Positions 1-25,326 of a stretch of DNA of 25,326 nucleotides are shown here, one piece after another. The stretch spans positions 1,119 through 26,444 of the forward strand of contig JARGOW010000001.1 in assembly GCA_029212955.1 (NCBI GenBank), given 5' to 3'. The translations under genes and the position numbers were made by a program. The notes under the pieces were generated by a model. That model saw only the letters and a program-made list of their open reading frames with translations. It was not told where the DNA came from and searched no databases. Every line of letters starts with the position of its first letter. Within the stretch, counting starts at the first letter, position 1. The DNA comes from Planctomycetota bacterium. GTDB lineage: Bacteria; Planctomycetota; UBA1135; GCA-002686595.

Positions 1-2
1 TG

Positions 3-110
3 GATTCCAAGGGCAACATCCTGGTGATGGATTGGAATGTGGCGGGCCGCTTCACCCGGTTGGAGAAGTGCGAACCGCAGGTGCCAGAAGGGGGCGGCGG
101 AGTCAAATAG
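3..110 (+). CDS. 3' end of a gene entering from the left, probably an NHL-repeat/beta-propeller protein (partial)
   Basis: Open frame from position 3 reads DSKGNILVMDWNVAGRFTRLEKCEPQVPEGGGGVK* (TAG 108-110). D-x-x-G-N-I-x-V-x-D-W resembles a final NHL-type blade. Only 35 codons are visible. Confidence 0.5.
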   Translation, partial: DSKGNILVMDWNVAGRFTRLEKCEPQVPEGGGGVK

Positions 111-119
111 GCCGGGCGC

Positions 120-1103
120 CTATTGATTGGGCGCCAGGGGGGCAAAGGGGGCCGGGTTGGCTTCCCGCGAATCTGGCTCGTCCGGGGTTCTGAAGTACAC
201 GCCGCAGTTGCCCCCCTTGGCCTTGGCTTTCTTGAGGGCTTGCTCCGCATGGTCGCGCAGGGTGGCGACCGAGTCCAGATCCTTGCCGTCGTAGGTCTCG
301 AATCCGATGCTCGTACTGATTTGGATGGCGCTGGGGGCATCCCAGCGGGCGGATATGCGCTCGATGCGTTGGCGAATGCGCTGAACCACATGGGCGGCGT
401 CCACCCGTCCTGTGTAGGGCAGAAGCATGGCGAACTCGTCGCCGCCCAAGCGGCCGCCCACATCCTCAGCACGGAGGAAGTCGCCGATGGTACGTCCGAC
501 CTCGGCGATCAACCGATCCCCGGTGGTGTGGTCGAAGGTCTTGTTGACCGCTCCGAAACTGTCCAAATCCATGAGGACCAGTGCCATGGGCAGGTCGTGG
601 CGCTGGGTGGCCGAGAAGTGCTCGTACAGGCGCGCATTGAAGGCTTTGGGCCGAAGCAGGTCCGTAAGATCGTCATGCATGGCCCTGTAGCGAGCTTCGA
701 CCAGGTCCCCATGGGACGTCAGGCGCTCACAAAGGTGTTCGATGCGGAGCTGATACTCTTCGAGGGGAGCGCCGCGGTGCACCAGGTCATAGGGCAGGTC
801 GCCCAGGATACGGGCCGCGGCGATGGTGGGAACCGGGTCGGCGGGGTCCACAACCAGCAGAACGGCACTGTGCGCCCGGTCCAGCTCCTCGGTGATGCGC
901 GTCAGTTCCACATGGCAACCCCGGGTCAGGGCGTCTAGAACCAGCACGTGGGGGGCGGAATCCGCCAGGTAGGTCAGGGTCGCGCCCAGGGTTTGACTCA
1001 CATCCACCGCCAAGCCGGAGCTCGATAGGGGGGCCAGCCAGGCGGATAAGCCCTGGCCGCGGTGGTCTCCGATGAGAGTGCGAACGCCGTGGGTGGATTT
1101 CAT
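120..1103 (-). CDS. Diguanylate cyclase (GGDEF) with N-terminal atypical receiver-like domain
   Basis: Intact GGDEF (GRLGGDEF), RxxD I-site (RAED), DDLTDL, LMDLDSFGAVNKTFDHTTGD and ISTSIG motifs. The N-terminus has PHVLVLD, reminiscent of REC beta-3. Confidence 0.9.
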   Translation of the reverse strand: MKSTHGVRTLIGDHRGQGLSAWLAPLSSSGLAVDVSQTLGATLTYLADSAPHVLVLDALTRGCHVELTRITEELDRAHSAVLLVVDPADPVPTIAAARILGDLPYDLVHRGAPLEEYQLRIEHLCERLTSHGDLVEARYRAMHDDLTDLLRPKAFNARLYEHFSATQRHDLPMALVLMDLDSFGAVNKTFDHTTGDRLIAEVGRTIGDFLRAEDVGGRLGGDEFAMLLPYTGRVDAAHVVQRIRQRIERISARWDAPSAIQISTSIGFETYDGKDLDSVATLRDHAEQALKKAKAKGGNCGVYFRTPDEPDSREANPAPFAPLAPNQ

Positions 1104-1252
1104 TGCGTGGGCGGGCCCGGCCCGCTCCTGCCTAAAGGGTACCGCATTTGGGATGACCCGAAAGCGCCGTTTTCCCGGCCCGGGCTAGCTTGACCCGATC
1201 TGGGGCTTCCTTGGAAATTTTGAAAAGATGGCCTTGGATGGGGTGCGAGCGG

Positions 1253-1280
1253 TTGACTCCTAGGCCCTCCTGCGTAGACT
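1253..1280 (+). promoter_or_regulatory. Sigma70-like promoter for rpsB-tsf
   Basis: TTGACT (1253-1258), 16-bp spacer, TAGACT (1275-1280), in the divergent intergenic region upstream of rpsB. Confidence 0.6.
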
Positions 1281-1286
1281 TCCCGC

Positions 1287-1507
1287 TTCGAAATTTCGAG
1301 CGGACCTTTAAGGTTCCATCTTTCTGCCCTTCCTCACCAGTGCTTCCGGGCGCCGGTTTCTTCAAGCAAGGGGGGCCTTAAGTTGGATGTTTCCTTGGTG
1401 GGGCCTGCCCGGTTATCGATGCGTGAAAGGGGGATTCGCCCCGTTCGCGAGACCTCCGAATCGCCCCTGCCGGCGGTTCAAACAACAACACCAAACGTAT
1501 CCAAGTA
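1287..1507 (+). promoter_or_regulatory. Long rpsB 5' leader, candidate S2 autoregulatory element
   Basis: About 220 nt between the predicted start site and the ATG. Contains the stem AGGGG-GATTCG (1428-1438) / CGAATC(G)CCCCT (1457-1468). Long S2-regulated leaders are established for rpsB-tsf in other bacteria, but the family match was not verified. Confidence 0.35.
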
Positions 1508-2443
1508 ATGGAACAAATCTCAGTACAGAACCTGATTGACGCTGGAGTGCACTTCGGCTGCCGCGCCTCGCGCTGGAACCCGAAAATGGCACCGTTTATC
1601 CACGGTCGCCGCAACCGCATCCACATCATCGACCTGCGCCAGACCATGCGCGGTCTCCTGCGGGCCCAAAACCTGCTCTTCCGCCTGGCCTCCGAGGGTC
1701 AGAACATTCTTTGGGTTGGCACCAAGCGCCAAGTCAAAGGAGTGATCCTCGACGCTGGCGCACGCACGGGCATGCCCGTCGTGACCGAGCGTTGGATCGG
1801 TGGAACCCTGACCAACTTCTCCGTGATCCGCAGTCGACTGCGTCGCCTGGAAGAGCTCGAGAGCATTGACGAAGCCAAGGCGGAGGAGCTCAAGCTCACC
1901 AAGAAGGAGCTTTCCTCGATCTCCCGCGAGCGTCGCAAGATCACCCGCAACCTGGGCGGCATCCGCGAAATGAACGCCGTGCCCGCCGCCATGGTCGTGG
2001 TGGACCCCTCCCGCGAAGGCAACGCCATCCGCGAAGCCAAGAAGATGGGCCTCATCGTCATCGGCATGTTGGACACCGACTGCGATCCCAGCGATGTGGA
2101 CATCGTGATCCCTGGCAACGACGACGCGCTCAAGTCCGTGCGTTTGGTCATCGAGCAGTTGAGCGCATCCGTGGAAGAAGGCGCCCACCAGCACACCGAT
2201 CAGCTGCGCGCAGCCGGTGGCGCTGAGAAGCAAGAGGACGCGGCACCCAACCCCGGTGGCGAGCCCCGCCCGACCACCAGCCGCGAGTTGCCCAAGCGCC
2301 GTGAAGAGAACGCTGGTGACGCACCGGCCGCCGAGGCTCCGGCCGCAGCACCCGCTGCAGCACCCGCTACGGAGGCCCCGGCCGAAGCACCGGCTGCTGC
2401 CGCCCCCGTCGCCGACGCGGACGCTCCCAAAACGGACGCCTAA
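1508..2443 (+). CDS. rpsB: 30S ribosomal protein S2 with long Ala/Pro/Glu-rich C-terminal extension
   Basis: LIDAGVHFG, RWNPKM, HIIDL, LWVGTK, ERWIGGTLTN, LGGIREM and IPGNDDA motifs; position upstream of tsf. Confidence 0.98.
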   Translation: MEQISVQNLIDAGVHFGCRASRWNPKMAPFIHGRRNRIHIIDLRQTMRGLLRAQNLLFRLASEGQNILWVGTKRQVKGVILDAGARTGMPVVTERWIGGTLTNFSVIRSRLRRLEELESIDEAKAEELKLTKKELSSISRERRKITRNLGGIREMNAVPAAMVVVDPSREGNAIREAKKMGLIVIGMLDTDCDPSDVDIVIPGNDDALKSVRLVIEQLSASVEEGAHQHTDQLRAAGGAEKQEDAAPNPGGEPRPTTSRELPKRREENAGDAPAAEAPAAAPAAAPATEAPAEAPAAAAPVADADAPKTDA

Positions 2444-2565
2444 ATAGGCTCCTTCGGACCACTCGAATTCCGGGTGAAAGCGGCGTCCCATGGGGCGCCG
2501 CGGTCCAAACCCTTCAATCCACCCACCACCCAACCGGGGGTTCCGCCCCCAAGCCCCAAAAGAAA

Positions 2566-3402
2566 ATGGCTGAAATCACCGCTGCCTTGGTGCGCGAGCT
2601 CCGGGAAAAAACCGGCGCCGGCATGATGGAATGCAAAAAGGCCCTGTCCGCAACCTCCGGAGATCTGGAGGCTGCACTCGACGAACTGCGCAAGTCCGGT
2701 CTGAAGACCGCCGCCAAGAAGGAAGGTCGTTCGACCTCCGAAGGTCGCGTCTTCTCCAAAATCGCTGAGGACGGCAAGTCCGGCGCCATGATCGCAATCT
2801 CTTGCGAGACCGACTTCGTGGCCAACACCGAAGACTTCCAAGGCTACCTGGGCGACCTGGCTGCCCACGTGCTCGAGCACAAGCCCACCAACCTGGACGA
2901 GTGCCTGACCCAGCAGTGGAAAGGCGACGGCACCGTGGCCGATAGCCTCAAGACCCTCATCGGACGACTGGGTGAAAACATCCAGATCGCCAATGTGGCC
3001 TATTACGAAAACGCTGCTGGCGGCGTGGGCGCATACGTGCACCACGACAACATGCAAGGCGCACTCGTCAACGTGACCTGCGACACCCCCGATGCTGGGC
3101 TCTTCAAGGAGCTTTGCATGCACGTGGTGGTGTTCAACCCTCCCTTCCTCAACCGCGAGCAGATCTCGGAAGAGGACGTGGAGCGCGAGCGCGAAATCAT
3201 CCGTGCGGGCCTCGCCGGCAAGCCGGCCGAGATTCAGGACAAAATCATGGTCGGCCGCGTCGAGAAGTTCTACGGCGAAAAAGTCATGACCGAGCAGCCC
3301 TGGATCAAGGACGACAAATCCACCGTTCAGAAGTCCATGGAAGCGGTCGCTGGCAAGGGCGCCAAGCTCGAAGCCTTCACGCGCTTCCAAGTCGGCGCCT
3401 AG
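2566..3402 (+). CDS. tsf: Translation elongation factor Ts
   Basis: ITAALVRELREKTGAGMMECKKAL, SCETDFVA, IGENIQI and YVH motifs; canonical position after rpsB. Confidence 0.98.
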   Translation: MAEITAALVRELREKTGAGMMECKKALSATSGDLEAALDELRKSGLKTAAKKEGRSTSEGRVFSKIAEDGKSGAMIAISCETDFVANTEDFQGYLGDLAAHVLEHKPTNLDECLTQQWKGDGTVADSLKTLIGRLGENIQIANVAYYENAAGGVGAYVHHDNMQGALVNVTCDTPDAGLFKELCMHVVVFNPPFLNREQISEEDVEREREIIRAGLAGKPAEIQDKIMVGRVEKFYGEKVMTEQPWIKDDKSTVQKSMEAVAGKGAKLEAFTRFQVGA

Positions 3403-3678
3403 CATCGACCCGTCGGGGGGATACCCCGACCGGACACCAAACCAGGCACGGCCCCGGTGGAATCTCTCCGCCGGGGCCGTGCCCTGTTGTACCCGGATTC
3501 TGGCCCCGCCTTGGGGGAGGGCCGGAAGGCTCCCCCTCGGCCGGACCCGGTGCTGGACCACGCCGGGCTGGAGTCACCGGGCCCGGGTCCATCCAGTGGA
3601 TCGGGGCGGGTACCCTGGTGAATGGGCGCCTTATCGAGGACACGCCCGCATTCCACGCAGGAAACCTTGCCCTGCGAC

Positions 3679-3707
3679 TCAACATTGGGGGTCCGGAACC
3701 CTATTCT
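3679..3707 (+). promoter_or_regulatory. Possible internal sigma70-like promoter for pyrH-frr
   Basis: TCAACA (3679-3684), 17 bp, TATTCT (3702-3707), about 60 nt upstream of the pyrH ATG. Confidence 0.35.
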
Positions 3708-3766
3708 ATGCGTGCCGTGAACGCGTTTTGTGCGTTCGGAGCGGCCTCTCCTACCCCCGTTGCAAT

Positions 3767-4504
3767 ATGTACAATCGCGTTCTCCTCAAACTCTCCGGTG
3801 AAGCCCTCGGGGACCCCGAAACCGGCCATGGAATTCACCCCGCCCAGATCCAGGTCTACGCCAAGCAGATCGCACGCGTCGTAGGGCTTGGGGTGGAGGT
3901 CGCCATCGTCTGTGGGGGAGGAAACATCCTCCGCGGAGCCGAGTTCAGTCAACTTGGAGGCCACCGCGCCACGGCCGATTACATGGGTATGCTGGGAACC
4001 GTAATCAACGCCCTGGCGCTTTCGGACGGCATCGAGCAGCAGGGTCTGGAGACCCGCGTGATGACCGCCCTGGAGATCAAGCAGGTGGCTGAGCCCTTCG
4101 TGTGGCGCCGTGCGGACGCTCACCTGGGCCGCGGGCGCGTGATCCTCCTGGCCGCTGGCACGGGCAACCCATTCTTCACCACGGACACCGCAGCCGCCCT
4201 ACGCGCCACGGAATTGCGCTGCGATGTGCTGCTGAAGGCCACTAAGGTGGATGGTGTCTACGACTCGGATCCGAACAAGAATCCCGACGCCAAGCGCTAC
4301 GATTCGCTGACCTTCCGCGAGGTGATGGAGCAGGACCTGGGCGTCATGGATATCACCGCCATCACCCTCTGCAAGGAAAACGACCTTCCGATCACCGTCT
4401 TCAACCTGTTTGAGGACGGCAACCTGGAGCGGGCCGTGCGCGGTGAAGCCGTGGGCACGACCATCTGCTCCAATACCTCCGAGGCCGCCGCAACCCAGGC
4501 CTAA
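3767..4504 (+). CDS. pyrH: UMP kinase (245 aa; start at ATG 3767 rather than the longer ORF start)
   Basis: MYNRVLLKLSGEAL, GGGNILRG, ADYMGMLGTVINALAL, GTGNPFFTTDTAAALRA and ATKVDGVYD motifs. Confidence 0.98.
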   Translation: MYNRVLLKLSGEALGDPETGHGIHPAQIQVYAKQIARVVGLGVEVAIVCGGGNILRGAEFSQLGGHRATADYMGMLGTVINALALSDGIEQQGLETRVMTALEIKQVAEPFVWRRADAHLGRGRVILLAAGTGNPFFTTDTAAALRATELRCDVLLKATKVDGVYDSDPNKNPDAKRYDSLTFREVMEQDLGVMDITAITLCKENDLPITVFNLFEDGNLERAVRGEAVGTTICSNTSEAAATQA

Positions 4505-4569
4505 CAAGTCCAAACCCGGGGCCCAGGCCCCGAGTCCATCCGCCACCCCAGGCTCAAAAGGAAACCCAA

Positions 4570-5130
4570 ATGACTTTCGAAACGATCATTCCCGGCGCAA
4601 CCAAGCGCATGGACAAGGCCCTGGCCCACACCAAGGAGCAGCTGCGGGGCATTCGCACCTCCCGCGCCAGCTCGGCTCTCATCGAGAACATCCGCGTGGA
4701 CTACTACGGCACGCCCACGCCCCTTTCCCAGATGGCCCAGATCTCCGTTCCGGAGCCGCGCCAGCTGATGGTCAAGCCCTTTGACGCCACGATCATCAAG
4801 GAGATCGAAAAGGCACTGTCCAAGTCGGATCTGGGGATCCCCTTGGAGAGCGATGGAAAGGTGCTGCGGCTGAACCTCCCGCCCCTGTCCGGTGATCAGC
4901 GCAAGCTGTACGCCTCCAAGTGCCGTGATATCTGCGAGGAGGGCCGCGTGGCCCTGCGTAACGTGCGCCGCGACGCCAACAAGGAGTCCGACAACCTGCT
5001 CAAGTCCAAGGAGATCACCGAGGACGACAACAAGGGCATGCACACGGATATTCAGGACCTGCTAAAGAAGTTTGAGGGCATGGTCAACGACCTCCAGGAG
5101 CGCAAGGACAAAGAAATTCTCGAAGTCTGA
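4570..5130 (+). CDS. frr: Ribosome recycling factor
   Basis: IRTSRAS, VDYYGTPTPL, LMVKPFD, LNLPPLS and RVALRNVRRDAN motifs; follows pyrH. Confidence 0.98.
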   Translation: MTFETIIPGATKRMDKALAHTKEQLRGIRTSRASSALIENIRVDYYGTPTPLSQMAQISVPEPRQLMVKPFDATIIKEIEKALSKSDLGIPLESDGKVLRLNLPPLSGDQRKLYASKCRDICEEGRVALRNVRRDANKESDNLLKSKEITEDDNKGMHTDIQDLLKKFEGMVNDLQERKDKEILEV

Positions 5131-5150
5131 ATTCTTTCTTTGCCAGAGCC

Positions 5151-5180
5151 TTGGCGTGGGGCCCCTGAATTGTCTATATT
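5151..5180 (+). promoter_or_regulatory. Possible sigma70-like promoter for tRNA-Lys
   Basis: TTGGCG (5151-5156), 18 bp, TATATT (5175-5180), followed by a GC-rich discriminator-like TCCGCCCC. Confidence 0.35.
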
Positions 5181-5261
5181 TCCGCCCCGCGAGCAGGATT
5201 GGATCCGGCACGCGGTCTTCCGAATTCGTTCGGGAGGACAACGCAAGATGAGATCAAGAGT

Positions 5262-5337
<76 letters not shown>

Positions 5338-5352
5338 CTCTCTCTTCTTCGT

Positions 5353-5394
5353 CCACGAAAAAACCCGCGCTTGTTGGCGCGGGTTTTTTCGTGG
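5353..5394. terminator. Bidirectional intrinsic terminator between tRNA-Lys and pepP
   Basis: Perfect 18-bp inverted repeat CCACGAAAAAACCCGCGC / GCGCGGGTTTTTTCGTGG with a 6-nt loop; A6 and T6 tracts serve both directions between convergent genes. Confidence 0.9.
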
Positions 5395-5429
5395 GGCAGC
5401 AACCGCCGCCGAAAGGAGTGTGCTGGAGC

Positions 5430-6764
5430 CTAGGCGTGGGACCCTTGCAGGTTGGCCTGGCAGGCCGCTTCCACGGCTTCGATGGACTTGGGGATGGCCA
5501 CCGTCAGGTTTTCGTTGCCCGACTCCGTCACCAGGATATCGTCCTCGATGCGCACGCCAAGGCCGCGCCATTTGGCGTCCACCTTGTCGTTGTTCGGGTC
5601 CACGTAAAGACCGGGCTCCACGGTCAACACCATGCCGGGTTCCAAGGGGCGTGACTCGCCCTCGTCCGCATAGGATCCGCAATCGTGCACGTCCAAACCG
5701 AGCCAGTGGCTGGTTCCGTGCATGAAGAATTCGCTGAAGGTCTTTTCTTGGATGGCCTTTTCGCGCGGGCCTTCGATCAAACCCAGTTCGATGAGACCGT
5801 CCACGAGACCGTTCAAAGCAACGGTGTGAATCGAGTCGGTAGGGGCACCAGGTTTCACCGCGGCCACGGCAGCCTCCTGGGCGCTCAACACGACCTCGTA
5901 GAGGGCGCGTTGGGGCTCGGAGAAAGTACCTGACACGGGGAAGGTGCGCGTCACGTCCGTCGCATAGCACTGGTATTCGGCGCCCGCGTCGATCAGGAGC
6001 AAGTCCCCGTCCTTGAGCGGTTGATTGTTTTCCACGTAGTGCAGGATGCATGCGTTGGCGCCGCCCGCCACGATGGAGGAGTAGGCCTGGCCGTTGGCGC
6101 CGTTCCTGCGGAAGGTGTAGTCGATGAGAGCGTCGATCTCGTACTCGTTTACGCCGTCCCGGGTGGCGGCCATGGCGGCCAGGTGGGCCTCGGTGGTGAT
6201 GGCGGCCGATTTGCGCATGAGCTCAATTTCTTCGGCAGACTTGTGCAGCCGCATCTCGTGCAAGGAGTGGTGCCCGTCCACGATTTCCACGGGCGGTTCG
6301 GTGCCCTTGCGAGCACGGCCGCGTAGGCCTTTCACCATGTGGTTGAAGCGCAGGTCCATGGCATCGTCCATGCCCAGGCGATAGAGCAGCCGAGGCTGGC
6401 CGGTGAGTAGCTCGGGAAGTTTGGTCCAGAGGTCCTCGATGTCGTAGGCCTCGTCCACGCCCAGGGCCTCGGGTGCGGCTTCCACCCCCAGGCGCCGACC
6501 GTTCCAAATCTCCATGAGCTTATCCGAGTCACGTAGGAACAAAATGCTCTTACCTACCTCATCATCGTCCTTGCCGGGTAGCAGCAGCAGTAGGCAGCCC
6601 GGCTCTTCAAACCCGGTCAGGTACCAAAAGTCAGAGTCCGGTCGAAAACGGTAGTCGCAATCGTGGTTGCGCATCTTGACCGTGTTCGTGGGGAGGATCG
6701 CGGCGCATTCGTCCAGGGTCATCAGCGTCTGGAAGCGCTTTCGGTTCTGCTGGTAGAGATTCAT
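5430..6764 (-). CDS. pepP: Xaa-Pro aminopeptidase (M24B)
   Basis: N-terminal YRFRPDSDFWYLTGF; metal-ligand motifs LLIDAG, YATDVTRTFP, HGTSHWLGLDVHD, TVEPGLY and RIEDD. Confidence 0.95.
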   Translation of the reverse strand: MNLYQQNRKRFQTLMTLDECAAILPTNTVKMRNHDCDYRFRPDSDFWYLTGFEEPGCLLLLLPGKDDDEVGKSILFLRDSDKLMEIWNGRRLGVEAAPEALGVDEAYDIEDLWTKLPELLTGQPRLLYRLGMDDAMDLRFNHMVKGLRGRARKGTEPPVEIVDGHHSLHEMRLHKSAEEIELMRKSAAITTEAHLAAMAATRDGVNEYEIDALIDYTFRRNGANGQAYSSIVAGGANACILHYVENNQPLKDGDLLLIDAGAEYQCYATDVTRTFPVSGTFSEPQRALYEVVLSAQEAAVAAVKPGAPTDSIHTVALNGLVDGLIELGLIEGPREKAIQEKTFSEFFMHGTSHWLGLDVHDCGSYADEGESRPLEPGMVLTVEPGLYVDPNNDKVDAKWRGLGVRIEDDILVTESGNENLTVAIPKSIEAVEAACQANLQGSHA

Positions 6765-6791
6765 GGGGGCTAAGATACGGGCCCAGGCCGT

Positions 6792-7916
6792 TCATGGCAG
6801 CAGGAAAAGCTCCACGCTGGATAGCAGGCGGCGCATGCGTGCCTGGCGGGGGGATGACGCGCCCCGATTGCCGCCGGCCTCCGGGGTGGGTTGCAGGGGC
6901 CCCAAATCCACGAGGACGCACCGGGAGGGGGTCTCATCATCCACGACGCCGAACTCCACGGGGATGGCCAGCAGGTCGCGTAAGACTTTTGCCAGGGTGT
7001 TCAGGGCTGGGGTCGGGGGCTCGTTCCGGCCCAGGATGAGGCGCATGCTGCGATCCTTGAACCAGGGGGTCCCGGAGCGGGGAGAGCGGGGCCAGGCCTC
7101 GAAGGCGGGTTTGAGGCGCGTGAAGAGCGTCCACGGATCCTCCCTGTCGTGGGGCAATACCACGGCGATGCCCAGGTGGGCATCCAGGGTTTTCTCCCAA
7201 TCCGAATAGGTATAGGAGCTCTCGAAGTTTCGCGGGTTGGGCAGGATGGCCCGGACCTTTAGGGGGGCCCGACCCCGATTCCATAGGTCCATTTCCAAGC
7301 CCTCGGGTTGCAAGGTGATGCGCAATTCCAGGGGCTCGGACAGCACGTTCAGCCCACCCTTCCAGGTCATGCGAAGGGGGCCGGTCACGCCGGTCTCATC
7401 GTCGGGCGGGAGCAGTAGAAAGGCCGGCTCAAGCAGGGTGTTGGGTTCCAGTGTCAGCCGGGCACCGGGGCCAATGGAGGTATCGAAGGGAACCCCTGGC
7501 CACAGGTAAGGAAGCGCGCGAACCACGTGATCCGGGCCGTCCGCCAGCTTCTGAAAGTGGGTCCAGGCGTCCTGGTCCCGACCCTGGGCCTTGGCGATGA
7601 GGCAGAGTTTGAGCCGGGATTGCAGCAGGGTGCCCAGGGGGGCTTGGGGGTTGCGGGCCGCCTGCAGGGCCTGGGCCCAGGCTTCGAGCACAATGGGCCC
7701 GAAGGGGCTGGAGGCCAGCTCGGTGGCGGGCAAGGGCATGGGCGCTGGTTTCGTTTCAGGACCTGCTGCGGCCCAGACCTTGCCCAGGGCGGGCGAGGTG
7801 AAGGTCACCCGGGGAGCGTCCAGGACGGGGGTGGCGCTGGCGGCTTTCTGGGGGCCTGCCGGGGCGGGTGCTGGGAAGGTGGTGGCCACGAGGAGCAGGA
7901 CGAAGGGGGCTTTCAT
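6792..7916 (-). CDS. Hypothetical exported protein (374 aa)
   Basis: Signal-peptide-like N-terminus MKAPFVLLLVATTFPAPAPA. Fills the gap between pepP and the divergent Trm112-like gene, and stops 27 bp before the pepP start. No family recognised. Confidence 0.65.
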   Translation of the reverse strand: MKAPFVLLLVATTFPAPAPAGPQKAASATPVLDAPRVTFTSPALGKVWAAAGPETKPAPMPLPATELASSPFGPIVLEAWAQALQAARNPQAPLGTLLQSRLKLCLIAKAQGRDQDAWTHFQKLADGPDHVVRALPYLWPGVPFDTSIGPGARLTLEPNTLLEPAFLLLPPDDETGVTGPLRMTWKGGLNVLSEPLELRITLQPEGLEMDLWNRGRAPLKVRAILPNPRNFESSYTYSDWEKTLDAHLGIAVVLPHDREDPWTLFTRLKPAFEAWPRSPRSGTPWFKDRSMRLILGRNEPPTPALNTLAKVLRDLLAIPVEFGVVDDETPSRCVLVDLGPLQPTPEAGGNRGASSPRQARMRRLLSSVELFLLP

Positions 7917-7978
7917 GGGTGCTTTTGAAATCCGGGGGGCGCTCTGGGGATTGCCTTGTCAGGTTGCAGGCCCCCACG

Positions 7979-7987
7979 TGATAGTAT
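7979..7987 (+). promoter_or_regulatory. Possible extended -10 promoter for the Trm112-like/eboE pair
   Basis: TGATAGTAT fits TGn-TAnnnT; no good -35 element at normal spacing. Confidence 0.3.
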
Positions 7988-8059
7988 GGGATCGTTCCAC
8001 GAGCCAATCGGTTCAATTTTTGCTTTCGGTCCATCCGTCCACGCCCCGGCCCAGATCCC

Positions 8060-8320
8060 ATGCCCAGCATCGATCCCGAGCTTCTCGCCCTGCTCGCCTG
8101 CCCCGATTCACGTCAGCCCCTTGCGGAGGCAGGTGCCGACGTACTCGAAAAGGTCAATGCAGCCATTCGTTCCGGCGCTTTCAAGAATGTGGGTGGAGCC
8201 GATGTGGAGCAGACCTTGGAGGCTGGCTTGGTGCGCGAAGACGGATCGATTGTGTATCCCGTGCGCGATAGCATCCCAGTCTTGCTGGTAGAGGAAGGCC
8301 TGGCCGTCCCCCAGGCTTAA
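8060..8320 (+). CDS. Trm112/YcaR-family small protein
   Basis: IDPELLALLACPDSRQPL at the N-terminus and YPVRDSIPVLLVEEG at the C-terminus are the two halves of the Trm112p-like signature, with a ~35-aa insert between them. Confidence 0.85.
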   Translation: MPSIDPELLALLACPDSRQPLAEAGADVLEKVNAAIRSGAFKNVGGADVEQTLEAGLVREDGSIVYPVRDSIPVLLVEEGLAVPQA

Positions 8321-8345
8321 GGCCCAACCGACCGGCCGTTCCGCC

Positions 8346-9626
8346 ATGCGTTTCGTCCATCCCAGCCACGGCGATGCTGCGGTACGTCTGGCCTATTGCA
8401 CAAACCTGCATGCAGGGGAAACCCTCCCAGAAATTCAGCAGGGTTTGGAACGCCACACCGTTCGGGTGAAAGAGCAATTGCAGGAGTCGGGACCCTTTGG
8501 GGTCGGGCTGTATCTGCCCGCCAAGGTGGCCCTGCACCTGGCTTCGGCCCAGGGCGCCGGGGACTTGCAGGGCTTCGCCGCATGGCTGGAGCAGGCAGGT
8601 CTTGACCCGTTCACGTTCAACGCTTTTCCCTATGGTGGCTTCCAGCGGGACGGTTTGAAGGTGGCCGTTTATGACCCCACTTGGGATACGACGGACCGGG
8701 CGGCCTACACCGCAGCCGTCGCCCAGGTCGCGCCGCGATTGGCGGGTTGGAGCCAGGAACCTTCCAGGCACATTTCCATCAGCACCCATCCGGGAGCCCA
8801 CGTGAGTCAGGTGGGAACGGGTGTGGAAATCCCAGCGTGTGTTTCGGGCCTGGCCCGGGCGGTGGTGGACTTGGTGATGGGCCAGGATGATCGTGGCGCG
8901 CGAATTGTGCTTTCAGTGGAAGCCGAGCCCTGGGCGATCGCGGGGGATTCCGCCGCAATGGTTCGACACCTGGAAGCGGTTTCCCGGGAAGCCCAGGAGC
9001 TTTTGATCGGAGGCCACGGCTTCTCCGTAGAACAAGCCCGCACAGCCGTGGGGCAGAACCTGGGCACCTGCTTGGATGCTTGCCACAGCGCCGTAGAGTT
9101 CGAGCCCGCGGGGGATGCCGTGCGGCTGGCGCGCCGTGTGGGGAGCATGGGCAAACTGCAATACAGCAACGCGCTCAGCCTTTCCCGGCCGGGTTCGAAT
9201 CCCGAAGCGGTGGCCGCATTGCTGGCCCTGGACGAGCCACGATTCTTGCACCAGGTCAACGGAGGCGCCCAGGGGAAACTCGTACGCGCTTCGGATCTGG
9301 TCGATCTACAAGGCGATTTGGCGGGAGCGGATCGGTCGAGCTGGATGGACTGCGAGGAGTGGCGTTGTCATTTCCATGTGCCCGTAAACCTGCCGGAGTT
9401 CGCAGGTCTAGGAACCACCCAGGGCCACGCGGATGCGATCCTCCTGGACCTGTTGGAGGATCCCAGCGCATGGAACACAACCGAGTTGCACGTGGAGATT
9501 GAAACGTACACCTGGAACATCTTGCCAGGATCGAGCCCGGGGGGATTGGTCCCAGGCTTGGTGGCCGAGTATCGACATGTGCTCGATCTGCTTGCGGATC
9601 GGGGCTGGGTGCGCAACGACAACTAG
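8346..9626 (+). CDS. eboE: EboE-family TIM-barrel (xylose-isomerase-like) protein
   Basis: YCTNLHAGE, FTFNAFPYGGF, VYDPTW, ISISTHP, CLDACHSAVEFE, EPRFLHQV, EWRCHFHVP and HVEIETYTW match EboE motifs. Confidence 0.88.
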   Translation: MRFVHPSHGDAAVRLAYCTNLHAGETLPEIQQGLERHTVRVKEQLQESGPFGVGLYLPAKVALHLASAQGAGDLQGFAAWLEQAGLDPFTFNAFPYGGFQRDGLKVAVYDPTWDTTDRAAYTAAVAQVAPRLAGWSQEPSRHISISTHPGAHVSQVGTGVEIPACVSGLARAVVDLVMGQDDRGARIVLSVEAEPWAIAGDSAAMVRHLEAVSREAQELLIGGHGFSVEQARTAVGQNLGTCLDACHSAVEFEPAGDAVRLARRVGSMGKLQYSNALSLSRPGSNPEAVAALLALDEPRFLHQVNGGAQGKLVRASDLVDLQGDLAGADRSSWMDCEEWRCHFHVPVNLPEFAGLGTTQGHADAILLDLLEDPSAWNTTELHVEIETYTWNILPGSSPGGLVPGLVAEYRHVLDLLADRGWVRNDN

Positions 9627-9698
9627 TCGGGTTGCAGGCCTTCCCGCCGTCTTGGAGTGGCGCTCCCTTCCGTTGAATGTCGAAGTACCCAGGTCCGC

Positions 9699-10481
9699 TT
9701 AAGAAGTCTTGCGGCGGCCAATTCTGGCGGAACGGGGGGGCAAATCACTCCCGTCGACCATTTGTCGCATCCGCTCAAATTGCCAAGTGCGATACCAACC
9801 AGGTCCCAATCCCCAGATGCGGTGATCTTGAATCCGCACGGGGGTCCATCCAAGCCTTTCCATTTCTAGACCATGGTCGTAGATCGGGTGCATGGCATTG
9901 CGCGTAAGGGCAGCGCAACCCGAGAGGGGGATGATGTGATGGAGGCGCTGCAACGCCCGCAGGAGCCGGGACCCAACCAGGGGACGAAAATCCGCCACGT
10001 GCATGGCGCCCGCATCCCCGAGGAAACTGGACAGTCGGTTCCTCATGGCACGCATGGCTGGGGGGGCAAACACGTTGAGGAAATGGTTGGCGACCACGTG
10101 ATCGAATGGCACATCGGGTTGCCAGTCCATGAGGTCCGCTTGCACGAAGTCCATGGAAACAGCCTGGCGCTTCGCGAGCTTGCGCGCGATTCGAATCATG
10201 GCAGGGGAGCGATCCACATAGGTGACCCTTACCCCGGATCGAGCAGCGACGATGGCGGCTCGTCCCTGGCCACCACCCGCATAAAGGGCCCGGCTACCGG
10301 GGGCCATGTTTTCGATCTGGCAGCGCCTCGAACGCCAAATGGCCCGACCGCTCCAGAGCGTGGTGCAAGCGTCGTAGATGGGGGCCGCTAGGCGGTATAA
10401 GTCACAGGGCGGACCGGTGTTCTCCACGCGATCGGCCTTAGGGGATACCGGGGTCCCAGCCGGGTCGGGGTGGGGGTCCAT
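9699..10481 (-). CDS. Class I SAM-dependent methyltransferase
   Basis: Motif I ALYAGGGQG, post-I VTYVDRSPAM, motif II FDHVVANHFL. SD-like AGGAG at 10493-10489, 7 nt before the ATG. Confidence 0.85.
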   Translation of the reverse strand: MDPHPDPAGTPVSPKADRVENTGPPCDLYRLAAPIYDACTTLWSGRAIWRSRRCQIENMAPGSRALYAGGGQGRAAIVAARSGVRVTYVDRSPAMIRIARKLAKRQAVSMDFVQADLMDWQPDVPFDHVVANHFLNVFAPPAMRAMRNRLSSFLGDAGAMHVADFRPLVGSRLLRALQRLHHIIPLSGCAALTRNAMHPIYDHGLEMERLGWTPVRIQDHRIWGLGPGWYRTWQFERMRQMVDGSDLPPRSARIGRRKTS

Positions 10482-10524
10482 CGTCGATCTCCTGGAGTGA
10501 ACTCAAACGGGAGAGAGATGGAAG

Positions 10525-10602
10525 TGGTGACCCCCAGGGGATTTGAACCCCTGTCGCCAGGATGAAAACCTGGTGTCCTAGGCCAGACTAGACGAGGGGG
10601 CC
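10525..10602 (-). tRNA. tRNA-Glu (anticodon UUC), CCA encoded
   Basis: Reverse complement reads GGCCCCC-TC-GTCTAGTCTGGCCTAGGAC-A-CCAGG-TTTTCAT-CCTGG-CGAC-AGGGG-TTCAAAT-CCCCT-GGGGGTC-ACCA. Confidence 0.98.
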
Positions 10603-10641
10603 ACCGAAGTCGCCGGGGCCAATGGCCGCTGCGATGGGGGG

Positions 10642-10690
10642 AATTTACGGAGCCCGGCGGGGGGTGTCAATCGGCAGGACCTTTTTTTTT
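10642..10690 (-). promoter_or_regulatory. Strong sigma70-type promoter for tRNA-Glu with UP-like A-tract
   Basis: Minus strand TTGACA (10670-10665), 17 bp, TAAATT (10647-10642), then a C-rich discriminator. A9 tract at 10690-10682, about -47 to -55. Confidence 0.7.
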
Positions 10691-10772
10691 CCTGGGCGAA
10701 GGATTCCACGAAGATCCGGTGAATCGGATCCGTGGATGGGGGGTTTTGGGCCGGCCGAAATCTGGCTCGAAT

Positions 10773-11705
10773 CTAGACGGATGTCGCCCGTGGATGGGAC
10801 TTCTCATACACCTCGCGCAGTCGTTCGATGGACACGTGGGTGTAGATTTGAGTGGTGGTCAAATGGGCGTGACCCAGGAGCTCCTGGACCGCGCGCAGGT
10901 CGGCCCCGCCGTCGAGCAGGTGGGTTGCGAAACTATGTCGCAGGGTGTGGGGGGTGACCCTTCTTGGGATGTTGGCTGCCAGGGCGTGCTTGGCCACGAT
11001 GCGTTCCAAGGAGCGCGTGGTGAGGCGTGTTCCATTGCGACCTAGAAAAATCGCTTCGCAGGCGTTGAGCTTTGCCTGGGGACGTCGGGGGTCGCTCAAG
11101 TATTCATTGAGTGCTTCGACGGAAAATCGGCCCAGGGCTCCCAGGCGCTCCTTCTTTCCCTTTCCGAGGATCCGGACCAAGCCGCGTGCCAGGTCCAAAT
11201 GGGGGCGATCCAATGCGACGGTTTCCGCGGCTCGGGTGCCCGCGGAGTACATGACTTCGAACAGGGCCGCGTCGCGCAATCCGGGCAATGTGGTTCGGTC
11301 GGGAGCCGCCATCAAGGCCTCGGCCTCCTGCCTGGAGAGCACGCCCGGCAGGTAGCGGCCACTGCGCCGTTTGCGGAGCCCCACACTGGGATCGGACTCG
11401 ATGTGGCCTTCGGCTAGCAGGTCTTTGAAGAATGTGCGCATGCTCGAGAGCTTGCGCTGCATGCTAGATGAGGCCAATTGGCGCTCGTCCAATTCAGCCA
11501 GGTATTGACGTACATGGCGTGTGGTGATTTGCCCCGGATCTTGAACACCCCATTCCTCAAGGAACGAGGCGAGCTCGGAAAGGTCCTGGGCGTAGGCCTT
11601 GAGCGTATGTTCGCTCAAGGATCGGCCGTGGGCCAGGACGTGCAAAAAACGATCGACCCACGCGAATAGGTCAGCGTTCACCTCGGAGGGGCTTGGACTG
11701 GCCAT
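10773..11705 (-). CDS. xerC: Tyrosine recombinase XerC (310 aa; start MASPS at 11705)
   Basis: N-terminal SEHTLKAYAQDL. Catalytic R (GTRAAE), K (GKGKKER), HxxR (HTLRHSFATH), H (LLGH) and Y (TQIYTH) are intact. C-terminal LREVYEKSHPRA is XerC-like; XerD is not fully excluded. Confidence 0.88.
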   Translation of the reverse strand: MASPSPSEVNADLFAWVDRFLHVLAHGRSLSEHTLKAYAQDLSELASFLEEWGVQDPGQITTRHVRQYLAELDERQLASSSMQRKLSSMRTFFKDLLAEGHIESDPSVGLRKRRSGRYLPGVLSRQEAEALMAAPDRTTLPGLRDAALFEVMYSAGTRAAETVALDRPHLDLARGLVRILGKGKKERLGALGRFSVEALNEYLSDPRRPQAKLNACEAIFLGRNGTRLTTRSLERIVAKHALAANIPRRVTPHTLRHSFATHLLDGGADLRAVQELLGHAHLTTTQIYTHVSIERLREVYEKSHPRATSV

Positions 11706-11769
11706 GGTCGTGGGTCGTTGATTGGGCCCGAGTCCCAGTAGGGGAGGCCGAATGAAGAGGGGGCTTGGC

Positions 11770-12114
11770 TTAGCGGCGGGAGCGCTTCTTTCCTTTCTTG
11801 CCTTCTTCGGGTTTCTTGGCGGGGGAACCCAGGGCTTTGGCCTGGGCGCGCCATGCTCCGAGCAGGATCTCGCGGGACTTGGGGTTGATGCCCGCTGTGA
11901 AGCCGGCTTCTTCAGCAGCGTCCAGGGAGGTGAGTAGGGCGGCGGCGGCCTTTTGCTGGGCCTCCATGGAGCCGCGCATTTCCTGCACGTGGGCTTCCAG
12001 CACCTGAACCCGAAGGGCAAGGCCGGCATTGGCGTCGTCCTGGGGCATGGCGCTGAGGGTCAGGAAGCCAAGGGCGAGGATCGGAAGTACGGTGTCTCTG
12101 AATCGGATTTGCAT
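11770..12114 (-). CDS. Small hypothetical exported protein with coiled coil and basic tail
   Basis: Signal-like MQIRFRDTVLPILALGFLTLSA, heptad-like LALRVQVLEAHVQEMRGSM, C-terminal KKPEEGKKGKKRSRR. Sits between the MFS gene and xerC on the same strand. Confidence 0.7.
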   Translation of the reverse strand: MQIRFRDTVLPILALGFLTLSAMPQDDANAGLALRVQVLEAHVQEMRGSMEAQQKAAAALLTSLDAAEEAGFTAGINPKSREILLGAWRAQAKALGSPAKKPEEGKKGKKRSRR

Positions 12115-12229
12115 AACAGTGAAGACTATCGAGTCGCTTTGCCTAGAGCTTGACCTCCGTTTGCCATGAAATGCGCGTTCTGGAGCTTGGGGAGGTCCCT
12201 GGGGCGCATTCCTGGGTCAGGAAGCCCCG

Positions 12230-13573
12230 TTACTGGGCGGATTCCGGCTCTTCGGCCGGGGCCAAGGGCTCGGGTTGGGGCAGGGCTCGTGCCAGCATGA
12301 GGGGCCAAACCAAGGCTGCGGCACCCAGGAAATAGGGCGCCCAGGGCGCGATGGCGTAGAACAACAGGCCACCCAGGAGCGGCCCAATCGTCCGCGAGAG
12401 GGACCCGAGCGAGCGGAAAACACCGAGGGCCAAGCCCTGGTGTTGGACGGGCGCGTAGCGGGAAACCAGCGCGGACAGGCACGGCATGACCAGTGCGCTA
12501 CCCGCTGCCAGGAAAAATAGACCCCCGTACAGCATGCCCGTCGTTTGGGTCATGCCGACCATGACAAGGCCAGGAAGGGTGGCAGCCATGCCCACGAATG
12601 CCAAGCGGACCTCTCCGATTTTGGGGGCCAGGCGACGTACGAATCCACCCTGGATCAGGGCGATCATCAAACCGACGAACACGAACATCCACATGTTTTG
12701 GCGCGGGCCGTATTGCAGGCGATCCGAGGCCAGGAAGGTGAGCGTGAATTCCATGGATCCAAACACCAGGAAGTAGAAAAAGTACGCCATGTTGGCGCGA
12801 CGCAGGCCCGGGTGCCCGAGTTTCTTGAGGTTAGCCCAAGGACGCAGGGTGCGCTCGCCCTCCCCCGCGTGGTTTTTCGGATCGAGCGTTTCTGGAAAGC
12901 TCTTGGCCGCCCAGACAAAATTGAACAGCGCCATGCACAGGGCCAGGAATGCGGGCCCGGAGAACGGGTGCAAACCAAAGTGAGCCCATTCGGGGAATTG
13001 CTGCAAAACGTCCCAACTGGCCGATATTCCACCGATTGCAGGTCCAAACACAAAACCAAGGCCAATGCCGGCACCGATCATTCCCATGCCGTGGGCCCGA
13101 TTCCTTTCGGTGGTCACGTCCGCCACCGCAGCCGATGCGGTGGAAATGTTTCCGGCCATGATTCCGCCCAGCAAACGTGAGAGAAGCAACAACAGGAATG
13201 TGTCGGCAAAAATCCAGGCAACATAACCAAGGACCGTGCCAAACAGGGTGATCAAGAGGATGCGTCGGCGACCAAATCGGTCCGAGAGGGACCCCCATAT
13301 GGGTGCCATCAAGAACTGGCACAGGGAGTAGATGGAGCCGAGCAGACCACCGAAGAAAGCGTGAACTGCCAGGGATTGCAGGGGGTCCTCGGCCCCGACC
13401 CAGCGGCCCAGGGTCTCAGCGATGCGTCCCACAAAACTTGCCGTGCCCTCTTCGCCAATGTAATGGCGCAGCATGTCTGGAAAGAGGGGAAACAGGATCG
13501 AGAAGCCGACCATGTCCAGGAAGACGGTCAGGAAGGCCAAGCCCATCACGGTGCGAGATTTGTCATTCTGCAT
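12230..13573 (-). CDS. MFS transporter, DHA1/TetA-like
   Basis: TVFLDMVGFSILFPLFP, motif A GSLSDRFGRRRILL, motif B SRLLGG, GIGLGFVFGPAIGG; about 12 hydrophobic segments. Confidence 0.92.
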   Translation of the reverse strand: MQNDKSRTVMGLAFLTVFLDMVGFSILFPLFPDMLRHYIGEEGTASFVGRIAETLGRWVGAEDPLQSLAVHAFFGGLLGSIYSLCQFLMAPIWGSLSDRFGRRRILLITLFGTVLGYVAWIFADTFLLLLLSRLLGGIMAGNISTASAAVADVTTERNRAHGMGMIGAGIGLGFVFGPAIGGISASWDVLQQFPEWAHFGLHPFSGPAFLALCMALFNFVWAAKSFPETLDPKNHAGEGERTLRPWANLKKLGHPGLRRANMAYFFYFLVFGSMEFTLTFLASDRLQYGPRQNMWMFVFVGLMIALIQGGFVRRLAPKIGEVRLAFVGMAATLPGLVMVGMTQTTGMLYGGLFFLAAGSALVMPCLSALVSRYAPVQHQGLALGVFRSLGSLSRTIGPLLGGLLFYAIAPWAPYFLGAAALVWPLMLARALPQPEPLAPAEEPESAQ

Positions 13574-13891
13574 GGGGCGCCGTGATACCCGATCTTCGGG
13601 CTAGATCAACGGGCAACCCGGGCTTCCTTGGGTTGGAGTGCCTGCAACTGGTCCGGTGTCCTGTGGCGGGGAAGGAACAGAATTTGACCTCCGGGGAGGA
13701 CGGATCGGGGTTTGGAACCCCATTTGGGGACCGCTGGGCGTCATTCCGGGGACGGCACGCCCTTTGCGCATGTCTTTGTCCTGCCTTTGTGGCAACGAAT
13801 CCGTTGGAGGATTCGTACCCTATGGAGCCGGAGCGCAAGTTCCGGTCCTTTGACCCGGGTTTCCATCCGTCCCTGAACTCCTATCCCTCCC

Positions 13892-14728
13892 ATGCGATCC
13901 ATTTCCAAAGTTACCCGTGGCGCCGTTTTGGTGCTCACGCCTTTCCTTTGTGGGCCTGCGTTCGCGGCCATCGCGCTGCCTTCGCTCCCCGTTTCCATCT
14001 CCACCCAAGACGATGAGGAGGAGATTCCCGACAAGCGCGACGAGGTCAAAGCGCTCCTAGTTGACCTGAAGGGGCAGGTCAAAAAGCGAGGCACGGAAGA
14101 CGAGGCCGCGAAGGCCACGATCGAAACGCTGATGGCGGAATTCGAGAAGTCCGGGCCCAAGGACCGCAAGTCCATCGTCAAAGGCATCGCGGACTGCTTC
14201 AAGCAGAAGCGTGGCCACTCCGACGAAAAGGGCTATGACAACAATTTGTACATGGCAGCAGCCGTTTCCCTTTCTTTCATGGGCCCCGAAAGTGTCAAGC
14301 CGCTAGCCAAACTGATCGGCGACAAAAAGCATCGGGCGAACCTGGAGCTGCAGGCTCGCATCATCCAATCCCTCGGCAAGACCAAGTCGGAGGACGCCGT
14401 CAAGCCGCTCTTGGACCTGCTTGGACACAAGGACTACCAGATCGAGCAGGCGGCCGCCCAAGCCCTTGGCAACTTTGCCGAGCTCAAAGAGAAGCCGCGC
14501 AAGGTGGTTTTCGAGGAGGTGCTGAAGGCGTTGATGTCCGCATACAACAACAAGGAAGCGGACACCTCGAACCAGCAACCCGAAGTGCACAAGCGCTATG
14601 ACGCGGTTTCGTCCTCCATGGTCACAACCTTGCAAGCCCTCTCGGGACATGAGGAGGGAACCCCGCCCCAGTGGCAGACCTGGTGGAACAAAAACAAGCG
14701 TGCGGACTGGTCGGAGTTGGACGATTGA
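13892..14728 (+). CDS. Exported HEAT-repeat protein
   Basis: Signal-like N-terminus ending GPAFA. HEAT-like units YMAAAVSLSFMG, QARIIQSLGKTKSEDAVKPLLDLL and EQAAAQALGNF. C-terminal WQTWWNKNK. Confidence 0.8.
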   Translation: MRSISKVTRGAVLVLTPFLCGPAFAAIALPSLPVSISTQDDEEEIPDKRDEVKALLVDLKGQVKKRGTEDEAAKATIETLMAEFEKSGPKDRKSIVKGIADCFKQKRGHSDEKGYDNNLYMAAAVSLSFMGPESVKPLAKLIGDKKHRANLELQARIIQSLGKTKSEDAVKPLLDLLGHKDYQIEQAAAQALGNFAELKEKPRKVVFEEVLKALMSAYNNKEADTSNQQPEVHKRYDAVSSSMVTTLQALSGHEEGTPPQWQTWWNKNKRADWSELDD

Positions 14729-14760
14729 TCCCCGACCCGGTCGAGCGATGCCAAGGCCCC

Positions 14761-15429
14761 ATGCCTCCCCAGCGGAGGCGTGGGGTCCTGGCATTTGTGC
14801 CTGGGCGAGCCCTGGCAATTGCCTATTGCGCCCTGCTCACCTCCGTGCTTTCGGCCTGCTCCGGAGAATCTACGGCTCCGTCCAATGCCTCCCAAGCGCA
14901 AGCGAGCGCCACCCAGCCTTCGGCCCCCTGGATGCGCTTCGAGGGTGAAACCGCCTGGGCCGGGCATGGCGTCCATGCACAACTTCGCCCGCTCGTGTCC
15001 TCGGAGGAGCGACGGGATTTTGATTCGGCCGCGTGGAGATTGAAGCCAGGCCATATCGTCTGGAGCTTGCAAATCTCCATGGATCCCACGCCCGGCGAAA
15101 ACGCCGATCTCCCCGGTGCATCGACTGTGGACCTGGCAACTGTGGGGGTGCAAGCGGACGGAGGACTTTCGTTGCACTTTTTGAATGGTGGGGAAGTCCC
15201 CAGCGAGCTCGGCGTCTACGATCCCGTACGGGTTTTGCTCGGTCCGCCGGCCCAGGAATTAGCAGGGGGCCAGGTGGTTTCCCTGGCCCTTGTCGGCCCA
15301 TCGGGGCTGCAGAATCCGAAACTGTCGGGGTTGCCTTTCGAGCTGGCCCTGTCCCACGAGGAAACCGAAACCGCCCAAGAGCCCAGGGACATTCCAATCC
15401 TGGATTTCACGGGGCAACACAAGCAGTGA
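14761..15429 (+). CDS. Putative lipoprotein of unknown function (222 aa)
   Basis: Basic N-region RRR, hydrophobic stretch, lipobox L-S-A-C (Cys33), followed by a Ser/Ala/Gln linker. Start at 14761 avoids overlap with the HEAT gene. Confidence 0.7.
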   Translation: MPPQRRRGVLAFVPGRALAIAYCALLTSVLSACSGESTAPSNASQAQASATQPSAPWMRFEGETAWAGHGVHAQLRPLVSSEERRDFDSAAWRLKPGHIVWSLQISMDPTPGENADLPGASTVDLATVGVQADGGLSLHFLNGGEVPSELGVYDPVRVLLGPPAQELAGGQVVSLALVGPSGLQNPKLSGLPFELALSHEETETAQEPRDIPILDFTGQHKQ

Positions 15430-15439
15430 GCGCCAACCC

Positions 15440-16603
15440 ATGACTCTCCGAAGCATTCTACTCCCTGGTTCTATTTTGCTTTTGATTGCCGGCCTGGTCT
15501 GGGGCCAGGAAGAGACCGTGGATGACAAGCAACCCCCGGCTGTGCTTGTCGACCCGGAAGATGCATGGCGCCTGCGCGAAATGGAATTGATGGCGCGTAT
15601 TCGAGGCCTGGAGCTGGAGTTGGTTCAGGAGCGCGCCGTGCGCATGAAGCGCGAGCAAGAATGGCTCGAATTCACAAAGTTGTTGGCCCTGCTGCCCGAG
15701 GAAAAGCGCCCGGAGCTCCCCCAGTTTTTGGCGGACAAGGCGCCACAAAAAGGTGCAGCCTCCAACGGAATCGCCCCTGAAAACGCTGCCAAGGAGTTCG
15801 AATCCCAGCGCCAATTGGAGCGGGCAGCGGAAATCAAAAACATCCTCAGGGCCTACCTTCGTGCGGAAGGGGTACGCGCCCTGGACCTGCTCGAAGTCGG
15901 ACTGGTCGGGGCTGGGTATATCGGCCCGGTCGTGGCCAGGCAGCTGGATGAGAATGGCCGATTCCTCTCCACCCTGGTGGCGGATCGATTGCGTTTGGAG
16001 AAGAGTCGATCGGGCTTCACCCTGACCCTGGTTCTGGAGAGTGGTTACGAACGCCGCGGGGGCCCGGTCTGGCCGTTCCCCAAGGAACACAACCAGGGGG
16101 ACGCATCGACGGACGAATCCGGCGCGGCTACTTCCGTGGAGGAGGCGCGAAGAACGGGAGTTCTTCGCATCCCCCTGGCAGGAGTGAAGCCGGGCCCCTG
16201 GTTGCAAGCCCTGCCCGAGTTGTTTTCACCTGAAGATCTGGATCACAAGGTGAGTGATGGGCGGCACAACTCCTTCACCCTGCGATATTCGATGAACGAA
16301 CTCCTGGAGAAGCCGCGACAGGGCGGCCGATGGCGTTTGGTTTCCCTGGGGGGAGTGGTGGGAACCCAATGGAGGGACATTCACCTGGCGGAGTTGGCCC
16401 TGGATGGGCACGTGGTACGTCGCATTTTTGCCGACCGGGGTCAGCTGTCCTTGCAGGGCGACAACTTGATGTTTGCTCTGGAGTCGGGCGCCCAGGAGCG
16501 GGATGGGGAGCGAACCCCATTCCTGGCGGGCCGCTACACCTTGGTATTGACCCAGGTGGATCGAGGGGCCTGGTTGGCCGCGGGATTGCCGGGATTGAAC
16601 TGA
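15440..16603 (+). CDS. Exported protein with coiled coil and internally duplicated domain (387 aa)
   Basis: Signal MTLRSILLPGSILLLIAGLVWG-QEE; ATG 10 bp after the upstream stop. Coiled-coil-like aa ~42-85. Two copies of an ADR...LESG motif. Confidence 0.75.
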   Translation: MTLRSILLPGSILLLIAGLVWGQEETVDDKQPPAVLVDPEDAWRLREMELMARIRGLELELVQERAVRMKREQEWLEFTKLLALLPEEKRPELPQFLADKAPQKGAASNGIAPENAAKEFESQRQLERAAEIKNILRAYLRAEGVRALDLLEVGLVGAGYIGPVVARQLDENGRFLSTLVADRLRLEKSRSGFTLTLVLESGYERRGGPVWPFPKEHNQGDASTDESGAATSVEEARRTGVLRIPLAGVKPGPWLQALPELFSPEDLDHKVSDGRHNSFTLRYSMNELLEKPRQGGRWRLVSLGGVVGTQWRDIHLAELALDGHVVRRIFADRGQLSLQGDNLMFALESGAQERDGERTPFLAGRYTLVLTQVDRGAWLAAGLPGLN

Positions 16604-16768
16604 ATCAAGTGGGGCTCGAGGTGGGCCCGTTCGGGCAGATGCATATCATCTGTCGGTAAGCGGGTCATTCACAGGTGATCTTAGCCCAATGGGAGTCCGT
16701 CCTTGGTTCCAGTTCGGTTCCTGGATCCAGGGCCGATCTTCTGGAGCACGGGGCGAGACACCATGGGC

Positions 16769-16842
16769 CCAGGCGTTGGGCACCAGCCGGGCCCCGTACT
16801 TCCCTTTAGGTCCCGTTCCAATGCGGTGTCCAGGCGTTGGGC
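16769..16842 (+). repeat. 13-bp perfect direct repeat upstream of xseA
   Basis: CCAGGCGTTGGGC at 16769-16781 and 16830-16842; function unknown. Confidence 0.5.
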
Positions 16843-16894
16843 GATGGCACTTTGAGCCGGGGCGAGGTGGATCCTGCTCCCAAGGAGGGATACC

Positions 16895-18349
16895 GTGGGG
16901 GCTATGAGTCTGTTCGACACGCCCGACAATACCCCGAACCCTGGCAGCCAGGCCTCGGGATCCGGGCGTCGCCCATCCCGAGCAACGGCTCGACCCGATG
17001 CCGCCAAAGCCCAGGGGCCCGAGATCCTCGGCGTCGGTGAATTGACCGGGCGAATCGCGGGAAGCTTGAGCCGCTTGGGAAGGCTTTCTGTGGAAGGGGA
17101 AGTGGGCGCTCCGAAGCGTGCCGGGTCAGGGCACGTTTACTTTACCTTGAAGGATTCGAAGGCCAGTTTGGCCTGCGCCATTTGGCGCAGCCGGGTCGCG
17201 TCGGGTTTGCGCTTCGCTTTGGAGGAAGGCCAACAGGTCGTGGTCCATGGAAAGCTCGATGTGTACGCGCCGCGGGGATCCTATTCGCTGATCGTAGAGC
17301 GGGTCGAACGCCGGGGGATGGGGGAGTTGCTCGCGAATCTGGAGCGCTTGAAGCAGGAGCTGTACCAGCGTGGTTGGTTTGATCGGGCACGACCCTTGCC
17401 CGTGCGGCCCCGCTGCATCGGATTGGTCACCAGTCGGGACGCGGACGCCCTGCGAGACTTCCTGCGAACACGCAGCCTGCGGTGGTCGGGCTATCCGGTC
17501 CGGTTTGTGCACACCCGCGTTCAAGGCCCCGGTGCATCCCAAGAGATTGCCCAAGCCATCGCGCGTTTGGACGATGGTCAGGTGGATGTGATCTGCGTGG
17601 TACGCGGTGGCGGATCCCTGGAGGATTTGTGGGCCTTCAATGAGTTGCCCGTAGCCCAAGCGGTATGGAATTGCTCGGTTCCGGTCGTGTCGGGCGTGGG
17701 TCATGAAAGCGACACCACGCTGATCGATCACGTGAGCGACCATCGGGCCCACACCCCAACCAATGCCGGCGAAAGTGTGATCCCGGACAGGGACGTTCTC
17801 ATGGACCGGCTGGAGCGGGCCAGCGCTTACATGGAGTCCGCCATGCAACGCCACCTACGGCAACGCGAGACCACCTTGGACAGGCTGGCCGCAAGGCCCA
17901 GCTTGGCCAGCGCATCGGGTTTCTTGCAAGCCCCGCTGGAAGCGCTGGATCGATTGTCCGCCAGGCTCCAGCGCGGAGCCCTATCCCACGGACAGGAAGC
18001 GGCCAAGCGATTGGAGCGGTTGGCCACGGGGTTGGAGCGCCAGAGCCCGGCGGCGCGATTGTCCGCATTGGAGGCCCGGCTGAATGCGCAAGCTCCCCGG
18101 CTGGACCGGGCAATGCAAGTTTCCTTGGACCAGCGCGGTTCCAAACTTCAGGAGTTGGAGCGTTGCTTGACGGCCATTTCGCCCTTGGGTGTATTGGAGC
18201 GGGGATATTCGATCGTGCAGACTTCGGAGGGGGTTGTGCGCAGTGGAGCGGAGCTGAAAGCGGGCCAGCAAGTGGACATCACTTTTGCGAGGGGCAAGGC
18301 CGCCGCGCGCATCGAATCTGTGGATACAAACACGGGGGATGCCCAGTGA
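16895..18349 (+). CDS. xseA: Exodeoxyribonuclease VII large subunit
   Basis: OB-fold EGEV...SGHVYFTLKD and YAPRGSYSLIV; catalytic RGGGSLEDLWAFN and SGVGHESDTTLID; C-terminal SPLGVLERGYSIV. SD AAGGAGG (16882-16888) 6 nt before GTG 16895; ATG 16904 is the alternative start. Confidence 0.96.
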   Translation: MGAMSLFDTPDNTPNPGSQASGSGRRPSRATARPDAAKAQGPEILGVGELTGRIAGSLSRLGRLSVEGEVGAPKRAGSGHVYFTLKDSKASLACAIWRSRVASGLRFALEEGQQVVVHGKLDVYAPRGSYSLIVERVERRGMGELLANLERLKQELYQRGWFDRARPLPVRPRCIGLVTSRDADALRDFLRTRSLRWSGYPVRFVHTRVQGPGASQEIAQAIARLDDGQVDVICVVRGGGSLEDLWAFNELPVAQAVWNCSVPVVSGVGHESDTTLIDHVSDHRAHTPTNAGESVIPDRDVLMDRLERASAYMESAMQRHLRQRETTLDRLAARPSLASASGFLQAPLEALDRLSARLQRGALSHGQEAAKRLERLATGLERQSPAARLSALEARLNAQAPRLDRAMQVSLDQRGSKLQELERCLTAISPLGVLERGYSIVQTSEGVVRSGAELKAGQQVDITFARGKAAARIESVDTNTGDAQ

Positions 18350-19287
18350 GTTTGGCAGCTTCCCAGCAGGTGTACGCCGTCGTGATCAATTGGAACGGCG
18401 GGGACCAAAACCTGACCTGTCTGCGTGCTTTGGTCGGCGGCGGTTTCGACGCGCAACACGTGGTGTTCGTGGACAATGCATCGGTGGATGGGTCCAGTCA
18501 GTTGGCCATGAAGCGCTTTTCCGGCATGGAGTACATTCGCAATCCCAGCAATCTGGGGTTTGCGGAGGCGGCCAATCAGGGAGCGGAGCGGGCCCTTTCT
18601 TTGGGAGCGCGCTGGGTGTTCTTCATCAACAACGATTTGGAGTTGGCACCGCGGGCCCTGCAAGTGATGTTGCAAAAGGCCTCGGTCGACAAGCGCATCG
18701 CAGCCCTTTCACCCCGCATTTTAATGCCGGGCAATCCACCGCGGATTTGGGCGGCCGCCATGCGCGAACGCTTTGGGCCCAACGTGGTTCAGCTGATCGG
18801 ACATCGCAAACCCGATGGGCCGGAATTCCAGACCACCAAGGAGGTGTCGCACCTGACCGGTGCCGCCCTTTTGGTTCGTAGCGAGGCCCTCCGCGATGTG
18901 GGCCTTTTTGAGCCCTCCTACTTCGCATATATGGAAGATGTGGATCTATGCGCGCGCTTGGGTGCAGCCCACTGGAAAATCTTGCACGTGGGCGAGGAAA
19001 GTGCCGTGCACGATGCGTCGGGATCCACAGGTGGGGGTTACAGCGCCCGGCGCAAGTACATGCTGGGTTTGAATACGGTCTTGTATCTGAAGCGCAATGG
19101 CCGTCTGCGCCATTGGTTCCGCTTCTTCGTGTGCGATTTTTTGGCCTGGCCTCTGGTTTTCGTGGCCTCCTTGCCAGCGGGCAATGGGCGCGGTGCCCTG
19201 GCCAAGGCCCTTGGCTTGTTCCACGGTTTCTTAGGCAAGCGTGTGCGCGCCAAGACCGTGGAGCCCGGCGGCTCCTGGCTCTGGTAG
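18346..19287 (+). CDS. Glycosyltransferase family 2 (WbbL/RfbF-like), GTG start overlapping the xseA stop
   Basis: VVINWNG, VDNASVDGS, NLGFAEAAN, FINND and YFAYMEDVDLC motifs; 4-nt GTGA overlap with xseA. Confidence 0.92.
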   Translation: MSLAASQQVYAVVINWNGGDQNLTCLRALVGGGFDAQHVVFVDNASVDGSSQLAMKRFSGMEYIRNPSNLGFAEAANQGAERALSLGARWVFFINNDLELAPRALQVMLQKASVDKRIAALSPRILMPGNPPRIWAAAMRERFGPNVVQLIGHRKPDGPEFQTTKEVSHLTGAALLVRSEALRDVGLFEPSYFAYMEDVDLCARLGAAHWKILHVGEESAVHDASGSTGGGYSARRKYMLGLNTVLYLKRNGRLRHWFRFFVCDFLAWPLVFVASLPAGNGRGALAKALGLFHGFLGKRVRAKTVEPGGSWLW

Positions 19288-19356
19288 CGACGGGGTTTGA
19301 ATCCGTGACGGGTGCTCGCCGATTCCAAGGATGAGGGAATCCCATCACGCTGGACT

Positions 19357-19794
19357 CTATTCGGAGGTGCTTTCCTTGGCGCGGCGTGAGATCTCATCGG
19401 AGTCGACGGCTTCCTTCTTGTTGGCCAACCACCATTGGTTGCCGAAGGGGTCTTTCAAGCCGCATGTGCGGTGCCCGTAGAATTGATCTTCGGGGTCCTG
19501 GAGCGATTCCGCGCCAGCTTCCATCACATGGGCGAAAGCCAGGTCCACATCGGGCACATACATGTATTGCATGGACTTTGTGGATCCTGTGTCGTCGCCC
19601 GCTCCACCCAGCATCAGGCGCGAATCGCCGATTTGCACCTCCGCGTGCATGATTGTTCCGTCGTCGCGCTTGAAACACTCCAGGGTCTCCGCTTGGAAGG
19701 CGAGCTCGAGGAAGTGAATGTATTCCTGCACATTCTGAACCAGGTAGTAAGAGGTGAGGGTGCTGTAACCTTCGGGAATGTGGTCGTAACTCAT
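19357..19794 (-). CDS. VOC (glyoxalase/bleomycin-resistance, PhnB-like) family protein, 145 aa
   Basis: IPEGYSTLTSYY, IMHAEVQIGDSRLML, LYVPDVD-like YMYVPDVD, DQFYGHR and DPFGNQW. SD AAGGAG 8 nt before ATG 19794. Confidence 0.9.
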   Translation of the reverse strand: MSYDHIPEGYSTLTSYYLVQNVQEYIHFLELAFQAETLECFKRDDGTIMHAEVQIGDSRLMLGGAGDDTGSTKSMQYMYVPDVDLAFAHVMEAGAESLQDPEDQFYGHRTCGLKDPFGNQWWLANKKEAVDSDEISRRAKESTSE

Positions 19795-19912
19795 GGTGGG
19801 GACTCCTTGTTCCAACCCCATACCATCATGGCATTCCGCAGAACGCAAGCGGGTTGCCGCGCAGGGTACAAAACCCATGCGCGGCACCCCTTTGGTTGCG
19901 TCTGCTACGGGC

Positions 19913-20542
19913 TCAATCCAAGGGGCCGATGGCCTCGATGAGCCCGGTCATTTCGTCATCGGAAAGGCTCTTGGAGTTTTCCTTGAGCGCGGCGATGAGT
20001 TCGGAAGGGTGCATATCCTTTCCCGCAACGATTTCGGGGGTCATGAGGGCTGCGCCCACTTGACCAGGCAAAACAAGGAATGCGCTGATCCGGGTTTGGC
20101 CCCCGAACTCGACCTCCTGGCCCAGGGCAACCCGCAGGGCACCCTTAGGAATGACTTCGCCGGATTGCTTGCACTTGGCGCGGCCGGAGGGATCGTGTTC
20201 CGCGTAGGGGATGACCTTGCGTTCCTTTTTCTTGGTCTCGGCCTCCTCCTGGAGTTTGCGCAGATCCTCCAAGTCCGGAAGGTCCTCGGGGGTTTCCTTC
20301 GCGTGCTGCCAGGCTTCGGCTGTGTAGGCTTCTTCCACCTTAGCCCATTGGCGTTTGGCGGCGCAGGTCAGGTGGTGCCACATGTATCCCGTTCCGAAGG
20401 GGCCTTCAACAAGGATGCCCAGTCGCAGAACGTCCTTGAGGATCGGCTTGCGGCAGGACTTGCACTTGGAGCGGGAGGAGCGGGCGCCCTCGATCATGTA
20501 GTCGGGCTGGATTTCTTCGGGTTCGTTGGGTTCGTCGGGCAT
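19913..20542 (-). CDS. Stand-alone tandem PARP-type zinc-finger protein
   Basis: aa 15-61 give the complete C27-x2-C30...H57-x2-C60 finger (EGARSSRSKCKSCRKPILKDVLRLG...WHHLTC). aa 113-162 are a second, degenerate copy (AEHDPSGRAKCKQSGEVIPKGALR). Confidence 0.88.
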   Translation of the reverse strand: MPDEPNEPEEIQPDYMIEGARSSRSKCKSCRKPILKDVLRLGILVEGPFGTGYMWHHLTCAAKRQWAKVEEAYTAEAWQHAKETPEDLPDLEDLRKLQEEAETKKKERKVIPYAEHDPSGRAKCKQSGEVIPKGALRVALGQEVEFGGQTRISAFLVLPGQVGAALMTPEIVAGKDMHPSELIAALKENSKSLSDDEMTGLIEAIGPLD

Positions 20543-20605
20543 TGTGGGAGCCGTAAGTCTGGGGGTGGGAAGAGCGAGATGCGGGTCGCATCCCGTTGGG
20601 AGGGT

Positions 20606-21853
20606 TTAGGCGATACCGCCGGGGATGAGGTCCGGAGCGTTGCGATCGATACGCTCCTGTAAATTCTGGAAGAGGCGATCGCGCTGGTCATAGAGCCGAT
20701 AGCCCGTTTCTTCACGTAGGTAGCCACGGGCTTCCGGGTGGCGCTCGAGCAGGGTTTCCATACCCATTTCCTCCGCCAGGCGAAGCAGTCTTGCGCGCTT
20801 GTCCAGGAGTGCCTTGGTCAGTAGGGGCATGACCATGGAATAGTCCGCCTGCATGGATTCGGTGGTTCGCTGGAAGGCGTCCTTGTCGACCTTGCCCCAG
20901 GTCACGGCTTCTGCGGGCGGGCACGAGGAAAGGGACCCGTCGGTCACCGGGGCGCTCGTGATCTGAATGTCATACAGGAAGCCTGCAATCTCGTCAAAGC
21001 CCAGGATTTGGCTTAGGGCGGGTTCGGGTTGCAGATTGAAGTTCTTGGGCACGCCGCCTCCAAGCACGAGGGTCCCAAGGGAGCCCACGGGGTTTTCACT
21101 TTGGCCCCACAGGTGGTAGGCGCAGGATTCCAGGACCTCGTGGTGGAGGTCTAACTCGAATCGGTAATCCAGGTGTTGTCCCCGGGCCAAGGCCCAAAGC
21201 TTGACCGAATTGAGGAACACGGATCCATCGGCGGGAGCGCCGACAAACACGGGGATCGCCTTGCGGTGGCAGAGTGCCATGAGTCCTTCGGGCACCTGAT
21301 TCTTGTGTTCCTGTGCCGCGTAGCATGCACCCAGCAGGTAGCGCATCTCGGGGCCCGCCATGCGCTTTTGGAATTCGGGCCGCAACAGGCAGCGGGTCAG
21401 GAATTCGTCCTGATCCAACAACACGTCCTCGTCGAATCCAATGTCGGTGCGGATGGTGCGGTCGTCGCGCAGGGCCCCGTCGTCGCCAAATATCGGGACC
21501 TCGTGGAAGGGGTGTTGGTCCGCGTTGTCCAGGGATCGGTGCCCATCGTGGTAGCAGACCGCGTCGGTGGTGGAAACCAGGCAGAACCAGCCCGTGTCGA
21601 GCAAGGGATTCAACCAGGCAAGGTGTTGGCCCGAAGCGGTCACAGGACCCGCCACGGCCAGGGTCATGGGGACGCTTCGACCGATCGCCTCATCCAGGAG
21701 CTTCCAAATGCGGCGTAGATAGGCACCGCCGAAGCTGGGAAAGCACGATTCCAAGAGGTGATCCAGGTGACGGACCTGATCCACGGGTTTGTGCTCGAGT
21801 GGGGAGGAAGTGGCCGGACAGGCCGCCCGCTGATCTTTGCGCGTGGGGGGCAT
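20606..21853 (-). CDS. Deoxyhypusine-synthase-family NAD-dependent aminobutyltransferase (homospermidine-synthase-like)
   Basis: CYHD, PADGS, LGGGVPKNF, QIT...DGSLSS.PP.EAVTWGK (catalytic Lys codon 20891-20893) and ADYS motifs. Confidence 0.9.
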   Translation of the reverse strand: MPPTRKDQRAACPATSSPLEHKPVDQVRHLDHLLESCFPSFGGAYLRRIWKLLDEAIGRSVPMTLAVAGPVTASGQHLAWLNPLLDTGWFCLVSTTDAVCYHDGHRSLDNADQHPFHEVPIFGDDGALRDDRTIRTDIGFDEDVLLDQDEFLTRCLLRPEFQKRMAGPEMRYLLGACYAAQEHKNQVPEGLMALCHRKAIPVFVGAPADGSVFLNSVKLWALARGQHLDYRFELDLHHEVLESCAYHLWGQSENPVGSLGTLVLGGGVPKNFNLQPEPALSQILGFDEIAGFLYDIQITSAPVTDGSLSSCPPAEAVTWGKVDKDAFQRTTESMQADYSMVMPLLTKALLDKRARLLRLAEEMGMETLLERHPEARGYLREETGYRLYDQRDRLFQNLQERIDRNAPDLIPGGIA

Positions 21854-22657
21854 GGGGGGAGTGTAGCGAGCCCATGGGGCAGATTCGGTACAAAATCGGG
21901 TCCTGGAGGACTCCAGGCGCTGAATTCGGGCCGTTTTCCGGGTGTGAGATGGATCCTAGGTGGCCCGGGGACGGGTGGGCGGCATGGGGCAAAACCCTTG
22001 GCCTGGCGCGGTTCGGGGGACGGGGGAGGCGACTGCGGGCCGACAATGGGCTGGATCGGGCATTCCCGGCTCCGATTGCACTTTCGGTGCCCTGGGCAGA
22101 ATGCGAGAAAGCGCCCCGGTAGAGAGCTCGGTCCCTTCGGATTGAGCATGGGTAGAGCGGGTGGGCTCTCGCTCCATCCACGGAAGGACAGGCTTTGGGC
22201 TTTTGATGGATGCCGTCATTTCATTAACAAGCATTTACGTGCTGAGCTTTGGAAGTTGCATTGTCGATCACCAGGGGCTTCTACATGGACCTTTTTGGGC
22301 CCACTGTTCGAAATCCTGGTTGACCTTTCAATTTGTTCAGAATAGCTGCGGGTCGATGGGCGGCATTTACGCTTCTTGGTTTGGAAGGCAATCGTTAGGA
22401 GTGTCCTGCGTGCAAGGTGCGCAGGTCCACCATCTTCGGGTGGGCACTCTGGGCTATTCGCCGCAAGTGAATCCAGCCAGCCGCCCTTTGCGAGCTCCAC
22501 CGGAGCCTGCTGGGAGGGCCCGTCGCCAACAGCTGGGTCCCAGTGACAAGAGATCCTTGGGTTTCTCGTTCTCGGACCGAGCCACCCGTTTCGGGTTTGG
22601 TCACGGGATGGATTCATGGCGCTGCCTCCTCCTCCTGCCAGTCCCAACAAAACTCCA

Positions 22658-25210
22658 ATGAATACACCCAATCTTCAAAGTATCTCCACCCTCGGGCTGC
22701 TTTGCGCTGCCACATTGATTGTGGCCCCAGTCCAAGCGCAGGAAGCCCACGTCGAAGCCCCCGTGAAAGCGACTTCGAGTCCTGTGGTTTCTCCCGCCCA
22801 AGTCCCTGACCGCCCCGTGGTCCTGGACTTCAAAGGCGGCGCCGTTGACGGGGCTTTGGCCCCCAAAATCGGTCCCCGCACCCCCGTGGTGCACACCCCG
22901 CTGGATACGGCACCGACGGACGGTCAGGGTGGCGAGCCCAGCATCCAGCGTGCCGACTTCCAACAACTCCTGCGTGAGCGCATGCACTACGACATGCAAA
23001 ATGGACAGGTGTGGGCCATGGGCGGCGATTACAAAGCCAGTGCAGGTCCGGAAGGATTCTCCTTCATGCCTTTCCTGGGCAGCGATGCACCCAAGACCTT
23101 CGAGCACAAGATGCGTTTGAGCTCCGCCACCCTCGGCGGTGAGCCGATCGTTTTGGACGGGACCGCCAAGGTGAAGCGCGCCGGAGACCGCGTCATTCTG
23201 GACCGTGGTCCGGTCGACGTGTTCTACGACATGTCCACCGAGTCCGTCGAGCAAAGCTTCGAGCTTGAAGTGGCCGGGATCGATGCCGAACTTGTTATCG
23301 ACATCGAAGTCGACTCCGATGGTGAGATGGAAATCCGGGGAGACGCCATTTACTACGTGAATGACCGTGGTGGCATTTCCTATAGCCACGCGATTGTGAT
23401 CGACGGCGCCGGCAAGCGTTTGGAGCTGCCGATCGTCGCCACCAAGGGCAATGTGCGCCTGACCGTGCCCGCCAGCTTCATGGCCCAATCGGTGGCTCCC
23501 GTGCTTGTCGACCCGGTGATCAATTCCTACCAGGTGCATGCTGGCTACGCCTACAACCTAACGTCGCCTGACGTGGCGTTCGATTCGACGACGAACACGT
23601 TCGCATACGTGCATCAAAGCCAGTGGTCTACCACCGACTATGACGTCTGGATGGAAACCTACGGGGGCAACTCTGGCGCCCTTGTGGACCTGCAGAGTAT
23701 CGATTTCTCCACGGGAAATGTTCAGACTCCCAATGTGGCGAACGATGCAGGTTCCGACCAGTTCCTCGTGGCGAGTCGCCGTTTGGAAGCCAATGGCCGT
23801 TGGGAAGTCATCGGTCGTATGGCGGATGCCACCGACATCTCCCAGCGCAGCCCCGTATTTGTGATCGGCGACATCAGTGGTGCGACCGGCGATCCCTCCG
23901 GTTGGGACAACCTTCGCCTCGATGTTGGCGGTAAGTCCCAGGGAACCTCCCTCTTCAAAGTGATTTGGGATCGCGAGTTCTTCACGGCCACGGGTTCCTA
24001 TGTGAACCTTAGAACCACCACGGTGACCCCTGTGGTCCCGTTCAGTACTGTGACGCCGCCGTCCACCAGCGGACTTTCCGCAGTGACGGTGGATGTGGGG
24101 GTCCGGGATACCATGGCCAAGATTTCGGAGTCTTCTGGAATGGCAACCGTCGCCGAGTGGCGCAGTGCCTGGATTCGTACGGATATCGCAACGGGAGCCC
24201 AGTCGGCTTACACCATGCTGACCGCGGATGACAACACCCAGAACCTAGCCCCGACGCTCCTGTTCAGTTTGAGCTCCTCTTTTGCATTCAGGGATCTGGA
24301 TGTGACCGAAGGATTGACCACCATGGATGGGCCGCTTTCGGCGAGCCCGGTTTCGCTGGTCGCGTGCCACTTCGATGGCCCGAACTCCGCCGATGTCTGG
24401 TTGTACGGTGTCCAAGATGCTGGGTTCTTTGAGGAAATGCACCTCACCGCCAGGGAGCACCAGGATCTGGGACAACGTCCCCGATTCCCCGCCGTGGCTG
24501 CCCTCGCGTCCCGTTTCGTGATTGCCTACAAGGAATTCAACATCAACACGGGCCAGTATACGTGCTACTCCAGTTCGGTCGACTTGAACAACCAGAACGA
24601 ATTTGCCGTTGCTGAGCGTCGTGAAGTTGTGGCGGAATTGGGTATCAACTACTCAGCAGATCGCCCCGCAGCGGCCTCCCGTTACTCGGGTGGTCTCTAC
24701 TCGTCCCGTTACGTGGGAACCGCGGTCTCCTTCTTTGATGGCACTTTTTGGACACAGGAAGCCGCCGTCATGTTCCCGAGCCAATCCTTCTCACCCGCAC
24801 ACCAGTACTGCGCGGGCAGCCCGAACACCACGGGCGATTATGGCTTCATCAGTATGGGTGGAACCTCGGCGACAACCGGCGGCAAGACCCTGTATGCCAG
24901 TTCGATGCCCCTAAACCAGTTCGGCTACTTCGTGGTCGGTCATGGTGGCTTTGGCACCCTCGTTCCTCCGGGAAGCGCTGGTACCCTCTGCCTGATCGGC
25001 GGCATCGTCGGTCGCTACAACCAGGGCATTGAAATCCAGTTCACTGGAACCACGGGTTCGTTTGCCTTGAGCATCAACCCGGCAGCCATCCGATCCAACT
25101 TCGGAGATGTGGTTGGCACTTCGGGCCAAACCTACAACTTCCAGGGATGGCACCGCGAAAACGGTGGTAGCAGTAACTTCACCAACGCGGTGACCCTGCG
25201 GTTCGATTGA
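22658..25210 (+). CDS. Large secreted multidomain protein (~850 aa): N-domain, probable beta-propeller, Cys-containing C-terminal domain
   Basis: Signal MNTPNLQSISTLGLLCAATLIVAPVQA-QEA. APVLVDP domain boundary, ~7 P-x-V-A-type repeats, terminal domain starting YC. Followed by a terminator. Confidence 0.85.
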   Translation: MNTPNLQSISTLGLLCAATLIVAPVQAQEAHVEAPVKATSSPVVSPAQVPDRPVVLDFKGGAVDGALAPKIGPRTPVVHTPLDTAPTDGQGGEPSIQRADFQQLLRERMHYDMQNGQVWAMGGDYKASAGPEGFSFMPFLGSDAPKTFEHKMRLSSATLGGEPIVLDGTAKVKRAGDRVILDRGPVDVFYDMSTESVEQSFELEVAGIDAELVIDIEVDSDGEMEIRGDAIYYVNDRGGISYSHAIVIDGAGKRLELPIVATKGNVRLTVPASFMAQSVAPVLVDPVINSYQVHAGYAYNLTSPDVAFDSTTNTFAYVHQSQWSTTDYDVWMETYGGNSGALVDLQSIDFSTGNVQTPNVANDAGSDQFLVASRRLEANGRWEVIGRMADATDISQRSPVFVIGDISGATGDPSGWDNLRLDVGGKSQGTSLFKVIWDREFFTATGSYVNLRTTTVTPVVPFSTVTPPSTSGLSAVTVDVGVRDTMAKISESSGMATVAEWRSAWIRTDIATGAQSAYTMLTADDNTQNLAPTLLFSLSSSFAFRDLDVTEGLTTMDGPLSASPVSLVACHFDGPNSADVWLYGVQDAGFFEEMHLTAREHQDLGQRPRFPAVAALASRFVIAYKEFNINTGQYTCYSSSVDLNNQNEFAVAERREVVAELGINYSADRPAAASRYSGGLYSSRYVGTAVSFFDGTFWTQEAAVMFPSQSFSPAHQYCAGSPNTTGDYGFISMGGTSATTGGKTLYASSMPLNQFGYFVVGHGGFGTLVPPGSAGTLCLIGGIVGRYNQGIEIQFTGTTGSFALSINPAAIRSNFGDVVGTSGQTYNFQGWHRENGGSSNFTNAVTLRFD

Positions 25211-25261
25211 TTTGAGAATCTCGCCTGGAGGATCGACCTGGTCGATCAATCCGGTCGTTTC

Positions 25262-25298
25262 ACCCGCCCAGCAGTCTCTGCTGGGCGGGTTTTTGTTT
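25262..25298 (+). terminator. Intrinsic terminator after the large secreted-protein gene
   Basis: Perfect 13-bp stem ACCCGCCCAGCAG / CTGCTGGGCGGGT with a 3-nt loop, followed by TTTTGTTT. Confidence 0.9.
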
Positions 25299-25326
25299 GA
25301 GTGCATACTCGGCCGACTGGGCTTCT

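Follow-up and report, generated by a model that had tools for sequence, protein, structure and literature searches.

A stand-alone tandem of PARP-type finger domains in Planctomycetota, with a zinc-less second finger

The stretch of DNA analysed here (hereafter the window) spans 25,326 nucleotides of contig JARGOW010000001.1 and belongs to a planctomycetal metagenome-assembled genome (MAG) of 4.0 Mb that is 76.5% complete. It carries a gene coding for a 209-amino-acid protein with two PARP-type finger domains, flanked upstream by a deoxyhypusine-synthase-like (DHS-like) gene and downstream by a gene of the glyoxalase/VOC family (Table 1). Between the finger gene and these two neighbours lie 63 bp and about 118 bp, respectively. 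The VOC gene likely starts at the ATG at 19794, which is preceded by AAGGAG, rather than at the GTG at 19887, and its homologue at locus L002 is 124 amino acids long. The DHS-like product scored 179 bits against the NCBIfam homospermidine-biosynthesis model, for which the cut-off is 450. A promoter and terminator scan returned nothing informative on the strand of the finger gene. The window was found in marine metagenome runs, among which the best DNA holders may include the source sample, and no RNA run figured among the listed holders.

Table 1. Position of the finger gene, its two domains and its co-directional neighbours in the window
Feature	Position	Strand	Basis and remarks
Tandem PARP-type zinc-finger gene	19913..20542 (end coordinate with stop codon)	-	ORF list; Pfam zf-PARP, 209 aa
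Finger domain 1, residues 14-105	20228..20503	-	Aligned to PARP1 residues 8-59; helices 58-107 after the finger
Finger domain 2 (zinc-less), residues 109-209	19916..20218	-	Matches PARP1 fingers on its own; VIA; C-terminal helices with the family motif IGxL at their end
DHS-like gene, upstream, co-directional (context only)	20606..21853	-	Pfam DS, 100 bits
Glyoxalase/VOC-family gene, downstream, co-directional (context)	19357..19794	-	Pfam Glyoxalase, 34.7 bits

The 209-amino-acid protein matches the Pfam family zf-PARP (PF00645) over two stretches with 71.5 bits (E 9.9e-20), the gathering cut-off of this family in Pfam being 39.3 bits. This match is far above chance and bears out a preliminary description of the locus, made from the letters and their open reading frames, which had proposed a stand-alone tandem of two PARP-type fingers encoded at exactly these coordinates and had named such a profile search as a check. 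No second family exceeded the threshold in the Pfam search of the protein, and none of the NCBIfam models matched it. As zf-PARP is the only Pfam family found, the protein is devoid of PARP catalytic, WGR, BRCT and ligase domains, again as initially described; it consists of two complete zf-PARP domains and no further domain. Its second half repeats the first, and what appears to be a C-terminal tail is the helical part of finger domain 2, since residues 109-209 superpose on a whole PARP1 finger domain. When compared with the sequences of solved structures using phmmer, the protein matched the F1F2 fragment of PARP1 (2n8a, E 2e-11) and the finger of DNA ligase III (1uw0, E 1e-5). The protein as a whole is acidic (pI 5.3), its acidic regions being the N-terminal leader and the last helices, while the sheet parts are basic (pI 9.3 for finger 1 and 8.6 for finger 2). 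The linker between the fingers, at first described as helical and basic, is helical and corresponds mostly to the C-terminal half of finger domain 1, but it bears a net charge of -2 and is not basic.

To describe the two fingers residue by residue, we aligned them with those of PARP1 using HMMER. C27, C30, H57 and C60 of finger 1 pair with C21, C24, H53 and C56 of PARP1, and all four ligands announced for this finger are therefore present. The corresponding positions of finger 2 are occupied by C124, S127, L158 and Q161, C124 being its single cysteine; finger 1 thus possesses the CX2C...HX2C zinc ligands of zf-PARP and finger 2 does not. The SGRA and IPKGALR motifs are both found in finger 2, and their retention next to a replaced H-x2-C pair had been correctly noticed. 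Finger 2 alone matches PARP1 fingers (E 3e-4), with R121, R137 and F146 aligned to R18, R34 and F44, and it additionally keeps Q149 and R151. Finger 2 is a zf-PARP domain by descent and fold, yet chemically it is no zinc finger.

The residues through which PARP1 contacts DNA can be followed in the same alignments. R24 of finger 1 pairs with R18, in agreement with its earlier designation as the phosphate-grip arginine, and R40 pairs with R34. A phenylalanine of finger 1 had also been equated with the base-stacking loop of PARP1. This residue, F49, is indeed present; it pairs with M43 and not with F44, in a loop that is two residues shorter, and the exact match to F44 is instead F146 of finger 2. 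By alignment to PARP1, a phosphate-grip arginine and a hydrophobic stacking-loop residue are nonetheless present in both fingers. In PARP1, R18 and R122 grip the phosphate backbone, F44 or L161/I164 form the loop that stacks on the exposed base pair, binding by the fingers is sequence-independent, and D45 is needed only for enzyme activation (PMC8150716). The aspartate equivalent to D45 is absent from both bacterial fingers, the aligned residues being T51 in finger 1 and G147 in finger 2, which would fit a binder that has nothing to activate.

An AlphaFold model computed from an alignment with 26 relatives reached a mean pLDDT of 92.2 and a pTM of 0.70, with values of pLDDT 93-97 for finger 1. 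The top Foldseek matches of the model were PARP1 on nicked DNA (9mi8, E 1e-9) and PARP1 F1F2 on a single-strand break (2n8a, E 7e-9), and all 28 matches up to E 2e-3 were fingers of PARP1 or ligase III. By VIA, the models lie on Zn1/Zn2 of PARP1 at Z 8.8-9.6; against the single entry 1v9x (Zn1), residues 6-106 aligned at Z 8.4 and rmsd 3.4 A over 95 residues, and residues 110-209 aligned with Zn2 (3odc) at Z 9.5-9.6 and rmsd 3.1 A over 89 residues. Rows for PARP and Lig3 ranged from Z 6.7 to 9.6 in this comparison, versus at most 4.8 for unrelated rows. The predicted fold of both fingers is PARP-type, that is, a beta-sheet bearing a zinc knuckle and, after it, a helical C-terminal portion, and structure prediction, another of the checks initially proposed, thereby agrees through both Foldseek and VIA with the assignment made from the letters. 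We also computed a control model from 17 zinc-less relatives only. Its mean pLDDT was 88.4, the secondary structure of finger 2 was unchanged at pLDDT 85-94, and this finger again superposed on 3odc at Z 9.6. The pTM of the control model falls to 0.54 and the pLDDT of the linker to about 71, from which the two fingers are probably flexibly linked. Finger 2 presumably folds metal-free, although AlphaFold models cannot prove folding of a finger that lacks three zinc ligands.

A word-indexed search yielded 321 homologues of about 200-230 amino acids, all unnamed or annotated as hypothetical, many of which are more than 50% identical across phyla. Conservation was counted in the best 120 of these 321 homologues. 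All 120 carry the CCHC ligand set in finger 1; in finger 2 this set is complete in 99, and the other 21 have degenerate forms (CSLH, CSLQ, CSLM, CCLH and others). The putative contact residues R24, R40, F/Y49, R121, R137, F146, Q149 and R151 are retained in 118 of the 120. In a maximum-likelihood tree the degenerate forms of finger 2 fall on one side of a single branch, corresponding to one change, with moderate support (81/37). The zinc-less finger 2 is hence a derived state of one planctomycetal clade and not a trait of the whole family. Basal members of this clade are of the CCLH type, which suggests that the histidine was lost first and the second cysteine later.

Finger 2 has only one zinc ligand left out of four, and many relatives have no such gene, as might be seen with a decaying relic of a transferred eukaryotic gene whose second finger is being lost. 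Selection on the gene makes such a scenario scarcely credible. As estimated against five relatives, dN/dS is 0.02-0.10 for the core of finger 2 (residues 112-166), as low as for the core of finger 1 (0.03-0.16), and 0.07-0.27 for the whole gene, these values being rough as dS is about 0.5-2.4, near saturation. Identity in the finger 2 core is 0.68 within the zinc-less clade versus 0.70 among intact members. Moreover, the contact residues are invariant, the zinc-less state has been retained although the clade has diverged to about 56% identity, and the reading frame of the finger-gene cluster is intact at 80 of the 80 loci surveyed below. The zinc-less finger 2 is not decaying and is under purifying selection.

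A further conserved element, the [IV]GxL motif, lies near the C-terminus of nearly all family members. In one acidobacterial clade (35 of the 120 members) it is followed by an acidic tail ending in (A/P)PF; the protein encoded in the window ends in IGPLD and has no such tail. The acidic (A/P)PF tail resembles the C-terminal tip of bacterial SSB, and by this analogy it would suit recruitment.

Distribution of the family was examined at several scales. A pattern-based scan over 185,579 species, each represented by a single genome, confirmed 119 loci, 80 of which were kept; these belong to Planctomycetota, Acidobacteriota (Vicinamibacteria, Marinacidobacterales, Polarisedimenticolia), Myxococcota and one Eiseniibacteriota. 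Among 401 genomes sampled across Planctomycetota, the family profile matches 18 (9 of the 243 high-quality genomes), close members (E <1e-60) being found in 10 of those 18, and the gene is single-copy throughout this sample. Within the family of the source genome it occurs in 11 of the 21 genomes sampled, and its absence from the other 10 indicates that its function is dispensable. The finger gene is therefore a rare and patchy accessory gene that is strongly conserved where present. One of its holders is cultured, namely Engelhardtia mirabilis Pla133 (locus L062), which encodes the zinc-less type CSLH. Our literature searches found no publication on this bacterial zf-PARP family, and the Saltatorellota preprint on E. 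mirabilis makes no mention of PARP or zinc fingers. What is already known is the domain family itself, and automatic annotation labels such proteins "PARP-type domain-containing".

From the fingers, the preliminary description had deduced an adaptor that recruits an effector in trans, potentially within an undescribed DNA-damage or defence pathway, and it had proposed a survey of gene neighbourhoods and of PARP/PARG/ligase co-occurrence. We clustered all ORFs within 5 kb of the finger gene at the 80 loci. In this set no neighbour gene is common to different phyla, no DNA-repair gene is consistently linked across phyla, and no nuclease, toxin or NTPase recurs as a neighbour. The exonuclease VII large-subunit gene found nearby in the source genome is on the opposite strand and reflects lineage synteny only. 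At eight acidobacterial loci, the upstream gene codes for a sub-threshold match to CehA/McbA-type PHP metallohydrolases, a lineage-specific lead.

The sole recurrent neighbour is the DHS-like gene, which lies directly upstream in 21 of the 80 loci, all of them from planctomycetal or unclassified MAGs. This adjacency is observed down to about 45% identity and with both states of finger 2, and the two genes are adjacent in the 9 genomes of the source genome's family that have both on one contig. Given the co-directional arrangement and the intergenic distances given above, one could propose that the finger protein, the DHS-like enzyme and perhaps the downstream VOC protein constitute one stress operon, in which the finger protein would be the partner or the substrate of the DHS-like enzyme. 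We regard this as improbable in view of how the adjacency is distributed. It is confined to Planctomycetota, never being seen in acidobacterial or myxococcal loci, and the pair sits within a larger syntenic block composed of NadA, DHS-like, GT2 and XseA genes. Furthermore, 17 of the 21 family genomes carry the DHS-like gene, with or without the finger gene, compared to 11 of 21 for the latter; in at least three relatives devoid of the finger gene (L011, L012 and L014) the place of that gene, flanked by GT2 and the DHS-like gene, is taken by unrelated ORFs; and in E. mirabilis no DHS-like ORF was found within 5 kb upstream of the finger gene. The adjacency is thus read as an inherited position and not as a functional unit. 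A complex prediction for the DHS-like and finger proteins scored 0.00; it was run with no controls and is not evidence either way.

Enzymes that act with PARP-type fingers elsewhere were sought in holder genomes. The PARP catalytic domain (PF00644), WGR (PF05406), ATP-dependent ligase (PF01068) and Ku were not found in the source genome, which is 76.5% complete. PARP, ATP-dependent ligase and Ku were not found either in three genomes of the same family that hold the finger gene, nor was Ku in four genomes of that family. None of the 10 sampled genomes with a close family member encodes PF00644, and 3 of these 10 encode PF01068, versus 111 of 401 overall, never on the contig of the finger gene. 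Of 31 holder genomes, 18 encode Ku, most of them from Acidobacteriota and Myxococcota, and never near the finger gene, the closest copy being about 50 kb away and the others at least 170 kb away or on other contigs; a Ku/LigD end-joining neighbourhood is accordingly not observed around members of this family. Neither co-occurrence nor position indicates that the finger gene depends on PARP, ATP-dependent ligase or Ku. Finally, PADLOC-DB 2.0 (E <=0.01) gave no match for the finger protein, five neighbouring ORFs or two fused relatives. The survey of the 80 loci and of the 10 close-member genomes lacking PF00644 brought out no linked enzyme and gave the gene no pathway setting. With none of these four domains detected in the source genome, no neighbour conserved from one phylum to another and no hit in PADLOC, the adaptor or defence reading is left without support.

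More distant relatives were gathered by an exhaustive profile search, which returned 1361 proteins at E <=0.001, including eukaryotic PARP1s, plant ZDP-like finger-phosphatases and two types of bacterial fusion (P0178, P0210 and P0175 are fused proteins). Fusions of the first type are 865-1052 amino acids long and consist of an F1-F2 tandem followed by 700-850 residues that match no Pfam family. Their first and second fingers score 33-55 and 39-48 bits on the profiles of bacterial finger 1 and finger 2, respectively, as compared to 7-27 bits in cross-matches, and their C-terminal parts have HEAT-like (TM 0.34-0.44) and, at the end, DUF1963/YwqG-like (0.77) resemblances, both weak atlas leads. 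The second type is about 550 amino acids long and displays a faint LRR signal. P0175, a distant fused relative, adjoins reverse-transcriptase, ivWA, HEAT and LRR genes. The label "Exonuclease VII small subunit" given by JGI to two other distant relatives, P0275 and P0276, was discarded, being without Pfam support.

These relatives bear on the proposal that the finger protein senses DNA damage on behalf of a conflict system, anti-phage or otherwise. The gene neighbourhood of P0175, the DUF1963/YwqG-like end of the long fusions (a lead only) and the patchy, accessory nature of the finger gene are all in keeping with it. Nevertheless, we hold this proposal to be very improbable: PADLOC recognises neither the protein, nor its neighbours, nor the fusions; the finger gene lies in an ordinary chromosomal block; nucleases, toxins and NTPases do not recur beside it at the 80 loci; and identities above 50% across phyla are unusual for fast-evolving defence genes.

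Profile scores also clarify how the bacterial fingers relate to those of PARP1. Both genuine PARP1 fingers score 28-40 bits on the profile of bacterial finger 1 and 12-24 bits on that of bacterial finger 2. Since both score better on the former, bacterial finger 2 represents a subtype of its own. A single-finger search for orthology of finger 2 to PARP1 F2 gave nearly equal scores (16.4 versus 15.1 bits); the profile test suggests that the two are not orthologous. The original likening of the protein to PARP1 ZnF1-ZnF2 holds with a reservation: the tandem arrangement is PARP1-like and finger 1 resembles the PARP1 fingers well, but finger 2 is a subtype apart.

The protein might bind nucleic acids with no specificity for breaks, reusing the PARP-type fold either as a nucleoid-associated or regulatory protein or as a binder of RNA or DNA structures (hairpins, junctions, undamaged DNA). 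In favour of this, bacterial finger 2 is a distinct subtype, unlike either PARP1 finger, and PARP1 also binds undamaged DNA (PMC6135609). Besides, the finger gene shows no linkage to repair genes, and its relatives fuse the tandem to HEAT-like or LRR-like scaffolds and not to repair enzymes. On the other hand, the most strictly kept residues are those of the PARP1 grip and stacking loop, and a patchy, single-copy distribution is a poor fit for a general nucleoid protein. Taken together, we find binding of this kind unlikely, if deserving of attention.

We rather favour, as the somewhat probable function, a non-enzymatic, structure-specific binder of DNA nicks or breaks, where binding to breaks is deduced from homology. 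In each finger, the grip arginine (R24; R121), the second arginine (R40; R137) and the loop residue (F49; F146) would clamp the backbone and stack on the base pair exposed at a DNA discontinuity, be it a nick, a gap or an end. As each finger has both clamp and stacking residues, the two could bracket a break in the manner of F1 and F2 of PARP1. Finger 1 would be held together by zinc. With three of the four ligands of finger 2 replaced and metal-free folding presumed, one zinc per protein is expected. Zinc-free paralogues of zinc-ribbon ribosomal proteins offer a comparable case. Since the protein has no catalytic domain and no PARP was found in the genome, its output cannot be ADP-ribosylation. 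The bound protein may instead cap or protect breaks, or mark them for general repair factors via its conserved acidic C-terminal end.

A broader hypothesis, which we advance tentatively and consider possible at best, is that the family is an ancient bacterial nick or break sensor working without PARP, in other words the free-standing form of a module that in eukaryotes became coupled to PARP1 and ligase III. Breaks would be capped by its members, or general factors of replication and repair would be brought in by their conserved C-terminal end (acidic, SSB-tip-like ...PPF in the acidobacterial clade). The marine lineage of the source genome would have re-engineered finger 2 to be zinc-free, and no earlier case of a PARP-type finger without metal would then be known.

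In eukaryotes, fingers of the PARP type are the textbook sensors of DNA strand breaks, and those of PARP1 and ligase III are fused to an enzyme. Here the sensor module was found alone and well conserved in bacteria in which PARP was not found. If it does bind breaks, these bacteria would possess a break-recognition factor that lies outside the standard repair scheme, and one could test where the damage-sensing head of PARP1 originated and which way it passed between domains of life. The zinc-less yet strongly constrained finger 2 is in addition a natural experiment on the need of this fold for metal, and experiments are possible as the cultured E. mirabilis Pla133 holds the zinc-less type. New elements of this analysis are the clade-specific, stepwise and selectively maintained loss of zinc ligands in finger 2, the lack of any sign, in gene content or gene position across genomes, that the finger gene depends on PARP, ATP-dependent ligase or Ku, the recognition of bacterial finger 2 as a distinct subtype, and the identification of a cultured holder.

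Among the closest known systems are F1 and F2 of human PARP1 (2n8a, 4av1, 3od8, 3odc, 9mi8), which share with the bacterial protein the PF00645 domain, a similar tandem spacing, the same predicted fold and, in both fingers, the two arginines (that of the grip and the further one) as well as a hydrophobic residue for stacking. The zinc site of PARP1 recurs in bacterial finger 1, whereas bacterial finger 2 is without three of its ligands. Unlike PARP1, the bacterial protein has no Zn3/PADR1, BRCT, WGR, regulatory or catalytic (H-Y-E) domain, and D45 has no Asp counterpart in either finger. Eukaryotic homologues are only about 20-30% identical to it. The N-terminal finger of DNA ligase III alpha (1uw0) belongs to the same domain family and has the same fold (VIA Z 6.7-6.8); ligase III has one finger fused to a ligase, whereas the bacterial protein has two fingers and no ligase. 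Plant DNA 3'-phosphatases of the ZDP type (P0159, P0176) likewise bear tandem PARP-type fingers without a PARP domain, but their several zf-PARP fingers are fused to a PNK3P phosphatase effector, which the bacterial protein lacks.

The only characterised stand-alone PARP-type finger protein retrieved by our literature search is Hpz1 of fission yeast. According to PMC3435320, Hpz1, a small protein, has no PARP activity, and cells that lose it become more sensitive to hydroxyurea and, in G1, to UV. Hpz1 is nuclear and connected with Rad3/ATR and with entry into S phase, and many fungi have it as a fusion with Rad3. While Hpz1 is eukaryotic, the protein studied here is a two-finger form in organisms without the partners of Hpz1. 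Its nearest fold cluster is AFDB cluster A0A2V7X9H4 (E 1.3e-18, 35% identity), which has the same bacterial-type F1-F2 tandem in shorter proteins of about 180 amino acids and constitutes a more distant subfamily.

Profiles built from the bacterial family for finger 1 and finger 2 were compared with canonical eukaryotic PARP1 proteins (P0247, P0262 and P0265), whose F1 and F2 fingers both match the finger 1 profile with a higher score than the finger 2 profile. Consequently, judging from sequence, the bacterial tandem and that of PARP1 may go back to separate duplications, or the second bacterial finger may have strongly diverged. In other bacterial proteins the same F1-F2 tandem is fused to long stretches without a Pfam match. 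One type of fused region is HEAT-like and ends with a DUF1963/YwqG-like segment, while another type gives a faint LRR signal. The gene coding for one of the shorter fusions, P0175, is adjoined by HEAT, LRR, reverse-transcriptase and ivWA genes, surroundings that look like a conflict-system neighbourhood. Two 180-aa tandem zf-PARP proteins from JGI records, P0275 and P0276, are named "exonuclease VII small subunit" at their source; this looks like a misannotation, as their Pfam matches are limited to zf-PARP and a weak zf-BED.

In the window, the slot between the GT2 and DHS-like genes holds the VOC and zf-PARP genes, and its content differs among relatives, those of L011 and L012 carrying other, unrelated ORFs. 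The VOC/glyoxalase ORF as listed begins with a GTG at position 19887. An alternative ATG at 19794 is preceded by AAGGAG and the homologue in the related locus L002 is 124 aa long, both of which suggest that translation really starts at the ATG, giving the shorter protein. Upstream of the finger gene there is no obvious Shine-Dalgarno sequence. The deoxyhypusine-synthase-like (DHS-like) gene bounding the slot, at 20606-21853 on the minus strand of the window, is near-universal in the planctomycetal family of the window (17 of 21 genomes, 61-82% identity); the protein encoded in the window is divergent, reaching 179 bits on the NCBIfam homospermidine-biosynthesis model, whose cut-off is 450, and extends about 60 residues at the C-terminus past its Pfam DS match. 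Elsewhere in the window, a tyrosine recombinase with an additional N-terminal region of about 120 residues adjoins methyltransferase and MFS transporter genes, and two ORFs overlap on opposite strands, neither having a match in Pfam or PADLOC.

Location of the features discussed in the text
Feature	Protein or locus	Position (nt)	Strand	Remark
(A/P)PF-tailed proteins	within P0016-P0109, e.g. P0024, P0048, P0049, P0055			
(A/P)PF-tail loci	L021, L025, L026, L031-L035, L047, L050, L053, L094			
Long fusions	P0178, P0274, P0201, P0206, P0210, P0232, P0250			865-1052 aa
Shorter fusions	P0156, P0170, P0172, P0175, P0200			about 550 aa
Fusion ORF	L008	7001-8662		
PHP-gene loci	L026, L032-L035, L037, L053, L094			about 65 bp upstream of finger gene
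PHP-domain gene, example	L033	3645-4889	+	
Equivalents of window slot 19290-20600	L011	1780-3020		
	L012	1790-3030		
	L014	1350-2940		
ORF in L014 slot	L014	1371-2885	-	504 aa
Tyrosine recombinase	window	10773-12029	-	Phage_integrase and SAM-like N-terminal domains
Overlapping ORFs	window	22616-25210	+	864 aa
	window	22601-23539	-	312 aa

The C-terminal ends of the two-finger proteins differ between clades. An acidic extension with a final (A/P)PF, for instance EEEAPPF, is found in 35 of the 120 best homologues, and its bearers form one strongly supported acidobacterial clade. Proteins of the sister clade of the window's clade end in GSL[YF], and the window protein has no acidic tail of the (A/P)PF type. 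At eight acidobacterial loci, a gene coding for a 414-aa CehA/McbA-type PHP-domain metallohydrolase lies directly upstream of the finger gene on the same strand. This domain match is below the curated cut-offs (60 versus 80 bits for NCBIfam), and the pairing is limited to one lineage.

The (A/P)PF acidic tail of the acidobacterial finger proteins resembles the C-terminal tip with which bacterial SSB recruits proteins of replication and repair. The acidobacterial PHP/finger pair, as a putative phosphoesterase adjoining a probable nick sensor, would be reminiscent of plant ZDP.

Follow-up and report, generated by a model that had tools for sequence, protein, structure and literature searches.

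The C-terminal domains (CTDs) of T9SS cargo in Bacteroidota (type A, Por_Secre_tail PF18962/TIGR04183; type B, TIGR04131) are folded β-sandwiches of ~70 to 100 aa, carried in a single copy at the extreme C terminus of unrelated Sec-dependent exoproteins; a genome encodes tens to hundreds of such proteins, and alternative tails occur on similar cargo. Dockerin and SLH domains are likewise single terminal modules on many secreted enzymes, mostly at the C terminus but in some cases at the N terminus; each lineage has its own module type, which has to fit a receptor on the cell that makes it. In the PEP-CTERM/exosortase, LPXTG/sortase, and GlyGly-CTERM/rhombosortase systems, homologous passengers carry terminal signals that differ between lineages and are all-or-none per genome. 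These signals are tripartite motifs of ~20 to 35 aa with a transmembrane helix.

Here we describe a terminal domain (the tail) of an exported protein encoded in a 25,326-nucleotide stretch of DNA from a Planctomycetota bacterium of the Saltatorellus group, the whole of which is referred to as the window. The tail resembles T9SS CTDs in its β-sandwich fold, its extreme C-terminal position on unrelated Sec-dependent proteins, its single copy per protein, its number of cargo proteins per genome, and the existence of an alternative tail on similar cargo. Unlike T9SS CTDs, it has no match to PF18962, TIGR04183, or TIGR04131, is 134 to 150 aa long, and contains an invariant Cys pair, and no T9SS CTD is among its top 50 Foldseek or VIA-align PDB matches. 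It also differs from the T9SS in that SprA, PorU, and PorV were not found in the source genome or in Saltatorellus ferox and in that some tail copies are N-terminal. With dockerin-cohesin and SLH systems, the tail shares the form of a single terminal folded module common to many secreted proteins, whereas its fold and sequence are not those of dockerin (PF00404) or SLH (PF00395) domains (no Pfam match at E ≤ 1), its host is diderm, and no cohesin-like scaffold or receptor was identified for it. Homologous passengers with lineage-differing, all-or-none terminal signals also recall the PEP-CTERM, LPXTG, and GlyGly-CTERM systems, but the tail is a 134-aa soluble all-β domain without a transmembrane helix. 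By analogy, docking of the dockerin/SLH type is the behavior that we judge most likely for the tail.

The tail-bearing protein and its terminal domain

The features of the gene are listed in Table 1. The probable true start is M15 (position 22658), which gives a protein of 850 aa identical to database protein P0002, and orthologues of P0002 with 33 to 58% identity are present in Planctomycetota MAGs. In the whole-protein AF2 model, pLDDT is below 50 at residues 1 to 71 and 95 to 121. The N-terminal β-sandwich of the passenger had no Pfam or NCBIfam match. PDB matches of the propeller in Foldseek were bacterial and human sialidases (TM-score by target, 0.52 to 0.60; ~9% identity), a likeness of the modeled fold only, from which we do not conclude sialidase activity.

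Table 1. Features of the tail-bearing gene (positions in the window)
Feature	Position	Strand	Basis
Whole gene, exported tail-bearing protein	22616..25210	+	ORF list; 864 aa from first ATG
Probable Sec signal peptide (MNTPNLQSISTLGLLCAATLIVAPVQA then QE)	22658..22738	+	Read from sequence
Pro/Ala/Val-rich low-confidence segment after signal peptide	22739..22975	+	Whole-protein AF2 model
Passenger N-terminal β-sandwich, residues ~124-300	22985..23515	+	AF2 strands, pLDDT ~70-90
Passenger β-propeller, sialidase-like fold, residues ~310-720	23543..24775	+	AF2, pLDDT 80-94
Type-1 tail domain, short variant, 134 aa	24806..25207	+	Translation, paralogues, AF2 model
Codon of Cys 1 (C732; domain position 2)	24809..24811	+	100% conserved in 106 copies
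N-T-T (family motif N-S-[TS]-G)	24824..24832	+	N-x-S/T sequon in 80% of copies
Codon of Cys 2 (C792; domain position 62)	24989..24991	+	100% conserved in 106 copies
N-F-T (family motif S-N-F-[ST])	25175..25183	+	N-x-S/T sequon in 96% of copies; position 126 S/T in 100%
Stop codon, immediately 3' of ...TLRFD	25208..25210	+	Translation

A first-pass annotation of the window had set apart the last ~134 aa as a distinct C-terminal unit with two Cys, no transmembrane helix, and a penultimate Phe, and these observations hold. Positions 24806 to 25210 of the forward strand translate to exactly the 134 residues quoted, followed by the stop codon. Both Cys are invariant in 106/106 full-length paralogous copies, the AF2 model of the tail consists of nine predicted β-strands (pLDDT 92.5) with no transmembrane helix, and Phe is the last or second-to-last residue in 81 of ~98 C-terminal copies. 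The invariance of the two Cys and the exported location of the domain suggest a C732-C792 disulfide. Tail motifs that the annotation had given are real conserved columns in the paralogue alignment: N7 (97%), S8 (92%), G10 (93%), G59 (96%), R70 (94%), Q113 (98%), W115 (96%), R117 (100%), N124 (96%), S/T126 (100%), and F133 (93%). No STT3/PglB above the curated cutoff was found in the source genome or S. ferox (the sole match was partial, at 21 bits), and the S-N-F-[ST] motif is therefore probably structural. N-terminal copies, too, have the short G-[TSA]-x stretch ahead of the invariant Cys, in their case after the signal peptide; it is therefore more likely an element of the fold than a cleavage motif, and no linker is present.

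Scans of the tail and the whole protein against Pfam and NCBIfam (E ≤ 1) returned no match, a PDB sequence-profile search returned nothing significant, and the tail matched no known CBM or lectin family by profile or solved structure. Structural matches to the tail in the PDB (Foldseek and VIA-align) were generic Ig/FN3 domains at background level (TM-score < 0.5; Z ≤ 8.5), and the tail being a generic Ig/FN3-like sandwich, its fold is silent on function. The top Foldseek PDB matches were adhesin domains with intramolecular ester bonds, at TM-scores of only 0.33 to 0.45 and rmsd of 7 to 10 Å; such a bond joins Thr to Gln with the help of a catalytic His and an acid, and in the tail T109 and Q113 are conserved but share one strand at a spacing of four residues, and His116 is present in only 42% of copies. 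Fold neighbors in AFDB and Atlas were uncharacterized relatives only, and literature searches yielded no description of the domain.

Copies, placement, and cargo

The first-pass annotation had proposed that such tails end many unrelated secreted proteins, and it had named beforehand what would speak against a sorting role: few or no paralogues, frequent internal placement, or a match to a known carbohydrate-binding or Ig-like domain with no sorting role. None of these was found. The source genome (G000; 4.0 Mb, 76% complete, fragmented assembly) encodes ~136 tail copies, one per protein and never two, with E values of 1e-20 to 1e-57 that are far beyond chance. A total of 112 of the 136 copies end within 5 aa of the stop codon. 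A signal-peptide-like N terminus, as called by a crude hydrophobic-stretch rule, is present in 88 of the 100 complete ORFs, with A-x-A/Q-type ends in the paralogues as in the window protein. The tail carriers are unrelated to each other: the 74 proteins scanned include FG-GAP, beta-helix, GSDH, S8, M10, M43, Endonuclease_1, CotH, LTD, beta-lactamase, and GBD_T9SS_assoc passengers, and passengers are similarly diverse among the AFDB and Atlas neighbors of the tail.

Five full-length tail copies, and up to ~9 when fragments are included, are N-terminal, located directly after the signal peptide and before an FGE-sulfatase domain. A free C terminus is thus not required, and copies placed in this way are more in keeping with a docking handle than with a T9SS- or PEP-CTERM-type signal, which is strictly C-terminal. 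The tail was more conserved than its passenger in 14/14 orthologues (47 to 74% versus 28 to 56% identity; for example, 74% versus 53% and 55% versus 28%).

The statement that similar tails occur in deep-branching planctomycetes was borne out, as many are present in Planctomycetota MAGs and in S. ferox Poly30. The latter, a cultured strain with a complete genome, has at least 150 copies (383 candidates, 150 scored). A global HMM search recovered 11,517 cluster representatives at E ≤ 1e-3.

Two alternative tails across the family and order

A second, Cys-free tail of ~123 aa (type 2) was found alongside the tail of the window protein (type 1). We compared 20 genomes, consisting of 19 from the GTDB family of the source genome and S. 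ferox, which is provisionally grouped with them. Seventeen of the 20, including S. ferox, are rich in type 1, with 35 to >150 type-1 tails and 0 to 2 type-2 tails. The remaining three (G209, G333, and G338) show the reverse, with 18 to 56 type-2 tails and 0 to 2 type-1 tails. In the order's other nine families, type 1 occurs in 1/34 genomes and type 2 in 31/34. In all 40 type-2 tails examined, from nine genomes, the last residue is no more than 3 aa from the stop codon.

The two tails are found on the same cargo. A homologous S8 peptidase carries tail 1 in the source genome and tail 2 in G209, with 57% identity over 422 aa, and the alignment ends just before the tails. Three more pairs with the same cargo and different tails share 42 to 52% identity. 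The window's own passenger and Endonuclease_1 have no homologue in G209 and hence could not be used as swap tests. The same cargo bearing the other tail in sister genera, together with the all-or-none distribution per genome, provides independent support for a role as a tag. It is possible that the switch was a single evolutionary event, since the three type-2 genomes could form a single clade, and the 17-to-3 split therefore does not represent 20 independent observations.

Comparison of tail 1 with tail 2 in hhalign gave a probability of 0.2% with small profiles and of 1.5% (E = 0.033) with profiles of 193 and 40 sequences. The aligned stretch covers the last two strands only, in register, and is suggestive at most of homology between the two tails. 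In a nearest-neighbor test, tail sequences from different genomes were intermixed with no sign of concerted evolution, under uneven sampling.

Candidate partners and possible roles of the tail

With the profiles TIGR04189, NF033710, and NF033707, no T9SS SprA, PorV, or PorU was detected at E ≤ 1e-3 in the source genome or the complete S. ferox genome; as none of the 14 control genomes is from an organism with a T9SS, the search had no positive control. The same applies to Por_Secre_tail (PF18962), which, searched without a positive control, was found nowhere in the whole source genome or in S. ferox. Exosortase (PF09721) had no match in the source genome and a single match in S. ferox. Self-BLAST of 780 large ORFs showed no scaffold of cohesin-like repeats, which is weak evidence given the fragmented assembly and the strict filter. 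At the tail genes of the source genome and at 80 loci in other genomes, the only recurring neighbors were Ser/Thr kinases, ECF sigma factors, and syntenic orthologues; no outer-membrane-like neighbor of cargo genes recurred across these loci.

Three candidates for a tail-specific partner were rejected. For both an ~900-aa secretin and the GspD encoded beside GspE, full-length orthologues are present whether a genome is type 1, type 2, or an outgroup, and an uncharacterized ~430-aa cytoplasmic family adjoining three tail genes is sporadic in the order and does not track the tail. The initial proposal of a sorting domain comparable in role to T9SS CTDs or PEP-CTERM is supported by copy number, placement, cargo, and tail swap; the support does not extend to the machinery, none of which was found, or to strict C-terminal placement, as some copies are N-terminal.

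Our preferred reading, with a probability of roughly 55%, is that the tail is specific to this lineage and labels exported proteins for an address or an anchor. The protein would be exported by Sec and its signal peptide cut, after which the tail would fold in the periplasm into a compact Ig-like β-sandwich stapled by one disulfide. All ~136 cargo proteins may then share one partner, which would recognize the folded tail as their common handle. The likeliest role of this handle would be noncovalent docking to a cell-surface receptor or glycan, as in dockerins and SLH domains, so that hydrolases, propellers, and adhesin-like proteins would be retained at the cell surface. The cargo may cross the outer membrane by a general pathway, for example, the conserved T2SS. 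More tentatively, and on balance doubtfully, the two mutually exclusive tails could be two versions of a dedicated, undescribed sorting or display system of the Saltatorellus group, parallel to the T9SS but unrelated to it, in which the label was exchanged once, with its cognate receptor or translocon, across a secretome of 50 to >300 proteins.

It is unlikely, in our assessment, that the tail is itself the signal for crossing the outer membrane, as a T9SS CTD is, read by a dedicated, undescribed translocon and perhaps then cut off. Such a signal would account for terminal single-copy placement on >130 Sec-dependent cargo proteins, and a tail switch across the whole secretome fits a signal matched to one machine. 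The folded β-sandwich is also of the fold class of T9SS CTDs, and the GBD_T9SS_assoc, S8, M43, and nuclease passengers are of kinds that use the T9SS in Bacteroidota. However, the searches described above, made without a positive control, found no SprA, PorU, PorV, or Por_Secre_tail in the source genome or S. ferox, and neither of the tested secretins tracks tail type. The N-terminal copies before FGE-sulfatase domains are hard to square with an obligate C-terminal signal, and the linkerless G-[TSA]-x stretch appears to belong to the fold and not to a cleavage site.

An ordinary ligand-binding module (lectin-like, CBM-like, or adhesion) that binds something outside the cell, for instance, polysaccharide of algae or prey, or particles, with no partner encoded by the cell, seems improbable to us. 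Modules of this kind usually occur on a subset of enzymes and are often tandem or internal, whereas the tail is present as one terminal copy on ~4% of genes and on all kinds of cargo. Genome-wide, all-or-none replacement on the same cargo would be unexpected if the module were chosen per substrate, and the tail matches no CBM, lectin, or other family. On the other side, Ig-like sandwiches are common carbohydrate-binding scaffolds, and the conserved polar and aromatic residues T109, Q113, W115, R117, D/E118, and N124 on the last strands resemble a sugar-binding face. Many of the passengers are hydrolases or adhesin-like, and the tail can occupy either end of a protein. We give very little credence to the tail being a structural accessory with no addressing role, whether a stabilizing or solubilizing cap, an intramolecular folding aid, or a spacer spread by recombination. 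The generic Ig-like fold and the lack of an identified partner are compatible with such an accessory, and lineage-specific domain "fashions" do occur. However, the tail is more strongly constrained than the passengers, with ~20 nearly invariant surface-type polar residues across hundreds of paralogues; its placement is strictly single-copy and terminal; and wholesale exchange is not expected of a neutral domain.

If the tail is an address label, ~4% of the genes in these bacteria rely on an undescribed sorting or anchoring system. The Saltatorellus group is shape-shifting, and its cell envelope is already unusual. The tail family, with >11,000 cluster representatives among public sequences, has no Pfam or NCBIfam model. 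Considering that 17 and 3 genomes with complementary tails are available in one family, the question of a shared partner is directly testable. Two HMMs, one for each tail, would flag hundreds of hypothetical proteins per genome as exported and probably surface-associated cargo.

The window protein and its C-terminal domain

The C-terminal segment singled out by the first-pass annotation is real: the DNA translates to exactly the 134 residues quoted there, then a stop. Its two-Cys character also holds, since both Cys, together with R117, are 100% conserved in 106 full-length paralogous copies, in which N7, G10, G59, R70, G107, Q113, W115, N124, and F133 are conserved at 93 to 98% and every copy has S or T at position 126. 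We refer to this domain as the type-1 tail and to the remainder of the protein as the passenger, or cargo. Because an identical database protein is 850 aa long, the true start of the window's ORF is probably M15, after which a typical signal peptide (...LIVAPVQA/QE) can be read. At a cut-off as loose as E ≤ 1, Pfam and NCBIfam gave zero matches for the tail or the complete protein, and a profile search of PDB sequences gave no significant match. In its model the passenger comprises a disordered stretch followed by a beta-sandwich and then a beta-propeller of sialidase-like fold; the closest solved folds to the propeller are sialidases (TM by target, 0.52 to 0.60; ~9% identity), a likeness confined to the modeled fold. 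Two paralogues of the passenger (50 to 52% identity) lie on contig C167 of the window's own genome (G000). The tail was more conserved than the passenger in 14 of 14 orthologues (for example, 74% versus 53%, 64% versus 40%, and 55% versus 28% identity).

An AF2 model of the tail, built from an alignment of 32 paralogous tails, is all-beta with nine strands (pLDDT 92.5; pTM 0.87). Foldseek against the PDB returned only assorted Ig/FN3-like domains at TM < 0.5, and the top Z of an exhaustive VIA-align search (8.5) was background by the tool's own grading. AFDB clusters and the ESM Atlas gave only uncharacterised Planctomycetota proteins (TM 0.7 to 0.94), with passengers annotated as beta-helix, VCBS/FG-GAP, LamG, cytochrome c, MAM, S8, M10, M43, Endonuclease_1, esterase, and GBD_T9SS_assoc. 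Since structure searches match only generic Ig/FN3 or uncharacterised proteins, the modeled fold class is an Ig-like sandwich with no specific known relative. The domain occurs in two length variants, short (~135 aa; 62 copies) and long (~150 aa; 44 copies), the long one having extra residues inserted behind the second Cys. In the paralogous copies only a short G-[TSA]-x stretch, and no Pro/Thr-rich linker, lies between passenger and domain. The tails of G000 are nearly Lys-free (0.23 Lys per ~140 aa) and acidic (net charge about -4 to -5). Their last strand (family positions 126 to 133) reads [ST]-N-G-[LV]-x-[VI]-x-F, then 0 to 1 residues, a pattern similar to the beta-signal at the C-terminus of outer-membrane barrels (polar-x-G-x-x-hydrophobic-x-aromatic). 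A buried last strand could be all there is to it, and from the copies placed at the N-terminus it is clear that the free end is dispensable.

Features discussed in the text (window positions, or positions within loci, L, cut from contigs, C)
Feature	Location	Strand	Remark
ORF ending in type-1 tail	window 22616-25210	+	
Probable start (M15)	window 22658	+	
Passenger sandwich and propeller	window 22985-24775	+	no Pfam family
Type-1 tail and stop	window 24806-25210	+	
Last strand	window 25166-25207	+	
Type-2 tail	L218:1552-1920	+	G209 contig C161; also G333, G338, most genomes of the order
Tail plus FGE-sulfatase, ~425 aa	L111:3275-4549, L111:4639-5916	-	G000 contig C124
Same subfamily	L112:342-1616, L113:3305-4570, L114:6848-8122		
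Ser/Thr kinase-TPR gene	L111:6076-9651		
Kinase fused to FGE-sulfatase domain	L119:4388-6589		
Secretin-domain genes	C129, C190, C359, C457, C567, C105		G000
Kinase/ECF sigma neighbours of tail genes	C122, C124, C166, C167, C175, C181, C265, C274		G000
Kinase/ECF sigma neighbours of tail genes	L031:3500-6402; L032, L036		S. ferox
~430-aa family	L123:3239-4549, L124:3446-4687, C595:2-1117	-	no signal peptide, no Pfam match; C595 in G000

Copies, passengers, and placement

The G000 assembly (4.0 Mb, 624 contigs, 76% complete, 61% GC) held 99 matches in a single-sequence search. An iterated HMM search of six-frame ORFs found 136 tail-bearing ORFs, each with one copy, or ~4% of ~3,500 greedily called genes. 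The first-pass annotation had described such tails on many unrelated secreted proteins, and this was borne out: by a crude rule, 88 of 100 complete tail-bearing ORFs have a signal-peptide-like start, and a variety of unrelated Pfam domains occur among 74 complete proteins scanned. Its view of the domain as C-terminal stood for most copies (112 of 136 lie no more than 5 aa from the stop codon, and 9 run past a contig end) but not for about 9 that lie near the N-terminus.

Passenger domains in the 74 proteins were FG-GAP repeats (seven), right-handed beta-helix (three), GSDH and Peptidase_S8 (two each), and single cases of FGE-sulfatase, Endonuclease_1, CotH, LTD, M10, M43, beta-lactamase, DUF4394, GBD_T9SS_assoc, LVIVD, Chlam_PMP, PPC, and reprolysin; the majority, including the window's protein, had no domain match. 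Five full-length proteins (plus fragments) run from signal peptide to long-variant tail to FGE-sulfatase domain (PF03781), the tail beginning ~5 residues past the predicted cut. Judged from this domain order, the type-1 domain would work as a folded module with no need of a free C-terminus. A Ser/Thr kinase-TPR gene lies immediately upstream of two of these genes, which are arranged in tandem.

At E ≤ 1e-3, a profile search matched 11,517 cluster representatives (clustering at 50% identity), and 7,504 remained when the cut-off was tightened to E ≤ 1e-10, the named records being Saltatorellus ferox Poly30 and Planctomycetota MAGs. The complete S. ferox genome carries at least 150 copies (383 candidates, 150 scored, each at E ≤ 2.4e-37). 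Across a 300-genome phylum sample, multiple copies occurred only in the window's GTDB family (six of seven members), with one match each in five other genomes. Among 40 genomes of the order, five of six family members had 52 to 100 or more copies, and 33 of 34 genomes from nine other families had zero.

A second tail on the same cargo

Family member G209 (92% complete) has zero type-1 copies. One of its S8 peptidases ends in a Cys-free segment of ~123 aa (...KLTNAxDLxLGY, then stop), the type-2 tail, for which Pfam and NCBIfam gave no match. Type-2 copies numbered 46 to 56 in G209 and 18 to 56 across the three family members without, or nearly without, type 1. All 40 copies examined, from nine genomes, lie within 3 aa of the stop, the end motif being ...KLTNAxDLxLG[YFH]; type-2 tails, like type-1, end in an aromatic residue. 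With a profile from G209 alone, 31 of 34 genomes in other families of the order had 1 to 17 matches each.

Tail matches per genome at E ≤ 1e-3 (G numbers, planctomycete genomes)
Genome	Type 1	Type 2
G000	≥101	0
G005	99	1 (weak)
G072	100	1 (weak)
G097	52	0
G175	68	0
G241	99	0
G257	66	0
G328	≥150	2
G329	68	0
G330	≥150	0
G331	138	0
G332	114	0
G334	136	1
G335	84	1
G336	≥150	0
G337	35	0
S. ferox	≥150	1
G209	0	56
G333	0	18
G338	2	42

Minority matches in MAGs may be contamination. The three type-2 genomes may form one clade and hence may record a single switch event, related genomes not being independent observations. The G209 S8 peptidase and a G000 protein on contig C206 share 57% identity across 422 aa; the alignment ends ~10 residues before the type-1 tail, and the G209 protein has a PKD-like domain, then the type-2 tail. 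Three further homologous cargo pairs (52%, 46%, and 42% identity) also differ in their tails. Profile-profile comparison did not show homology between the tails (probability 0.2 to 1.5%); the sole aligned stretch was the last two strands, in register (E = 0.033).

Candidate partners and the role of the tail

The same passenger families bearing different terminal signals in different lineages is a comparative signature of sorting signals. A domain kept for each protein's own substrate would not switch on all cargo together, and the wholesale exchange would therefore fit a label matched to one shared partner rather than a per-protein substrate domain. We favor an address or anchor tag for a shared partner (probability about 0.55). 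A binding module for an external ligand appears improbable, and a structural accessory, for a domain exchanged in this way, very improbable. A translocation signal like that of the T9SS is somewhat less implausible, though still unlikely: the tail would work like T9SS CTDs yet cannot be classed with them, and T9SS components and CTD profiles had no match in G000 or S. ferox, in searches with no T9SS-positive control. It would also work like dockerin and SLH handles, yet it cannot be classed with those either.

STT3 was not found above cut-off in G000 or S. ferox, and exosortase occurred in S. ferox only. Each of the two genomes has six secretin genes, among them a pair of ~900-aa secretins ~10 kb apart that is kept across the whole order. 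Full-length orthologues of two secretins, the ~900-aa one and the GspD encoded next to a GspE ATPase, occur whatever the tail type, and both were therefore rejected as tail-specific partners. Folded, disulfide-bonded proteins thus have a general route open to them in the T2SS, one that is not tail-specific. Also rejected was a ~430-aa cytoplasmic family (four copies in G000, three adjoining tail genes), whose occurrence in the order is sporadic and does not follow the tail.

Two kinds of gene recur beside tail genes in G000, S. ferox, and other MAGs: Ser/Thr kinases carrying TPR, WD40, or FGE domains, and ECF sigma factors of the planctomycete type (PF07638). This suggests that individual cargo genes are under their own sigma/kinase control. 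Nine of ~29 kinase genes in G000 lie within three genes of a tail gene (~3 expected).

We found no description of the type-1 family in the searchable literature. New here are its distribution, which is complementary to that of a second, unnamed tail, the pairs of same cargo with different tails, the FGE-sulfatase N-terminal subfamily, and the ruling out of two secretins as partners specific to a tail type. The shared-partner tag would most likely act by non-covalent docking at the cell surface, since the domain also works at the N-terminus and no translocon specific to the tail came to light.
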